DNA of 64,000 nucleotides from Oscillospiraceae bacterium (GTDB lineage: Bacteria > Bacillota > Clostridia > Oscillospirales > Oscillospiraceae), in assembly GCA_040307975.1 (NCBI GenBank), contig JAWRIJ010000080.1, positions 3,390 to 67,389 of the forward strand. Direction: 5' to 3'. Made by a program: the position numbers and the translations under genes. The first letter of the stretch is position 1, and the number at the start of each line of letters is the position of its first letter. Shown piece by piece: positions 1 to 64,000 of this stretch. The notes beneath the pieces are model-generated. The model made no database searches, had not been told where the DNA came from, and saw nothing but the letters and a program-made list of their open reading frames with translations.

Positions 1-2
1 CA

Positions 3-407
3 TGGTACAACGCGCTCGACTATGTGCGCCTCGTGCGGCTGAGCCTGCAAATGCTTATTACCGGCGCGGCGGGCGTAAAGGATCTGAGCGGCCCCGTCGG
101 TATCGTATCGACGATTTCGGAGATGGGGCAGGAGACCGAGGCGGAGGAGGGGTTTGCCGCGGCGCTGGAGAACGTGTTTTTCTTCGGCGCGCTTATCGCG
201 GTCAATCTCGCGGTGATGAACCTGCTCCCGCTGCCCGCGCTCGACGGCGGCAAGGTGCTCATTTTGGTGGTGGACGCGATCGCGATGCTGTTGTTCAAAA
301 AGAAGATCCCACAGAAGTTCGAGACTGTTATCAACGCCGTGGGCTTTGTGCTGCTGATGGGGCTGATGCTTTTTGTGACGTTCAACGACGTGGTGAAGCT
401 TTTGTAA
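3..407 (+). CDS. rseP: RIP metalloprotease RseP, C-terminal part (gene begins before the window)
   Basis: Open frame from base 3. It has the LSGPVGI segment and the M50 motif NLLPLPALDGG, and lies directly upstream of ispG. Confidence 0.9.
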   Translation, partial: WYNALDYVRLVRLSLQMLITGAAGVKDLSGPVGIVSTISEMGQETEAEEGFAAALENVFFFGALIAVNLAVMNLLPLPALDGGKVLILVVDAIAMLLFKKKIPQKFETVINAVGFVLLMGLMLFVTFNDVVKLL

Positions 408-416
408 GGAGCGATT

Positions 417-1454
417 ATGAGCAAACAGATCATGGTCGGCGGCGTTGCCGTCGGCGGCGGCGCACCGGTTTCCATTCAGTCGATGTGCAACACGCGCACC
501 GAGGACGCGCGCTCCACCATTCGCCAGATCCTCGCGCTGGAGGAGGCGGGCTGCGAGATCGTCCGCGTTACGGTGCCGGATATGGACGCGGCGTGTGCGC
601 TGAGTGTAATCAAGGAAAACATTCACATCCCGCTCGTTGCGGATATCCACTTTGATTACCGCCTCGCGGTCGAGGCAGCGGCGCGGGGCGCGGACAAGAT
701 TCGCATCAACCCGGGCAATATCGGCGGCGAGGAGCATATCCGCGCCGTGGTGGACGCCTGCCGCGCGCATCGCGTACCCATCCGCATCGGCGTCAACGGT
801 GGGTCGCTTGAAAAGGAGCTGCTCGCCAAATACGGCCGCGTGACGCCGGAGGCGCTCGTCGAAAGCGCGCTGGGACACATCCGGCTGCTGGAAAAGTATG
901 ATTTCACCGATATATGCGTCAGCGTCAAGTCGAGCGACGTGCCGATCAATATCAAAGCGTACCGCCTGCTGCACGAGTCGGTGGACTATCCGCTCCACCT
1001 CGGCGTGACCGAGGCGGGGACGCCGTCGATGGGGCTCGTGAAATCCGCGGTCGGCATCGGGGCGCTGCTGTGTGACGGCGTCGGCGACACGATGCGCGTG
1101 TCGCTGACCGCGGACCCCGTGGAGGAGGTTTACGCCGCCAAGCGTATTTTGCAGGCCTGCGGGCTGCGCAGCTCGGGTGTGAACCTCATTTCCTGCCCGA
1201 CCTGCGGGCGCACGTCCTACAACATGATCCCGCTGGTGGAAGAATTGGAGCGCCGGCTTGCGAATTGCGGCAAGCACATCACAGTCGCGGTTATGGGCTG
1301 CGTCGTCAACGGGCCAGGCGAGGCGAGCGCCGCGGACATCGGCGTTGCCGGCGGAAAGGGCGAAGGGCTCATTTTCCGCCATGGCAAGGTGTTGCGCAAG
1401 GTACCGGAGCGAGAACTGGTCGAGGCGCTGATGGACGAGATTGAGAAACTGTGA
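417..1454 (+). CDS. ispG: 4-hydroxy-3-methylbut-2-en-1-yl diphosphate synthase (flavodoxin)
   Basis: Motifs IQSMCNT, PLVADIHF, RINPGNIG, CPTCGR and MGCVVNGPGE. Confidence 0.97.
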   Translation: MSKQIMVGGVAVGGGAPVSIQSMCNTRTEDARSTIRQILALEEAGCEIVRVTVPDMDAACALSVIKENIHIPLVADIHFDYRLAVEAAARGADKIRINPGNIGGEEHIRAVVDACRAHRVPIRIGVNGGSLEKELLAKYGRVTPEALVESALGHIRLLEKYDFTDICVSVKSSDVPINIKAYRLLHESVDYPLHLGVTEAGTPSMGLVKSAVGIGALLCDGVGDTMRVSLTADPVEEVYAAKRILQACGLRSSGVNLISCPTCGRTSYNMIPLVEELERRLANCGKHITVAVMGCVVNGPGEASAADIGVAGGKGEGLIFRHGKVLRKVPERELVEALMDEIEKL

Positions 1455-1468
1455 GATAAGGATAGATT

Positions 1469-4400
1469 ATGCCCGAAAGAAAACTGTTTTTTGAATTATT
1501 CAGCGACTTTGCACCTGACTTTGCCCTGCGTCGCCTGCTGAACGACGCAGTGGTGACCAACATGGTGCTGGAGGCGGAGAAGCGTGCGCTGACGGTGGAG
1601 CTGGAGACGGCGGAGGAGTTTTCCGAAGCGGCTTCCGCTGCGGTCGAGCAGCTTCTCGCGCAGCGCTATGAGCTCTCTTCCGTTCACTTGCATACCCACG
1701 CCGCGCCGCCGAAAGCGGAGGCTGGAGAGAAGGAGAGAAAGCCGAAGGCGAAGCCAAAACGCATCATGGGCGACGAGATCAAAGGAAAAATCACGCCGAT
1801 GAGCGAGCTTTCCGCCACGATGGGACGCGCTGTGGTCGAGGGCAGGGTCTTCAAATTCGACAGCCATGAGACCCGCCGTCCCGGCGTGTGGGTCGCCGTC
1901 ATTGAGATGACGGACTACACCGGCTCGGTCGTCGTGCGGCGCAATATGCGCGAGCAGGAGGTCAAGCCGCTCGTTGAGCGCATCGCACCCGGCATGTGGC
2001 TGCGCGTCGCGGGAAAGATGGAGCTTACTTACGACGGCAAGGATATCCAGCTCAGCCCATACGACATCAGCGAGGTACAGCACGAGGGGCGCAGGGACGA
2101 CGCGCCGGAGAAACGTGTGGAGTTACATCTGCATACGAAGATGTCCAATATGGACGCGCTCACCGATACCAAGAGCGTCGTTAAGCTTGCCGCGTCGTGG
2201 GGGATGCCCGCCATCGCCATCACTGACCACGGCGTGGCGCAGGCATTTCCGGACGCGTGGAAAGCAGCGGGGGATAAAATAAAAGTCCTTTACGGCTGTG
2301 AGGGGTATTATGTAAACAACATGGACGACCGTATCGCCGTTCATGGGACGAAAGACGGTTCTTTTTCCGATGAGATCGTCTGTTTTGACATTGAGACGAC
2401 GGGGCTGAAGGTCACGCAGGAGGCGATCACCGAGATCGGCGCGGTGCTGATGCGTGGCGGCGAGATCGTCGATACGTTCCAAACCTTCGTCGACCCTGAG
2501 CGCCGCCTGACGCCGGAGATCGTGGGGCTGACGGGCATCACGGATGCGATGCTCGCTGGCGCGCCGAAGCTCCCCGACGCGCTGCGCGCGTTTCTTGATT
2601 TCGCGGGCGGGCGCATTTTGGCGGCGCACAACGCGGAATTTGACATCAGCTTCATCCGTGCGGGCTGCGAAAAGTGCGGCATCCCGTTTGAGCCGACTTA
2701 TCTCGATTCGCTGATTTTTGCGCAGAACCTGCTGCCGGAGCTTAAAAATCACAAGCTGGACGTGGTCGCGGAGGCGTTGAAGCTCCCCGCGTTCAACCAC
2801 CACCGCGCGAGCGACGACGCCGTGCCGGTGGCGCAGATGCTCGCGAAGTTTTTCCCCATGCTGGCTTCACGCGGTGTGACGAGGATTCAGGGCATCAACG
2901 CCGAAATGCTCAAACTGCGCCCGCAGGGAAGCAGATCGAACCGCTTTCCGAAGCATATCATCCTCATCGCGCAAAACAAGACGGGCCTCAAAAACCTCTA
3001 TCAGCTCATCTCCGCGTCGAACCTCAAATATTTTAAGCGCGTCCCCATCATTCCGAAGACGGAGCTGGTCGCGCACCGCGAGGGCATTTTGATCGGCTCG
3101 GCGTGCGAGGCGGGCGAGCTGTTCCGCGCCGTCGTCGACCACAAGGACTGGGACGAGCTCAAGCGCATCGCGTCGTTCTACGACTATCTTGAGATCCAGC
3201 CCATCTGCAACAACCGCTTTATGGTACGCGAAGGCAAGGCAAAGGACGACGAGGAGCTGCGCGGCTACAACCGCACCATCGTGCGCCTCGGCGAGGAACT
3301 GGGAAAGCCCGTCGTCGCGACCGGAGACGTGCATTTTCAGGAGCCGGAGGACGAAGAGTACCGCCACATCCTGCTGGCTTCCAAGAAGTTTTCCGACGCG
3401 ACCGCGCCGCTGCCGCTCTACTTCCGCACGACGGACGAAATGCTCAAGGAATTTGACTATCTCGGCAAAGAAAAGGCATATGAGGTGGTCGTGACCAACA
3501 CGCGCATGATCGCGGATCTGGTCGAGAACATTGAGCTGCTGCCAAAGGGCAAGCTTTTTCCGCCGCGGCTTGAAAACTCCGAGGAAGACCTCAACCGCAT
3601 GGTTTGGGAGAAGGCGCACGCACTCTACGGAGACGACCTGCCGCAGCTCATTTCCGACCGATTAAACGACGAGCTGGGGGCGATCCTCGGCAAGTACGAC
3701 GTCGTCTATATGAGCGCGCAGAAGCTTGTGCAGCGCTCGCTCGAAAACGGATACCTCGTCGGCTCACGAGGGAGCGTGGGCTCGTCGCTTGTGGCGTATA
3801 TGGCGGGTATCACGGAAGTGAACTCGCTTCCGCCGCACTACCGCTGCCCGAAGTGCAAGAACGTCGAGTTTGTGACTGACGGCAGCTACGGCTGCGGCGC
3901 GGACTTGCCCGACAAGGCTTGCCCCAAGTGTGGGGAGAAGTATGTCAAGGACGGCTTCGACATTCCGTTTGAGACGTTTCTTGGCTATGGCGGCGGCAAG
4001 GTGCCGGATATCGACCTCAACTTTTCCGGCGAGTACCAGTCCCGCGCCCACCGCCACGCCATCGAGATGTTCGGCGAGACGCAGGTGTTCCGCGCGGGCA
4101 CGATCGGTACGCTCGCGGAGAAGACCGCCTACGGCATGGTAAAGAAATACTTGGAGGAGAACGGGCGCGTCTCGGGGAACGCCGAGATCGACCGCCTGAC
4201 CGAGGGCTGCGTCGGCGTGCGCCGCACGACGGGGCAGCACCCCGGCGGCCTCGTGGTCGTGCCGGACGATTTGGATGTGGAGGATTTCTGCCCCGTGCAG
4301 CATCCCGCGGACGACCCAGAGAGCGACATCATCACCACGCATTTTGAGTATCACTGCATGGAGGACAACCTCTTAAAGCTCGATATGCTCGGCCACGATG

Positions 4401-5464
4401 ACCCCACGATGATCCGTATGCTTGAAAACCTCACTGGCGTCAACGCGCGGCAAATCCCGCTCGACGATCCCGATACGCTGAGCCTGTTCACCACCTCAAA
4501 GGCGCTTGGCTTTGAGGATGACGACCTGCTCGGCCCAACGGGCGCGGTGGCGATCCCCGAATTCAACACGCGCTTTACGCGCCAGATGCTCGTTGACACG
4601 CAACCGAAGGACTTCAACACGCTGCTGCGGCTTTCGGGCTTTTCCCACGGCACGGACGTGTGGCTCGGCAACGCAAAGGATCTGATCCTCAGCGGTACGG
4701 CGAGCGTTTTGGAAACGGTGGGCTGCCGCGACGACATCATGCTGTATTTAATCTCCAAGGGTCTTGAGCCGAGAATGAGCTTCAAGATCATGGAGTCTGT
4801 GCGAAAGGGCAAGGTCAAGAAGAACGGCTTCGAGGACGGCTGGGTGGACGCGATGCACGACCACGGCGTGCCGGAGTGGTACATCGAGTCGCTCTCGAAG
4901 ATCGGATACCTGTTCCCGAAGGCGCACGCGGTCGCTTACGTCATGATGGCGTTTCGCATCGCGTGGTTTAAGGTGCATGAGCCGCTTGCGTTCTATGCGA
5001 CGTTCTTCTCCGTGCGCGCGAAAGCGTTCGACGCGCAGGAATGCTGCTTCCCGAACGCGGAGGAGGGCGCGGATAGGACCAAGCGCCGTATCCGCGAATT
5101 GGAGGAGAAGAAGAACAAAAAGGAGATCACCGCCGTCGAGGAGGACCTAATGACGACGCTTGAGGTCTGCTACGAGTTCTATCTGCGCGGCTTTCATTTC
5201 GACAATATCGACATTTTCCGCTCTGACGCGACGAAGTTTCTTATCGCCGATGGCGGGCTGCTCCCGCCGTTTACCAGCGTGCGCGGTCTCGGTGAGGCGG
5301 CGGCGCAGGACACGGTCGAAAAGCGCGCGGGGAAAACCTTCGTTTCCATCGAGGAATTCTCCATGACCTGCAGCAAGCTCTCAAAGACGCACATCGAACA
5401 GCTCAAGGCGCTGGGGGCGTTTGCGGGAATGAGCGAGACGAGTCAGATCTCGCTGTTCGGATGA
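1469..5464 (+). CDS. polC: DNA polymerase III PolC-type alpha subunit
   Basis: PHP motif ELHLHTKMS, embedded DEDDh exonuclease (FDIETTG...HRASDDA), GSRGSVGSS, PDIDLNFSG and zinc finger CPKC...CPKC. Confidence 0.97.
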   Translation: MPERKLFFELFSDFAPDFALRRLLNDAVVTNMVLEAEKRALTVELETAEEFSEAASAAVEQLLAQRYELSSVHLHTHAAPPKAEAGEKERKPKAKPKRIMGDEIKGKITPMSELSATMGRAVVEGRVFKFDSHETRRPGVWVAVIEMTDYTGSVVVRRNMREQEVKPLVERIAPGMWLRVAGKMELTYDGKDIQLSPYDISEVQHEGRRDDAPEKRVELHLHTKMSNMDALTDTKSVVKLAASWGMPAIAITDHGVAQAFPDAWKAAGDKIKVLYGCEGYYVNNMDDRIAVHGTKDGSFSDEIVCFDIETTGLKVTQEAITEIGAVLMRGGEIVDTFQTFVDPERRLTPEIVGLTGITDAMLAGAPKLPDALRAFLDFAGGRILAAHNAEFDISFIRAGCEKCGIPFEPTYLDSLIFAQNLLPELKNHKLDVVAEALKLPAFNHHRASDDAVPVAQMLAKFFPMLASRGVTRIQGINAEMLKLRPQGSRSNRFPKHIILIAQNKTGLKNLYQLISASNLKYFKRVPIIPKTELVAHREGILIGSACEAGELFRAVVDHKDWDELKRIASFYDYLEIQPICNNRFMVREGKAKDDEELRGYNRTIVRLGEELGKPVVATGDVHFQEPEDEEYRHILLASKKFSDATAPLPLYFRTTDEMLKEFDYLGKEKAYEVVVTNTRMIADLVENIELLPKGKLFPPRLENSEEDLNRMVWEKAHALYGDDLPQLISDRLNDELGAILGKYDVVYMSAQKLVQRSLENGYLVGSRGSVGSSLVAYMAGITEVNSLPPHYRCPKCKNVEFVTDGSYGCGADLPDKACPKCGEKYVKDGFDIPFETFLGYGGGKVPDIDLNFSGEYQSRAHRHAIEMFGETQVFRAGTIGTLAEKTAYGMVKKYLEENGRVSGNAEIDRLTEGCVGVRRTTGQHPGGLVVVPDDLDVEDFCPVQHPADDPESDIITTHFEYHCMEDNLLKLDMLGHDDPTMIRMLENLTGVNARQIPLDDPDTLSLFTTSKALGFEDDDLLGPTGAVAIPEFNTRFTRQMLVDTQPKDFNTLLRLSGFSHGTDVWLGNAKDLILSGTASVLETVGCRDDIMLYLISKGLEPRMSFKIMESVRKGKVKKNGFEDGWVDAMHDHGVPEWYIESLSKIGYLFPKAHAVAYVMMAFRIAWFKVHEPLAFYATFFSVRAKAFDAQECCFPNAEEGADRTKRRIRELEEKKNKKEITAVEEDLMTTLEVCYEFYLRGFHFDNIDIFRSDATKFLIADGGLLPPFTSVRGLGEAAAQDTVEKRAGKTFVSIEEFSMTCSKLSKTHIEQLKALGAFAGMSETSQISLFG

Positions 5465-7719
5465 GGGTTCTCGCGGCGTTTTGCTTCGCGTTTGCCGCGG
5501 GGACGTTCGGCGCACAGTATTTGCTGCCGCATTGGCTTCTGCCTTACGCGACGGCGGGCTTTGCAGCGCTCGGCGCGCTGTGGGCGATTGCCCTGCGGGG
5601 CAACTGGCGGCGGCGCGTACTTCTCATCGCGTTCGGACTGTCGCTCGCGCTGATCTACGACTGGGCGTATGTCCGGCATGTGCAGCAGCCGTTTGAGGCG
5701 CTCGTCGGCACGACCGACACGATGACGCTGGAGCTTGCGGGCTATCCCGTGCCGACCGATTACGGCAGCCGCGCCGAGGTGCGTATCCTTGACCGAGGGC
5801 TGCACGGCGGGGCGGTCTACTACGGCGGTGCGGAGCTGCTTGATCTGGAGCCGGGCGCGCGTTTGACTGTGCGATCGGAGGTGCGTTCTGCGTCCGTCAT
5901 TCGCGAGAGCGATGTGACGACGTTTACCTCGCGCGGCGTCTACGCGCTGCTCTACGGCAGGGAAGAGGCGGCAGTCGAGGCGGGCGACACAGGCTCGCTG
6001 CGCTATTTGCCGCAACGGCTTGCGCGGCGGATGCGGGAGGCCGTTTTCGAGGCTTTTCCGGCGCGGACGGCCCCGTTTATCAACGCGATCCTGCTCGGCG
6101 ACCGCTATGAACTGACCGAGGAGGACGGGGCAAACCTCAGCGAGGCAGGACTTTATCATGTGACGGCGGTTTCCGGTCTGCACTGCGCGTTTTTGGCGTC
6201 GCTGCTTAGTTTTCTGATCGGCAAACACCGACGCAAGCTGCTTTCCGCGGCCACGATTTCCGTGCTCGCGCTCTACGCGCTGACGGTCGGATTGACGCCG
6301 TCCGTCGTGCGTGCCTGCGTGATGCTTGCGATGGGGCTGATCGCGCCAATCTTCGAGCGTGAGAACGATGGGCCGACCTCGCTTTCCTTTGCGCTGTTCC
6401 TGCTCCTGCTGCAAAACCCGTTTGCGGCGAAGAGCGTATCCCTACAGCTCTCCTTTGCCGCAATGCTGGGATTGATCCTGCTTACGGCACGGCTCTACGA
6501 GCGCATCCGCGAACGAAACGAACAGCGCAAGCTGGGCAGGGCGGCGTGGTTTGTGCTCGGCTCGCTGTCCGCGACGGCGGGCGCGCTGGTGTTCACCGTT
6601 CCGCTGAGCGCGTATTACTTCAATACGCTCGTTCTTGTTGCGCCGCTGAGCAATCTGCTGTGCCTTTGGGCGGCGAGCCTGACCTTTGCCCTTGGACTCG
6701 CGGCGGTGCTTTTGAGTTTCGTATGGCTTCCCGCGGCGCGTCTGGCTGCATATCTGCCGCATTACGGCGCGCTGTATCTGCTTACGGCGGCAAAGTGGCT
6801 CGCGAAGCTCCCGTATCACGCGGTCTACTTTTCCAATGCCTATCTGCGGCTGTGGCTTGCCTACGCCTATGCGATTTTCGGCGCGTGTTTCCTTGCAAAA
6901 CGCGGGAAGCTCCGCTACGTCTCGGCGGGCGTCTTAGCGGCGGCGACGCTGGCGCTGACGATTTGGCTGAACGCGGCCCCGCTGCGCGGCGGAACGCTGC
7001 ACATCACGGCGCTCGACATCGGACAAGGGCAGAGCGTGGCGATCCTTTCCAAAGGTGCGGCGGCGCTTGTGGACTGCGGCACAAAATCGTACGGCAGCGC
7101 GGGCGGCGTGACGGCGGACTATCTGCGAAGCGTCGGCGTGAGGAAGCTCGACTGCGTCGTGCTCTCACACTACCACGCTGACCACTGCAACGGCCTTGCG
7201 GCGCTGCTCGCGCGCGTGGAGGTTGACCGTCTCGTGTTACCGGACATCGAAGCGGACGACGAGACGCGCGAGGACGTGCTTGCGCTTGCGGCCCGGTACG
7301 GCATCCCTGTGGACTTTGTGCGCCAAACGGAGCATATCCCGCTCGGCAGCGCGGTTTTGACCGTGTACCCGCCGGTCGCGGAAGGCGACATGAACGAGGA
7401 GGGGCTGACGGTGCTCTGCACGACGGGACATTTCGACGCGCTCTTTACGGGCGATATGGATGCAAATACGGAATACCGCCTGATCGCAACGTATCCGCTG
7501 CCCGATATTGAGGTGCTGATGGTCGGACACCACGGCTCGCGCTACTCGACGGGCGGCGACCTGCTTGCGGAAGTGAAGCCGGAGACGGGCATCGTGAGCT
7601 GCGGCACGGGCAACAGCTACGGACATCCGCACAGGGAGGCGCTACGCCGCCTCGCGGAGGCGGGCGTCGAGGTCTACCGCACCGATTTGCAGGGGAACAT
7701 CTACATCACGGTCAACTGA
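5461..7719 (+). CDS. comEC: Competence protein ComEC/Rec2 with C-terminal metallo-beta-lactamase domain
   Basis: Multi-pass membrane protein with HVTAVSGLH, SLQLSFAA, DIGQGQS, SHYHADH and GHHGS motifs. Confidence 0.93.
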   Translation: MRVLAAFCFAFAAGTFGAQYLLPHWLLPYATAGFAALGALWAIALRGNWRRRVLLIAFGLSLALIYDWAYVRHVQQPFEALVGTTDTMTLELAGYPVPTDYGSRAEVRILDRGLHGGAVYYGGAELLDLEPGARLTVRSEVRSASVIRESDVTTFTSRGVYALLYGREEAAVEAGDTGSLRYLPQRLARRMREAVFEAFPARTAPFINAILLGDRYELTEEDGANLSEAGLYHVTAVSGLHCAFLASLLSFLIGKHRRKLLSAATISVLALYALTVGLTPSVVRACVMLAMGLIAPIFERENDGPTSLSFALFLLLLQNPFAAKSVSLQLSFAAMLGLILLTARLYERIRERNEQRKLGRAAWFVLGSLSATAGALVFTVPLSAYYFNTLVLVAPLSNLLCLWAASLTFALGLAAVLLSFVWLPAARLAAYLPHYGALYLLTAAKWLAKLPYHAVYFSNAYLRLWLAYAYAIFGACFLAKRGKLRYVSAGVLAAATLALTIWLNAAPLRGGTLHITALDIGQGQSVAILSKGAAALVDCGTKSYGSAGGVTADYLRSVGVRKLDCVVLSHYHADHCNGLAALLARVEVDRLVLPDIEADDETREDVLALAARYGIPVDFVRQTEHIPLGSAVLTVYPPVAEGDMNEEGLTVLCTTGHFDALFTGDMDANTEYRLIATYPLPDIEVLMVGHHGSRYSTGGDLLAEVKPETGIVSCGTGNSYGHPHREALRRLAEAGVEVYRTDLQGNIYITVN

Positions 7720-7730
7720 CAGGAGAACGT

Positions 7731-8774
7731 ATGGCAAAGGCGGCGCCCGACAAGGGCTATCAAAAACTCAAAAGCGATCTGGCGGCGGGGGAGATCGGAC
7801 AGGTCTACCTGTTTCACGGCGAGGAGAGCTATCTGCGCGAGTACTACCTCGGCGAGTTGAAGAAGGCGCTCGTGCCCGCGGGCTTCGAGGAGTTCAACTA
7901 CCACAGACTCGATGGGAAAACCGCCACGATGGCGGAGCTTTCCGAGGCGGTGGAGGCGATGCCGATGATGGCGGAACGCACGATGGTCGTCGTGACCGAC
8001 TGCGACCTCTTTAAGCTTGGCGAGGACGCGCGCAGCGTGGTGATCTCGCTGCTGGAAGATTTCCCAAAGTACTGCTGTCTCGTGTTTGTGTACGACCTTT
8101 TGGAGTACAAGCCGAACAAAACCTATAAGAAGCTCTGCGCGGCGCTAGACAAGCAGGTTTCCGTCGTCAACTTCCAAATCGCGGACAAGAGCGACCTGAT
8201 CAACTGGATCAGGCGGCGCTTCCGCGCGCTCGGCAAGGACGTCGACGCACACGCGGCGGAGCATCTGATTTTTACCTGCGGGAGTCTCATGACGGGGCTC
8301 GTGCCGGAGATCGAGAAGATCGGCGCGTACGCGCGGGGCAAAACGGTCACGGTCGAGGATATCGACGCGGTTGCCGACCCGGTGCTCGACGCGGTGGTGT
8401 TCAATATGACGAGCGCCGTCACGCGCGGCGACTACAACGCTGCGAGCGAGATATTGGGACAGCTTCTAAAAAAGCAGGAGGAGCCGTTTATGATCCTCTC
8501 CGTCGTCGGCAAGGAGCTGCGGCGGCTCTATACGGCGCGCATTGCGCTCGATGAGGGACGCGACAAGCTTTGGCTCATGGAGCAGTGGGGGATGCGCTCG
8601 GACTATCCCGCGCGGCTTCTGATGGACGCGGCACGGCGCACGACGCGCGAGTGGTGCGCGAACAGCCTCATGCTCTGCGAGACGCTTGACCGTCGCATGA
8701 AGAGCGAAAAGGGCGTCGACGACGAGGGCGAGCTCAAGCTGCTGCTGATGGAGCTCGCGCAGAAGATCGCATGA
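7731..8774 (+). CDS. holA: DNA polymerase III delta subunit
   Basis: YLFHGEESYL N-terminus, 347 aa, in the conserved comEC-holA order. Confidence 0.92.
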   Translation: MAKAAPDKGYQKLKSDLAAGEIGQVYLFHGEESYLREYYLGELKKALVPAGFEEFNYHRLDGKTATMAELSEAVEAMPMMAERTMVVVTDCDLFKLGEDARSVVISLLEDFPKYCCLVFVYDLLEYKPNKTYKKLCAALDKQVSVVNFQIADKSDLINWIRRRFRALGKDVDAHAAEHLIFTCGSLMTGLVPEIEKIGAYARGKTVTVEDIDAVADPVLDAVVFNMTSAVTRGDYNAASEILGQLLKKQEEPFMILSVVGKELRRLYTARIALDEGRDKLWLMEQWGMRSDYPARLLMDAARRTTREWCANSLMLCETLDRRMKSEKGVDDEGELKLLLMELAQKIA

Positions 8775-9376
8775 GCAAGCCGAAGATCAGGGAGATTATC
8801 GTCGTCGAGGGGCGCTACGACAAAAACACGCTCGCGCAGGTGGTGGACGCGACGATTTTGGATGTGGGCGGCTTCGGCGCGTTTCACGACCGCGAGCTGC
8901 TCTCGCTGCTGCGGCGGCTTGCGCGGACGCGCGGGCTTGTGATTTTCACCGACCCGGACGGCGCGGGCTTTCTCATCCGCAACCGCCTCAAGGGCTCGAT
9001 CGGCGAGGGGCGTGTCCTGCACGCCTACGCGCCGGACATTTACGGCAAGGAAAAACGCAAGCGCAAGGGCGGCAAGGAGGGCAAGCTCGGCGTCGAGGGC
9101 ATGAAGCCTGACGTGCTGCTCGCCGCGCTCCACGCCTCGGGCGCGACCTTTGAAGGGGAGGGCTCCCTTTGCGGGGGCGAGCCCATCACCAAGGCGGATA
9201 TGTTGGACGCGGGGCTTGTTGGAGACGGCGGAAAGGCAAAGCGTTCCATTATTGTAAAGGAATTAGACTTGCCGGAACATTTGAGTGCGAACGCTTTGCT
9301 GGACGTGCTGAATCTGCTCTATACCCGCGAGGAGTTTTTGGAAAAATATTGCCAAGCACAGGGAAATGGGGTATAA
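8771..9376 (+). CDS. rnmV: Ribonuclease M5-like Toprim protein (DUF4093 C-terminus)
   Basis: IIVVEGRYD, IFTDPDGAG (Toprim DxD) and KEGKLGVEG motifs. Confidence 0.85.
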   Translation: MSKPKIREIIVVEGRYDKNTLAQVVDATILDVGGFGAFHDRELLSLLRRLARTRGLVIFTDPDGAGFLIRNRLKGSIGEGRVLHAYAPDIYGKEKRKRKGGKEGKLGVEGMKPDVLLAALHASGATFEGEGSLCGGEPITKADMLDAGLVGDGGKAKRSIIVKELDLPEHLSANALLDVLNLLYTREEFLEKYCQAQGNGV

Positions 9377-9377
9377 T
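9349..9377 (+). promoter_or_regulatory. sigma-A promoter for glnS, embedded in the rnmV 3' end
   Basis: TTGCCA (9349-54), 17 bp, TATAAT (9372-77). Confidence 0.75.
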
Positions 9378-9411
9378 AACCCATCATTTTGACACGAGAG
9401 AGGGCGACACT

Positions 9412-11151
9412 ATGGCGGACGAAGTCAAGACCACCATCGACGAGAGCGCGGAGAGCGAAAGCAAAAACTTTATCCATACCTTTGTGGAGGAAGATATCGG
9501 GCCCGGCGGGCAGTTTGAGGGGATGCGGGTACACACTCGGTTTCCACCCGAGCCGAACGGTTATCTGCACATCGGGCACTGCAAGGCGCTCATTATCGAC
9601 TTCGGCACGGCGGAGAAGTTTGGCGGTCTTTGCAACCTGCGCATGGACGACACGAACCCTGCCAAGGAGGACACTGAGTTTGTCGATGCGATCCAGGAGG
9701 ACATCCATTGGCTCGGCTTTGACTGGGGCGACCGCTTTTATTACGGCAGCGACTACTTCGAGAAAGACTATGAGTACGCCGTGGAGCTCATTAAGAAGGG
9801 CCTTGCCTACGTCTGCGACCTGACACCCGAGGAGTTCAAGGCGAACCGCGGCGACATCGGCAAGCCTGCCGTCTCGCCGTACCGCGACCGCGATATTGAG
9901 GAGAACCTCGACCTCTTTGAGCGCATGAAAAACGGCGAGTTCCCCGAAGGCAGCCGCACGCTTCGCGCGAAGATCGACCTTGCCTCCGGCAACTTTAATA
10001 TGCGCGATCCAGTATTTTACCGCATCCGCTACATTGACCATCACCGTCAGGGCAAGAAGTGGTGCATCTTCCCGATGTACGACTTTGCGCACCCCATTCA
10101 GGACGCGCTGGAGGGCATTACGCACTCGCTGTGCTCGCTGGAATACGAGGAGCACCGCCCGCTCTACGACTGGGTGGTGAACAACGTTTCCATTCCGTAT
10201 CACAAGCCGCGCCAGATCGAGTTTGCGCGCCTCGGCATCAACTATACGGTCATGTCCAAGCGCAAGCTGCGCCAGCTGGTCGAGCAGAATTACGTTTCCG
10301 GCTGGGACGACCCGCGCATGCCGACGCTCTGCGGTCTGCGCCGTCGAGGCTTCACGCCTGCCGCCATTCGCAATTTCTGCGAGCGCATCGGCGTGGCAAA
10401 GGCGCCGTCCACCATCGAGTATAGCTTTTTGGAGCATTGCCTGCGCGAGGATTTGAACGAACATGCCGAGCGCACGATGGCGGTGCTGCGCCCCGTGAAG
10501 CTCATCGTCACGAACTACCCCGAGGGCAAGAGTGAGACGTTCTCCGTCGAGAACAATCCCACCGACTCTGCCGCGGGCACGCATGAGATCACATTCTCCC
10601 GCGAGCTGTGGATCGAAGCGGACGACTTTATGGAGGAGCCTGTTCCCAAGTATAAGCGTTTGACCCCGAACGGCCCGGAGTGCCGCCTCAAGGGCGCGTA
10701 TCTCGTGCAGTGCACGGGCTGCAAGAAGGACGATGCGGGCAACGTGGTCGAGGTCTATGCGACCTACGACCCCGACTCCCGCGGCGGCGATCCAGCCGAT
10801 GGGCGCAAGGTCAAGGGCGCGACGCTCCATTGGGTCGACGCCGCCACCGCCGTGGACGCCGAAGTGCGCCTCTACGACTATCTTTTCAACGACCCGTCTC
10901 CCGACGGGCCGGACAAGAACTTCCTCGATTGCCTCAATCCCGATTCGCTTGAAACGCTTACCGGCTGCAAGATCGAGCCGGAGCTTGCGCGCGCCGCCGC
11001 GGCGTACGACAAGACCGAGAAGAAGGGCAAGACCGCGCCGACGTTCCAGTTCATGCGCCTTGGCTACTTCTGCCTTGACAGCAAGGATTCGAGCGCGGAG
11101 CATATCGTATTCAACCGCAGCGTCTCGCTCAAGGATAGTTTTAAGAAGTAA
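9412..11151 (+). CDS. glnS: Glutamine--tRNA ligase
   Basis: RFPPEPNGYLHIGH (HIGH) and MSKR motifs, plus FQFMRLGYF. The true start is ATG 9412 after GAGAGGG; the track's start at 9169 is too far upstream. Confidence 0.96.
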   Translation: MADEVKTTIDESAESESKNFIHTFVEEDIGPGGQFEGMRVHTRFPPEPNGYLHIGHCKALIIDFGTAEKFGGLCNLRMDDTNPAKEDTEFVDAIQEDIHWLGFDWGDRFYYGSDYFEKDYEYAVELIKKGLAYVCDLTPEEFKANRGDIGKPAVSPYRDRDIEENLDLFERMKNGEFPEGSRTLRAKIDLASGNFNMRDPVFYRIRYIDHHRQGKKWCIFPMYDFAHPIQDALEGITHSLCSLEYEEHRPLYDWVVNNVSIPYHKPRQIEFARLGINYTVMSKRKLRQLVEQNYVSGWDDPRMPTLCGLRRRGFTPAAIRNFCERIGVAKAPSTIEYSFLEHCLREDLNEHAERTMAVLRPVKLIVTNYPEGKSETFSVENNPTDSAAGTHEITFSRELWIEADDFMEEPVPKYKRLTPNGPECRLKGAYLVQCTGCKKDDAGNVVEVYATYDPDSRGGDPADGRKVKGATLHWVDAATAVDAEVRLYDYLFNDPSPDGPDKNFLDCLNPDSLETLTGCKIEPELARAAAAYDKTEKKGKTAPTFQFMRLGYFCLDSKDSSAEHIVFNRSVSLKDSFKK

Positions 11152-11191
11152 AGCGCATACTAACAAAAACCATCCGAAAGGAGAACATACC

Positions 11192-11524
11192 ATGGATTTG
11201 AACGAGCTCAAAAGCAAGGCCAAGGACGCGCTTCGTTCCACCGATCTCGACGAGAAGGTCGGCGCGGCGGCAAACGAAATGAAGAACAAGGTGCAGGATG
11301 TGCTCGACCGAACCGACCTTGACGAAAAGGTTAAAGCGGGCGCGGACAGGCTGCGTGCGAAGGCGGCGGACGTCGACGCCGACGCAATCCGCGCACAGGT
11401 ACAGGCAAACGCCGGCAAGCTCAAGGACAAGGTGCAGGAGGCGCTCGATAAGACCGACATTGATGAAAAGGTGAAGGCAGGCGCCGAGAAGCTCAAGGAC
11501 AAAATCAACGACGCATTGGATTGA
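11192..11524 (+). CDS. 110-aa highly charged helical-repeat protein (three TD[L/I]DEKV repeats)
   Basis: AAGGAG RBS, ATG 11192, followed by a terminator. Composition is rich in D, K, A and E. Confidence 0.8.
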   Translation: MDLNELKSKAKDALRSTDLDEKVGAAANEMKNKVQDVLDRTDLDEKVKAGADRLRAKAADVDADAIRAQVQANAGKLKDKVQEALDKTDIDEKVKAGAEKLKDKINDALD

Positions 11525-11528
11525 ATTG

Positions 11529-11558
11529 AAAAAGCGCGCCTGAAAGGGCGCGCTTTTT
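11529..11558 (+). terminator. Intrinsic terminator after glnS and the repeat protein
   Basis: AAAAAGCGCGCC-TGAAAG-GGCGCGCTTTTT. Confidence 0.88.
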
Positions 11559-11599
11559 CTGCTTTTTGACGGACTTTTCAATAAATTTCAAAATCCCTA

Positions 11600-11640
11600 T
11601 TGACAAATCGTAAATACTGTATATACTGTGCATATACAGT
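11600..11640 (+). promoter_or_regulatory. sigma-A promoter with overlapping YtrA-type operator
   Basis: TTGACA (11600-05), 16 bp, TATACT (11622-27). A perfect inverted repeat ACTGTATAT-N7-ATATACAGT spans 11616-11640. Confidence 0.8.
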
Positions 11641-11662
11641 AAGCTGACGGGGGGGCGGTTGC

Positions 11663-12037
11663 TTGAATGTACTGATCGACAACAAGAGCGGGACGCCGAT
11701 CTACGACCAGATTTACTCACAGATCAAGGCGCAGATCGTCGGCGGATCGCTGCGCGAGGACGAGCTGCTGCCATCCATCCGCAATCTTGCCAAGGATCTG
11801 CGCGTGAGCGTCATTACGACGAAGCGCGCTTATGACGAACTGGAGCGCGAGGGTTTTTTATACACGGTGGCGGGGAAGGGCTGCTTTGTCGCGCCGAAAA
11901 ACCTAGAGCTGCTGCGGGAAGAAAACCTCAAAGCAATCGAGGCGCATCTGGAGGCGGCGGCGAAGCTCGCGGCTTCCTGCGGCGTCGACCGAAACGAACT
12001 GGTGGGAATGTTGAAGCTTCTGACGGAGGACGAATAA
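11663..12037 (+). CDS. ytrA: GntR-family (YtrA subfamily) transcriptional regulator
   Basis: PIYDQIYSQIK and LPSIRNLAKDLRVSVITTKRAYDELE motifs. 124 aa, TTG start, precedes an ABC ATPase. Confidence 0.88.
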   Translation: MNVLIDNKSGTPIYDQIYSQIKAQIVGGSLREDELLPSIRNLAKDLRVSVITTKRAYDELEREGFLYTVAGKGCFVAPKNLELLREENLKAIEAHLEAAAKLAASCGVDRNELVGMLKLLTEDE

Positions 12038-12038
12038 A

Positions 12039-12881
12039 ATGAACGCTTTGGAACTCAAAGAGATACAAAAGAGCTATGGCGGCTTTACGCTCGGCCCGCT
12101 CGATTTGACGCTGCCGGCGGGCGCTATCCTCGGCCTTATCGGCGAGAACGGCGCGGGCAAGACCACTACCATAAAGCTGATCCTCGACATGATCGCGCGC
12201 GACGGCGGCACGGTGACGCTCTACGGCGCCGATGCGCGGGAGAGCTACCCGCTCGGCAGGGAGGATATCGGCGTTGTGCTCGACGAGGTGGGCTTCTCCG
12301 AGTGCCTGACGGCGCGCGAGGTCGGGAAGATCATGCGCGGCGTCTACCGCAACTGGGACGGCGCGGCATACGAGGGGTATCTCAAGCGCTTTGGAATGCC
12401 GGAGAAAAAGAGGTTCAAGGAGTTCTCCCTCGGCATGAAAAAGAAGCTTGCCATCGCGGTTGCGCTGTCGCATCACGCGAAGCTTTTGGTGCTTGACGAG
12501 CCGACAAGCGGACTCGACCCCGTTGCGCGTGACGAGGTAGTGGACATTTTCTCCGAGTTTACCCGCGACGAAAGCCACGCCGTGCTCATTTCCTCGCATA
12601 TTGTGAGCGATTTGGAAAAGCTCTGCGACTACATCGCATTTCTGCACAAAGGAAGGCTTATGCTCTGTGAGGAGAAGGACCGGCTTTATGAGGAGTACGG
12701 CGTTCTGCGCTGTTCAGCGGCTGATTTCGCGGCGATCGAACCGTCCGCGGTGGCCGGAAAACGCGAGACGCCCTACGGCGTCGAGGCGCTGGTAAAGCGG
12801 GAAAACGCGCCGCGCGGCATGGAACTCGGACGTGTAGATATCGAAGAGCTGTTTGTACTGATGGCGAAGGAGGCGAAGTGA
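12039..12881 (+). CDS. ABC transporter ATP-binding protein (YtrB-like)
   Basis: Walker A GENGAGKTT, signature FSLGMKKK, Walker B LVLDEPTSGLD. Confidence 0.93.
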   Translation: MNALELKEIQKSYGGFTLGPLDLTLPAGAILGLIGENGAGKTTTIKLILDMIARDGGTVTLYGADARESYPLGREDIGVVLDEVGFSECLTAREVGKIMRGVYRNWDGAAYEGYLKRFGMPEKKRFKEFSLGMKKKLAIAVALSHHAKLLVLDEPTSGLDPVARDEVVDIFSEFTRDESHAVLISSHIVSDLEKLCDYIAFLHKGRLMLCEEKDRLYEEYGVLRCSAADFAAIEPSAVAGKRETPYGVEALVKRENAPRGMELGRVDIEELFVLMAKEAK

Positions 12882-12882
12882 G

Positions 12883-13500
12883 ATGAAGGGCTTGCTGCTC
12901 AAGGATTGGTATCTGACGCTCAAGTATGCGCGATTTCTGATGCTGTTTGCGGTGATCTATGGCGTTGCCGGCGTGTTTCGACAGGACTTTGCCGCTTTCT
13001 CCATCCTGCCCGTCATGATGATCGCGCTGCTGCCGCAGACGCTCGTTTCCTATGACGAACGGGAAAAATGGACGGTGTACGCGCAGGCGCTGCCCGTCTC
13101 CCGCGCGCAGTACGTGACGGAAAAGTATCTCTTCGGCGCGTGCTGCTACGCGGTGTATCTCGCGGTGCTGGCGCTTTTGCACCTCGCGGCGGGGACGGAG
13201 GATTACGGGACGCTCTTCGCCATGCAGTTTTCCATCGGGCTGCTCGCGCCGTCCGTCCTGCTGCCGCTTCTGTTCCGCTTCGGCTCGGAGAAGGGACGCA
13301 TGGCGTACCTCATTGTGATTGCCGCGTTTTTCGGCGCGGCGATGGTGCTGATGCAGGGAGCGTCGTTGGTGGGGCGTGGCGGCGTCACGGCTATCGTGAG
13401 CGGCGCACTTCCGGCATTGGTACTCTGCCCAATCATGGTTGCGGTATATGTTCTCTCATGGCGTATTGCGATCGCAATGTACCAAAAACGCGAATTATGA
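12883..13500 (+). CDS. ABC-2 family transporter permease
   Basis: MKGLLLKD start, about 6 hydrophobic segments, follows the ATPase. Confidence 0.85.
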   Translation: MKGLLLKDWYLTLKYARFLMLFAVIYGVAGVFRQDFAAFSILPVMMIALLPQTLVSYDEREKWTVYAQALPVSRAQYVTEKYLFGACCYAVYLAVLALLHLAAGTEDYGTLFAMQFSIGLLAPSVLLPLLFRFGSEKGRMAYLIVIAAFFGAAMVLMQGASLVGRGGVTAIVSGALPALVLCPIMVAVYVLSWRIAIAMYQKREL

Positions 13501-13512
13501 GCGTAAACAGCG

Positions 13513-13542
13513 AAAAAACGCACGGGAAACCGTGCGCTTTTT
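13513..13542. terminator. Bidirectional terminator between the ABC permease and sigG
   Basis: AAAAAA-CGCACGG-GAAA-CCGTGCG-CTTTTT between convergent genes. Confidence 0.8.
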
Positions 13543-14313
13543 CTATAATTGCTTTTTGATCGCCTTGATGGCATTCTTTTCGAGGCGAGAGACCTGCGCC
13601 TGCGAGATGCCGATCTCGTCGGATACCTCCATCTGCGTCTTGCCTTCGGAAAACCGCAGGGAGAGGATGCGCCGCTCGCGGGTCGTCAGGCGCGCCATCG
13701 CGTCCTTGAGCGCGATGTGCTCCAGCCAGTCCTCGTCGGTGTTTTTGGAATCACGCACCTGATCCATGACCGTCACCGTGTCGCCGCCGTCTGAATAAAT
13801 CGGCTCGAAGAGGGATACGGGATCGACTACCGCGTCCATCGCGAAGACGACCTCCTCGCGTGGGATATCAAGCTCCTTTGCGATCTGCTCGACCGTCGGC
13901 TCGCGCTGCTGCTCGCGCTGGAGCTTTTCACGCGCCTGCAGGACGCGGTACGCCGTGTCGCGTGTGCTGCGGCTGACGCGCACGGCGCTGTTGTCGCGCA
14001 GATACCGGCGTATTTCGCCAATGATCATCGGAACGCCGTAGGTCGAAAAGCGTACGTTTTGGTTTACGTCGAAGTTGTCGATGGCTTTGATGAGCCCCAC
14101 ACAGCCGATTTGAAACAGGTCGTCGGCATTTTCGCCGCGTCCCGCGAAGCGCTGCACGACCGAGAGCACCAACCGAAGATTTCCCTCGACCAGCGTTTCC
14201 CGCGCCGTCTTGTCGCCGTTTTCCGCCTTTTGGAACAGTTCGTCCATCTCCGTGCCCGAGAGCACCGGAAGCCTTGCCGTGTTTACGCCGCAGATTTCCA
14301 CCTTGCCAAGCAT
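13543..14313 (-). CDS. sigG: Forespore sigma factor SigG
   Basis: N-terminus KVEICGVNTARLPVL, plus DLFQIGCVGLIKAIDNF, FSTYGVPMIIGEIRRYLRD and GKTQMEVSDEIGISQAQVSRLEK. Confidence 0.95.
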   Translation of the reverse strand: MLGKVEICGVNTARLPVLSGTEMDELFQKAENGDKTARETLVEGNLRLVLSVVQRFAGRGENADDLFQIGCVGLIKAIDNFDVNQNVRFSTYGVPMIIGEIRRYLRDNSAVRVSRSTRDTAYRVLQAREKLQREQQREPTVEQIAKELDIPREEVVFAMDAVVDPVSLFEPIYSDGGDTVTVMDQVRDSKNTDEDWLEHIALKDAMARLTTRERRILSLRFSEGKTQMEVSDEIGISQAQVSRLEKNAIKAIKKQL

Positions 14314-14348
14314 TTGACTGCCTCCCGCCGTTTCGTAATGACGCTTTT

Positions 14349-14377
14349 TATTCTTTCCGCGCGGCGGGGAATCATAC
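14349..14377 (-). promoter_or_regulatory. Putative sigma-F-type promoter of sigG
   Basis: On the minus strand: GTATG, 14 bp, GGAAAGAATA, matching the B. subtilis sigma-F pattern GYATA...GGnnAnAHTR. RBS GGGAGG precedes the ATG. Confidence 0.55.
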
Positions 14378-14499
14378 GGAAGGGAGACGCCAGAAAAAAT
14401 AAACTTTTCGCGGGTTTTCGATGGACTTTTTCCAATTTCCTTTGTGCAATTCTGCTGTGGAAAACAGGAGGATTGCTCAGAAGCGCCGGACCTTTCCCC

Positions 14500-14529
14500 G
14501 CATCGGACGTCCCCGCTCCCGCATATCCT
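14500..14529 (+). promoter_or_regulatory. Possible sigma-E-type promoter of ylmC
   Basis: gcATC, 17 bp, CATATCCT, resembling ATa-N16-18-cATAcanT. Confidence 0.35.
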
Positions 14530-14549
14530 ATAGGGAAAGAGGTGGGGAG

Positions 14550-14837
14550 ATGGACCAGCGCTTTACCGAGCTGCGGTGCAAGGAGGTCATCAATATCTGC
14601 GACGGCTGCCGCCTCGGCTATGTCGGCGACCTCGACCTGCGCGTTCCGGAGGGGGAGATCACGGCGATCATCGTGCCTGGGCCGCTTAAGTTCTTTGGAC
14701 TTTTTGGCAGGGGGGAGGAGTACTATATCCCGTGGCGCGCGATCCGCCGCATTGGAGACGATGTCATTCTCATCGAGCACAAGTTCCCGCACCGCGAGGC
14801 GGAACCGCCGCCGAGAGGGAAAAAACGAAAATGGTAA
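14550..14837 (+). CDS. ylmC: YlmC/YmxH family sporulation protein (PRC barrel)
   Basis: RFTELRCKEVINICDGCRLGYVGD...IPWRAIRRIGDDVILI. Start reassigned to ATG 14550 after AGAGGTGG. Confidence 0.9.
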   Translation: MDQRFTELRCKEVINICDGCRLGYVGDLDLRVPEGEITAIIVPGPLKFFGLFGRGEEYYIPWRAIRRIGDDVILIEHKFPHREAEPPPRGKKRKW

Positions 14838-14865
14838 GCGCCGCTTAGAGCGGCGCTTACTTTTT
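14834..14865 (+). terminator. Intrinsic terminator after ylmC
   Basis: GTAAGCGCCGCT-TAG-AGCGGCGCTTAC followed by TTTTT. Confidence 0.85.
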
Positions 14866-14888
14866 CAGCGACTTCTTGCAAAAAACAC

Positions 14889-14917
14889 TTGCAATTTTCA
14901 AAACACTGTGCTATTCT
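14889..14917 (+). promoter_or_regulatory. sigma-A promoter of rpsB-tsf
   Basis: TTGCAA, 17 bp, TATTCT with an extended -10 TG. Confidence 0.75.
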
Positions 14918-14923
14918 ATCAGG

Positions 14924-15005
14924 GCATTCCGCACGGAGACGGACTTTTCGCCGGTGCCCGCAAGGGTCGGCGGAGGGGTGGAAGGCTCCGGAGGTAAAAA
15001 CAAAA
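14924..15005 (+). ncRNA. rpsB 5' leader (t44-like, putative S2 autoregulatory element)
   Basis: Nested pairings CGGAG/CTCCG, CTTTTCGCC/GGCGGAGGG and CCC-GCAA-GGG. GGTGC and GGAGG..AAAC elements occur as in rpsB leaders. Confidence 0.6.
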
Positions 15006-15027
15006 ATAAAAGGAGAAACAACAGAAA

Positions 15028-15771
15028 ATGGCAAACGTCGTATCCATGAAAGCCCTGCTCGAAGCAGGCGTGCACTTCGGTCATCAGACCCGTCGCTGGA
15101 ACCCCAAGATGGCTCCCTATATCTATACGGAGCGCAACGGCATCTACATCATCGACCTGCAGAAGACCGTCAAGAAGCTCGAAGAGGCCTATAACTTCGT
15201 GCGCGGCATCTCCGAGGAGGGCAAGACGCTCCTCTTCGTCGGCACCAAGAAGCAGGCGCAGGAGGCCATCCGTGACGAGGCTCTTCGCTGCAACATGTAC
15301 TATGTCAACGCCCGCTGGCTCGGCGGCATGATGACCAACTTCAAGACCATGCGCACCCGCATCGACCGCCTCACGCAGCTCAAGCGCATGCAGGAGGACG
15401 GCACGTTCGATATGCTGCCCAAGAAGGAAGTTATGAAGCACCTCGGCGAGATCGAGAAGCTTGAGAAGTACCTCGGCGGCGTCAAGGAGATGAACAAGCT
15501 CCCCGGCGCGCTCTTCATCGTCGATACCCGCAAGGAGCGCAACGCCATTGCCGAGGCTCACAAGCTCGGTATCCCCGTTGTCGCCATCGCGGACACCAAC
15601 TGCGACCCTGACGAGATCGATTACCCGATCCCGGGCAACGACGACGCGATCCGCGCGATCAAGCTGATTGCTTCCGTCATGGCGAACGCCATGATCGAGG
15701 GCAAGCAGGGCGAGGTTATGGAGGACGCCGTGGCCGAGAAGGCTGAGGGCGAAGCTGAATCTGAGGCGTAA
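15028..15771 (+). CDS. rpsB: 30S ribosomal protein S2
   Basis: [19 protein letters not shown] and [11 protein letters not shown]. Confidence 0.98.
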
Positions 15772-15785
15772 GGAGGATACGAAAA

Positions 15786-16706
15786 ATGGCTTTTACCGCA
15801 CAGGATGTTAAGACGCTGCGCGAGATGACCGGCGTCGGCATGATGGACTGCAAAAAGGCGCTGACCGAGACCGACGGCAACATGGACAAGGCGGTCGAGT
15901 GGCTGCGTGAAAAGGGCATGGCCGCCTCTGCCAAGAAGGCCGGCCGCATTGCCGCCGAGGGTATGGCATATGCCGCCGTGATCGACGGCGTGGGCGTTGC
16001 GGTCGAGGTCAATGCCGAGACCGATTTCGTCGGTAAGAACGAGAAGTTCCAGGACTTCGTCAAGGGCGTCGCGGCGACCGTCGCGAAGGAGAACCCCGCC
16101 GATCTCGACGCGCTGTTTGCGCTCAAGTTCCAGGGCGGCGAGCGCACCGTGCTTGAGCAGCAGAACGAGATGGTGCTGGTTATCGGCGAGAACATCAAGG
16201 TTCGCCGTTTCCAGCGCTTCGCGGAGAATACCTCCGTCGCCTATATCCACGCCGGCGGCAAGATCGGCGTCATCGTCAACCTCAAGGTCGAGGGCGGCAT
16301 CGACGCGACTGAGATCGGCAAGGATATTGCGATGCAGATCGCGGCGCTGAATCCTCGCTTTTGGGACAAGAGCCAGGTCACGGACGCCGTGATCGAGGAA
16401 GAAAAGAAGATCATGCTTGCCCAAATGGACAACGATCCCAAGATGGCCTCCAAGCCCCAGCAGGTCAAGGAGAACATCGTCAAGGGCAAGATGAACAAGT
16501 TCTACTCTGAGAACTGCCTCCTCCAGCAGGCGTTCGTCAAGGACGGAGACGTTACGGTCGAGCAGTATATGGAGAAATCCGCCAAGGCGCTCGGCGGCAA
16601 GGTCACCTTTGTTGACGCCGTCCGCTTTGAAAAGGGCGAGGGCATCGAGAAGAAGCAGGAGAATGTCGCTGATGAGATCGCGACGCTCGCCGGACTTAAG
16701 AAGTAA
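15786..16706 (+). CDS. tsf: Translation elongation factor Ts
   Basis: LREMTGVGMMDCKKAL and EVNAETDFV. Confidence 0.98.
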   Translation: MAFTAQDVKTLREMTGVGMMDCKKALTETDGNMDKAVEWLREKGMAASAKKAGRIAAEGMAYAAVIDGVGVAVEVNAETDFVGKNEKFQDFVKGVAATVAKENPADLDALFALKFQGGERTVLEQQNEMVLVIGENIKVRRFQRFAENTSVAYIHAGGKIGVIVNLKVEGGIDATEIGKDIAMQIAALNPRFWDKSQVTDAVIEEEKKIMLAQMDNDPKMASKPQQVKENIVKGKMNKFYSENCLLQQAFVKDGDVTVEQYMEKSAKALGGKVTFVDAVRFEKGEGIEKKQENVADEIATLAGLKK

Positions 16707-16716
16707 ATCATCCCTT

Positions 16717-16749
16717 AAAAGAGCCGCGGTAATGCCGCGGCTCTTTTTT
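16717..16749 (+). terminator. Intrinsic terminator after tsf
   Basis: AAAAGAGCCGCGG-TAATG-CCGCGGCTCTTTTTT. Confidence 0.9.
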
Positions 16750-16792
16750 ATGGGTTTTGCAGGAAAAATGCAGGGGAAAATGCAAAATCGGC

Positions 16793-16821
16793 TTGTAAAT
16801 GGAAACAATGGATGATATACT
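16793..16821 (+). promoter_or_regulatory. sigma-A promoter of the site-2 protease-scpAB unit
   Basis: TTGTAA, 17 bp, TATACT with an extended TG. Confidence 0.7.
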
Positions 16822-16880
16822 AACTTAGTTAGAGTATGCTTTTGCGACAATTCTTGCATATTCGCATGGGAGAAACTGCG

Positions 16881-17537
16881 TTGGACGCCTTTGAGAACTT
16901 CCTTTCCTCACTTGATACCACGGCGCTTTTCAGCGCGGCGCTTCGGCTTGTCGCGGTGCTGCTGTGCCTGACGGTGCATGAGACCTGCCACGGGCTTGCC
17001 GCCTATGCGCTCGGTGACCCGACGGCAAAGAGCGAGCATCGGCTGAGCCTCAATCCGCTGCACCACATCGACTGGTTTGGTCTCGCGGCGATGCTGACGC
17101 TCGGCTTTGGCTGGGCGAAACCCGTGCCGGTGGATATGCGCTATTTCAAGCATCCCAAGCGAGGCATGGCGCTTACCGCGCTCGCGGGGCCGATATCAAA
17201 CCTGCTGTTTGCTTTCCTCGCGCTGCTCGGCTGCAAGGTAGTGTTGGACTATTCGCCCGATACGGCGTCGTGGGGCTGGGTGTTTGCCTTTTTAAAGATG
17301 CTTGCCTCGCTCAACGTGGGTCTAGGCGTCTTCAATCTCATCCCAATTTCGCCGCTCGACGGCTCAAAGGTGCTTTTTTCGCTCCTGCCGGACGCGGCGT
17401 ACGAAAAGCTCATGTACTATGAGCGCTACGGCTTTATTCTGCTTTACGCGCTCATTTTCTTTGGCGCGCTGGACGGTTTTCTTGGAAAAGCCGTCTCCGC
17501 CGTGTTTTCCGCGATGGTGAATCTGATTTTCTACTAA
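16881..17537 (+). CDS. Site-2 protease (M50) family membrane metallopeptidase
   Basis: HETCH (HExxH), ALAGPISN and NLIPISPLDG motifs. Likely TTG start at 16881 after GGGAGA; alternative starts are 16836 and 16866. Confidence 0.88.
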   Translation: MDAFENFLSSLDTTALFSAALRLVAVLLCLTVHETCHGLAAYALGDPTAKSEHRLSLNPLHHIDWFGLAAMLTLGFGWAKPVPVDMRYFKHPKRGMALTALAGPISNLLFAFLALLGCKVVLDYSPDTASWGWVFAFLKMLASLNVGLGVFNLIPISPLDGSKVLFSLLPDAAYEKLMYYERYGFILLYALIFFGALDGFLGKAVSAVFSAMVNLIFY

Positions 17538-17546
17538 GGACTGCGT

Positions 17547-18332
17547 ATGGACAACCCCATTTTCAAGCTCGAAAGCGTGGTACAGGAGCGGAACGAAGAG
17601 GCGCTTCAGGACTTTGAAGGGCCGCTTGACCTGATCCTGTTTCTGCTATCGAAAAACAAAATCGAAATACAGAACATCCCCATCGCGCTGATCCTCGACC
17701 AGTATCAGGCGTATCTGGAGCAGCGCAAGAGCCTCGATCTGGAGATCGCGAGCGAATTTATTACGATGGCGGCGCATTTGATGTTCATCAAGTCGCGCAT
17801 GCTGATCTCGCTGGAGGACGAGGAAGCGCAAAACGAAATGGATGAATTGATCCACGCTTTGCAGGAGCGCCAGCAGAAGGACACCTATCTTCGCGTTAAG
17901 CTTATGACCGAGACGATGGCGGCCATGAGCGAGTTCGGACGCAATACGATGACGCGCAACCCAGAGCCGGTGGAGCGCGGCGCGATCTATGAGTACGACC
18001 ACGAGCCGGAAGATCTGATCGTTGCGATGGAGTCGATCTCCGACCGCGCGGAGCGCCTCGCGCCGCCGGATCGCGCGGCGTTCAGCGAGATCGTGCGCCG
18101 TGAGCCGTACTCCGTGCAGGACAAGGCAAATGAGATCATCGGCCGGCTCAAGAACTTTGGCATCACGCGGTTTTTGCTGCTGTTTCGCGGCAGCCGCTCG
18201 CGCAGCGAGATCGTTGCGACGTTTATCGCGGTGCTGGAGCTGTGCCGTGAGAAGGTCATCCGGCTTGCGGGGTCGGATATCGACTGCACGGTGGACTATG
18301 AAAAGGACGCGCCGGAGATGCTGGCGCTGTAA
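17547..18332 (+). CDS. scpA: Segregation and condensation protein A
   Basis: FEGPLDLILFLL and IVATFIAVLEL. Confidence 0.95.
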   Translation: MDNPIFKLESVVQERNEEALQDFEGPLDLILFLLSKNKIEIQNIPIALILDQYQAYLEQRKSLDLEIASEFITMAAHLMFIKSRMLISLEDEEAQNEMDELIHALQERQQKDTYLRVKLMTETMAAMSEFGRNTMTRNPEPVERGAIYEYDHEPEDLIVAMESISDRAERLAPPDRAAFSEIVRREPYSVQDKANEIIGRLKNFGITRFLLLFRGSRSRSEIVATFIAVLELCREKVIRLAGSDIDCTVDYEKDAPEMLAL

Positions 18333-18344
18333 GGAGAGAACGCA

Positions 18345-18941
18345 TTGGCAGCTATGGACTTACACGAGCTTGAGGCGGCAATCGAGGGCATCCTCTTCGC
18401 CTCGGGCGAGCCGATCGGCATTGACCGTATCTGCATCGCGCTGGAGCTCGACAAGGATACGGCGGAACAGATCCTGCAAAAGCTGGAGGATCACTACGCC
18501 TATGAGCGGCGCGGCATCCGCCTCGTGCGGATGGACGATTCGTACCAGCTCTGTTCCGCACCGGACTACGCGGAGGTCATCCGCAAGGCGTTTGAGATCC
18601 GCAAGAGTGCGAAGCTCAGCCAGCCTGCGCTGGAGGTGCTGACCATCATCGCCTATTATCAGCCGACTACGCGCGCCTACGTCGACCAGGTGCGCGGCGT
18701 GGACAGCTCCTACACGATGGGACTTTTGCAGGAGCGAAAGCTCATCGAGGAGTGCGGGCGACTGCAGGTGCCGGGACGGCCGCGCCAGTACCGTACAACC
18801 AAAGAGTTCCTGCGGGTATTCCATCTGCGCTCGCTCGACGATCTGCCGGAGATGCCCGGCCTTGAACCGGAGGGACAGCTTCGCATCGGCGGCGAGGGCT
18901 TGTTCGATACGCAGGGAAATGTGCAGGACGAAACCGAATAA
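18345..18941 (+). CDS. scpB: Segregation and condensation protein B
   Basis: LSQPALEVLTIIAYYQPTTR, IRGVDS-like VRGVDS, and GRPRQYRTTKEFL. Confidence 0.95.
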   Translation: MAAMDLHELEAAIEGILFASGEPIGIDRICIALELDKDTAEQILQKLEDHYAYERRGIRLVRMDDSYQLCSAPDYAEVIRKAFEIRKSAKLSQPALEVLTIIAYYQPTTRAYVDQVRGVDSSYTMGLLQERKLIEECGRLQVPGRPRQYRTTKEFLRVFHLRSLDDLPEMPGLEPEGQLRIGGEGLFDTQGNVQDETE

Positions 18942-18971
18942 ACGCGATATTTAACGAAAGGGGGCGGTCGC

Positions 18972-19664
18972 TTGACGGCGCTCAAAGCGCTCGGCGTCAT
19001 CCTGCTGGTCTTTCTCCTGATCGGATTTCTGCGCGTCGGCGCGATCGCTTTCTTTGAGGACGAGCTGCGCGTTAAGCTGCGCGTGGGGCTCATTCGCCTG
19101 ACGATTTTCCCAGGGCGGGCAAAGAAAGCCAAAAAGGGGAAGGAAGAGAAACCAAAGGAAGAAAAGCCGAAAGAGGGAAAACAAAAAAAGAGTCGCTCCA
19201 TCCCGAAGCCGACGCTCGAAGAGCTGCTCGATCTGGCGGAAACGGCTTTGTCGTCACTCGGCGCAATGGTGCGGCGAGCCTGCAAGCGCACGCGCATCGA
19301 CCCGCTGGAGCTGACGGTCGTGTTCGGCGGAGACGATCCTGCGGCGGTCGCGATGACCTACGGCTTCACGAGCGCCGTAATGTTCGCGGAGATGCCCAAA
19401 ATGGAGGAAAGGTTCTGCGTTCCCGACCCATCGCTGCACCTGCGCATGGACTTCGACGCGGAAGCGACGAGCGTAACTGGGCGCGTAGGCGTGTCGCTGC
19501 GCGTCTGCGACCTTTTTGCCATCGTATTTACGCTGATCGTTCCGATGGCGAAGTGGTTCCTGCGCTTTAAAAAGGCGCACAAGAATGACCAACCGTCGCA
19601 TAGAGCCCCAGAAACCGAACCGGAGCATAAAGGCGAGAACAATACGAAAGATAAGATCGCATAG
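18972..19664 (+). CDS. DUF2953 / YtfI-like membrane protein
   Basis: N-terminal TM helix, Lys-rich linker, GGDDPAAVAMTYG segment; precedes ytfJ. Confidence 0.75.
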   Translation: MTALKALGVILLVFLLIGFLRVGAIAFFEDELRVKLRVGLIRLTIFPGRAKKAKKGKEEKPKEEKPKEGKQKKSRSIPKPTLEELLDLAETALSSLGAMVRRACKRTRIDPLELTVVFGGDDPAAVAMTYGFTSAVMFAEMPKMEERFCVPDPSLHLRMDFDAEATSVTGRVGVSLRVCDLFAIVFTLIVPMAKWFLRFKKAHKNDQPSHRAPETEPEHKGENNTKDKIA

Positions 19665-19678
19665 AAAGGACAGACACT

Positions 19679-20074
19679 ATGGAAAACGTTGAGAAGAAGT
19701 CGCAGCTGAGCGAGCTCATGGAGACTACGATGGGCAAGATCCGCGAGATGGTCGACTCCAACTCCATTATCGGCGAGCCGATCACGACGCCGGACGGCGT
19801 GACGGTCATTCCCGTCTCGCGCGTTACCTTTGGCTTCGGCACGGGCGGCAGCGATTATGGCAAAACCGTCGATAAATTCGGCGGCGGAGGCGGCGCCGGC
19901 GTGAAGATCGACCCGGTATCCTTCCTGATCATCAAGGACGGCGTGACGCGCGTGGTGCCTGTCGCTCTGCCTGCCATCGGGCCGGTGGACCGTATCCTTG
20001 ACATGATGCCCGAGGTTGTCGAGCGCGTCGAGGGCTTCGTTGCAAAGAAAAAAGAAGAAAAAGGCATGTTCTGA
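19679..20074 (+). CDS. ytfJ: Sporulation protein YtfJ (GerW family)
   Basis: VDSNSIIGEPI, IPVSRVTFGFGTGG and FGGGGGAGV. Confidence 0.92.
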   Translation: MENVEKKSQLSELMETTMGKIREMVDSNSIIGEPITTPDGVTVIPVSRVTFGFGTGGSDYGKTVDKFGGGGGAGVKIDPVSFLIIKDGVTRVVPVALPAIGPVDRILDMMPEVVERVEGFVAKKKEEKGMF

Positions 20075-20124
20075 TGTGGAGAAAACGGGCATAATAAGAC
20101 CACTTGTGTTCAAGAGGTGGTTTT

Positions 20125-21240
20125 ATGCCGCGTTTTTTGCGCCGTATCATATCATGGGTTTTGCTTGCACAGTTTCTGCTGGGCGTGACGCCCTGCCGTG
20201 CCGCCGCGCCGGATGTCGCCGCGTATTCTTACGTGCTGATGGACGCGGACAGCGGGCGCGTGCTGCTCGCGCGCGGCGAGACGACGGAATTGCCGATCGC
20301 CAGCACGACGAAAATCATGACCGCGCTCGTTGCGCTGAGGGAGAGCCGGCTCACGGATAAGGTTGCGGTCAAGCGTGAGCACCTTAAGGAAGGCTCGTCG
20401 ATGTACCTCGCCGAGGGCGAGACGCTGACGATGGAGGCGCTGCTCTATGGGCTGATGCTGCCGTCTGGCAACGACGCGGCGGAGTGCATCGCGGACTGGT
20501 GCGGCAAGGGGCGCGAGGCGTTTGTCAGAAAGATGAACGTGGAGGCGGCAGAGCTCGGCATGTCGCACACGGCGTTTGCCAATCCCAGCGGATTGGACGA
20601 GGAGGGGCACTACTCCTGCGCGCTTGACATGGCGCGATTGATGGCGCGCGCGATGCGCGATCCGACATTTGTGCAGATCGTCTCTGCGCATACCGCAACG
20701 GTCGGCACGCGGACGATGGGCAACCACAACAAGCTGCTCGGCGCGTTTGCGGGCTGCATCGGCGGCAAGACCGGCTTTACGAACGGCGCGGGGCGCACGC
20801 TTGTGACCTGCGCGGAGCGCGATGGGCTGCGGCTCGTTGTCGTGACGCTGCATGACGGCAGCGATTGGAATGACCACAAGGCGCTCTATGAGTACGGCTT
20901 TTCCGTTTACCGCGCGGAGCGCGCGGTCGTGCGCGGAAAGGAATACGCGCTTGCCGCGGTGCGCGGCGGCGAGGCGACCTGCGTACGGCTTTGCGCGGCG
21001 GAGGACTTCCGCTATCCGGTTGCGGAGAAGGAATCGCTGACGCTCCGCGTCGAAGCGGAAAGCGCCGTGCCCGCGCCGGTGAAGGCGGGACAGAAGCTCG
21101 GCAGGGCGGTCATACTGCTCAATGGTGCGGAGACTGGATGCGTCGATCTCGTCGCCTTGCAGGACGTCGCGGCGTTGGAGGAGGTATCCGCGCGGACGCT
21201 GTCGAGTCGGCTGCGCGCGTTGTGGCTGGGAAAACGATAG
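20125..21240 (+). CDS. dacB: D-alanyl-D-alanine carboxypeptidase (DacB/DacF family)
   Basis: Signal peptide and the SxxK (ASTTK), SxN (SGN) and KTG motifs. Start at ATG 20125 after AAGAGGTGG. Confidence 0.85.
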   Translation: MPRFLRRIISWVLLAQFLLGVTPCRAAAPDVAAYSYVLMDADSGRVLLARGETTELPIASTTKIMTALVALRESRLTDKVAVKREHLKEGSSMYLAEGETLTMEALLYGLMLPSGNDAAECIADWCGKGREAFVRKMNVEAAELGMSHTAFANPSGLDEEGHYSCALDMARLMARAMRDPTFVQIVSAHTATVGTRTMGNHNKLLGAFAGCIGGKTGFTNGAGRTLVTCAERDGLRLVVVTLHDGSDWNDHKALYEYGFSVYRAERAVVRGKEYALAAVRGGEATCVRLCAAEDFRYPVAEKESLTLRVEAESAVPAPVKAGQKLGRAVILLNGAETGCVDLVALQDVAALEEVSARTLSSRLRALWLGKR

Positions 21241-21251
21241 GAGCGTGGCTT

Positions 21252-21959
21252 TTGAAGCAGCGTTTGCAAAAACTGATCGCCGCCGCGGGACTTTGCTCCC
21301 GCAGAACGGCGGAGGCGTGGATCGAAGCGGGGCGCGTCCGAGTGAACGGGAGAGCCGCGACGCTCGGACAGAGCGCCGACCCCGATGCGGACGAGATCAC
21401 GGTAGACGGAAAGCCGTTTGCGGTTCCGGAAGAGAAATGCTATGTGATGCTCCACAAGCCGCGCGGTTATGTCTGCACGATGTCTGACGAAAAGGGACGG
21501 CCGACGGTTGCCGAGCTGGTGCGCGGATGCGGCGCAAGGGTCGTTCCGGTAGGGCGGCTGGACTTTGATTCCGAGGGTCTGCTGCTGATGACCAACGACG
21601 GAGAGTGGATGCAGCGGTTGCTGCATCCCAAATTCGAGGTGGACAAGATCTATTATGTGACGGTCGCCGGCATGGTCGGCGGCGCGGCGGAACGGCTCGC
21701 GGCGATGCGTGAGCTGGACGGGGCGCCGATCCACCCTGCGCAGGTGAAGCTGCTGCGCGAAGGCAAGGAGACGGCGGAGCTGGAAATCACGATCCACGAG
21801 GGGAAAAACCGTCAGATCCGGCGTATGTGCGCCGCCGCGGGGCTGCATGTGAAGCGCCTGCGCCGCGTAGCGGAGCATCGTTTCCGGCTTGGCGACCTGC
21901 CGGAGGGCAAGTGGCGTTTCCTGACCGCGGAGGAGCTTCACGATTTCGAAAAGGAATAG
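21252..21959 (+). CDS. rluB: 23S rRNA pseudouridine synthase RluB-type
   Basis: S4 domain (RLQKLIAAAGLCSRR) and GRLDFDSEGLLLMTNDG. TTG start at 21252 after TAGGAG. Confidence 0.9.
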   Translation: MKQRLQKLIAAAGLCSRRTAEAWIEAGRVRVNGRAATLGQSADPDADEITVDGKPFAVPEEKCYVMLHKPRGYVCTMSDEKGRPTVAELVRGCGARVVPVGRLDFDSEGLLLMTNDGEWMQRLLHPKFEVDKIYYVTVAGMVGGAAERLAAMRELDGAPIHPAQVKLLREGKETAELEITIHEGKNRQIRRMCAAAGLHVKRLRRVAEHRFRLGDLPEGKWRFLTAEELHDFEKE

Positions 21960-21969
21960 GAGAGGGCGT

Positions 21970-22833
21970 ATGGCGAAGAGCATTTTACATACGATAGAGA
22001 AGAATATGATCAGCTTTTCCAAGGGGCAGAAGCTGATTGCGAGATATATTTTGGAAAACTATGACAAGGCGGCGTTTATGACCGCGAGCAAGCTTGGCAA
22101 GACCGCGCAGGTGAGCGAGTCCACTGTCGTACGCTTTGCCACGCAGCTCGGCTACGATGGGTATCCGAGCATGCAGCGCGCGCTGCAGGAGATGATACGC
22201 GGCAAGCTCACGTCCATCCAGCGCATCCAGGCGTCGGACGGGATGCTCTCCGGATCTGACCTGATGACGAATGTGCTGCACCGCGACATGGAGAAGATCC
22301 GTATGGCAATCGACCAGACCGACGCCGCGGAATTTGAGCGCGTGGTCGACACGGTCGTGGCGGCAAAGCGGCTGTACCTCATCGGGTTTCGCTCGTCGTC
22401 CTTCCTCGCGGGTTACCTTAATTTCTATTTTCGCCTGATCTTTGACAACGTGACCCTTGTGCAGAGTGGCGCGGCAGGAACTTTCGACCAAATTTTCCGC
22501 GTGGGGCCAGGCGACGTGGTGTTTGCGATCTGCTTCCCGCGTTATTCGGAGCTTGCGCTCAAGACCATCCAGTTTGCCAAGGAGCGCGGCGCGACGGTCG
22601 TGGGCCTGACGGACAGTGAGATGTCGCCCATCGCGCGCGCGGCGGACTGCACGCTGTTGGTGCATAACGAGATGATTTCCTTCGTCGACTCCCTCGCCGC
22701 GCCCATGAGCATGCTCAACGCGCTCATTCTCGCGGCGGCGCGCAAGAAGGGGACGGACGTGTCGGCGAGCTTTTCGGAGCTGGAGCACGTGTGGGAGAGG
22801 TTCTCGATTTTCGGGAAGGTCGAGGATGAGTAA
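21970..22833 (+). CDS. MurR/RpiR family transcriptional regulator (HTH + SIS)
   Basis: FSKGQKLIARYI and SESTVVRFATQLGYDGY, followed by a SIS domain. Confidence 0.92.
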   Translation: MAKSILHTIEKNMISFSKGQKLIARYILENYDKAAFMTASKLGKTAQVSESTVVRFATQLGYDGYPSMQRALQEMIRGKLTSIQRIQASDGMLSGSDLMTNVLHRDMEKIRMAIDQTDAAEFERVVDTVVAAKRLYLIGFRSSSFLAGYLNFYFRLIFDNVTLVQSGAAGTFDQIFRVGPGDVVFAICFPRYSELALKTIQFAKERGATVVGLTDSEMSPIARAADCTLLVHNEMISFVDSLAAPMSMLNALILAAARKKGTDVSASFSELEHVWERFSIFGKVEDE

Positions 22834-24055
22834 GGTCGTAGTAGTCGGCGGCGGCGCCGCCGGGATGATGGCGGCGATCGCGGCATCCGGCGCGCTCGCC
22901 GCTGTTACGCTGTTAGAGCCGAACGAGCGTCTTGGCAAAAAACTCAACATCACGGGCAAGGGCCGCTGTAACGTGACAAATGACAGTGCATGCGACGAAT
23001 TGATTGCGCATATTCCGCGTAACGGCAAATTCCTTTACAGTGCATTTTCTCGTTGGGATGGACGCGATACGATGGCTTTTTTTGAGTCGCTTGGCGTACC
23101 GCTCAAGGTCGAGCGCGGCAAGCGGGTCTATCCCGTGTCCGACCGCTCGTTCGACATCAGCGGAGCGCTGGAGAAGGAGTTGCGGCGGCTCGGCGTCCGA
23201 TTGGCGCGTGTCCGCGCGGAGGCGCTGATTATCAAGGACGGGCGCGTCGCGGGCGTTAAGGGCGAGGCGGAACGCTTTGATGCGGATGCGGTCATCGTGG
23301 CGACGGGCGGCGTTTCCTATCCTGCGACGGGCAGCACCGGCGACGGCTACCGCTTTGCCAAGCAGGCGGGTCATATGATTGTGCCGCCGCGCGCATCGCT
23401 TGTGCCGCTTGTGTGCGGCGACCCCGACTGTGCCGCAATGCAGGGGCTTTCGCTGCGCAACGTCAAGCTGACGGTGAAAAACCGTAAGAATAAAGCCGTT
23501 TACGAGGAGCAGGGCGAGCTGCTGTTCACGCATTTCGGCGTCAGCGGGCCGCTGGTGCTCTCCGCGAGCGCGCACATGCGGGATTTTGAAAAGGACGCCT
23601 ATCGCTTGTTTATCGACCTCAAGCCCGCGCTCGACGAGAAGAGGCTTGACGAGCGGCTCCTGCGCGATTTTGCGGAGCGGAGCAATCAAGACTTCGACAA
23701 TGTGCTCGGAGGGCTTGTGCCGCGCAGCATGATTCCGGTCATCGTCCGCCGGACAGACATCCCCGCAGCTTCAAAAGCAAACTCCATTACCAAGGAGCAG
23801 CGGCGAAGACTGCTCCGGACGCTCAAGTCATTTGAACTCTCGGTCACCGGAACGCGCAGCGTCGAGGAGGCGATCATTACCTCCGGCGGCGTCAAGGTCG
23901 GCGAGGTCGACCCGAATACGATGGCGTCCAAGCTGCTTCCGGGACTCTATTTTGCGGGTGAGGTGCTGGATGTGGACGCGTATACGGGCGGATTTAACCT
24001 GCAGATCGCATGGGCAACCGGCAGAGCCGCGGGTATCGCGGCCGCTGGGGCATAA
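22826..24055 (+). CDS. HI0933/YtfP family NAD(P)/FAD-dependent oxidoreductase
   Basis: VVGGGAAGMMAA, GKKLNITGKGRCNVTN and GEVLDVDAYTGGFNLQIAW. Confidence 0.93.
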   Translation: MSKVVVVGGGAAGMMAAIAASGALAAVTLLEPNERLGKKLNITGKGRCNVTNDSACDELIAHIPRNGKFLYSAFSRWDGRDTMAFFESLGVPLKVERGKRVYPVSDRSFDISGALEKELRRLGVRLARVRAEALIIKDGRVAGVKGEAERFDADAVIVATGGVSYPATGSTGDGYRFAKQAGHMIVPPRASLVPLVCGDPDCAAMQGLSLRNVKLTVKNRKNKAVYEEQGELLFTHFGVSGPLVLSASAHMRDFEKDAYRLFIDLKPALDEKRLDERLLRDFAERSNQDFDNVLGGLVPRSMIPVIVRRTDIPAASKANSITKEQRRRLLRTLKSFELSVTGTRSVEEAIITSGGVKVGEVDPNTMASKLLPGLYFAGEVLDVDAYTGGFNLQIAWATGRAAGIAAAGA

Positions 24056-24067
24056 GGAGGAAGAACG

Positions 24068-24751
24068 ATGGAGACAAAGCATTATGCGGTCGCACTCGAC
24101 GGGCCGTCCGGCGCGGGAAAGAGTACGCTTGCCAAGGCGGCGGCGAAAGAACTGCATATCATGTACGTCGATACCGGCGCGATCTATCGCGTTATCGGGC
24201 TGAGCGCCTACCGACGCGGCATCGAGCCGCGCGACGAAGCGGCGGTCAAGGCGTTTTTGCCGGAGCTGGACATCGGCATGAAGCACGGCGCGGACGGGAC
24301 GCAGCGGATGTACTTGGACGGGGAAGACGTGTCAGGCGCCATTCGCCTGCCGGAGATTTCCATGTATGCTTCCGCCGTGTCGGCGCACGCCTCCGTGCGC
24401 GCGTTCCTGCTTGAAATGCAGCGGAAGCTTGCCCGCGAACAAAGCGTCATCATGGATGGGCGCGACATCGGTACGATCGTTTTGCCGGATGCGGAGGTCA
24501 AGATATTTCTCACCGCGGACGCCGAGGTGCGCGCGAAGCGCCGCTTTTTGGAGCTGGAGCAGCGCGGCACGCCAAAGCCATACGACGAGGTGCTTGCGGA
24601 ACTGAAGGAACGTGATTATAACGACACCCACCGCGACGTCGCGCCGCTCAAGGCGGCGGAGGATGCGATTACAGTCGATACCTCCGCGCTTGATTTCGAG
24701 CAGAGTAAGGAACTGATCATTCGAACGATTCGGGAAAGGGCAGGGTTATGA
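24068..24751 (+). CDS. cmk: Cytidylate kinase
   Basis: ALDGPSGAGKST, YVDTGAIYR and MDGRDIGT. Confidence 0.97.
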   Translation: METKHYAVALDGPSGAGKSTLAKAAAKELHIMYVDTGAIYRVIGLSAYRRGIEPRDEAAVKAFLPELDIGMKHGADGTQRMYLDGEDVSGAIRLPEISMYASAVSAHASVRAFLLEMQRKLAREQSVIMDGRDIGTIVLPDAEVKIFLTADAEVRAKRRFLELEQRGTPKPYDEVLAELKERDYNDTHRDVAPLKAAEDAITVDTSALDFEQSKELIIRTIRERAGL

Positions 24752-25356
24752 CGCGATTTTACAGAGTTTTTCACCTCATCGTAACGCCGCTGCTTTGGCT
24801 GCTGTTTCCGTTTAAGGTCCACGGGCTTGAAAACGTTCCAAAGGATCGCCCCGTCGTGCTGTGCGCCAATCATGCCCATGCGATGGATCCTTTTCTGATT
24901 TGCATGGCGTTCCCGCGCCAGGTAAGAGTCCGGATCATGGCAAAAAAAGAGCTGATGGGTATTCCGTTCGTCGGCTGGCTGATCCGCAAGCTCGGCGCGT
25001 TTCCCGTTGACAGGGGCAACGGTGACCTTTCCGCAATCAAGAACTCGATCGAGACCATCAAGGACGGCGCACATCTGTTGGTGTTTCCGGAGGGAACACG
25101 CGTGGAACACGAAGGCGAGGTTCGTGCGCATCGCGGCGTCGTAATGATCGCCATGCGCACGGGTGCGCCGCTTTTGCCGGTATATGCCGGAAAGCGGCAC
25201 AAGCTGTTTCGTATGACGCACATCGTCTTTGGCGAGCCGTATGAGCCAAAGACCGCAATGCGCCACGGCACTGCCGAGGAGTATCAGCAGTATGCCGACG
25301 AGATCGTGCGCCGCGCCTACGCGCTCGGCAGAGAGTGGGAGAAAAAAACGGCATGA
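24748..25356 (+). CDS. plsC: 1-acyl-sn-glycerol-3-phosphate acyltransferase
   Basis: NHAHAMD (HxxxxD) and VFPEGTR. Confidence 0.9.
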   Translation: MTRFYRVFHLIVTPLLWLLFPFKVHGLENVPKDRPVVLCANHAHAMDPFLICMAFPRQVRVRIMAKKELMGIPFVGWLIRKLGAFPVDRGNGDLSAIKNSIETIKDGAHLLVFPEGTRVEHEGEVRAHRGVVMIAMRTGAPLLPVYAGKRHKLFRMTHIVFGEPYEPKTAMRHGTAEEYQQYADEIVRRAYALGREWEKKTA

Positions 25357-27314
25357 AAGTGATCCTTGCCAAAACGGCGGGCTTTTGCTACGGTGTGGAA
25401 CGCGCGGTGGAGCTCGCCGACGAGATAGCGCGCGGGCAAGGCGGCGCGATGCTCGGCAGCGTTATTCACAATGAGCATGTGGTTGCGGCGCTTGCCAAGC
25501 GGGGTATGAGGCAGATCTCTTCACCGGAGGAGGCAAAACCCGGGGAAAAGGTACTCATCCGCTCGCACGGCGAGCGGCGCGAGGTGCTGGAGGCACTGCG
25601 CTCGATCGGCGCGGAGATCGCGGACGCGACCTGTCCCAATGTCCGGCGCGCGCAGCAGCTTGTTGCCGAGGCGGAGCGGGAGGGACGTCAGGTCGTTATC
25701 ATCGGCGAGGCAAAGCACCCTGAGGTTGCCGCGGCCGCGAGTTATTGCTGCGGCGCGGCTGTCTGCGATTCGCCGGAGGCGGTGGAGGCGTGGTGGAACG
25801 GCGGTGGTTTTCCGTCTGACAAGCCCCTTACGGTGATCGCGCAGACGACCTGCATCCGTTCAATTTGGGAAAAATGCTTAAATTTTCTAAAAAAAGAGTG
25901 TACAAATCTAAAAGTTTATGATACAATATGCGGAGCTACGCAGAAACGTCAGGCTGAGGCGGCGGAAATCGCCGCGCAGGCGGACGTTATGGTGGTGGTC
26001 GGAGACCGCAAAAGCGCTAACACGAGACATTTGACAGAGATTTGCAAGGGGGCTTGCCCGCGCGTCGTTCAAATCGAAGCGGCGGACGAGCTCTCGCCGG
26101 ACGTCTTTATTGGTTGCATGGCTGCGGGACTTACCGCCGGCGCTTCAACGCCTGCGAGCATCATTAAGGAGGTATATGCAACCATGACGGAAGAAATCAA
26201 GAACGAAACCAAGGCGGCCGAGGGCGAGTCCTTCGAGGAGATGCTGGAAAAGTCTTTTAAGACTCTCAATACAGGAGACAAGGTCACCGGCATCGTGACG
26301 GCAATCGGCGCCACCGAGATCCAGGTAGACCTTGGCTGCAAGCAGGCGGGCTACATTCCGCTTTCCGAACTCAGCGCCGACCCCAACGCCAAGGCGGAGG
26401 ATATCGTCAAGGTCGGCGACGAGATTGAGACCTACATCGTCCGCGTCAACGACGTGGAGGGTTATGCGACGCTTTCCAAGAAGCGTCTTGACGCGGTCAA
26501 GGTTTGGGAGGACATCGAGAAGGCGGTCGAGGATAAGACCGTGCTTGAGGGTATTGTTTCCGAGATCAACAAGGGCGGCGTCGTCGTTTCCGTAAAGGGC
26601 GTGCGTGTGTTCGTGCCCGCGTCTCAGAGCGGCCAGCCTCGCGACGCCGACCTCAGCTCCATGGTCAAGCAGACCGTCAAGCTGCGTATCACGGAGGTCA
26701 ACCGTGCCCGCCGCCGCGTCGTCGGCTCCATCCGCAGCGTCCAGAGCGAGATCCGCGAGGCCGCGCAGAAGGAAGTTTGGGAGAATATTGAGGTCGGCAA
26801 GCACTACAGCGGCGTCGTTAAGTCCATGACCAGCTACGGCGTGTTCGTCGACATTGGCGGCGTGGACGGTATGGTTCACATCTCTGAGCTTTCTTGGAGC
26901 CGCATTAAGCACCCCTCTGAGGTCGTCAAGGTTGGCGATCAGCTCGACGTGTATGTGATTTCCTTCGACGCGGAGAAGCGTAAGATTTCCCTCGGCGTCA
27001 AGGATCGTACGCAGAACCCTTGGGATGTCTTTATGAAGACCTATAAGGTCGGCGATGTGGTGAACGTCCGCGTCGTGAAGCTGATGACTTTCGGCGCGTT
27101 TGCCGAGGTCGTGCCCGGCGTCGACGGTCTGATCCATATTTCTCAGATTGCGGATCGCCGCATCGAGAAGCCCGGCGACGTGCTTTCCGAGGGCCAAATG
27201 GTAGACGCGAAGATCACCGCGGTCGACGAGGAAAAGCAGAAGATATCCCTGAGCATCCGCGCACTGCTCGTTCCCGAGGCGAACGATGGCGAAGGAGCTT
27301 CCGAAGAGGAGTAA
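25353..27314 (+). CDS. ispH-rpsA: Bifunctional IspH / 30S ribosomal protein S1 fusion
   Basis: IspH motifs GFCYGV, DATCP, DTICGAT, KSANT and LTAGASTP, followed in frame by four S1 domains (e.g. YGVFVDIGGVDGMVHISELSW). Confidence 0.95.
   Translation: MKVILAKTAGFCYGVERAVELADEIARGQGGAMLGSVIHNEHVVAALAKRGMRQISSPEEAKPGEKVLIRSHGERREVLEALRSIGAEIADATCPNVRRAQQLVAEAEREGRQVVIIGEAKHPEVAAAASYCCGAAVCDSPEAVEAWWNGGGFPSDKPLTVIAQTTCIRSIWEKCLNFLKKECTNLKVYDTICGATQKRQAEAAEIAAQADVMVVVGDRKSANTRHLTEICKGACPRVVQIEAADELSPDVFIGCMAAGLTAGASTPASIIKEVYATMTEEIKNETKAAEGESFEEMLEKSFKTLNTGDKVTGIVTAIGATEIQVDLGCKQAGYIPLSELSADPNAKAEDIVKVGDEIETYIVRVNDVEGYATLSKKRLDAVKVWEDIEKAVEDKTVLEGIVSEINKGGVVVSVKGVRVFVPASQSGQPRDADLSSMVKQTVKLRITEVNRARRRVVGSIRSVQSEIREAAQKEVWENIEVGKHYSGVVKSMTSYGVFVDIGGVDGMVHISELSWSRIKHPSEVVKVGDQLDVYVISFDAEKRKISLGVKDRTQNPWDVFMKTYKVGDVVNVRVVKLMTFGAFAEVVPGVDGLIHISQIADRRIEKPGDVLSEGQMVDAKITAVDEEKQKISLSIRALLVPEANDGEGASEEE
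25899..25927 (+). promoter_or_regulatory. Putative internal sigma-A promoter inside ispH, driving S1
   Basis: TGTACA, 17 bp, TACAAT with an extended TG, within an abruptly AT-rich patch (about 25860-25930) of a GC-rich gene. Confidence 0.65.
26166..26187 (+). promoter_or_regulatory. Internal RBS and in-frame ATG for a stand-alone S1, with an overlapping mini-ORF MQP
   Basis: AAGGAGGT (26166-73), out-of-frame ATG CAA CCA TGA (26176-87), and in-frame ATG 26184 at the IspH/S1 boundary. Confidence 0.65.
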
Positions 27315-27324
27315 GCAAAAACTG

Positions 27325-27354
27325 AAAAGGGACAGGCGGTGCCTGTCCCTTTTT
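27325..27354 (+). terminator. Intrinsic terminator after ispH-rpsA
   Basis: AAAAGGGACAGGC-GGT-GCCTGTCCCTTTTT. Confidence 0.85.
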
Positions 27355-27378
27355 GAAATGTAATGGAGGAAAGGTATC

Positions 27379-28719
27379 ATGGATTATGCCGCGCTTTACA
27401 AACAGAAGCTGACAACCGCCGAAGAGGCCGTCAAGGTCGTCAAATCCGGCGATTGGGTCGATTACGGTTGGTGCACCAACCATCCGTATACGCTCGACAA
27501 GGCGCTTGCCAAGCGGAAAGATGAGCTCAAGGACGTCAAGTTCCGCGGCGGCGTGACGCTTTGGATGCCCGCGGTGGCCGAGGCTGAAGACGGTGAGGGG
27601 CACTTTGTTTGGCATTCCTGGCACTGCACGGGCGTTGACCGCAAGATCATCACGGCAGGCAAGGGCTTCTTTTCACCCATGCGTTACAGCGAGCTGCCGC
27701 GCTTCTACCGCGATGGCAACGCCAAGGTCGACGTCGCCATGATTCAGGTCACGCCGATGGACAACCACGGAAACTTCAGCTTTGCGCTCGGCGCGTCGCA
27801 CCTTGCGGACATGCTCGCGAACGCGAAGAAAATCATCGTCGAGGTCAACAAGAATCAGCCTTGGGTCTTTGGCCTCACCGGCACGGAAATCAACGTCAAG
27901 GATGTCGATTACGTTGTCGAGGGCGAAAATCCGCCGGTCGGCGCACTGCCGCCCGCGGCGGAGCCGACTCCCGTTGACGTTGCGGTGGCAAACCTCGTCG
28001 TGCCGGAGATACCGAACGGCGCGTGCCTTCAGCTCGGCATCGGCGGTATGCCAAACACCATCGGTTCGGTGCTCGCGACCTCGGATCTCAAGGATCTCTC
28101 CGCCCACACCGAGATGTACGTCGACGGCTTCGTCGACCTCGCGCTTGCGGGCAAGATCACGGGCAAAAACAAGGCGATCGACAAGGGCCGCCAGGTCTAC
28201 GCGTTTGCCGCGGGTACGCAGAAGATGTACGACTACATGGATCGCAACCCCGACGTCATGGCAGCGCCGGTGGACTACACCAACGACGTGCGCGTCATCG
28301 CGCAGATCGACAACTTTATCTCCATCAACAACGCCATCGACTGCGATCTCTACGGTCAGGTGAACGCCGAATCCGCCGGCATCAAGCACATTTCCGGCAC
28401 CGGCGGGCAGCTTGACTTCTGCATGGGCGCTTACCTGTCCAACGGCGGCAAAAGCTTCATCTGCATGTCCTCCACCGTCAAGGGCAAGGACGGCACGGTC
28501 AAGAGCCGCATTGTGCCTACGCTCACGCCCGGCTCCATTGCTACCGATCCGCGCTCCTGCACGCAGTACATTGTTACCGAGTACGGCATGGTCAACCTCA
28601 AGGGCCTCTCCACGTGGGAGAGGGCGGAGGCGCTGATCTCCATTGCGCATCCCGACTTCCGCGAGGAGCTGATCGCGGAAGCGGAAAAAATGCGCATTTG
28701 GCGCAAAAGCAACAAGTGA
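27379..28719 (+). CDS. but: Butyryl-CoA:acetate CoA-transferase (acetyl-CoA hydrolase/transferase family)
   Basis: [53 protein letters not shown] and [10 protein letters not shown]. The N- and C-termini resemble gut-Clostridia But enzymes. Confidence 0.82.
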
Positions 28720-28735
28720 ATCGGTTCCTTGGCAG

Positions 28736-28767
28736 AAAAATCAGGCTTCATACGAAGCCTGATTTTT
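28736..28767 (+). terminator. Intrinsic terminator after but
   Basis: AAAAATCAGGCTTC-ATAC-GAAGCCTGATTTTTT. Confidence 0.88.
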
Positions 28768-28791
28768 TACGTTTTCGACAGGAAAAACCTC

Positions 28792-28820
28792 TTGAAAAAA
28801 CCAAAAAAAACCATTATACT
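28792..28820 (+). promoter_or_regulatory. sigma-A promoter of carD-ispD-ispF
   Basis: TTGAAA, 17 bp, TATACT. Confidence 0.75.
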
Positions 28821-28894
28821 ATGGATGGGTTATTATGCCTATTATTGGCGGACGTGGGACAAGACCATGAATTGCCAGAGAGGAGGTGGGCTGA

Positions 28895-29389
28895 ATGTAC
28901 CAGATCGGAGACAAAATCGTACACCCGATGCATGGTGCCGGCGTGATCGAAAGTATCGTGGAAGAAAAGATCAGCGGCGCGATGATCCCGTTTTACGTGT
29001 TCAAAATGCCCATCTCCGGACTGACGCTGAAAATTCCGACGGCGAACAGCGACATGATCGGCATTCGCGCCGTATCGTCCAAAGAGGCGGTCGAGTCCGT
29101 GATCGGAAAGATCCCGAGTTTGAGCATTGACATGACCGCGAACTGGAACCACCGCTACCGCGAGAATATGGAGCGGATCAAAAGCGGCGACCTGCTGGAG
29201 GTTGCCGGCGTCATCAAGGCGCTGATGCACCGCGACAGCGAGCGAGGGCTTTCCAACGGGGAGCGCAAGATGCTCCACAGTGCCAAGCAGATATTGATTT
29301 CGGAGATCGTGCTGGCGGAGAGTGTGGATTACCCGGACGCGGAGGCGCGTGTCAATGCCGTCATGCTGGAAAAGGAGAGCGCATCCTGA
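28895..29389 (+). CDS. carD: CarD family transcriptional regulator
   Basis: YQIGDKIVHPMHGAGVI, NWNHRYR and LSNGERKML. Confidence 0.93.
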   Translation: MYQIGDKIVHPMHGAGVIESIVEEKISGAMIPFYVFKMPISGLTLKIPTANSDMIGIRAVSSKEAVESVIGKIPSLSIDMTANWNHRYRENMERIKSGDLLEVAGVIKALMHRDSERGLSNGERKMLHSAKQILISEIVLAESVDYPDAEARVNAVMLEKESAS

Positions 29390-30117
29390 TGAAGCTCTGG
29401 AAAAAACTGTTCCCCAACCATCGTCCCGCGCATCCGTACTGCTCGGCAGTGATCGCGGCGGCGGGTTCCTCACAGCGGATGGAGGGGGAGAACAAGCTCC
29501 TGCTGCCGCTCGGCGGCAAGCCCGTGCTCGCGCATACGCTTCAGGCGATCGACCGATCCCCGAGCATCCGAGAGATCATCATCGCCGCGCGTGAAGAGGA
29601 TATGGTTCGCTTTGCTGATTTGTGCAAGGCGTGGGGCATTGAGAAGCCTGTCAAGATCGTCCTTGGCGGCAAAACGCGCGCGGAATCCGTTCTCCGCGCC
29701 GCAGCGGAGGTGAACGAGGACGCGGATCTGATCGCCGTGCAGGACGGTGCGCGCCCGTTTATCACAAGTGAGCTGGTCGAGCGCGTCGTTGAGGCGGCGC
29801 GCGTCAATTTTGCCGCCGCCCCCGCAATCCCCGTCAAGGATACGATCAAGGTCGCGGTCGACAACATTGTGCGCGAGACGCCGGATCGTTCAATGCTCTT
29901 CGCTGTGCAGACGCCACAGGTGTTCGACGCGCAGCTCCTGCGCGCAGCGCTTCAGTCTGCGCTGGATGCCGGCGTCAGGCTGACGGATGATTGTTCCGCT
30001 GTGGAGCGCATTGGCAAGGAAATATACTTGACGGAAGGCGATGAGCGGAACATTAAGATCACGACGCCGCTGGATCTTTTTTTGGCAGAGGCGATCCTGA
30101 ACAGAAGGGAATCGTAA
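29389..30117 (+). CDS. ispD: 2-C-methyl-D-erythritol 4-phosphate cytidylyltransferase
   Basis: AAGSSQRM, QDGARPF, VQTPQVF, TDDCS and NIKITTP. Confidence 0.95.
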   Translation: MKLWKKLFPNHRPAHPYCSAVIAAAGSSQRMEGENKLLLPLGGKPVLAHTLQAIDRSPSIREIIIAAREEDMVRFADLCKAWGIEKPVKIVLGGKTRAESVLRAAAEVNEDADLIAVQDGARPFITSELVERVVEAARVNFAAAPAIPVKDTIKVAVDNIVRETPDRSMLFAVQTPQVFDAQLLRAALQSALDAGVRLTDDCSAVERIGKEIYLTEGDERNIKITTPLDLFLAEAILNRRES

Positions 30118-30132
30118 GGATTCCCTTTTTTC
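30105..30132 (+). terminator. Terminator-like hairpin overlapping the ispD stop, between ispD and ispF
   Basis: AAGGGAATC-GTAAG-GATTCCCTT followed by a T tract. Confidence 0.55.
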
Positions 30133-30150
30133 TTTGGAGAGGAGAAGCGC

Positions 30151-30636
30151 ATGACAAATCTGCGGATTGGACACGGATATGACGTACACTGCCTGACCGA
30201 GGGACGCGAGCTTGTTTTAGGCGGCGTGAAGGTGCCGTTTGAAAAGGGGCTGGACGGACATTCGGACGCCGACGTGCTGCTGCATGCGGTCATGGACGCG
30301 CTGCTCGGCGCGGCGGCGCTCGGCGACATCGGAAAGCTTTTCCCAAACACGGATGAAGCATACCGCGGCGCGTCGAGCCTCATGCTGCTCGGCGAGGTCG
30401 CAAGACGCATCGCGGCGACGGGCTACGCCGTCGTCAACATCGACGCGACGGTGCTCGCCCAGCGGCCAAAGCTTGCGCCCTACCGTGAGCGGATGCGGGA
30501 GAACATTGCCCACGCGCTGGACATGGACGTTTCATGTGTGAGCGTGAAGGCAACGACAGAGGAGGGGCTTGGCTTTACCGGACGCGGCGAAGGCATTGCG
30601 GCACACGCGGTCGTGCTGCTGGAAAGGCTCGGATAA
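30151..30636 (+). CDS. ispF: 2-C-methyl-D-erythritol 2,4-cyclodiphosphate synthase
   Basis: [20 protein letters not shown] and [10 protein letters not shown]. Confidence 0.97.
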
Positions 30637-30653
30637 AACGGATAGGGGCAGGG

Positions 30654-30683
30654 GACGGGACGCGGCGTGCGTCCCGTCTTTTT
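30654..30683 (+). terminator. Intrinsic terminator after ispF
   Basis: GACGGGACGC-GGCGT-GCGTCCCGTC followed by TTTTT. Confidence 0.8.
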
Positions 30684-30712
30684 GCACTTCGCTCCGTTGA
30701 AAGGCATATCAT
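30684..30712 (+). promoter_or_regulatory. Putative sigma-K-type promoter of DUF3343-desulfurase
   Basis: gcAC, 17 bp, CATATCAT. No sigma-A match was seen between the terminator and the RBS. Confidence 0.45.
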
Positions 30713-30732
30713 GCGGTAAAGGAGGTTTCCCT

Positions 30733-30984
30733 ATGGACCATTATCTCTTTACCGCGCGCTCCATTACACATGCCCAGCGGATGGCGCAGGTACTTGAGCG
30801 CGCCGGCGTCCCCGTAAAAATGCGCCGCATCGGCAGGGAACTGACGAAAAGCGGCTGCGGATATATGATTCAAATCCCACAGCGCCGCTATGCGCAGGCG
30901 GTCGAGGCGCTGCACGACGCAGGAGTCCGTCCGGTCAAGGTCTTTTCCATGTCCGGCGGCATGATGCACGAGGTGGCGATGTGA
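30733..30984 (+). CDS. DUF3343-family small protein
   Basis: YLFTARSITHAQR...RELTKSGCGY (TF-S-T-A and GCG pattern). AAGGAGG RBS; coupled to the desulfurase. Confidence 0.75.
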   Translation: MDHYLFTARSITHAQRMAQVLERAGVPVKMRRIGRELTKSGCGYMIQIPQRRYAQAVEALHDAGVRPVKVFSMSGGMMHEVAM

Positions 30985-32102
30985 TCTATCTAGACAGTGC
31001 GGCGACTACCTTTCAGAAGCCTGTGTCCGTCCGAAACGCCGTGATGCGGGCGATGCAGACGATGAGCTCGCCGGGGCGCGGCGGCTATCCGAGCGCCCGC
31101 GCGGCGGAGGAGCTGCTGTTCCGTTGCCGCAGCCTCGCCGCGGAGCAGTTCGGCGTTTCAGAGCCGGAGCGCGTGATCTTCGCGACGAGCGCGACGCACG
31201 GGCTGAACATTGCAATCAAGAGCCTTGTGCCGCGCGGCGGGCGCGCGGTCATTTCCGGCTATGAGCACAACGCCGTGACACGCCCGCTGCACGCGCTGGA
31301 GGCGGAAACCATTGTCGCAGAGTCGGCGCCGTTTGACCAAATTGGCTGTACTAGGGCGTTTGCCAAGGTGCTTCGGCGCGGCGCGGACGCTGTGGTCTGC
31401 ACGACGGCCTCCAATGTTTTTGGCTGCGTTTTGCCAATCGGGGAGATTGCATCTCTCTGCCGTAAGTCAAACGTGCCGTTGATCGTGGACGCCTCGCAGT
31501 CGGCGGGTGTGCTGCCGCTCAATATGGCGGAACTCGGCGCGGCGTTTGTCGCAATGCCGGGACACAAGGGGCTTTATGGCCCGCAGGGGACAGGGCTTCT
31601 GCTCTGCGGCACGGAACCGAAGCCTCTTATCGAGGGGGGGACGGGCAGCGAATCGCTGAGACAGGAGATGCCGGTGTTTCTGCCTGACCGCTTGGAGGCG
31701 GGGACGCATAACGTACCCGGAATTGCAGGCTTGGAGGCGGGTCTGCGCTTTGTACGCGACACGACGCCGGAGCGCATCCTGCGCCATGAGCGCGCGCTCA
31801 TCCACCGTGCCGCGGAAGGGCTTCGCCGATTCGACGAGATAACCGTCTATACCGCGGAGGATTTTGGCGAGCAGCTCGGTGTGCTCTCCTTTACCGTACG
31901 GGACCGCAAGCCGGAGGAGGTCGCAGAGCGCCTGGCGGAGCGCGGCGTCGCGGTGCGCGCGGGCTATCATTGTGCGCCGCTGGCGCACCGCAGCGGCGGG
32001 ACGCTGGAACACGGAACGGTGCGCCTGAGCGTTTCCGCGTTCAACCGCGCGGAGGAAATCGACGGATTTTTACGCGTGATGCGGGGCATCCTGTCGAAGT
32101 AG
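30981..32102 (+). CDS. Class V aminotransferase / cysteine desulfurase family protein
   Basis: MIYLDSAATTFQKP, PGHKGLYGPQG (PLP lysine) and VRAGYHCAPLAH (catalytic Cys). Confidence 0.9.
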   Translation: MIYLDSAATTFQKPVSVRNAVMRAMQTMSSPGRGGYPSARAAEELLFRCRSLAAEQFGVSEPERVIFATSATHGLNIAIKSLVPRGGRAVISGYEHNAVTRPLHALEAETIVAESAPFDQIGCTRAFAKVLRRGADAVVCTTASNVFGCVLPIGEIASLCRKSNVPLIVDASQSAGVLPLNMAELGAAFVAMPGHKGLYGPQGTGLLLCGTEPKPLIEGGTGSESLRQEMPVFLPDRLEAGTHNVPGIAGLEAGLRFVRDTTPERILRHERALIHRAAEGLRRFDEITVYTAEDFGEQLGVLSFTVRDRKPEEVAERLAERGVAVRAGYHCAPLAHRSGGTLEHGTVRLSVSAFNRAEEIDGFLRVMRGILSK

Positions 32103-32109
32103 CCCAATT

Positions 32110-32204
32110 TTCACCGCAGATTTCACGGAAAATTCACAGCTCTCCCCGTTGCATTTTTCCGGCGCTTATATTAGAATAAGTCTAACTGTGACATGATGTT
32201 CACA
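32110..32204 (+). promoter_or_regulatory. cdaA promoter with upstream direct repeats and a downstream palindrome
   Basis: TTCAC three times at 32110, 32122 and 32133; TTGCAT, 17 bp, TAGAAT (32149-77); TGTGA-N8-TCACA at 32187-32204. Confidence 0.6.
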
Positions 32205-32224
32205 ATAAGATAGGGAGAGTACGG

Positions 32225-33118
32225 ATGGAAGTCATTGCAACGGTGTTTGACGGCGCGGTGCGCTATCTTGGCACGATCCGGCTGACAGACTGGCTGGACA
32301 TTGCGCTGATGGCGTATCTGCTGTACCGCGCGTTGAAGCTGGTCGTCGTTTCCCGCGCGGCCAATCTGGGGCGCGGCGTTCTGATTTTTTTGGGCGCGCT
32401 GCTTGCGTCCTATGTTCTGCAACTCAACAGCATCAACTTTATCCTGCGCAATATCGTGACCACCGGCGTGATCGCGCTGATCGTTCTCTTTCAGCCGGAG
32501 CTCCGCCATCTGCTCGAACAGGTCGGCTCCAGCCGGCTCAGTACGTTCAACCCGTTTGCCCACGTGCAGCAGACGAGTGTGATCGAGACCACGATCATGC
32601 AGACGGTGAACGCCTGCGCCGAGATGTCGGAATCCCGCACGGGCTTGCTGATCGTCTTCGAGCGGAGCATGAAGCTGGACGACATCGCGCGCACCGGCAC
32701 CATCGTTGACGCGCAGGTTTCGAGCCAGCTGCTTAAAAACATTTTCTTCGTCAAGGCAGCCATGCACGACGGCGCGGTCATCATCCGCGACGGGCGTTTG
32801 CTCGCGGCGGGTTGTATTCTGCCGCTGTCGCGCAACGTGAACATCAGCCGCGACCTTGGCACGCGTCACCGCGCGGGCATCGGCATGAGCGAGAATTCGG
32901 ACGCGGTCATCGTTATCGTCTCCGAGGAGACCGGTGCGATCTCGGTTGCTATTCGCGGCGTACTCAAGCGCCACCTGACGCCGCAGACGCTGGAAAAGCT
33001 CCTGACGAACGAGCTGATGCCGTCGGCTGAAGAAGAGGAAACGCGGGAAAAATTCCGTTTCCGCATGCCGTGGCAGACCAAAGAGGAAAAGGGGGCGGGC
33101 AGCCGTGCAGATGAGTAA
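32225..33118 (+). CDS. cdaA: Diadenylate cyclase CdaA (DacA)
   Basis: Three N-terminal TM helices, DGA motif (MHDGAVII), LGTRHRAG and VSEETG. Confidence 0.95.
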   Translation: MEVIATVFDGAVRYLGTIRLTDWLDIALMAYLLYRALKLVVVSRAANLGRGVLIFLGALLASYVLQLNSINFILRNIVTTGVIALIVLFQPELRHLLEQVGSSRLSTFNPFAHVQQTSVIETTIMQTVNACAEMSESRTGLLIVFERSMKLDDIARTGTIVDAQVSSQLLKNIFFVKAAMHDGAVIIRDGRLLAAGCILPLSRNVNISRDLGTRHRAGIGMSENSDAVIVIVSEETGAISVAIRGVLKRHLTPQTLEKLLTNELMPSAEEEETREKFRFRMPWQTKEEKGAGSRADE

Positions 33119-34442
33119 CGGACGCAAGGCGTTCTTTATCACCGCCTCGATCGTGATGTCGTTTATCCTGTGGTTCTATGTGAACAACAGCGCCGATGTC
33201 GACGTCGTCATCAACGGGATACCGGTAGAGTTCTTCAACGCGGAATCCGCGCTTGCCAACAAGGGCTTCGTCCTCAACAGCGGGAGCGATACCACCGAGG
33301 ATCTGGTGCTCAATATGCCGCGCAGCATGGTCTACGGTTTTGACACCTCGCGTGTGCGGCTCGTTGCCGACCTCAGCTCGGTCAATTCGACCGGAACGCA
33401 GACAATCACCTATTCGATCATTTATCCGCCGGACACCAACACGAGGCAGATTTCCGTGAAATCGCCATCCGTCCGCACCGTTTCCGTGCGAATCGGCGAA
33501 TTGTTCCGCAGAAGCGATGTCGAGATACGCTGCAAGCTGGTCGGCAATGTGGCGGACGGCTATGTCGCGGGCACCGTGCAGATTTTGCCGGAGACGCTGG
33601 AGATCTGGGGCCAGCAGAGCGACCTGATGAAGGTGAGTTACGCGCAGGTCACGCTGAACATTGAAAACGCGCGTTCGACGATCGTGGAGCTTTTGGAGTA
33701 TGAGCTTTACGATCATGACGACAAGCTCATTGAGAATCGGAGCATCCACAGCTCAAGCAATGCCGTGCAAGTGACGATGCCGGTCATTTCGGCGACGGAC
33801 ATTCCTCTGAAGGTCAATTTCATCGAGGAGCCCGGCGTCCGCCTCAGCAGCTTCGATTACTCGCTGGATGTTGAATCGGTCACGCTTTCCGGCGACGCGA
33901 ACCTGATCGCACAGACCAAGGAGATCGAACTCGGCAGCATCCGCCTTTCCGATATAACCGGCGAGCAGACCTTTACCTACGGGGTACCGATTCCGGAAGG
34001 GTTGACCAACCTAAGCGGCGTTACCACGGCGGTATTGTATATCAGAAACAGGGACATCGAGACGCGGGATATGACCGTGACGCAGTTCAATTACGAGAAT
34101 TTTGCCGCGTCGGAGCGCGTTGTGGAGGTCGTCACCTCGTCTCTGAACGTGACGCTGCGTGGTCCGAAAGAACTGATTGAGACGCTTTCAAGCGGTGATG
34201 TGACGGCTGTTGCGGATCTTTCGGACGTCAACAACGCGAGCGGCACTTATACCGTCCCAGCCATTATTCGTGTGAACGGCGATCTGGACATTGGAACCGC
34301 GCAGGCCTATCAGTTGACCGTGCGCATCAGCCGTCCGGAGCCAACAGAACCCGTGCCACAGAGCGGGGAAACGGAAGAACGTCCCGGCGAGCAGCAACCG
34401 GAGCAGCCGGAGCAGCCGGAGCAGGAGAGCAATAACACATGA
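33105..34442 (+). CDS. cdaR: CdaR/YbbR-like regulator of diadenylate cyclase
   Basis: N-terminal TM helix (ASIVMSFILWFYV), repeated YbbR-like beta domains (VTLRGP...AVADLS), directly after cdaA. Confidence 0.85.
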   Translation: MQMSNGRKAFFITASIVMSFILWFYVNNSADVDVVINGIPVEFFNAESALANKGFVLNSGSDTTEDLVLNMPRSMVYGFDTSRVRLVADLSSVNSTGTQTITYSIIYPPDTNTRQISVKSPSVRTVSVRIGELFRRSDVEIRCKLVGNVADGYVAGTVQILPETLEIWGQQSDLMKVSYAQVTLNIENARSTIVELLEYELYDHDDKLIENRSIHSSSNAVQVTMPVISATDIPLKVNFIEEPGVRLSSFDYSLDVESVTLSGDANLIAQTKEIELGSIRLSDITGEQTFTYGVPIPEGLTNLSGVTTAVLYIRNRDIETRDMTVTQFNYENFAASERVVEVVTSSLNVTLRGPKELIETLSSGDVTAVADLSDVNNASGTYTVPAIIRVNGDLDIGTAQAYQLTVRISRPEPTEPVPQSGETEERPGEQQPEQPEQPEQESNNT

Positions 34443-34843
34443 CACAGATCGCAACCGTTGAGAAAACCTTATCCGGCAGTCGCGCCGAGATTTCCGTGGC
34501 GCGCCAGTCCGCTTGCGCGCACGACTGCCATGAATGCGCGGGCTGCGGCGGTACGGTTGCGCCGGTGCGCGCGGTCGCGGAGAACCCGATCGGCGCGCGG
34601 GCGGGGGACAAGGTGGTTGTGGAAAGCGAAACGCGCAAGGTATTTGGCGTGATCCTGCTGGTTTACATGGTGCCGGTGGCGCTGTTTTTCCTCGCTTACT
34701 TTGCCTTTCCGCTTCCGAGCGACGGCGCGCGCGCCGCGGCGGCGGTCTGTGCTTTTTTCCTCGGCATCGTTCCGGCGGTTCTGTACGACCGCCGCGTTAG
34801 GCGCGACGGCGGGATGCGCTTCACCATTGTGCGGCTGTTCTGA
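34439..34843 (+). CDS. RseC/MucC family (SoxR-reducing system) membrane protein
   Basis: SACAHDCHECAGC, NPIGARAGDKVVV and two TM helices with the YxxP motif. Confidence 0.82.
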   Translation: MTQIATVEKTLSGSRAEISVARQSACAHDCHECAGCGGTVAPVRAVAENPIGARAGDKVVVESETRKVFGVILLVYMVPVALFFLAYFAFPLPSDGARAAAAVCAFFLGIVPAVLYDRRVRRDGGMRFTIVRLF

Positions 34844-34848
34844 CGGAC

Positions 34849-35727
34849 GTGTTTGGATATGTACGGCCCGCCATGCCGCGCCTTTCCAACACGGAGCGGG
34901 AGCGGTTTCACGGCGTTTACTGCGGCCTTTGCCACGCGCTTGGAAGACGTTATGGCTTTGCGGCGAGGTTTCTGCTCAATTTTGACTTTACTTTTCTTGC
35001 CATCCTGCTTCTGCGAGGTGAGGACGCGCCTTGCGAACGCAGGCGCTGCGCCGCGCATCCCTGCAAGGGCTGTGCGGCGGCTCACGCGGCGGCGCTCGAC
35101 ACGGCGGCGAATCACAGCGTGATCCTTGCGTGGTGGCAGATACAGGATCACATCGTGGATCACGGGCTTTTCGCAGGACTCAAGTACCGTCTTGCGGCAC
35201 TTTTCCTCAGCGGAGCCTATCGGAAAGCGCGCGCGGTGCTGCCCACGTTCGACGAGTCGGTGCGGCGGCGTCTCCGCGAGCTGAACGAGCGTGAGCGCGA
35301 GCGCTGCGCGTCGCTCGACGCGGCGGCAGAGCCATTTGCCGCGCTGCTGGCAAGTATCGCGGAGGCCGAAGGCGACAAGACGCGGCGGCGCGTTCTGCGC
35401 CAGATTTTCTACCATTTGGGCCGCTGGATCTATCTGATCGACGCGGCGGATGACTTCAAGAGCGACGCGCGAAGCGGGAACTATAACCCGCTCCGCTACC
35501 GATACGGCGTCGAGGGGAATGAGTTGTCCGAGGAGTCAAAGCTTGCGCTCGGCGAGACGCTGGACGCGTCGATCCGCCAAATGGCAGCCGCCTATGCGCT
35601 GCTGGATGAGGGCGTGTGGACAAGCATCCTCGACAGCGTGTTTTACGACAGCCTCTATGGCATTGGAAAAGCCGTGCTGGACGGCGTTTACCGCAAACCG
35701 CCGCGACGGTGGAAAAACAGACCTTGA
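34849..35727 (+). CDS. DUF5685-family protein
   Basis: MFGYVRP, YCGLCHALG, DFTFLAILL and GRWIYLIDAADD...YNPL. Confidence 0.8.
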   Translation: MFGYVRPAMPRLSNTERERFHGVYCGLCHALGRRYGFAARFLLNFDFTFLAILLLRGEDAPCERRRCAAHPCKGCAAAHAAALDTAANHSVILAWWQIQDHIVDHGLFAGLKYRLAALFLSGAYRKARAVLPTFDESVRRRLRELNERERERCASLDAAAEPFAALLASIAEAEGDKTRRRVLRQIFYHLGRWIYLIDAADDFKSDARSGNYNPLRYRYGVEGNELSEESKLALGETLDASIRQMAAAYALLDEGVWTSILDSVFYDSLYGIGKAVLDGVYRKPPRRWKNRP

Positions 35728-35740
35728 GTGAGGACACGAT

Positions 35741-36370
35741 ATGAGCGATCCCTACAAAGTCCTGAATATTGCGCCCACTGCGACCGACGACGAGGTTAAG
35801 CACGCCTATCGGGAGCTCGCGCGCAAATACCACCCTGACAACTATCACGACAATCCGCTTGCCGATCTCGCGCAGGAGAAGATGAAGGAGATCAACGAGG
35901 CGTACGATCAGATCCAGCGCCAGCGCAAAAACGGCGCCGCGGCGGCGCCGCGGCAAGGCGGGGATCACAACCGTTCCCGCCGCTACAGCGACGGCGGAGC
36001 CTCCGGCGCGGGCGGGAACAGCGAGATGCAGCGGATACGCCGTGCGATCAACAGCGGCGATATTTCATTGGCGGAGCGGCTGCTTGGCGCCTGCGCGGAG
36101 CGCGGCGCGGAGTGGAACTTTCTCATGGGCGTCGTCTGCTCGCGTCGCGGCTGGATGGACGACGCCAAGCAATATTTGGAAAAGGCCTGCCGCATGGATC
36201 CCTATAATGAGGAGTACCGCGACGCGCTCGGCGCGCTCGGCGGCAGGGACTACCATCCGGACGGCTATCGCGGCTTCGGAACGATGACCTATGGAGACAG
36301 CGATTGCATGCGGCTTTGCGCCGCGTGGTCGTGCTGCGTATTGAGCGGCGGAAGGTGCTGCATTTGCTGA
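35741..36370 (+). CDS. J-domain protein with a TPR-like segment and Cys-rich C-terminus
   Basis: DPYKVL...[20 protein letters not shown]...DPYNEEY, and a tail [12 protein letters not shown]...RCCIC. Confidence 0.88.
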
Positions 36371-36394
36371 TGAGATAAGGAGATGTCATAAGAG

Positions 36395-37279
36395 ATGATC
36401 AAGAGCATGACAGGTTACGGGCGCGCGCGGCAAACGCTGAACGGGCGCGACATCACGGTGGAGCTTCGCAGCGTCAACAACCGCTATCTGGATACGACGG
36501 TAAAGCTGCCGCGGGCGTACATTTTTGCGGAGGACGCGATCAAACAACGCGTGCAGAAGGCGGTTTCGCGCGGTAAGGTGGATGTGTTCGTCACCATCGA
36601 CTCCACAGGAGCCGACGAGGCGACGGTCACTGTCAACGAATCGCTTGCTAAGGCGTATTTGGAGGTGCTGCGCAAAATCAACGTGATCGGTGTGGGTACG
36701 CTCAAGGGAACCTATTCCGCGGTGGATATCGCGCGTTTGCCGGATGTGGTGACCGTTACCAAGCCGGAAGAGGACCTCGAAAGCGTGGGCGCCGACATCT
36801 GCGCGGTGACGGAGGAGGCGATCAAGGCTTATAACGCGATGCGCGCGACGGAGGGTGAGAAGCTTGCCGCCGACATCGGCTCCCGCCTTGACGCCATTGA
36901 GACGCTGACGGGGAAGGTTGAGGCGCGTTCGCCCGAGACGGTGAAGGAATACCGCGAGAAGCTGACGGCGCGAATGCAGGAGGTGCTCCAAAGCACGACG
37001 ATTGACGAATCGCGCATCCTGGCCGAGGCGGCAATTTATGCGGACAAGGTCGCCGTGGATGAGGAAACCGTGAGACTGCGCAGCCACGTTTCCCAGCTGC
37101 GCACCATGATCGCGTCCGACGAGCCGATGGGCCGCAAGATGGACTTCCTCATTCAAGAGGTCAACCGTGAGAGCAACACGGTCGGCTCCAAGTGCAACGA
37201 TGTGGAGATCGCGCGCGTGGTGGTCGAGCTTAAGGCGGAGGTCGAGAAGATCCGCGAGCAGGTGCAGAATATCGAGTGA
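36395..37279 (+). CDS. yloC: YicC/YloC family endoribonuclease
   Basis: [20 protein letters not shown] and [21 protein letters not shown]. Confidence 0.94.
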
Positions 37280-37295
37280 TCGGGAGAGAAATGCG

Positions 37296-37565
37296 ATGAA
37301 GCTCATCAACATCGGTTTCGGCAGCATGGTGTCCGCAGAGCGGATGCTTGCCGTCGTTTCACCGGATTCCGCGCCGATCAAACGCCTCATTTCTGAATCG
37401 CGTGAGCGCGGGATGCTCATTGACGCGACCTATGGCCGCAAGACGGCGGCGGTGTTTATCATGGACAGCGACCACGTCGTCCTTTCGGCTGTCCCCGCCG
37501 GAAAGATCGTGGAACGTATGGGCGTCGAGGTGCTCGGCGGTTTGGACGAGTTCAAGGAGGACTAA
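37296..37565 (+). CDS. remA: RemA / DUF370 protein
   Basis: [25 protein letters not shown] and [10 protein letters not shown]. Confidence 0.92.
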
Positions 37566-37569
37566 ACGT

Positions 37570-38163
37570 ATGGCAAAAGGAAAAACTTTCATTATATCCG
37601 GCCCCTCTGGCGTCGGAAAGAGCACAGTGCTCAAGAGCCTCTTTGATGGGCGCGACGACCTGTATTTTTCTATCTCCGCCACAACGCGCGAGCCGCGCGA
37701 AGGTGAGCAGGACGGAGTTCATTACCACTTCATTTCCGTCGAGCGCTTTCAGGAGCTGATCGAGGCGGACGCGTTTTTGGAGTACGCCGAGTATGTTGGC
37801 AACTTCTACGGCACGCCGAAGAAGTTCGTGGACAAGGCAATGGACGCGGGGAAGGACGTCATCCTTGACATTGAGGTGCAGGGCGCGCTTCAGGTGAGCA
37901 CCAAGCGTCCGGAGACGGTTCGTATCTTCATCGCGCCGCCGTCCTGGGAGGAACTGGAGCGCCGACTCAAGAGCCGTGGCACGGACAGCGACGAGAAGAT
38001 CCAAAAGCGTCTCGTGCGCGCCAAGGCGGAACTTCAGACCGCCGACGTTTACGATTACTTCGTTATCAACGATTCGGTCGAACAGGCCGTTCGCGAGATA
38101 AACGCCATCATGCTCGCCGAGCACTGCAAGCCCGCCGAGCGGATGAAGATCCTGAGCGAATAA
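37570..38163 (+). CDS. gmk: Guanylate kinase
   Basis: [18 protein letters not shown] and GNFYGTP. Start at ATG 37570. Confidence 0.96.
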
Positions 38164-38200
38164 AGCAAAAAATGATTTTCAAGAAAGAAGGAATCCCATT

Positions 38201-38413
38201 ATGATGCTCTATCCTGCCATGACCACGCTCAACAAGAACATTCCCAACCGCTATCTGCTGGTGAATGTCGTCGCGCGCCGTGCGCGCCAGATTGCCGAAG
38301 AAGCGGATGAAACGGGCGCGCATCTGACTGAAAAGCCGGTGACCTCCGCCATCAACGAGGTTGCGGAAGGCAAGATCGCGACCGGCGACGTGGATATCTC
38401 CATCAAGCGTTGA
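38201..38413 (+). CDS. rpoZ: RNA polymerase omega subunit
   Basis: MLYP...NRYLLVNVVARRARQI...KPVTSAINEV, in the gmk-rpoZ-priA order. Confidence 0.92.
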   Translation: MMLYPAMTTLNKNIPNRYLLVNVVARRARQIAEEADETGAHLTEKPVTSAINEVAEGKIATGDVDISIKR

Positions 38414-40878
38414 CAGCCGAGCTTGCGAGCTTAGCGCTCTCAGGAGTTCCTTACGCCGCGGACCGGGCGTATACCTACCTTGTGCCGCAGGAACTCTCCG
38501 GCAGCATTCGGGCGGGGATACGTGTCATCGTTCCGTTTGGACGCGGCAACCGTCGCAGCGAGGCGTTTGTGCTCGAGACCGCAAGGGGCGAGGCGTTGAG
38601 CGGCTATAAGCCGATTTTCGCCGCGCTTGACGATGAACCGTTGCTTGGCGACGAGGGGCTGCGCCTAATCCGCTGGATGAAGGCGCGATACTTTTGCACA
38701 TATTACGACGCAATCAAGACGATCCTGCCGTCCGGCGTTTGGTTCCGCTACCGCGAGCTGTGGCGTCCGGCAGACGGGCTGGACGCGGAAACGGCGCTTG
38801 CCGCCGTCTCTTCGGACAGCGTGGAGGCGCTTATCCTGCGCGAGCTGTACGCGCTGAAGTCCGCGGAGGCGGAGACGCTTTCCAAGGTTGGCGGCGACGA
38901 GACGGCAAAGGTGCTCAAAGCCCTATATGCAAAGGGACTCGCGGAGGTTGAAAAGACCGCCGCGCAGACGGTGAGCGACAAAACGATACGCGTGGTGAGC
39001 CTTGCCGTAAGCCGCGAGGAGGCCATGGCGGAGGCGGAAAAAAAGAAAAACTCCGCGTCCGTGCGGCATGCGGTCATAGAGCTTCTTTGCGCAGAAGGGA
39101 CGTTGACCGCCACTGATATTTATTACTATACCGGCGCGACGGCGGCGACGTTGCGAAGTCTTGAAAAGACGGGCGTGATCAGCATATCGACCGAGGAGGT
39201 GCTCCGCGTTCCGAGTTATGCGCCGTGTCCCGACGCCGCGCCCATCGTTTTGAGCGGCGAGCAGCAAGCGGCGTTCGACGGTCTCGATGCCCTCGCGCGC
39301 TCCGGCGAGGCAAAGGCGGCGTTGTTGCACGGTGTGACCGCGAGCGGCAAGACGCAGGTATATATCCGCCTCATTCAGGAGGCGCTCGCGCGTGAAAAAA
39401 CCGCGCTGCTGCTGGTGCCAGAGATTGCGCTCACGCCGCAGATGATGGCGAAATTCACCGCCTATTTCGGCGACGACGTCGCCATGCTCCACAGCGCGCT
39501 GCGCCTGACGGAGCGCTACGACCAATGGAAACGCATCCGCCGCGGCGAGGTGAAGGTCGTGCTTGGCACGCGTTCAGCGGTCTTCGCGCCGCTGCGTGAC
39601 CTCGGACTCGTCATCATGGATGAGGAGCAGGAGTCGACCTACGTTTCGGAAAACCCGCCGCGTTACCATACACGCGACATTGCGCAGTTCCGCTGCGCCC
39701 AACACGGCGCGCTGTTGCTGCTCGGTTCGGCGACGCCGACAGTTGAGACGACATATTACGCCAAAAACGGTCGATATAAAGTGTTTACGCTTTACAAGCG
39801 TTATAACGAGCAAAGTCTTCCAAAGGTGCTTATCGCGGATATGCGCGAGGAGTTGCGCGCGGGAAACGAGAGTATTTTGAGCGCGCCGTTGCGCGCGGAG
39901 CTTTCGGAAAATCTTACGCGCGGCGAGCAGAGCATTCTGTTTCTAAACCGCCGCGGCAGCGCGCGGATGCTGCTGTGCGGCGAATGCGGCACGGCGCCGG
40001 AGTGCCCGCGGTGCAGCGTGCCGCTGACCTACCACTCCGCTAACGGGCGGCTGATGTGCCACTACTGCGGCTTTTCACGTCCGGCGCCGGAACGCTGTCC
40101 CGCCTGCGGCGGAGCAATGCGCCCTGTCGGCGCAGGGACACAGAAGGTCGAGCAGGAGCTGCGCGAGGCGTTTCCTGGTACGGAAGTCCTGCGCATGGAC
40201 ACGGACACGGTCGGCGCGTCGCACGGACATGAAAAGCTGCTCAAGCGATTTGAAGAAGAAAGTGTTCCCATTTTGCTCGGTACGCAAATGGTAGCCAAGG
40301 GGCTGGATTTTGAAAACGTGACGCTCGTTGGCGTGTTGGCGGCGGATCTTTCACTCTATGTGGACAACTATCATGCCGCGGAGAGGACATTCAGCCTGCT
40401 GGCGCAGGTGGTCGGGCGCGCGGGACGCGGCGCAAAGCAGGGGCGCGCCGTCATCCAGACCTTTACGCCGGACAACGATGTCATCCGCGCTGCCGCAGCG
40501 CAGGATTACGAGGCGTTCTATCAAAGTGAAATCCGCATGCGCAGACTGCGGCGCTACCCGCCGTTTGCCGACCTGTTCACGCTGACGGTGAGCGGCGTGG
40601 ACGAGGGGCAGGTGCAGCGCGCCGCGCTCGCCCTGCGTGATGCGCTGCGGCTTGAGTGTGAGCGCAGGGAGGCCCTCCGTGTGTTCGAACCGGAAATTTT
40701 AGGCCCTGCGAGCGCGCCGGTCGCCAAGGTCAACAATCGGTACCGATATCGCGTATACATCGCCGCAAAGAACGCTCCGGAAATTCGCCGGCTTGTTTCC
40801 GAATTTCTGCTTGCGTTCCATCGGCATAGAGAAAACCGCAGTCTCGACATTTTTGCCGACTGCAATGCATTACAATGA
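38410..40878 (+). CDS. priA: Primosomal protein N'
   Basis: LHGVTASGKTQVY, DEEQE, two zinc fingers, GTQMVAKGLDF and QVVGRAGRG. Confidence 0.96.
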   Translation: MTAELASLALSGVPYAADRAYTYLVPQELSGSIRAGIRVIVPFGRGNRRSEAFVLETARGEALSGYKPIFAALDDEPLLGDEGLRLIRWMKARYFCTYYDAIKTILPSGVWFRYRELWRPADGLDAETALAAVSSDSVEALILRELYALKSAEAETLSKVGGDETAKVLKALYAKGLAEVEKTAAQTVSDKTIRVVSLAVSREEAMAEAEKKKNSASVRHAVIELLCAEGTLTATDIYYYTGATAATLRSLEKTGVISISTEEVLRVPSYAPCPDAAPIVLSGEQQAAFDGLDALARSGEAKAALLHGVTASGKTQVYIRLIQEALAREKTALLLVPEIALTPQMMAKFTAYFGDDVAMLHSALRLTERYDQWKRIRRGEVKVVLGTRSAVFAPLRDLGLVIMDEEQESTYVSENPPRYHTRDIAQFRCAQHGALLLLGSATPTVETTYYAKNGRYKVFTLYKRYNEQSLPKVLIADMREELRAGNESILSAPLRAELSENLTRGEQSILFLNRRGSARMLLCGECGTAPECPRCSVPLTYHSANGRLMCHYCGFSRPAPERCPACGGAMRPVGAGTQKVEQELREAFPGTEVLRMDTDTVGASHGHEKLLKRFEEESVPILLGTQMVAKGLDFENVTLVGVLAADLSLYVDNYHAAERTFSLLAQVVGRAGRGAKQGRAVIQTFTPDNDVIRAAAAQDYEAFYQSEIRMRRLRRYPPFADLFTLTVSGVDEGQVQRAALALRDALRLECERREALRVFEPEILGPASAPVAKVNNRYRYRVYIAAKNAPEIRRLVSEFLLAFHRHRENRSLDIFADCNALQ

Positions 40879-41051
40879 CCGCACCGCGGTCATTTAATAC
40901 GCGGCTTCACCGCAAAAGATCAGAAGCTGGCGTCACAGCGGCGCTTCGCGCCTGTGACGCAATGACCGCACCGCGGTCATTGTAATACGCGGCTTCACCG
41001 CAAAAGATCAGAAGCTGGCGTCACAGCGGCGTTTCGCGCCTGTGACGCAAT
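40873..41051. repeat. Two tandem copies of an 87/88-bp multi-hairpin (REP-like) element
   Basis: Copy 1 spans 40873-40959 and copy 2 spans 40960-41047, followed by a terminal CAAT. The copies differ by one indel and one substitution. Confidence 0.92.
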
Positions 41052-41070
41052 AAGCGCTCAAGGAGGGTAT

Positions 41071-41580
41071 ATGGCAATTAGAAAAATCGTGGAGCGGGGC
41101 GACCCTGTTTTGGAAAAAACCTGCCGTCCGGTGACGAGCTTCGACGCGCGGCTGCATACGCTGCTCGACGATATGGCGGAAACGCTGGAGGAGGCGGGCG
41201 GCGTTGGCCTTGCTGCGCCGCAGGTCGGTATCCTGCGCCGTATTTGCATCGTGGAGGACAGCGAGGGCGAGATCATTGAGCTTATCAATCCCGAGATCAT
41301 CGACGCCGAGGGCGAGCAGACTGGGCTGGAGGGCTGCTTGAGCATCCCAGGGCGCTACGGCATCGTCACGCGCCCGTACAAGGTACGTGTCCGTGCGCAG
41401 GATCGTGACGGCGCGTTTTTTGAGGTCGAGGACGAGGATCTGACCGCCCGCTGCTTCTGCCATGAGATCGACCATTTGGACGGGCACCTCTATACAGAGC
41501 ACTGCGACCATCTCCTCTCCGACGAGGAGGTCGAGCAGTACATCAAGGATCATCCCGAGCAGTTCGAGGAAGAAGAATGA
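41071..41580 (+). CDS. def: Peptide deformylase
   Basis: GVGLAAPQVG, EGCLS and HEIDHLDG. Confidence 0.97.
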   Translation: MAIRKIVERGDPVLEKTCRPVTSFDARLHTLLDDMAETLEEAGGVGLAAPQVGILRRICIVEDSEGEIIELINPEIIDAEGEQTGLEGCLSIPGRYGIVTRPYKVRVRAQDRDGAFFEVEDEDLTARCFCHEIDHLDGHLYTEHCDHLLSDEEVEQYIKDHPEQFEEEE

Positions 41581-42500
41581 AGATCGTGTTCATGGGTACG
41601 CCCGAATTTGCCGTCGCCTCGCTTCGCCGCCTGCTGAAAGATGGGCATGAAATTGTCGGCGTTTTTACGCAGCCGGACAAGCCGGGCAACCGAAAGAAGC
41701 TGACCGCACCGCCTGTCAAGGAGTTTGCCTTGGCGAACGGAATTGCGGTCTATCAGCCGGAGCGGATGCGCGGTGAAGAGCCGCTTGCGCTGCTGCGTTC
41801 GCTCGCGCCGGAACTGACGGTGGTTGCCGCCTACGGGCAGATCCTGCCGCAGGAGGTTTTGGATGTGCCGAAGCTCGGCAGCATCAACGTCCATGCTTCA
41901 ATTTTGCCGAAGTATCGCGGCGCGGCGCCGATCAACCGCGCGATTTTAAACGGCGAGACCGAGACTGGCGTGACCATCATGTATATGGCAAAAAAACTGG
42001 ACGCGGGGGACGTCGTCAGCATCCGAAGGACGCCCATCGCACCGGACGAGGACGCGGAGGCGCTTTTCGCGCGTCTCGCGGAGCTCGGCGCGGAGCTCCT
42101 GTCAGAGACGATCCCAACGATCGCGGACGGGACGGCCGTGCGTACGCCGCAAAACGACGACGAGGCGACCTATGCGCCCATGCTCTCGCGCGAGCTGTCG
42201 CCCATCGACTGGAATCAAAGCGCCAAATCGGTCGTCAATCAGGTGAGGGCGCTTGTTCCGTGGCCCTGCGCGTCGATGGTGCTGGAGGGCAAGACGGCGA
42301 AGGTTTGGCGCGCGGAAGTGAGCGGTGCGACAAAGGACGCCGTCGGAACGCTGCGCGCGTCGAAGCGCGGTATCGAAGCCGCTTGCGGCGATGGGAACGG
42401 CGTGCTCGTGACCGAGGTGCAATGCGAGGGCGGCAAGCGCATGGCGGCAAGCGCATGGCTCAACGGTAAGCGCGTCGCCGTGGGAGAAGTCCTCGCATGA
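41577..42500 (+). CDS. fmt: Methionyl-tRNA formyltransferase
   Basis: MGTPEFA and INVHASILPKYRGAAPI. Confidence 0.97.
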   Translation: MKIVFMGTPEFAVASLRRLLKDGHEIVGVFTQPDKPGNRKKLTAPPVKEFALANGIAVYQPERMRGEEPLALLRSLAPELTVVAAYGQILPQEVLDVPKLGSINVHASILPKYRGAAPINRAILNGETETGVTIMYMAKKLDAGDVVSIRRTPIAPDEDAEALFARLAELGAELLSETIPTIADGTAVRTPQNDDEATYAPMLSRELSPIDWNQSAKSVVNQVRALVPWPCASMVLEGKTAKVWRAEVSGATKDAVGTLRASKRGIEAACGDGNGVLVTEVQCEGGKRMAASAWLNGKRVAVGEVLA

Positions 42501-43813
42501 ACGCAAGGGAAAGCGCGCTGCGTGTGCTGACCGCCTGCTGCGTGAACGGCGCATGGGCGGATGCGGCGCTTACCGCGGAGCTGAAGCGGGAGACGCCGGA
42601 CGCGGCGGACGCGGCGCTCGCAAGCCGTATCGTCTACGGCGTGATGCAGCGGCGCATGCTGCTCGACTATTATTTGGACGCATATTGCACGCAGCGGCTC
42701 GACCATTTACAGCAGCCGCTGCCTGATATCCTGCGCATCGGCGCTTATCAGATCCTGTTTTTGGATAAAGTGCCGGATCGCGCTGCGGTCAGCGAGTGCG
42801 TGGAGCTTGCCAAGGCGTCGAAGCGCGGCGCGGCGGCGGGCCTTGTCAACGCGGTGCTGCGGAAGCTGTCGCAAAATAAGGCGCATCTTCCGTCACTGCC
42901 TGAGGACGATTTGGAGCGCATGTGCGTTGAGACCAGCCATCCAAGATGGCTGACGGAGCGCATGTGCGCGTTGCTTGGCAGAGAAAGCGCGGAGGCTTTT
43001 CTTAAAAAGAACAACGAGATCGCACCGGTTACGGCGCAGATCAATCCGCTCAAAACCACACGCGACGCTCTGCTCAAGGAGCTTGTAAACGCGGGCTCAA
43101 AGGCGAAGCCACATGTATGGGCGCCGGATTGCATCGAGCTTTCGGGCGCGGGCGATCTGACAACGCTGCCCGCGTTCTATCGCGGCGAATTTATCGTACA
43201 GGATGCGGCGGCGCGTCTCGTTTCGCTTGTCGCGGATGTCCGCCCGGGCATGCGCGTGCTTGACGTCTGCGCCGCACCGGGAGGGAAATCGTTTTCCGCG
43301 GCGTTTGCCATGCAGGATAGAGGTGAGCTTATCTCCTGCGACCTGCACGAGAATAAGCTCAAACGGATCATGGACGGTGCGGAGCGCCTTGGGGTTGGCT
43401 GCATCCAGACGTGCTCCGCCGACGCGCGCGTGTTCCGCCCCGAATGGGAAAGCGCCTTTGACGCGGTGCTCTGCGACGTGCCGTGCTCGGGTCTCGGCAT
43501 CATTCGCAAAAAACCGGATGTCCGTTATAAAGCGCCTGACGGGCTCACGGGGCTTCCACCGATTCAGCGCGCGATCCTTGCAAACAGCGCACGCTATGTG
43601 CGCCCTGGCGGCGTGCTGGTCTATTCGACCTGCACAGTGCTTCCGGAGGAGAACGAGCTGGTCACAGATGCGTTTCTCGCTGAAAACGGAGAGTTTTCCT
43701 ACGAAAGCTTTGAGCTTCCCATCGGGAGCGTTGCGGGATATATCACGCTTTGGCCGCAAAAACACGAAACAGACGGATTTTTTATCGCAAAGTTGAGAAA
43801 AACGGCATGTTGA
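42497..43813 (+). CDS. rsmB: 16S rRNA m5C967 methyltransferase (Sun)
   Basis: NusB-like N-terminus, DVCAAPGGKS, DVPCSGLG and YSTCT. Confidence 0.95.
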   Translation: MNARESALRVLTACCVNGAWADAALTAELKRETPDAADAALASRIVYGVMQRRMLLDYYLDAYCTQRLDHLQQPLPDILRIGAYQILFLDKVPDRAAVSECVELAKASKRGAAAGLVNAVLRKLSQNKAHLPSLPEDDLERMCVETSHPRWLTERMCALLGRESAEAFLKKNNEIAPVTAQINPLKTTRDALLKELVNAGSKAKPHVWAPDCIELSGAGDLTTLPAFYRGEFIVQDAAARLVSLVADVRPGMRVLDVCAAPGGKSFSAAFAMQDRGELISCDLHENKLKRIMDGAERLGVGCIQTCSADARVFRPEWESAFDAVLCDVPCSGLGIIRKKPDVRYKAPDGLTGLPPIQRAILANSARYVRPGGVLVYSTCTVLPEENELVTDAFLAENGEFSYESFELPIGSVAGYITLWPQKHETDGFFIAKLRKTAC

Positions 43814-44841
43814 AAGACATTAAGTGCATGACTCTCTCCGAGATCACGGACGCGCTGCGTGAACTGGGCGAGCCGTCATTCCGCGGGAAGCAGGTTTTTG
43901 CCTGGCTGCATCGCGGCGTGACAAGCTTCGATGAGATGAGCAATCTTTCCAAGGATCTGCGCGCGCGCCTCGCGGAGCTGTACTTTATCACAGTTCCAAG
44001 GGTTGCGCGCAAGCAGGTCTCGAAGCTCGACGGGACGATCAAGTATCTATGGGAGCTCGGCGACGGAAACTGCATCGAGACTGTGCTCATGTCCTATCAC
44101 CACGGGAATACGGTCTGCATCTCTTCGCAGGTTGGCTGCCGCATGGGCTGCAAGTTCTGCGCTTCGACGATCGCCGGGCGGATGCGCGACCTTCGACCGT
44201 CCGAGATGCTGGATCAGGTCCTCTTTACCCAGATCGACAGCGGCATGGAGATCTCAAACATTGTCCTCATGGGTATCGGCGAGCCGATGGACAATCTTGA
44301 CGCGGTGCTGCGGTTTTTGGAGCTCATCAACGACCCCGACGGGCTGAACATCGGAATGCGGCACATTTCACTGTCCACCTGCGGCGTCGTGCCGGGCATC
44401 GACCGGCTTGCGGAGCTGAGTCTGCAGCTGACGCTGTCTGTTTCCCTGCACGCGCCGGACAGCGAGACGCGCTCGCGCATCATGCCGGTCAACAACGCCT
44501 ATGACGTGGAGGAGCTGTTCGACGCCTGCCACCGGTATTTTCGCAAGACCGGACGCCGTGTCTCGTTCGAATACGCCATGATCGACGGCGTGAACGACAG
44601 CGACGCACAGGCGGATCTTTTGGCGAAGAAAATTCGCGGGATGCCGGGGCATGTGAACCTGATCCCGCTCAACGATGTCGTGGAGAGCGAGCTCAAGCCG
44701 AGCAAGCGCGTCGCGACGTTCCAAAAGCGTCTGGAGTCGCACGGAATCACGGCGACAGTGCGGCGCAGCCTCGGCGGCGACATTGACGCGTCCTGCGGAC
44801 AGCTGCGCAGGAAGGCAATGGAAGGGAGAAAAGAACCATGA
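43807..44841 (+). CDS. rlmN: 23S rRNA m2A2503 / tRNA methyltransferase (radical SAM)
   Basis: CISSQVGCRMGCKFC, MGIGEP and DIDASCGQL. Start at ATG 43807. Confidence 0.96.
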   Translation: MLKDIKCMTLSEITDALRELGEPSFRGKQVFAWLHRGVTSFDEMSNLSKDLRARLAELYFITVPRVARKQVSKLDGTIKYLWELGDGNCIETVLMSYHHGNTVCISSQVGCRMGCKFCASTIAGRMRDLRPSEMLDQVLFTQIDSGMEISNIVLMGIGEPMDNLDAVLRFLELINDPDGLNIGMRHISLSTCGVVPGIDRLAELSLQLTLSVSLHAPDSETRSRIMPVNNAYDVEELFDACHRYFRKTGRRVSFEYAMIDGVNDSDAQADLLAKKIRGMPGHVNLIPLNDVVESELKPSKRVATFQKRLESHGITATVRRSLGGDIDASCGQLRRKAMEGRKEP

Positions 44842-45599
44842 GGGCTTGGGGAATCACGGACGTCGGGCTCCGGCGACGCGAGAATCAGGATACATACGCC
44901 TTTGAAGCGTTCGGCGCGCCGGATACGGTCGCGGCGCTTGTCTGCGACGGCATGGGCGGCGTCAGCGGCGGACAGGTCGCGAGCGAGCTGGCTGTCAAGA
45001 CGTTTCTTAAGGAGCTCCATGCGCGCGCGCACGTAAACATGACAACGGAGCAGGTGTGCGAGATGGAGTCCGCTTGCGTGCTCGAAGCCAATCGCGCCGT
45101 CTATACGCGCGCACTGGAAGAGAAAGCCTATCACGGTATGGGGACCACTCTCGTTTCCGCCGTCGTGTCGCCCGATACCGCCGTTGTGTGCAATGTGGGC
45201 GACAGCCGCGCCTATCACATCGGTGCGGCTGGCATCAAACGCATCACGCGCGACCACTCCGTGGTCGAATCCCTGATCGAAGCAGGTGATATCACGCCGG
45301 AGCAGGCGCGCACGCATCCCAATCGCAATCTTATCACGCGCGCGCTCGGTCCGGAGCAGAGCATCGAATGTGATTGCTTTACGCTGCCGTTTGCGGAAGG
45401 GGAGGGCATCCTTCTCTGCTCGGATGGCCTGATCGTCACCGCGGAAGATCAGGAGATATTGGACATTTTGCACGCGGAATCGGACGGCGGGCAAGCGCTT
45501 GCGCGCCTTTTGGAACTGTCGAAGAGCCGCGGCGCGCCGGACAACGTGACCGTTGTCCTGATTCGCAACGAGAAGGAGGTGGAGCGACAGGATGGATAA
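44838..45599 (+). CDS. prpC: PP2C-type Ser/Thr phosphatase (PrpC/Stp1)
   Basis: TDVGLRRRENQD, CDGMGG, NVGDSRAY, CSDGL and DNVTV. Confidence 0.95.
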   Translation: MRAWGITDVGLRRRENQDTYAFEAFGAPDTVAALVCDGMGGVSGGQVASELAVKTFLKELHARAHVNMTTEQVCEMESACVLEANRAVYTRALEEKAYHGMGTTLVSAVVSPDTAVVCNVGDSRAYHIGAAGIKRITRDHSVVESLIEAGDITPEQARTHPNRNLITRALGPEQSIECDCFTLPFAEGEGILLCSDGLIVTAEDQEILDILHAESDGGQALARLLELSKSRGAPDNVTVVLIRNEKEVERQDG

Positions 45600-47442
45600 T
45601 ATGATCGGCAAGCTGCTGGACAATCGCTACGAGCTGCTCGAAGTGATTGGAACAGGCGGCATGGCAATGGTCTACAAGGGGCAGGATCGCCGCCTGAACC
45701 GCTCCGTCGCCGTCAAAATCCTGAAAAGCGAGCTGGCGGAGGACGCGGAGTTCCGCCGCCGCTTCCGCGATGAGTCGCAGGCGGTCGCGATGCTCTCACA
45801 TCCGAATATCGTCTCAGTCTATGACGTTTCCCGCGGCGAGACGGAGTATATCGTCATGGAGTTGATCGACGGTATTACGCTCAAGCAGTATATGGAGCGG
45901 CGCGGAAAGCTCAACTGGCGCGAATCGCTGCACTTTATCACGCAGATCATGCGGGGTCTCAGCCATGCGCATTCCCGCGGCATCATCCACCGCGACATCA
46001 AGCCCCAGAACGTCATGATCCTGCGTGATGGCAGCGTCAAAATCGCTGACTTTGGTATTGCGCGTCTTGAAAGCGCTGCGCAGCAGACGATGACGCAGCA
46101 GGCGCTTGGCTCGGTGCATTACATTTCGCCCGAGCAGGCGAAGGGCGACCGCACCGACGCGCGTTCCGACATTTATTCCGCGGGCGTCGTGCTCTATGAA
46201 ATGCTCACGAGCCGTCTGCCCTTTGAGGGCGACAGCGCTGTTTCCGTGGCGTTGCAGCACCTGAGCTCCGTGCCGCTTTCGCCCTGTGAGATCGACCCAA
46301 CGGTACCGCAGGCGCTGGAGAAGATCTGCATGAAGGCGATGGCGTCTGACATCACCAAACGCTACCCGACGGCGGACGCAATGATCGCCGATTTGGAAGA
46401 GTTCCGCAAAAACCCTGACACGTCGCTCAATTTCACCATCGAGGAGTTGCGCGAAAAGCCGTCCGGCGATCCGACCATGCCGATTCCCAAGGTGAAAGAC
46501 GTCGCCGCCCAGCTTGCCAAAAAGCGAGAAGAGCGTGAAGAACTCAAGCGATCTGACGTCATTGATGCGGAGTATGAGGAAGCAGCGCAGCCCGTGCTGC
46601 CGAAAGCGATCATCATTGTCGCCATTATGGCTGTCTTCGCGGCGGCGATCTTCGGACTTTGGCAGCTTGTTCTCGGCAGCTTTAACAATGTGGAGCCGGT
46701 ACAGACGGACTTTGAGGTGCCGGATCTGCTCGGCAAAACGATCGAAGAGGCAAACGCGGACGAGCGTGTGAAGGGCGTGTTCACAGTAACGCAGATCGGT
46801 CAGCGCCCGAGCAAGGAATATGCGGAGGGTCAAATTATCGAGCAGTCTCCCGTTTCCGGCAAAACGGTGCGTGAAAACCGCGAGATCACGGTGTTTGTCA
46901 GCACCGGCGTCAAGTCCGCGCCCATGCCGGATGTGGTGAACAAGGAACACCGCGCCGCAGCGGTACAGCTTCGCGCACTCGATTTGGATCTGGTGATCGA
47001 CGAGGCCGCCGAGGAGTACAACGACAACGTTTCCGCAGGATACGTCATCCGCAGCAATCCCGCCGAGGGCGAGACGCTTCAGGAGGGCGATGTTGTTATG
47101 CTGGTCATCAGCAAGGGACCGGAAACGCCGACGGCAACCGTGATCACGTTGACCAATATGACGCTCCCGCAGGCGCAGCAGGCCGTCAGCGATCTTGGCC
47201 TCGTCTGTCTGATCGAATACGCCAACGACGACACTGTGCCGGTCGATACCGTGATCAGCCAAAGTATACCGGCAAGCACCAAGGTCGAGCAGGGAAGCTC
47301 CATTAAACTGGTCGTCAGTCTCGGCCCCGTTCAACCGGACCAGCAGGCCGGCGGCGAGCAGACATCCGGAGAACCATCGTCCGGCGAGAGAGCCGGGCAG
47401 ACTGATGAAGCGCCAGAGGGCGGAACGGAGGGCGGCGTGTGA
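45592..47442 (+). CDS. prkC: PASTA-domain Ser/Thr kinase (PrkC/Stk1)
   Basis: IGTGGMAMVY, HRDIKPQN, ADFGIA, one TM helix and three PASTA repeats. Confidence 0.95.
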   Translation: MDNMIGKLLDNRYELLEVIGTGGMAMVYKGQDRRLNRSVAVKILKSELAEDAEFRRRFRDESQAVAMLSHPNIVSVYDVSRGETEYIVMELIDGITLKQYMERRGKLNWRESLHFITQIMRGLSHAHSRGIIHRDIKPQNVMILRDGSVKIADFGIARLESAAQQTMTQQALGSVHYISPEQAKGDRTDARSDIYSAGVVLYEMLTSRLPFEGDSAVSVALQHLSSVPLSPCEIDPTVPQALEKICMKAMASDITKRYPTADAMIADLEEFRKNPDTSLNFTIEELREKPSGDPTMPIPKVKDVAAQLAKKREEREELKRSDVIDAEYEEAAQPVLPKAIIIVAIMAVFAAAIFGLWQLVLGSFNNVEPVQTDFEVPDLLGKTIEEANADERVKGVFTVTQIGQRPSKEYAEGQIIEQSPVSGKTVRENREITVFVSTGVKSAPMPDVVNKEHRAAAVQLRALDLDLVIDEAAEEYNDNVSAGYVIRSNPAEGETLQEGDVVMLVISKGPETPTATVITLTNMTLPQAQQAVSDLGLVCLIEYANDDTVPVDTVISQSIPASTKVEQGSSIKLVVSLGPVQPDQQAGGEQTSGEPSSGERAGQTDEAPEGGTEGGV

Positions 47443-48314
47443 CGGGGCGCATACGAAAATCGCTCAGCGGATTCTACTATGTCGATACGCCGGAGGAGCT
47501 TTTGACCTGTCGCGCGCGGGGAAAATTCCGTAAGAAGGGGCTTTCCCCGCTGGTTGGAGACTGGGTGGACTGTGCCGCGCTCAGCGGCGGCGAGGGCGTG
47601 ATCGAGTCCATCGCGCCCCGACGCAACGTCTTTGACCGTCCCGCGGTCGCGAATATCGACCAGCTCGTGATCGTCGTCTCTGAGGCGATCCCACGTACCG
47701 AGCCGTACCTGATTGACCGCATGACCGCTATCGCGGCGCTCAAAAACTGCGATGTGCTGATCTGCGTCAACAAATGCGACCTTGCTCCGGGCGAGGATCT
47801 GTTCGATTACTACGTTCGCGCCGGCTATCCGGTGGTCTGTGTCAGCGCGGAGACGGGCGAAGGGATCGACGAGCTGCATAAGAAAACAGCCGGAAAGCTA
47901 TCTGCCTTTACAGGCAATTCCGGCGTAGGAAAGTCCAGCATCCTCAACGCGCTCGACCCGAGTTATCAACTTAAAGTCGGCGAGGTGAGCCATGCTCTCG
48001 GACGCGGCAAGCATACGACGCGGCATGTGGAACTCTACCGCCTTGCGGACGGTTCTGAGATCATCGACACACCGGGCTTTTCCTCTTTTGACGCAGACAG
48101 CTTGAGCCTTGAGCTCAAGCAGCGCCTGCCGGAGGCGTTTCCCGACTTCGCGCCGTATTTGAATGGCTGCCGCTTCGTTGGATGCAGTCACACGAAGGAA
48201 AAGGGCTGCGCGGTGCTTGAGGCGGTGCGCGGCGGGAAAATCGTCAGAGGCCGGCATGAGAGCTATCTTCGGCTCCATAAAGAATTAAAAGACTTAAAGG
48301 AATGGAATATCTGA
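47439..48314 (+). CDS. rsgA: Ribosome small subunit-dependent GTPase A
   Basis: NKCD, GNSGVGKSS, GKHTT, DTPGF and C-terminal CRFVGCSHTKEKGC. Confidence 0.96.
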   Translation: MTGRIRKSLSGFYYVDTPEELLTCRARGKFRKKGLSPLVGDWVDCAALSGGEGVIESIAPRRNVFDRPAVANIDQLVIVVSEAIPRTEPYLIDRMTAIAALKNCDVLICVNKCDLAPGEDLFDYYVRAGYPVVCVSAETGEGIDELHKKTAGKLSAFTGNSGVGKSSILNALDPSYQLKVGEVSHALGRGKHTTRHVELYRLADGSEIIDTPGFSSFDADSLSLELKQRLPEAFPDFAPYLNGCRFVGCSHTKEKGCAVLEAVRGGKIVRGRHESYLRLHKELKDLKEWNI

Positions 48315-48351
48315 AAGAAGGCGAAGCCGTACGCTTCGCCTTCTTCTTTTT
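48315..48351 (+). terminator. Intrinsic terminator after rsgA
   Basis: AAGAAGGCGAAGC-CGTAC-GCTTCGCCTTCTT followed by CTTTTT. Confidence 0.88.
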
Positions 48352-48414
48352 CACCACCGGGCGCGGCGGACAGTATAATGGAATGACCAATAGCGGCAGG
48401 AGAGGGGGAGCGGT

Positions 48415-48567
48415 ATGTGCTGTGAAAAATGGAAGTTGATCGGGCTATGCGCGCTGGCGCTTGGCGCAGCGATCGTGATTGTCGCCATCTTTCCGGTCGG
48501 CTTTTTGATGCTGCTGATTGCGGCGCTCCTCATATTCTGCGGTATCGGCCTTTTGAAAAAGCGGTGA
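48415..48567 (+). CDS. 50-aa two-TM small membrane protein (absent from the ORF track)
   Basis: MCCEKWKLIGLCALALGAAIVIVAIFPVGFLMLLIAALLIFCGIGLLKKR. RBS AGGAGAGGGGG; its stop abuts the spoVM RBS. Confidence 0.8.
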   Translation: MCCEKWKLIGLCALALGAAIVIVAIFPVGFLMLLIAALLIFCGIGLLKKR

Positions 48568-48580
48568 AGGAGGTGATTGA

Positions 48581-48661
48581 GTGAAGATCGTCGTTTGGAA
48601 GTCTCCGAAAGCGCTCGGCGGGATCCTGCGCCGCCTGTTCGGGATCCGCGAGGAAACCTAG
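48581..48661 (+). CDS. spoVM: Stage V sporulation protein SpoVM (26 aa; absent from the ORF track)
   Basis: MKIVVWKSPKALGGILRRLFGIREET has the same length as SpoVM, Pro9 and the LGGI amphipathic helix. RBS AAGGAGGTGA, GTG start. Confidence 0.9.
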   Translation: MKIVVWKSPKALGGILRRLFGIREET

Positions 48662-48689
48662 CATATATTTGTCCGCCTTGGCATAGAGT
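48661..48689 (+). promoter_or_regulatory. Putative sigma-E promoter of sipL-spoIVA
   Basis: gcATAt, 16 bp counted from ATA, then CATAGAGT, matching ATa-N16-18-cATAcanT. Confidence 0.65.
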
Positions 48690-48721
48690 GGAGCAACACG
48701 ATGCCAAAGGAGACGAGTACC

Positions 48722-50248
48722 ATGGAATTGGAACTGAAAAAGGAGCGATTTGAGTGCTACCGGCCCGGCGCGCCGCTGCTCTCCACCCGCGAGGAGAGCG
48801 CGGAAACTATCGTACCGGACTATATTCCAGATGTCGCGCGCATCATTGATGTCAGCGCTTGCCTGCTGCTGCGCAGCCAGACGGTCTCGGAGGGAAGGCT
48901 GAGCATGGAGGGGACGATCCGGCTGACGCTGCTGTTTCTGACGGAAGAGCCGCAGGGCCTGCGCTCGTTGGAATACAGTATCCCATTTGAGCAGAGCGAG
49001 CGCCTGCCCGACGGATGTGACAAAGCGTCCGCAGAGGGAAGGGCTTGCAACGTAGAGGTGCGGCTGCTCAATCCGCGCAAGCTGTTCACGCGCCTGGATG
49101 TGGAATGGCGTGTCGTGCCCTATTGCCGTGAAATGCTGTCCATTTGCTCCGAGATACCGGAACAGGAGAAGTATGCCATTGAGATCCTCTGCGAGAAGCG
49201 GGAGACCTCGCTGATACGCGCCATCGGGGAGAAGGATTTCATCTTTGCCGATGAGATGACGCTTTTGGGCGGACATGAAGCGGTGCGGGAACTGCTCTGC
49301 ACTTGTGTAAAGCCCCGTGTCACGGAAACGAAGATCATCGGCAGCAAGGCGATCGTCAAGGGCGTTGCCTGCGTGTCGCTCCTGTATGCCGCCGAAGACG
49401 GTTCGCTTTGCAGCTACTCGGAGGAGCTGCCATTTTCCCAAATTCTAGACGGCGTGGCGGCCGACGAGGGCGGCGAAGCCACCGCGTCGACGACGCTGAA
49501 CCTGACGGGCAGCGAAATACATACCGGAGGAGAAGGCGGTACGGGACGCACGGTGAGCGTCAAGCTTTTTTTGAACGCCTTTGTCGTCCTGCGTGACACA
49601 AAGACGATCCACTGCATCACGGATCTTTACAGCACCGCGTATGAGCTAAACGCGCAAACGGAACGAATCGAGCTTTTAAGCGAACCGGAGACGCTGACGG
49701 TCACACAAAGCGTGCGTGAGCAGCTTGATACCGGCACGGAGGTCAAGTGTGTCCTCAGCGCGGACGTTTGTTTTGGGAGCGTTTCCATCCGTCAGGACGG
49801 AGATAAGGCGCTGCTTCGCACCACGGCGACGGTTTCCGCGCTGTATTTGGACGATTCGGACGCGCCCCACGCCGTGTCGCGCCGCGTGGAGATTGCGGCG
49901 GAATCTGCGCGGAACGGCGACGCGCAAGTTGAGGAGGTCTGCACCGGAGATATCGCGGCAAGCATCAATGCAAACGGGATAGAATTGCGTTTTCCTGTCG
50001 ATTTTACGGTCGTTTCCACCGAAGCCGAGACCTGCATGTGCCTCACGGAATTGAGCGCCGAAGAGGCGCCGGAGGCGTCTGCCGCCGCGCCGTCGCTTGT
50101 GCTGCGGGCGCTGAAGGACGGGGAGACCCTGTGGGACGTTGCCAAGCGGTATCGAACGACAATTGGGGATATCCTCTCGGCAAACGAACTTTCTGACAGC
50201 GCCGCCGCAGAGATCGGGCAGATGCTGCTGATCCCGCGCAAGCGCTGA
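48722..50248 (+). CDS. sipL: SipL-like spore coat morphogenetic protein (DUF3794/SPOCS repeats plus C-terminal LysM)
   Basis: IVPDYIPDVARII N-terminal repeat and LysM ETLWDVAKRYRTTIGDILSAN. Start at ATG 48722 after AAGGAG. Confidence 0.82.
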   Translation: MELELKKERFECYRPGAPLLSTREESAETIVPDYIPDVARIIDVSACLLLRSQTVSEGRLSMEGTIRLTLLFLTEEPQGLRSLEYSIPFEQSERLPDGCDKASAEGRACNVEVRLLNPRKLFTRLDVEWRVVPYCREMLSICSEIPEQEKYAIEILCEKRETSLIRAIGEKDFIFADEMTLLGGHEAVRELLCTCVKPRVTETKIIGSKAIVKGVACVSLLYAAEDGSLCSYSEELPFSQILDGVAADEGGEATASTTLNLTGSEIHTGGEGGTGRTVSVKLFLNAFVVLRDTKTIHCITDLYSTAYELNAQTERIELLSEPETLTVTQSVREQLDTGTEVKCVLSADVCFGSVSIRQDGDKALLRTTATVSALYLDDSDAPHAVSRRVEIAAESARNGDAQVEEVCTGDIAASINANGIELRFPVDFTVVSTEAETCMCLTELSAEEAPEASAAAPSLVLRALKDGETLWDVAKRYRTTIGDILSANELSDSAAAEIGQMLLIPRKR

Positions 50249-50270
50249 AGCGGTACAGGAGGAAAAGGCT

Positions 50271-51752
50271 ATGAATCAGAATACGCAAATCTATCAGGAT
50301 ATCTCCACGCGGACCTCGGGCGATATCTACATCGGCGTCGTCGGACCCGTGCGCGCGGGCAAATCCACTTTTATCAAGCGCTTCATGGAAACGCAGGTCA
50401 TTCCTAACATTGACAACGTCTATCGCCGCGAGCGGGCAAAGGACGAACTGCCGCAGAGCGGTTCGGGACGTTTGGTGATGACCGCGGAGCCGAAGTTCGT
50501 GCCGGAGGAGGCGGTCGATATCGCGCTCGGCGACGGCGCGAGCTGCTCAGTGCGGCTGATTGACTGTGTGGGTTACATGGTGCCCGGCGCCGCCGGCGAT
50601 ACGGACGGCGCCGCGCCGCGCATGGTCTCAACGCCGTGGCTGGAACACGAGGTTCCAATGTCGGAAGCCGCGGAACTCGGCACAACGCGCGTAATTCGCG
50701 AGCACTCGACCATCGGTATCGTCGTGACCACGGACGGCAGCATTACCGAGATCCCGCGCGAAGCCTACGTCGAGGCGGAGGGACGCGTGATCCGCGAGCT
50801 GCAGGCCATCGGAAAACCGTTTTTGGTTCTGCTCAATTCCGCCGACCCGTCGTCTGAGCGCGCAAGCGCCATGGCGGAGGATATCGCGCAGACCTACGGC
50901 GTGAGCTGCCTTCCCGTCAACTGCCTGACGCTGGACGACGCGGCGGTGGAAGAGATCCTCAAGGCAATCCTCTATGAGTTTCCGCTCACAGAGCTTGATG
51001 TCCGCATCCCCTCCTGGGTCGAGGCGCTCGATGTCGGGCACCCCATCAAGTGCGGGCTTTACCGCACGATACGGGACAGCGCGCGAAATCTGCGCCACAT
51101 TCGAGAGGTTGCCGCCGCTGTCGACGCCATGGGCGGATTCGAGGGTATCAGCGAGGCAAAGATCAACGCCATCCAACTCGGCAGCGGCGTCGCCGAAGCG
51201 GAGCTTCAGCTGCCGCGCGAATTGTTCTATCAGACGCTCAGCGAGCAGTCCGGCTTTCCCATCGCCAACGACGGCGATCTGCTGTCTCTTCTCACACAGC
51301 TCTCGTCCGTCAAGAGCGAGTATGACAAGGTAGCGCAGGCGGTCAAGGACGCAAGAGAGACGGGCTACGGCATCGTGGTGCCGGGCGTAGACGAGCTTGA
51401 CCTGGCCGAGCCGGAGATCATGAAGCAAGGAGGGCGCTACGGCGTCAGGCTCAAGGCAAGCGCACCGAGCATCCACATGATTCGCGCGGATATCGAGACG
51501 ACCGTTTCGCCTATTGTCGGCAACGAAAAGCAGTCCGAGGATATGGTCAACTATCTTTTACAGGAATTCGAGGGGGATACCGCTAAGATTTGGCAGTCGA
51601 ACATCTTCGGGCGCAGCTTCCACGAAATCGTCAACGAAGACCTTCAGGCGAAGCTCAAACGTATGCCGGAGGACGCCCGCAAAAAGCTTCAGGAAACGCT
51701 GGAGCGCATTATTAACGAGGGCAGCGGTGGCTTGATTTGCATTATCCTGTAA
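50271..51752 (+). CDS. spoIVA: Stage IV sporulation protein A
   Basis: IGVVGPVRAGKSTFIKRF, ELPQSG, MTAEPKFVP and C-terminal NEGSGGLICIIL. Confidence 0.97.
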   Translation: MNQNTQIYQDISTRTSGDIYIGVVGPVRAGKSTFIKRFMETQVIPNIDNVYRRERAKDELPQSGSGRLVMTAEPKFVPEEAVDIALGDGASCSVRLIDCVGYMVPGAAGDTDGAAPRMVSTPWLEHEVPMSEAAELGTTRVIREHSTIGIVVTTDGSITEIPREAYVEAEGRVIRELQAIGKPFLVLLNSADPSSERASAMAEDIAQTYGVSCLPVNCLTLDDAAVEEILKAILYEFPLTELDVRIPSWVEALDVGHPIKCGLYRTIRDSARNLRHIREVAAAVDAMGGFEGISEAKINAIQLGSGVAEAELQLPRELFYQTLSEQSGFPIANDGDLLSLLTQLSSVKSEYDKVAQAVKDARETGYGIVVPGVDELDLAEPEIMKQGGRYGVRLKASAPSIHMIRADIETTVSPIVGNEKQSEDMVNYLLQEFEGDTAKIWQSNIFGRSFHEIVNEDLQAKLKRMPEDARKKLQETLERIINEGSGGLICIIL

Positions 51753-51800
51753 TCCATCGCTTAAAAGCACAGGCTGGCGACATCGGAAATGGTATAAAGA

Positions 51801-51840
51801 AGCAGACCTCCGGAGGCGGAAGCACTACCGGAGGTCTGCT
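51801..51840. terminator. Hairpin between the convergent spoIVA and xer genes (probable bidirectional terminator)
   Basis: 13-bp stem AGCAGACCTCCGG / CCGGAGGTCTGCT. Confidence 0.7.
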
Positions 51841-51869
51841 ATTGTAAAAAAGAATTCTTTTGTTCAATT
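51840..51869. other. Candidate recombinase site B (dif-like), overlapping the xer stop codon
   Basis: TATTGTAAAAAA-GAATTC-TTTTGTTCAATT. The right 12 bp are identical to site A and the outer 11-bp left arm matches 8/11. Confidence 0.55.
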
Positions 51870-52878
51870 ACTTGCTTTCTTTCGGCGCTTTTACGCGGGA
51901 GAGGGGATTGGCCTTGGCGGCGACGCGCAGCGCCTCATTGTCAATGTGGGTATATATCTCCGTTGTGTTCAGATGCTCGTGCCCGAGAACCTCCTGAACG
52001 GCGCGCACGTCGACGCCGTTTTGCAGCATCAGCGTTGCGGCGGTGTGCCGCAACTTGTGCGAAGAATACTGCGTCGCGTCAAGGCCGGCGGCGGAGATAT
52101 GCTTTTTTACCAGCGCGTGGACGGTCGATTTGCTGATGCGTTCGTTGCGTGAGGACAAAAACAGCGCGTTTTGGTCACGTCCCGTGATCGGCCTGCGGAG
52201 GGCTAAATATGCGCTCAGCGCGTCAAGACACGCATCATTGAGATAGACAATGCGGACTTTGTTGCCCTTGCCGAGCACATGCAGCGCTTCCTCCTGAATG
52301 TCCTGCAGATTTAATCCGCAGAGCTCTGAAATTCGCAGTCCGCAGTTCAGAAAAATCGTCAGGATGGCATAGTCCCGTTCGCGGTTCGGCCCGTCGACCG
52401 ACGACAAAAGTCGCATGCTTTCGTCTAAAGTCAGGTATTTTGGCAGCGTTTTCTTAAGCTTTGGCGAATCCAAGTCCTTGACGGGACTGTTTTCGATCAG
52501 GTGCGCTTTATTGGTCAGATAGTTGTAAAAAGAGCGGATTGTCGAAATTTTACGTGCTCTGGACGCGGCATTTAAGCCATAATCCGACTTGCCGCTGTTT
52601 TGGTGCTGGATACGGTCGCGACTTAGATAGGACATATACTCATATATATCGGTGAGCGTAACGGAGCGGACAAACTCTAAGTTGATATCCATGATGGATA
52701 TTTCACTGAGTTCGCTTCCGCGCAGCGACGGATCGCGAGTCATCTTCAAATACCGGAAGAAATTGCGCAGATCAAGAAAGTATTCGTCAACGGTACGTTT
52801 GGAGTGCGCCTTGATGGTTTCGTGATACGAAAGAAAGTCACGGAGGATCGGCGGCGCTTCGGTACGATAATCAATCAT
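51868..52878 (-). CDS. XerC/XerS-like chromosomal tyrosine recombinase
   Basis: Full catalytic set: R (GLRISEL), K (GKGNK), HxxR (HKLRH), H (LGH) and Y (TEIYTH). 336 aa, no phage context. Confidence 0.9.
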   Translation of the reverse strand: MIDYRTEAPPILRDFLSYHETIKAHSKRTVDEYFLDLRNFFRYLKMTRDPSLRGSELSEISIMDINLEFVRSVTLTDIYEYMSYLSRDRIQHQNSGKSDYGLNAASRARKISTIRSFYNYLTNKAHLIENSPVKDLDSPKLKKTLPKYLTLDESMRLLSSVDGPNRERDYAILTIFLNCGLRISELCGLNLQDIQEEALHVLGKGNKVRIVYLNDACLDALSAYLALRRPITGRDQNALFLSSRNERISKSTVHALVKKHISAAGLDATQYSSHKLRHTAATLMLQNGVDVRAVQEVLGHEHLNTTEIYTHIDNEALRVAAKANPLSRVKAPKESK

Positions 52879-52930
52879 AAATTCCGCTCCTGATCAAGTA
52901 GAAACTGTGTGAATCGATCAAAGTATTTTA

Positions 52931-52959
52931 ATCATAGCGCAGAATCGCCGAAAAAGCAA
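52931..52959 (-). promoter_or_regulatory. sigma-A promoter of the xer gene
   Basis: On the minus strand: TTGCTT, 17 bp, TATGAT. Confidence 0.65.
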
Positions 52960-53018
52960 ATGCAGCGTTGCAAGCTGGCGTTGATAAAATGGACAGGATT
53001 TGCAGAACGCCCCCCCTA

Positions 53019-53048
53019 AATTGAACAAAGCTTTCATTTTGTTCAATT
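53019..53048. other. Candidate recombinase site A (dif-like), 140 bp upstream of xer
   Basis: Perfect 11-bp inverted repeat AATTGAACAAA-GCTTTCAT-TTTGTTCAATT with an asymmetric core. Confidence 0.65.
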
Positions 53049-53108
53049 GCATATATTTTGGAAAACCTACTTCCCTAGATAAGCTTGCCGGGCGCAAATC
53101 AAAACCAT

Positions 53109-53138
53109 CAATAATTTGGCTTTACAGCGCGCATACTA
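53109..53138 (+). promoter_or_regulatory. Putative sigma-G promoter
   Basis: CAATA, 18 bp, CATACTA (a consensus sigma-G -10). Confidence 0.55.
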
Positions 53139-53163
53139 TTTTTGACGGAAAGGAGCGAATGAT

Positions 53164-53373
53164 ATGAGTTATATTCCTTGCAGCATGGATTGCCGTTTTC
53201 AAAATGACGGACTATGCGGTTTGAACTATGCAAGTGCGGTTTCATCAGTCGGCGTACACGACAACGATAACGGATGCCTTCATTATGTACCGCGCAACAG
53301 CGTGCTCAAGAGCGCGCAATTTCACGGAGCGCATCAGCGATATTCGATACCGAGATCAGCTTCAGACCTTTGA
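53164..53373 (+). CDS. Small Cys-rich protein (CxxxC...C...C; DUF1540-like pattern)
   Basis: AAGGAG RBS; MSYIPCSMDCRFQNDGLCGL...GCLHY. The 3' end overlaps the radA 3' end. Confidence 0.7.
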   Translation: MSYIPCSMDCRFQNDGLCGLNYASAVSSVGVHDNDNGCLHYVPRNSVLKSAQFHGAHQRYSIPRSASDL

Positions 53374-54676
53374 TCTGCTCCAAACGGCCGGAATGGCTTT
53401 TGGGAATGATGCAGACCTCAAAGCCGAGGCGCGCCACTTCGCTCAGTCGCTGTGAAAGCTGGCTTACGCTGCGCACCTCCCCAGTCAAGCCAACCTCTCC
53501 GATCGCAGCGACACGGGCGCCGATGGGCTTGTCCAAATAGCTCGACGCCAGCGCAAGGATCGCGGCGAGGTCGGCGGCGGGCTCGTCGAGCGTCAGACCA
53601 CCGATGACGTTGAGATACGCGTCACAGGCGGAAACCTTCAACGCGCCCCGCTTTTCCAGCACTGCCATAAGCATGGCGGCGCGATTGTAATCAAAGCCGT
53701 TGCTGGTGCGCCGCGGTACGTTCTGCGCCGCAGGCGCGAGCAGCGCCTGAACCTCGGCAAGTACTGGACGCGCGCCCTCCATCACGCAGGTGACGCAGGT
53801 GCCCGGCGCGTCCGTGGGACGACCGGAAAGCAGCAACTCCGAAGGGTTTGGCACCTCGGCGAGCCCTTCGCTGCGCATTTCAAACACGCCGATTTCATTC
53901 GTTGCGCCGAAGCGGTTTTTTGCCGCGCGCAGGATGCGGTAGGTCGTGTGCTGATCGCCCTCGAAGTAGAGCACGCAGTCGACCATGTGCTCGAGCACCT
54001 TCGGCCCCGCGATAGAGCCTTCCTTATTGACGTGTCCGATGACGAACACGGTGATACCCTGCCCCTTGGCAAGCTGCATCAGCGCCATGGTGCAGTCCTT
54101 AACCTGCCCGACGCTCCCTGCCGGAGAGTCAAGGCTTTCATTGTAGAGCGTCTGGATGGAGTCAATGATCAACACGTCCGGACGCTCTTCATCCACCGAC
54201 TCCAGCACATCCCCGAGGCAGGTTTCCGACAGGACGAAAAGCCGCTCGCTCTTGACGCTCAGACGCGCCGCGCGCATCTTGAGCTGGTGCGGCGACTCTT
54301 CGCCCGATACATACAACACCTTGTTTGCCGTGCAAAGCTGCGAACAGATTTGGAGCATAAGCGTGGATTTTCCGATACCGGGCGCACCGCCAACTAATAC
54401 CAGCGAGCCTTTGACGGCGCCGCCGCCGAGCACGCGATCCAGTTCACCCATGCCGGTCGGAAAGCGAAGCTCCTCCTCTGCGCTCAGGTCGTCAATGGGA
54501 TGCGCCTTGGCGCGGGGCGCCATACCACCTCTCCCCTTTGCGGCGGGCGCGTCTTTTTTCGGCGCCGTCTGTTCCACGATCGTGTTCCACGCGCCGCAGG
54601 ACGGGCAGCGGCCTGCCCACTTGGAGGTCTCGTTCCCACATTCGGTACAATAAAAAACAGTCGTTTTCGATTTCAT
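53306..54676 (-). CDS. radA: DNA repair protein RadA/Sms
   Basis: Zinc finger CTECG...CPSC, GAPGIGKSTL, KNRFG and GEVGLTGEVR. Confidence 0.97.
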   Translation of the reverse strand: MKSKTTVFYCTECGNETSKWAGRCPSCGAWNTIVEQTAPKKDAPAAKGRGGMAPRAKAHPIDDLSAEEELRFPTGMGELDRVLGGGAVKGSLVLVGGAPGIGKSTLMLQICSQLCTANKVLYVSGEESPHQLKMRAARLSVKSERLFVLSETCLGDVLESVDEERPDVLIIDSIQTLYNESLDSPAGSVGQVKDCTMALMQLAKGQGITVFVIGHVNKEGSIAGPKVLEHMVDCVLYFEGDQHTTYRILRAAKNRFGATNEIGVFEMRSEGLAEVPNPSELLLSGRPTDAPGTCVTCVMEGARPVLAEVQALLAPAAQNVPRRTSNGFDYNRAAMLMAVLEKRGALKVSACDAYLNVIGGLTLDEPAADLAAILALASSYLDKPIGARVAAIGEVGLTGEVRSVSQLSQRLSEVARLGFEVCIIPKSHSGRLEQIKGLKLISVSNIADALREIARS

Positions 54677-55407
54677 GGCGTTTCCCTTTCCGTTTCGCGC
54701 GTATCCGCGTCGAGCAGCCCCGCCGCGATCGCGACCGCCAGCTTAGTCTGATGCGACGGTTCCTGTAGCAGCCGCGTTTCCGCGGCGTTCGACAAAAAGC
54801 CGCATTCCACCAAAATGGCAGGACACGCTGCGTTTTTCATTAGATAGATTGAAGGATCGATCTTTTTTTCGCACTTTTCGTTACCGATATTCACACTTTG
54901 GTTCAGCATCTCCTGCACTGAAGACGCCAAGACGCCGCTTTCTCCGACTGCGCCGTAGAACGCTTGCGCGCCGTGAACACTCGAAGCTGAAGGCAGGCTG
55001 TTCTGATGAATGCTCACAAGTATCGCGTTCGGCGTTTCGTTGACGAGAGCGACGCGGTTTTTGAGGTCGGATGCCTTCTTCTGTCTGAGCGTTTCCGCGC
55101 CATCGGAGTAGATGGAGACGTCGTCCGTGCGCGTCATCCGCGTTCCTGCGCCCAAAAACCGCAGGAGAAGCTCGACTTTCCGCGCGACTGCAAGGTTGAT
55201 GCCGCTTTCCTTTACGCCGTCGGCGGAAAGCGCGCCGCCGTCTTCCCCGCCATGTCCGGCGTCGATCACATAAACGACGCCCGACGTTTCCAACGGCGAA
55301 AAGACGGGCAGCTCCGGCGGACAGGCGATACACAGAAGAGAGCACAGGAAAAAAAGTACGATCAGTCCGTACAAGATCAGGTCTTTCCGTTTTACGGCGA
55401 TAAACAC
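54673..55407 (-). CDS. cwlD: N-acetylmuramoyl-L-alanine amidase (CwlD-like)
   Basis: N-terminal TM helix, VIDAGHGGEDGGA, SIHQNS and LVECGFLSN. GTG start at 55407 after GGGGGGTGG; the track's start at 55689 is too long. Confidence 0.8.
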   Translation of the reverse strand: MFIAVKRKDLILYGLIVLFFLCSLLCIACPPELPVFSPLETSGVVYVIDAGHGGEDGGALSADGVKESGINLAVARKVELLLRFLGAGTRMTRTDDVSIYSDGAETLRQKKASDLKNRVALVNETPNAILVSIHQNSLPSASSVHGAQAFYGAVGESGVLASSVQEMLNQSVNIGNEKCEKKIDPSIYLMKNAACPAILVECGFLSNAAETRLLQEPSHQTKLAVAIAAGLLDADTRETERETP

Positions 55408-55427
55408 GATCCCACCCCCCGAATACG

Positions 55428-55457
55428 AGGCTATGCGCGGGATTTTGTCCGTTATTC
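55428..55457 (-). promoter_or_regulatory. Putative sigma-E promoter of the amidase
   Basis: On the minus strand: gaATA, 17 bp, CATAGCCT. Confidence 0.55.
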
Positions 55458-55567
55458 CGATTATAACAGCCGTTACGGGAAAAGAAAAGCCCCGTTTCCA
55501 TTTTCCTCCTGGCGCATAGGATGGAATGAGCGAACGCTCAACCGATTCTGTAAGGAGGAATAATTCC

Positions 55568-56092
55568 GTGGAAGCTGCCAATAGATCGGCCGGAAAGCCG
55601 ACGACAGGCATGAACTCGTCCGCAATGGCGACGACCGGCGCGGTGAACCCCGAAATGAACATGAGCGGCTGCAGCACGAGCGCGGGCACGCTGCCCGGCG
55701 TCTGCGCACCGATGGTGTTTCCGTATATACCGATGCAGGAGAACGACCCCCAGCGCTATTCCCAAAACGACGCGATGCGCGCAGGTACGCTGTTTCCTGG
55801 GCTGAACCTTCCGTTCCACAAGGATATCCGCTCCCGTTTCCCCGCCGAGAACACGGCGCTGAGCGAGCTGATGGCGCTTGATTTTGCAATCGACGAGCTT
55901 GGGCTCTATCTGACGACCCATCCGAACGATAGTGAAGTACTTGAGCTTTACTGGTCCTATATCCGTTTGGGACAGCAGGGCCGCGAAAAATATGAGGCAG
56001 CATACGGCCCGCTGCTTCAAACCGACATTACACCCGGAAGCTTCAAATGGCTGAGTGACCCGTGGCCTTGGGATATGGGAGGGAACAAATAA
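55568..56092 (+). CDS. cotJAB: Fused CotJA-CotJB spore coat protein
   Basis: CotJA-like FPYIPMQ...AMRAGTLFPGLNLPF is in frame with CotJB-like ELMALDFAIDELGLYLTTHPND...YGPL...PWPW. GTG 55568 follows AAGGAGG. Confidence 0.82.
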   Translation: MEAANRSAGKPTTGMNSSAMATTGAVNPEMNMSGCSTSAGTLPGVCAPMVFPYIPMQENDPQRYSQNDAMRAGTLFPGLNLPFHKDIRSRFPAENTALSELMALDFAIDELGLYLTTHPNDSEVLELYWSYIRLGQQGREKYEAAYGPLLQTDITPGSFKWLSDPWPWDMGGNK

Positions 56093-56688
56093 TGTTTGTG
56101 TATGAGAAAAAGCTGCAATACCCCGTCAAGATCGCAACGCCGAATCCCAAGCTGGCTGCGGTCATCATCTCGCAGTACGGCGGGCCGGACGGCGAGCTCG
56201 GCGCTTCGATGCGCTACCTGAGCCAGCGCTTTTCGATGCCCTACCCCGAACTCAAGGGCCTTCTGACCGACATCGGCACGGAGGAGCTTGGACACCTTGA
56301 GATGGTCGGCACAATTATCCACCAGCTCACCCGAAACTTAACCGACGAGCAGGCAAAGACCGCAGGCTTCGATACCTACTTCGTCGACCGCACGGCGGGC
56401 GTCTACCCCACCGCCGCGTCCGGCTTCCCGTGGAGCGCCGCAAGCATGGCGGTCAAGGGCGACCTGATTGCCGACCTGACCGAGGACCTTGCCGCGGAAC
56501 AGAAAGCGCGCGTGACCTACGACAACATCCTGCGTCTTTCCGACGACCCCGACGTAAACGACGTCATCAAGTTCCTGCGCGCCCGCGAGATCGTCCACTT
56601 CCAGCGCTTCGGCGAGGGTTTGCGCCTCGCTCGTGAGAAAATGGACGAAAAGAACGTATACTATATTAACCCGAGCTTCGACAAGTAA
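56092..56688 (+). CDS. cotJC: Spore coat manganese catalase CotJC
   Basis: MFVYEKKLQYPV, QYGGPDGEL, IGTEELGHLEM and REIVHFQRFGE. Confidence 0.94.
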   Translation: MFVYEKKLQYPVKIATPNPKLAAVIISQYGGPDGELGASMRYLSQRFSMPYPELKGLLTDIGTEELGHLEMVGTIIHQLTRNLTDEQAKTAGFDTYFVDRTAGVYPTAASGFPWSAASMAVKGDLIADLTEDLAAEQKARVTYDNILRLSDDPDVNDVIKFLRAREIVHFQRFGEGLRLAREKMDEKNVYYINPSFDK

Positions 56689-56698
56689 AGAATCAAGA

Positions 56699-56734
56699 AA
56701 AAGCGGGTGGAATCAATGATTTCCACCCGCTTTT
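56699..56734. terminator. Bidirectional terminator
   Basis: AAAAGCGGGTGGAA-TCAATGAT-TTCCACCCGCTTTT between convergent genes. Confidence 0.88.
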
Positions 56735-56741
56735 GCAATTA

Positions 56742-57470
56742 TTACGCTGTGATTTCAAGCGCTTCGCCGCTGTTTTTGCCACCGAAGCGCTTGCGGAGGA
56801 TATCCTCCTTATTGTCCGCCGCGGTGACGGTGCGTGTCGTGCCGCCGGAGATGTAGAACTTGCCGCACTCAGGACAAATGCCCGTGTGATAGGTCACGGA
56901 CTGGCTGACAACCTTGCGATCCTCGCGCTCTGCCTTTGCCCGCTCGCGGACGACGTGCTCCATCTCGTGTCCGCGCACGGCGGCCTGCGCCGCTTTCGGG
57001 TCAACGTGTGTCGCCGTCTTGAATGAAACGCCAGGGTCGTCCGAGCCGTCCTGATACTTGCGTTTGGCGCAGGTCTCGCATTTAGCGTCGTCCATGACTT
57101 CGGCGGCGGATTTTGTGTCCTTCACGCCGGATACCCCGTTCTCCGTGGTGGTTTCCCATGGGAGCCGGCCGTTTGCCGCGTCGACCTCCTCCGGCGGAAC
57201 GCCAAGTCCGGGAAATCGCAGGCGCATACGCGTGGCAAGCTCTTCCGGGCCGAAGCCCTCCGGAACATAGGGCATCTCAGAGGGTGCGAGCGGTGCGTTT
57301 GCCGCCACGGCTGCGGTTCCCGCCGCTGCCGCCGCGCCGATCGCCACAGGCTGTTTATCCTGCCGCGTCATGGGAGCGGACGCGGACACGGCGCGCGCAG
57401 CCGGACTCATCATGTATTGCGGTTGCTGCCACATGGCGGTTACTCCGCCGTATCCGATCGCGCCGGCCAT
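56742..57470 (-). CDS. Conserved hypothetical protein with CxxC...HExxH...CxxC motifs
   Basis: CETCAKRKYQDGSDDPGVSFK, HEMEH and CPECG, after an Ala/Pro-rich N-terminus. Confidence 0.75.
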   Translation of the reverse strand: MAGAIGYGGVTAMWQQPQYMMSPAARAVSASAPMTRQDKQPVAIGAAAAAGTAAVAANAPLAPSEMPYVPEGFGPEELATRMRLRFPGLGVPPEEVDAANGRLPWETTTENGVSGVKDTKSAAEVMDDAKCETCAKRKYQDGSDDPGVSFKTATHVDPKAAQAAVRGHEMEHVVRERAKAEREDRKVVSQSVTYHTGICPECGKFYISGGTTRTVTAADNKEDILRKRFGGKNSGEALEITA

Positions 57471-57509
57471 CTTGACGCACCCCCTTTCCCTCTTGCCGCA
57501 GCGGGCGGC

Positions 57510-58676
57510 TTACGTCATCTTTTCTTTTAACGTACTGAGACGGTCAAGCGCCTCTAAAAGCGTCTCGTCCTTCTTGGCAAAGTGGACGCGGACGATATTC
57601 TGTACATCCTCCTTGAAGAACGACGTGCCCGGAACGCAGGCGACGCCTACCTTGACCGCCATCTCCTCACAGAACTCGACGTCGGTCTGCCCCTTTTTCA
57701 TATACGGGCCGATATTCACGAGCGTGAAGTAGGTTCCCTGCGGGTCGGTAAACGGGATGCCGAGGTTTTTCAGGCCATCCGTAAAGAGCTTCTTCATATG
57801 CGCGTAATGCGCCTGAAACTCCGTATAATAGCTATCCGGCATATCAAGACCGGCGATTGCCGCTTCCATCAGCGGCGCGGGCGCGCCAACGGTGTTGAAG
57901 TCGTGGTATTGCTTGACGCGATCCATGAGCTCTTTGGGAGCAATGGCATAGCCGAGGCGCCAGCCGGTGATCGAATAGGTCTTGCTGAGGCTTGAGCAGC
58001 TGACCGTCCGCTCCCACATACCGGGCAGGGAATTCATATAGATATGCTGATTGCCGTCGTAGACGATGTGCTCATAAGGCTCGTCCATAATGGCATAAAC
58101 GTCGTACTTAACGCACAAATCCGCAATGAGCTTGAGCTCGTCGTAAGTAAATACCTTACCGCTGGGATTGGATGGGTTGCAAATCAGGATCGCCTTGATT
58201 CCCCGCTTAAACGCATCCTCCAGCACGTTGGGGTCAAAGTTGAACGCGGGCGGCGTCAGCGGGATGTAGATCGGCTCGCAGTCCGCGAGGATAAGCTGAG
58301 CGTGATAGTTTTCAAAATACGGGCTGAACAGCGCCACCTTGTCGCCGGGATTCGTCAGCGCAAAAATCGTGTCTACCATGGCTTCGGTCGAGCCAATGGT
58401 GACGACCTCCTCCGTCTCGGGGTCAAGCTTTCTGCCCATGAAGCGCCCACACTTGCGCGCAAGCGCCTGGCGAAAATTCGGCGCGCCCATGGTGATGGGA
58501 TACTGGTGCGGCCCGATCGAAGCGATCTCGGCGAGCCGGTCGGTGATCGCTTTGGGCGGGTCAAAATCCGGAAAGCCCTGTGACAGGTTAATTGCGTTGT
58601 GAGCGATGGCAATGCGCGTCATGCGGCGGATCACGGAATCGGTAAAAAGCGCGTTCTTACGGCTGAGCTCTTTCAT
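57510..58676 (-). CDS. PLP-dependent class I/II aminotransferase (YbdL/kynurenine aminotransferase-like)
   Basis: AINLSQGFPDF, CNPSNPSGK, DEPY and SLSKTYSITGWRLGY. Start at ATG 58676. Confidence 0.9.
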   Translation of the reverse strand: MKELSRKNALFTDSVIRRMTRIAIAHNAINLSQGFPDFDPPKAITDRLAEIASIGPHQYPITMGAPNFRQALARKCGRFMGRKLDPETEEVVTIGSTEAMVDTIFALTNPGDKVALFSPYFENYHAQLILADCEPIYIPLTPPAFNFDPNVLEDAFKRGIKAILICNPSNPSGKVFTYDELKLIADLCVKYDVYAIMDEPYEHIVYDGNQHIYMNSLPGMWERTVSCSSLSKTYSITGWRLGYAIAPKELMDRVKQYHDFNTVGAPAPLMEAAIAGLDMPDSYYTEFQAHYAHMKKLFTDGLKNLGIPFTDPQGTYFTLVNIGPYMKKGQTDVEFCEEMAVKVGVACVPGTSFFKEDVQNIVRVHFAKKDETLLEALDRLSTLKEKMT

Positions 58677-58722
58677 GATGGTAAACTCCAAACATACTGA
58701 TTTCAATATTATCTCTTATATT

Positions 58723-58751
58723 ATTATATCTCCGCCGCCGGAAAAAGGCAA
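58723..58751 (-). promoter_or_regulatory. sigma-A promoter of the aminotransferase
   Basis: On the minus strand: TTGCCT, 17 bp, TATAAT. Confidence 0.75.
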
Positions 58752-58811
58752 GAAAGAATTGCAAAAGCGGGCGGCCGGACCATACCGACCGCCCGCTCGG
58801 ACAAAAATCCT

Positions 58812-59651
58812 TTACTTTCCGCAGCCGCATCCGCCGGAACTGCCGCCGACGTCGGCGTCGCAGACGGCGTTTGACGGGAAGAACGAATCCACGGGGAAAT
58901 CGACGTCAGCGAAGATCGAGCAAGGGTCCTCTGCGCTGCCAATGCCAGCAACGGTGCACTCCTCTGTCGGAACGCAGTAGTCGAACACAGGAATGAGCAG
59001 CTGTGTGTCGCGCTCAAGGCGCACGATGGAGAACTGCCCGAGGGAGACGCAAACACGGCGGCTCTGCGACTCATCGAGAATGAGCGGCTCGTCGAAGGCG
59101 GCAAGGATACCTTCGGGCACGCCGGTGAGAACGCCCGGGACATAGTGGCAGTTGTCGACAAAGCTTGCGCTAAGCAGCAACGGGTCAATGACCTCGACAT
59201 AAGCCGTGGGCAGATCGGCGGTTAGGTCAAGCTGGACGTCCAGCTCGTCGGCGATCGGCTCAGACGAAAAAATCTTCGGGCCGCTCTCACCGCCGCAGAG
59301 GATCACGCGCTTTCCGAAGGTGGCAAGACCCTCGACCTCGGTATAGCGGGTGCTGCCGCTGAGCGCCTGGAGCGTGATCTTGTAATAGAAACGCATATCG
59401 ACCGTATAGTAGCCGCGGTTGAAGTTGACGGGCTCGACGTCGACGAACGTGTAAAGCAGCGTCGCGCTGCCTCCGCGGATGCCTTGTGCCGCGGCGAGCA
59501 CCTCCTGCGCCGACTGAGTGGGATAGAAGCGCAGGTCCTCGATGCAGTCCTTGTCCCTGCAGGACGAGAAGATCTTCTTCGTATGGATGCAGACAGCCTC
59601 GCGGACGCCGTTCGCGCCGCTGATCGGCCCGGCGGTCACTTTTTCAGCCAT
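58812..59651 (-). CDS. Conserved Cys-containing hypothetical protein, probable spore coat component
   Basis: EAVCIHTKKIFSSCRDKDC, FSIVRLERDTQLLIP and a C-terminal GGCGCGK. AGGAGG RBS and a sigma-K-like promoter. Confidence 0.7.
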   Translation of the reverse strand: MAEKVTAGPISGANGVREAVCIHTKKIFSSCRDKDCIEDLRFYPTQSAQEVLAAAQGIRGGSATLLYTFVDVEPVNFNRGYYTVDMRFYYKITLQALSGSTRYTEVEGLATFGKRVILCGGESGPKIFSSEPIADELDVQLDLTADLPTAYVEVIDPLLLSASFVDNCHYVPGVLTGVPEGILAAFDEPLILDESQSRRVCVSLGQFSIVRLERDTQLLIPVFDYCVPTEECTVAGIGSAEDPCSIFADVDFPVDSFFPSNAVCDADVGGSSGGCGCGK

Positions 59652-59700
59652 TCCAAAAACCTCCTGAATTAAGTACTTCGAAAGAGAAGCCTTTCAGTTC

Positions 59701-59728
59701 AGTGTATGACGGGCGCGGGAATTGGTGC
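59701..59728 (-). promoter_or_regulatory. Putative sigma-K-type promoter
   Basis: On the minus strand: gcAC, 16 bp, CATACACT. Confidence 0.6.
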
Positions 59729-59739
59729 GGAAATGAGAC

Positions 59740-59768
59740 TGTACAAAAATAGAAAGCTGCGCTATACT
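59740..59768 (+). promoter_or_regulatory. sigma-A promoter of the DUF4364 gene
   Basis: TGTACA, 17 bp, TATACT. Confidence 0.6.
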
Positions 59769-59802
59769 ATATACAAATATGGTTTTTTGAAAGGGACGCG
59801 AT

Positions 59803-60336
59803 ATGCCGCAGGTTGGATTCATTCGGAGCAAAGCGGAGATCAAATATCTCATTTTATATATTGCCGAGCGTTTGATCGCTCCGGTGCCCTTCGAGGTCAT
59901 GCAGGAATTGACAATGTGCGACCCCGCCGTCGAGTTCTTTGACTTTTCGGAGTGCCTGAGCTACCTCGTTGACACGGAGCACATGACGTGCTCAAAGGAC
60001 GACCTGTATGCTATCACGGAAAAAGGCGTCCAAAACGGGCGCGCCTGCGCGGACGAGATTCCCTACTCCGTACGGCTCAAGGCTGACGGGCTCACGGAAA
60101 AGGCAAATCAGCGCATCAAGCGCCAAAAGCAGGTGCAGTCCTCCATCACGCAGCGGAAAAACGGGTTGTACGACGTGCATCTTTCCTTTAACGACGACAC
60201 GGGGCGGCCGCTTTGGGCAATGGAACTCGCCGTTCCGGACGAAAAGCGGGCGAAATCGCTGGACAAACGCTTCCAAAATAGTCCGGAGCAGCTTTACTCC
60301 GAGCTTATCAAGCTTTTATTTCCTGATGAAAAATGA
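59803..60336 (+). CDS. DUF4364 family protein
   Basis: IKYLILYI, FFDFSECLSYLV and YAITEKG winged-helix-like N-terminus. Confidence 0.75.
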   Translation: MPQVGFIRSKAEIKYLILYIAERLIAPVPFEVMQELTMCDPAVEFFDFSECLSYLVDTEHMTCSKDDLYAITEKGVQNGRACADEIPYSVRLKADGLTEKANQRIKRQKQVQSSITQRKNGLYDVHLSFNDDTGRPLWAMELAVPDEKRAKSLDKRFQNSPEQLYSELIKLLFPDEK

Positions 60337-60363
60337 GGATGGGGGTTCCCATCCTCATTTTTT
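60329..60363. terminator. Bidirectional terminator between DUF4364 and dnaE
   Basis: AAAAATGAGGATGGG-GGTT-CCCATCCTCATTTTT. Confidence 0.88.
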
Positions 60364-60367
60364 GACT

Positions 60368-63300
60368 TCATTTGACGACTACGTTTTCCTCGCCCAGCTT
60401 TTCCCGCATCTCGCGCACGAGCGAATCGTGCAGGTCGCAGGTCGTGCCGATCAGCTTACCCGTGTCCGCAAGGCGGATTTTGACAGGGTTTCCCTTCCCC
60501 TCAAACATATAGATCACGCGCCGGAAATGCGCCATCTCCGGCGAATCCATGGAAGGTATCTTCAAATAGAGCGTCTTTCCCTGCTTTGCACCCGCTTCGC
60601 CGCTCACGGCGGCTTCGGGCGGCACGCCCTCAGCGAGCGGATAGGCGGAGTCGCACATCAACTGCGGCGCTTTTTCGTCGCGCACAGACAGTTTGCCGCG
60701 CGCGCAGATGACCTGCCCCTCCTTTAAATAGCTGCCGCAGGATTCAAGACAGCGTGTGAAGCAGAGCATCTCCATTGCGCCCGTGTCGTCTTCGAGCGTA
60801 ACGTACGCCATAAGCGTGTTCTTTTTGGTCGTCTTGGTTTTGCTGGCGGTCACGACGCCGGCAAGCAGAATGCGCTGTTCGTCGGAAAAAACGGTCGGCC
60901 CGCCCTCTTGCGCAAAGTCGTCGCGTATTTTGCCAATCGGTACGGCGCCCGCCGCACGCGCCGCGGCGCGATAAGCGTCCATCGGGTGTCCGGAGAGATA
61001 AAGCCCCGTCGTTTCCTTTTCCATCGCCATTTTCTCCGCATCGGAGAATTCCGGAATGTCCGGCAGCGACAGCTCCGCTTGGCGCGGCGCGTCCCCACCC
61101 ATGCCGAAAAAGTCGATCTGTCCATCCAAATTGGCGCGGCTGCTGCTTGCAATGCCGTCCATGACCTTTTCGTAGACGCGTATAAGCTGTGAGCGCTTAT
61201 AGCCCATGGAGTCGAACGCACCCGCACGGATGAGGTTCTCAACCGCACGTTTGTTCATGTCCGCGCCGTCCATGCGGCGGCAGAAGTCCTGAAAATCGGC
61301 AAACGGGCCGTTTTTGTTCCGATCCGCCGTCAGCCGGGCAATGAGCCCGCGCCCAATATTCTTGATGGCAACAAGGCCGAAGCGGATACCGTCCTCCTCC
61401 ACCGAGAAGCCACCCTGCGAGTGGTTGACGTCCGGCGGCAGGAGTGCGATGCCGCAGTCCTTGCACTCGGCAAAGTACTCGTTGACCTTCTCGGACGAGT
61501 CGAGCACACTGGAAAGCAGCGCCGCCATGTACTCCTTGGTATAGTGGCGCTTACAGTACGCCGTCTGATACGCGACGACCGCGTAGGACACCGCGTGCGC
61601 TTTGTTGAAGGCATAGTTGGCGAAGTCGTAGATATCCTGATAGATCGCCTCGGCGGTCTCAACGGAAATGCCGTTCGCAACGCAGCCGGATATCCCGCGC
61701 TCCGAATCTCCGTAGACGAAAGTATGCCGCTCTTTTTCGACGTCCTTCGCTTTCTTCTTGCTCATGGCGCGGCGAATCATGTCCGCCTGCCCAAGCGAGT
61801 AGCCCGCGAGGCGGCGGAAGATCTCGATGACCTGCTCCTGATAGACGATGCAGCCGTAGGTCACGCGCAAAATCGGCTCCAGCGACGGGTGCATATAGCG
61901 CACGAGCTTTGGGTCGTGCTTGCTCGCGATAAAGCGCGGGATAGAGTCCATCGGGCCGGGACGGTAAAGCGCAATGATAGCGGTCAGATCCTCGACATTT
62001 TCAGGTTTTAAGCCCACGCACACGCCTGTCATGCCCGCCGATTCAAGTTGGAACACGCCCGAAGTCTTCCCCTGCTGAAGCATTTCGTAGGTCGCGGGAT
62101 CGTTTTTGGGGATGCTCGCAAGCGTAAAGGATTTCTCCTTTGCCTGAATCATCTTTACGGCATCGTCGAGTATCGTGAGGTTGCGAAGCCCAAGAAAATC
62201 CATCTTGAGGAGTCCGAGCTCCTCCAACGTGACCATCGTATACTGGCAGACGATCGTCTCGTCGTTGCGCGCAAGCGGGACATAGTTGACGACGGGCTCC
62301 TTGGTGATGACGACGCCTGCCGCGTGGGTCGATGCGTGGCGAGGCATGCCCTCCAGCGCTTTCGCCGTATCGATGAGGCGCTTTACCTGCTCGTCGTTTT
62401 CGTACTTTTCGCGCAACTCTCGCGAGAGCCGGAGCGCATCGTCAAGCGTGATGTGCAGCGCGCTGGGAATGAGCTTTGCGATCACGTCGCAGTCGGCGTA
62501 GCTCATGTTGAGCGCGCGGCCGACGTCGCGGACGACGCCGCGCGCCGCCATTGTGCCGAATGTCACAATCTGCGCGACGTGGTCCTCCCCGTACTTGCGC
62601 CGGACGTACTCCACGACCTCGCCGCGCCGCGTATCGCCGAAATCCATGTCAATATCAGGCATGGAAACGCGCTCAGGGTTCAAAAAACGTTCAAAATAGA
62701 GCGCGTATTGCATGGGATCGATATCCGTGATGCGCAGGCAGTACGACACCATGCTTCCGGCCGCGCTGCCGCGTCCCGGACCGACGGGGATGCCGACGTT
62801 CTTTGCATAGCGTACAAAATCGGAAACGATAAGAAAATAGTCCGTAAAGCCCATTTTCTCAATCATATTCAGCTCATATTCGAGCTGCTTGCGATATTCG
62901 GGGCTCCCCTCTCCGTAACGCTCGGCGTAGCCCTCGTCGCAGAGCTTTTTGAGATAGGTAACGCTGTCGTAGCCCGCGGGCAGCTTGAACTCCGGCAGGT
63001 GGTATTTGCCAAAGGTGAACTCCACATTGCACCGCTCGGCGATTTTCCCCGTGTTTTCGACCGCCTCGGGGTATTCGGGAAAAAGCGCCGCCATTTCCTC
63101 CGTCGAGCGGAGATAGAAATTCTGCGGCTCGTAGCGCATACGGTTCTCGTCGTCCACGGTCTTGCCCGTTTGGATGCACAGCAGCACGTCGTGTGCGGCG
63201 GCGTCCTCGCGACGCAGATAGTGCGCGTCGTTGGTCACGACGAGCGGGAGCCCCGTCTCCTCGTGGAGCTTCAGGATGCCTTTGTTGACGATTGCCTGAT

Positions 63301-63841
63301 CGCGGATGCCGTGATCTTGCAGCTCCAAATAAAAATGTTCGGGGCCGAATATTTCAGAGAGCGTCAGGGCATATTCCTTCGCGCCGTCGTAGTCCCCCGC
63401 CCTCAGCCGGCGCGGAATCTCGCCCGCGAGGCAGGCGGAAAGCGCGATCAGCCCCTCATGATGCTCTCGCAACAGCTCCAAATCGATGCGCGGCTTGATG
63501 TAAAATCCCTCAATGTGCGCCATAGAGACCATGTAGGAGAGGTTACGATAGCCCGTCTCGTTTTCGCACAGCAGCACCAAATGGCGCGCCTCGGCGTCAA
63601 ATTCGTGCTGCTTCTGAAAACGCGTGCGCGGCGCGACGTAGACCTCGCAGCCGATGATCGGCTTGACGCCCTCCGCCTTACAGGCGCGATAAAAGTCGAT
63701 CACACCGTACATTACGCCATGATCGGTGATTGCGCAGGCATCCTGCCCCATCGACCTAATGAGCTTTGGCAGGTCGCGGATGCGGCAGGCGCCGTCGAGC
63801 AGGCTGTATTCCGTGTGCACATGCAGATGGGCAAACGACAT
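60368..63841 (-). CDS. dnaE: DNA polymerase III alpha subunit DnaE
   Basis: FAHLHVHTEYSLLDG, GPGRGSAAGS, RVSMPDIDMDF, KMDFLGL and FNKAHA. ATG 63841 follows the upstream gene's TAA (TAAGATG); the alternative start is 63850. Confidence 0.96.
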   Translation of the reverse strand: MSFAHLHVHTEYSLLDGACRIRDLPKLIRSMGQDACAITDHGVMYGVIDFYRACKAEGVKPIIGCEVYVAPRTRFQKQHEFDAEARHLVLLCENETGYRNLSYMVSMAHIEGFYIKPRIDLELLREHHEGLIALSACLAGEIPRRLRAGDYDGAKEYALTLSEIFGPEHFYLELQDHGIRDQAIVNKGILKLHEETGLPLVVTNDAHYLRREDAAAHDVLLCIQTGKTVDDENRMRYEPQNFYLRSTEEMAALFPEYPEAVENTGKIAERCNVEFTFGKYHLPEFKLPAGYDSVTYLKKLCDEGYAERYGEGSPEYRKQLEYELNMIEKMGFTDYFLIVSDFVRYAKNVGIPVGPGRGSAAGSMVSYCLRITDIDPMQYALYFERFLNPERVSMPDIDMDFGDTRRGEVVEYVRRKYGEDHVAQIVTFGTMAARGVVRDVGRALNMSYADCDVIAKLIPSALHITLDDALRLSRELREKYENDEQVKRLIDTAKALEGMPRHASTHAAGVVITKEPVVNYVPLARNDETIVCQYTMVTLEELGLLKMDFLGLRNLTILDDAVKMIQAKEKSFTLASIPKNDPATYEMLQQGKTSGVFQLESAGMTGVCVGLKPENVEDLTAIIALYRPGPMDSIPRFIASKHDPKLVRYMHPSLEPILRVTYGCIVYQEQVIEIFRRLAGYSLGQADMIRRAMSKKKAKDVEKERHTFVYGDSERGISGCVANGISVETAEAIYQDIYDFANYAFNKAHAVSYAVVAYQTAYCKRHYTKEYMAALLSSVLDSSEKVNEYFAECKDCGIALLPPDVNHSQGGFSVEEDGIRFGLVAIKNIGRGLIARLTADRNKNGPFADFQDFCRRMDGADMNKRAVENLIRAGAFDSMGYKRSQLIRVYEKVMDGIASSSRANLDGQIDFFGMGGDAPRQAELSLPDIPEFSDAEKMAMEKETTGLYLSGHPMDAYRAAARAAGAVPIGKIRDDFAQEGGPTVFSDEQRILLAGVVTASKTKTTKKNTLMAYVTLEDDTGAMEMLCFTRCLESCGSYLKEGQVICARGKLSVRDEKAPQLMCDSAYPLAEGVPPEAAVSGEAGAKQGKTLYLKIPSMDSPEMAHFRRVIYMFEGKGNPVKIRLADTGKLIGTTCDLHDSLVREMREKLGEENVVVK

Positions 63842-63842
63842 C

Positions 63843-63998
63843 TTACGCATCTTCCTCGCTTAAAATGGTTTCGACCGCTTCAACAGCGGATGCGATTATC
63901 ACGCCGCAGTGACTGGCAATGCCAAGCGCCTTGACGGCGTCGCTCGGCTCTTCCTTCTTATTTTGCAGCAGCTCATGGCAGCGCAGCGCGGCAAACTG
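63843..63998 (-). CDS. C-terminal end of a probable C_GCAxxG_C_C family redox-active protein (gene starts beyond the window)
   Basis: ...QFAALRCHELLQNKKEEPSDAVKALGIASHCGVIIASAVEAVETILSEEDA*, with a C-x-x-L-L...C-x-x-I-I pattern. Confidence 0.55.
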   Translation of the reverse strand, partial: QFAALRCHELLQNKKEEPSDAVKALGIASHCGVIIASAVEAVETILSEEDA

Positions 63999-64000
63999 GT

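Follow-up and report, generated by a model that had tools for sequence, protein, structure and literature searches.

Chromosome dimer resolution is a near-universal housekeeping function, and the published systems that carry it out with a single recombinase are XerS, XerH, XerA and XerL. In streptococci and lactococci, XerS is sufficient on its own and acts at difSL, a 31-bp asymmetric site located at the terminus just upstream of the recombinase gene (PMC1914069, PMC2965235). In archaea, XerA recognizes two inverted 11-bp arms separated by a 6-bp core, and in some species the gene and its site form a xerA/dif module (PMC2958812; reviewed in PMC5357621). For Clostridium and its relatives, the canonical search for dif either failed or returned sites remote from the skew switch: one supplement (PMC3025954) places the C. 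botulinum predictions off by about 174 degrees and marks C. perfringens and C. beijerinckii as not determined. The 64,000-nucleotide stretch of Oscillospiraceae DNA analysed here (the window) holds a divergent Xer gene enclosed by two dif-like sites, termed A and B. The account favoured below, with a probability of roughly 0.7, is that site A is the dif of the linked recombinase, which would act as a homodimer, and that site B is an Xer site that would not recombine. No published description of such a gene-plus-site module in Clostridia was found; the original prediction had likewise named none for a self-bracketed Xer gene there.

The recombinase gene (51868-52878, minus strand) encodes a protein of 336 amino acids, named XerC in public sources, which contains the recombinase domains PF00589 (141 bits) and PF02899 of Pfam. 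Its family placement rests on curated HMM scores and on matches to solved structures. The NCBIfam scores amount to 234.1 for XerC (TIGR02224, cut-off 335.15), 220.9 for XerD (TIGR02225, cut-off 329.6), 200.7 for XerA (NF040815, cut-off 220) and 154.5 bits, matched in two stretches, for XerS (NF003462, cut-off 267). By these profiles, the enzyme is a divergent XerC/XerD-type recombinase that falls under every curated Xer cut-off. The best solved-structure matches are E. coli XerD (E 2.7e-39) and archaeal XerA (E 7.6e-35 and 7.5e-33), with XerH more distant (E 2.7e-19). The label XerS-like, given to the enzyme in the original prediction, is not upheld. Residues R182, K207, H274, R277, H300 and Y309 occupy invariant columns in the alignment of 11 orthologues and, by comparison with XerD, probably constitute the catalytic set. 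Orthologues are present in all 25 high-quality relatives, and the gene is universal in the order.

The gene lies between spoIVA (50271-51752, plus strand; TIGR02836, 683.8 bits), which is convergent with it and is the last gene of the rightward-reading replichore, and radA (53306-54676, minus strand; TIGR00416, 585.6 bits), which is co-directional with it and is the first long gene of the leftward-reading replichore. A hairpin with a 12-bp stem, GCAGACCTCCGG...CCGGAGGTCTGC (51802-51839, unstranded), separates spoIVA from site B; its inner part was scored as terminator-like on the minus strand, and it is probably the shared terminator of the two convergent genes. Between site A and the gene, the motif TTGCTT-17 nt-TATGAT (52932-52960, minus strand) was read by eye as a candidate xer promoter, a tentative assignment for a motif that the consensus promoter scan did not list.

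Site A (53019-53048, unstranded) reads AATTGAACAAAG-CTTTCA-TTTTGTTCAATT, with the arms AATTGAACAAA(G) and TTTTGTTCAATT flanking the core CTTTCA, and its end lies 140 bp upstream of the ATG of the recombinase ORF. Both dif-like sites were confirmed on re-reading: A and B are direct repeats spaced 1179 bp apart, their 12-bp right arms are identical, and their left arms agree at 8 of 12 positions. Site A is read as 11-8-11 in the window. In relatives the site reads 12-6-12, and the window copy therefore carries one inner mismatch (A...C). The 11-mer arm TTTGTTCAATT occurs only four times on both strands of the 2,248,792-bp genome (60.5% GC), against a chance expectation of about 0.2 copies estimated from base composition. 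Three of the four copies are found at the recombinase locus, and the fourth, on contig C73, is a single arm without a partner within long open frames. Neither site is attributable to chance.

The position of site A on the chromosome is indicated by the strand asymmetry of the DNA. On the 80-kb contig, the cumulative GC-skew maximum falls at window position 53002, 17 bp from site A, with a skew of +0.073 to the left and -0.039 to the right, and the long ORFs run rightward on the left of the locus and leftward on its right. Palindrome and skew maximum are 55-2414 bp apart in five other genomes, so that the location at the switch is seen in six genomes from five families in total. The complete genome G033, in which dnaA starts at base 22, places the palindrome at 1,145,999 of 2,229,578 bp (51.4%). 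Furthermore, a degenerate palindrome pattern gave approximately one match per genome among 41 relatives, with a second match in a few of them and with a nearly empty reversed-pattern control; the genome of the window itself contains site A plus the degenerate site B.

The linkage between site and gene extends well beyond this lineage. In most loci of the order, a 12-6-12 palindrome is located 22-973 bp upstream of the recombinase orthologue, and the same upstream palindrome occurs in Oscillibacter, Pseudoflavonifractor, Ruminococcus, Acutalibacter, Anaeromassilibacillus, Clostridium hydrogeniformans and a Tissierellia MAG. In about 40 of 110 loci, no clear palindrome was found within 1.5 kb of the recombinase gene; in some of them the site proved to be farther off (7-8 kb in G017 and G033), and in others no site was found. 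The distance between site and gene ranges from 22 bp to 8 kb, and the orientation of the site flips among loci. In G017, the interval between dif and xer is occupied by a 7-kb sugar-modification cluster (dehydratase, nucleotidyltransferase, DegT aminotransferase and YfhO); this interval was considered as an inserted Xer-site element and set aside, as no second site is present there. The original prediction had expected conserved arms at both ends of the orthologous genes, and for the upstream end the comparison of flanks bears this out, order-wide and beyond.

Analysis of the palindromes themselves reveals further constraints. Among the 12 arm positions, eight are altered on both sides, and the double-changed cells number 90, compared with 22.5 in shuffles, a value reached by none of 500 shuffles; as the palindromes were partly chosen for palindromy, the paired fraction is inflated. 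Positions C8, A10-A12, T20, T21 and G23 are invariant in sequence, beyond mere pairing. The cores of site A are strongly conserved among loci, with TTTTTA in most of them, while the B-bearing lineages show an inner asymmetry, AAAG/CTTT. A C-rich box, CCCCCCCT (53010-53017, plus strand), abuts one arm of site A, and the side on which it lies depends on how the core is oriented. With 70 loci placed in a common orientation by the T-rich strand of their cores, C makes up 38% and G 8% of the left flank, as compared with 14% and 20%, respectively, of the right flank; the consensus of the box is approximately CTCCCCT plus one nucleotide.

The same arms, placed around other cores, are borne by 23 viral contigs, one of which is a 5.8-kb microvirus with a transposase-family ORF and no tyrosine integrase found on the contig. 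Arm copies on small phage contigs without a detected integrase suggest that the system is hijacked, which would represent a natural use of the arms as recombination sites. In addition, one FtsK gamma-domain gene is present in each of the nine genomes tested. When the dif sequences of B. subtilis and E. coli and a relaxed pattern for the inner palindrome were used as queries, one canonical-looking site emerged, C56:6090; since it is missing from all relatives in the genus, it is not the dif of the lineage, and the sequence scan found no B. subtilis- or E. coli-type dif conserved in relatives. Collectively, the skew-switch position, the near-uniqueness per genome, the order-wide gene linkage, the symmetric co-variation of the arms and the phage copies agree in identifying site A, very probably, as the dif of this Oscillibacter-like lineage, that is, the chromosome-dimer-resolution site that the original prediction had taken it to be.

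Site B (51840-51869, likewise unstranded) reads TATTGTAAAAAA-GAATTC-TTTTGTTCAATT and overlaps the TAA stop codon (51868-51870) by two bases. In the orientation of the gene, it consists of the consensus arm AATTGAACAAAA over the stop codon, the spacer GAATTC and the variant arm TTTTTTACAATA. The site recurs in eight lineages of the genus, always with 6 bp between the arms, and is absent outside the genus; the expectation of conserved arms at the downstream end holds in part of the genus and fails beyond it. Pairwise identity among the eight lineages is 0.91 for the left arm and 0.82 for the right arm, as opposed to 0.45 for the spacer and 0.32-0.34 for the flanks. The spacers differ in all eight lineages and none equals the core of site A. 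Conserved arms at a conserved spacing, together with a core never equal to that of A, support the earlier claim that B is a genuine second site with a different core, and the lack of matching cores makes excision of the gene unlikely.

The strongest challenge to a present function is that site B may be a decaying and functionless relic of a local dif duplication or of a past insertion, its two-armed appearance having been inherited and not selected. This reading, rather doubtful, would fit the restriction of B to one genus, its reduction to a half-site in five species there and its loss in about half of them, a loss from which it also follows that B is not essential. It would equally account for the variant arm, which carries a T where all 50 distinct dif arms carry a G, and for the missing C-rich box that flanks true dif sites. 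On the other hand, decay is difficult to reconcile with arms that remain 82-91% identical at an exact 6-bp spacing in eight lineages, next to flanks and spacers at 32-45%. In the five species with a half-site alone, it remains at the stop codon but falls into two reading-frame registers, and coding constraint consequently offers no explanation for its persistence. The tree of Xer proteins from the genus lacks the resolution to group the B-bearing species or to date the origin of B.

Set beside the relic, the reading of B as a conserved Xer docking site, which would be bound without recombination, is slightly favoured. The drifting spacer, the absence of a C-rich box and the loss of the invariant G from the variant arm point to binding without productive exchange, and such binding would imply neither excision of the gene with A nor regular dif function. 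An XDS-like array was also considered and discarded: beyond A and B, a search of the 80-kb terminus contig with exact 10-mer arm words detected no additional arm copies, other contigs carrying the remainder of the terminus region. The effect of a docked recombinase would most likely be exerted in cis, for example through a loop to dif that spans the 1.18-kb gene, through autoregulation, or as a roadblock to the 3' end of that gene, although this role is speculation. In its most specific form, B would be a built-in cis partner for dif, in which the two sites form an A-B synapse, exchange is blocked by the unlike cores and the loop is cleared by the translocase; this version is quite unlikely. 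If true, dif would stay engaged in the A-B loop as long as the chromosome is monomeric, so that unwanted exchange between sisters is avoided, and/or the enclosed recombinase gene would be silenced. Such a loop would amount to protein-only control of a symmetric Xer system with one recombinase, with the polar C-rich box as the other half of the mechanism that gives direction to a symmetric site.

The number of enzymes acting at site A is a separate question, as the genome also encodes a canonical XerD (contig C167, 367 bits, cut-off 329.6), beside a spoIIM-like gene and ruvCAB. Within the genus, site A could accordingly be a classical two-recombinase dif, with the linked enzyme serving as XerC, the canonical XerD occupying the other arm and FtsK activating the reaction as in E. 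coli and B. subtilis. This arrangement would suit the presence of canonical XerD in every genome of the genus, the spacing of 1-50 kb between xerD and dif in several relatives (the two are neighbours in G040 and G010), the public name of the linked enzyme, the AAAG/CTTT asymmetry of site A in B-bearing lineages and the similarity of the arms to the classical XerD arm. It is nevertheless unlikely, in view of arms that are identical or nearly so and that co-vary symmetrically across lineages, and of a linked enzyme scoring 234 against an XerC equivalog cut-off of 335. Moreover, eight of 16 sister families (G026, G027, G028, G029, G032, G035, G038 and G039) lack XerD and hold only the linked recombinase (E <= 1e-40). 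Five of these eight genomes keep a perfect palindrome, which in G035 lies at the skew switch, whereas G028, G029 and G032 gave no pattern match. Outside the genus, canonical XerD is thus, as judged from gene content, dispensable for the module. The originally proposed single recombinase is therefore only partly sustained: it agrees with the XerD-less sister families that retain the palindromic site and is at odds with the canonical XerD found across the genus.

Site B might instead function as an alternative dif or as a back-up. Since its sister copies share their cores, B x B exchange could resolve dimers where A x B exchange could not, and the site has two arms at the correct spacing, a consensus left arm and a position 1.2 kb from the skew switch. 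However, true dif cores are strongly conserved whereas every B spacer is different, the variant arm departs from the G of all 50 distinct dif arms, the C-rich box is missing and many species manage without B, which together render a back-up function very unlikely.

An even more remote reading is that the gene and its two sites form a present or recent mobile cassette, excised as a 1.18-kb circle in the manner of a pdif module or an Xer-exploiting element. The bracket does hold exactly the promoter, the RBS and the ORF, and hijacking phages bear the same arms with other cores. Throughout the genus, however, the locus keeps the order radA-dif-xer, and even in another family xer is followed by spoIVA; the gene is universal in the order, and the A and B cores are never equal. 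Exact-pattern scans of metagenome contigs found neither the A x B deletion junction nor the circle junction, a weak negative given that the patterns are strain-specific. As a candidate excision case, G014, which has a site-A-like palindrome and no xer match, was rejected, its flanks being unrelated to the window and its genome 70% complete. The suggestion that the locus is a relic of a pdif-like cassette finds no support in this synteny or in the confinement of B to one genus. Finally, a transcription-factor operator or RNA hairpin would lie upstream of the gene and, as a stem or a dimeric repressor site, would be equally expected to show symmetric co-variation, but this least credible of the alternatives conflicts with the dif geometry, the skew-switch position in six genomes of five families, the frequency of about one per genome, the variable gene distance (22 bp to 8 kb) and flipping orientation, the sequence-invariant positions C8, A10-A12, T20, T21 and G23, and the copying by phage contigs without a detected integrase.

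Under the favoured account, in which site A is the dif of a linked homodimeric recombinase and site B a non-recombining Xer site, the product of the adjacent gene would act on site A, where both replication arms meet. A homodimer would occupy the two identical arms, two sister copies of the site would be paired, and strand exchange over the 6-bp core would convert a chromosome dimer into monomers, in a reaction probably governed by the FtsK/SpoIIIE translocase. The recombinase would also bind site B, without productive strand exchange. Gene and site would represent a linked module of vertical descent within Oscillospirales, with more distant relatives elsewhere in Clostridia, and on the present comparison of loci such a module appears to be widespread in Clostridia.

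The window offers a clean and well-placed case of a palindromic dif linked to its own divergent Xer gene in Oscillospirales, with relatives in Clostridiaceae and Tissierellia. It also supplies details that can be tested: XerD occurs alongside the module in some families and has been lost in others, an oriented C-rich box lends polarity to a symmetric site, and one genus possesses a conserved second site with a free spacer that brackets the recombinase gene. The system thereby opens the question of how a homomeric recombinase on a symmetric site gains direction and control.

Comparison with the described systems places these features in context. The XDS of B. subtilis, in the account of Karaboja 2021 as cited in PMC11894783, are several XerD-bound sites across the terminus region that unload SMC. 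The likeness lies in Xer-type sites near the terminus and in binding of the recombinase without recombination, which is inferred here for B; the XDS are several and dispersed, whereas only A and B are present in the 80-kb terminus contig. Xer-exploiting elements and the pdif modules of Acinetobacter (PMC5357621, PMC6449649) likewise consist of DNA between a good and a degenerate Xer site whose differences disfavour excision. In this case, however, the bracketed gene is that of the recombinase itself, in an ancestral syntenic position and with no sign of mobility. XerH/difH of Helicobacter and Campylobacter and XerL/dif of Legionellales (PMC3325230, PMC5241119, PMC9765430) are dimer-resolution systems that share with the present one a palindromic site near the terminus, only partly so in their case, and, as proposed here, a single recombinase; the XerL enzyme similarly escaped detection by homology, and an integrase-less element makes use of its site. 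In contrast, the enzyme described here is more distant in sequence (XerH, E 2.7e-19), belongs to another host phylum and has a second site bracketing its gene, which is described for neither XerH nor XerL.

The classical XerC/XerD-dif system of E. coli, with its CodV/RipX counterpart in B. subtilis, corresponds in superfamily, catalytic residues, 11-6-11 geometry and terminus location. The arm TTTTGTTCAAT shares 9 of 11 positions with the E. coli XerD arm and 7 of 11 with the B. subtilis-type arm (PMC3025954 supplement). The differences are the identical, co-varying arms, the linkage of gene and site, an enzyme below the curated cut-offs and the absence of XerD from half of the sister families. 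With archaeal XerA/dif, which also provides some of the best solved-structure matches, the locus shares the two inverted 11-bp arms, the 6-bp core, the modular arrangement of gene and site and, as proposed, the single recombinase; it differs in being bacterial, in the accompanying FtsK gamma domain, in a score of 200.7 against the XerA cut-off of 220 and in a site about 180 degrees from oriC. The organization of XerS/difSL is matched in the recombinase gene linked to a dif just upstream at the terminus, in the sufficiency of one enzyme, here at least in the XerD-less sister families, and in the presence of an FtsK homologue. The enzyme, however, belongs to another protein family (154.5 bits against a cut-off of 267), and the asymmetric 31-bp difSL is replaced by a perfect or near-perfect 30-bp palindrome of 12-6-12 geometry, in a genus that retains XerD and adds a second site at the stop codon and a polar C-rich box.

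Two Xer-type sites enclose xer (51868-52878, minus strand), the sole ORF between them, which encodes a 336-aa XerC/XerD-type tyrosine recombinase. The upstream palindrome, site A (AATTGAACAAAG-CTTTCA-TTTTGTTCAATT), occupies 53019-53048, and the xer ATG lies 140 bp downstream of its end. Site B (TATTGTAAAAAA-GAATTC-TTTTGTTCAATT; AATTGAACAAAA-GAATTC-TTTTTTACAATA in gene orientation) is found at 51840-51869, where it shares two bases with the TAA stop codon; positions and sequences of both sites are those of the original prediction. The proposed genome scan for further arms (2.25 Mb, 181 contigs, 60.5% G+C) yields only four copies of the AT-rich arm TTTGTTCAATT on both strands, three of them at this locus and the fourth a lone arm within long open frames on contig C73. 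The two-site arrangement is confirmed and is no matter of chance.

The locus is flanked by spoIVA on the left (50271-51752, plus strand, 684 bits) and radA on the right (53306-54676, minus strand, 586 bits). Long ORFs run rightward on its left side and leftward on its right, the GC skew changes from +0.073 across the 56 kb left of site A to -0.039 across the 24 kb right of it, and the cumulative GC-skew maximum of contig C80, of which positions 3390-67389 make up the window, falls 17 bp away from site A, at window position 53002. The two replichores therefore meet at this locus. When 80 kb around the palindrome is taken from each of five other genomes of four further families, the distance to the cumulative skew maximum is 55, 114, 301, 1297 and 2414 bp. 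In G033, a single 2,229,578-bp contig with dnaA at base 22, the palindrome is placed at 1,145,999 (51.4% round). A small ORF (53164-53373, plus strand; 69 aa, rich in cysteine and preceded by a strong RBS) is also observed between radA and the dif, overlapping the radA 3' end by 68 bp; gene calling in close relatives gives it 69-72 aa, and it retains 36-77% identity over much of the genus, and has no match in Pfam or NCBIfam.

In most orthologous loci compared, xer is preceded by a 12-6-12 palindrome at a distance of 22-973 bp. A degenerate form of the pattern gives about one match per genome in 41 relatives, mostly adjoining xer, and the reversed pattern, used as control, is nearly empty. The nine genomes tested each have a single gamma-domain FtsK/SpoIIIE gene, and no conserved Bacillus- or E. 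coli-type dif was found in the window genome and its genus relatives. The skew switch, the near-uniqueness, the linkage to xer and the symmetric arms strongly support the earlier view that site A is the dimer-resolution site of this lineage, and we regard it as very probably the chromosome dif. One canonical-looking candidate outside the window, AAGTAACATAACTTATATTATGTAAATG at C56:6090-6117, resembles a classical dif, XerD-type arm included; it was rejected as the lineage dif, being absent from every genus relative. It immediately precedes a gene start and may represent an operator or belong to an accessory element. Some genomes hold a second full C-box (the C-rich box abutting one dif arm) and palindrome, namely L136 (G016:C13), L137 (G005:C83), L138 (G017:C21), L139 (G026:C42) and L140 (G014:C198), with different cores (ATTTGA, CTTATC, TTTGCA and CTTGCA) in non-syntenic contexts of no obvious mobility; they may belong to another replicon or to a second strain in the bin, or be landing sites. 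In the nearest relative at species level (L135, G017:C30:64000-80500), dif and xer are separated by 7 kb of sugar-modification genes (dehydratase, nucleotidyltransferase, EamA, DegT aminotransferase, YfhO), and no second site flanks this cluster.

The outer arm sequence of the palindrome is lineage-specific, and both arms are always altered together (AATTGAACAAAA, AACTCAACAAAA, AACGCAACAAAA, AATTATACAAAA, AATTTCGCTAAA, AACTTCGCTAAA, TTAGTCACAAAA). Across 50 distinct sites, two-sided changes occur at 8 of the 12 arm positions, with double changes in 90 cells where shuffles give 22.5 (none of 500 shuffles reaches 90), and a one-base slide of one arm abolishes the signal; the paired percentage is inflated, because part of the site set was picked for being palindromic. 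Even in such a set, the two-sided change count is the signature of a single protein species reading both arms. Positions C8, A10-A12, T20, T21 and G23 are invariant in sequence.

The otherwise symmetric dif is made polar by the C-box, approximately CTCCCCT plus one base, which at site A is CCCCCCCT (53010-53017). With the palindromes of 70 loci (among L005-L034 and L055-L134) oriented by the T-rich core strand, the great majority carry it directly beside the left arm, and base composition is 38% C and 8% G in the left flank, 14% C and 20% G in the right. The side of the C-box depends on how the core, rather than xer, is oriented: it stands between dif and xer in the window and most genera, and beyond dif as seen from xer in two clades of this genus with equal gene order. 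Between L011-L021 and L005-L010 plus L055-L073, the dif core and C-box are inverted in place relative to radA/xer. Genomes lacking XerD have the C-box too, as do the additional full sites of some relatives; site B lacks it, and so do recurrent phage copies resembling attachment sites.

Phage copies were found on 23 viral contigs (L149-L171), many of 4.5-8 kb, where Oscillibacter-type arms surround cores of their own: TGATAT in nine contigs with the same flanks, TAGTTA in three. The 5.8-kb microvirus L156 encodes a major head protein, a replication initiator and a transposase-family ORF, and a search of it for a tyrosine integrase found none; such a pattern is expected of elements borrowing a host Xer system. 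L163, L165 and L168 show a host-type core plus C-box, and one of the two flanks in L169 is G-rich and host-type; these four may be prophage-host junctions.

The xer product, named XerC in public sources, contains Phage_integrase and SAM-like N-terminal domains. It scores 234, 221, 201 and 154 bits against the NCBI curated models for XerC, XerD, XerA and XerS, under all four cut-offs (335, 330, 220 and 267 bits, respectively), and among solved structures it comes closest to E. coli XerD (E 2.7e-39) and to archaeal XerA, XerH being far more distant (E 2.7e-19). The label XerS-like is not upheld by these scores, which point to a divergent member of the XerC/XerD group. R182, K207, H274, R277, H300 and Y309 fall in invariant columns of 11 orthologues (identity down to 47%) and are read, by comparison with XerD, as the catalytic set. 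An orthologue was found in 25 of 25 high-quality relatives searched, with 79-90% identity inside the genus and 42-62% over 16 other families of the order. The nearest named genome is Oscillibacter sp. 1-3 (79%); relatives at 45-57% include those in Pseudoflavonifractor, Butyricicoccus, Ruminococcus, Acutalibacter, Anaeromassilibacillus, Faecalibacterium, Clostridium hydrogeniformans, Proteiniclasticum and a Tissierellia MAG.

In the window genome, the linked enzyme is not the sole Xer recombinase. Contig C167:38190-42428, outside the window, carries a canonical xerD (367 bits vs a cut-off of 329.6) between a weak spoIIM-like gene and ruvC-ruvA-ruvB; XerD is found in every genome of the genus, and in several relatives its gene lies 1-50 kb from dif. 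A classical two-enzyme dif in which XerD takes part is consistent with this distribution. Against it, 8 of the 16 other families have the divergent enzyme alone (G026, G027, G028, G029, G032, G035, G038 and G039, 90-100% complete, with only that enzyme at E <= 1e-40), and five of these genomes retain the perfect palindrome (G026, G027, G035, G038, G039), in G035 at 301 bp from the skew maximum; the pattern has no match in G028, G029 and G032. In the families with a retained palindrome the linked enzyme therefore suffices, and we consider the two-enzyme reading unlikely for this genus. The predicted single recombinase is accordingly only partly supported: it has to be corrected for the window genome, which also encodes XerD, and fits the eight sister families.

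Site B is shared with seven other lineages of the genus, lying within 5 bases of the stop codon in five of them and 21 and 89 bp downstream in two. Over the eight lineages, mean pairwise identity is 0.91 in the left arm, 0.82 in the right arm, 0.45 in the spacer and 0.32-0.34 in the 12-nt flanks, with arm spacing always 6. Stop codon registers differ (TAA before the arm in the window, TGA inside it in other species), so coding constraint does not explain arm conservation. The site is thus real, conserved and two-armed, with a core differing from that of site A, as noted earlier; arms expected at both gene ends are seen on the site A side in most loci of the order, site B being confined to the genus, where two well-supported clades lack it, and absent from every other genus examined. 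We favor, at a probability of roughly 0.55, a selected putative recombinase binding site with no use for strand exchange. The main alternative, a slowly decaying relic, is less likely; five further species keep the consensus arm alone at the stop codon, with a terminator hairpin directly after it. A working second dif is improbable: true dif sites in the family have strongly conserved cores, most of them reading TTTTTA; the eight spacers (GAATTC, GAAATG, GATTTG, CTTAAG, CTTTTG, CAAAAC, CAAATC, GTTTAG) are all different and in 8/8 lineages differ from the site A core of the same genome, and where every dif arm has its invariant G, T or C stands without exception in the variant arm, TTTTTT[AG]CAAT. 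That xer and its two sites form a mobile cassette, the pdif-like arrival once proposed, is very improbable, since clades with and without site B share one arrangement (radA, small ORF, dif, xer) and even another family has spoIVA downstream of xer, which argues against recent arrival. Under the favored reading of site B as a putative binding site, binding could conceivably serve looping with dif across xer, autoregulation of xer, or a roadblock at the xer 3' end beside the convergent, strongly expressed spoIVA.

A full-text literature search found no description of such a module in Clostridia. A genome-wide prediction of dif from 2011 was unsuccessful for C. perfringens and C. beijerinckii, and its C. 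botulinum sites fell about 174 degrees away from the skew shift (PMC3025954 with its supplement). Binding-only Xer sites have a known precedent in B. subtilis, where XerD sites that do not recombine serve to unload SMC (Karaboja 2021, cited in PMC11894783); those form a dispersed array, whereas an arm scan of the terminus contig finds no such array at the window locus. In terms of membership, the module belongs to none of XerS, XerH, XerA or XerL. Functionally it appears similar to XerS/difSL, XerH/difH, XerA/dif and XerL/dif, with which it has in common one recombinase and a partly or fully palindromic terminus site (PMC1914069, PMC2965235, PMC3325230, PMC2958812, PMC9765430, PMC5357621), often gene-site linkage, and exploitation by integrase-less elements. 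To these known Xer systems it adds a genus-restricted, conserved site B with a free spacer, which is probably binding-only.
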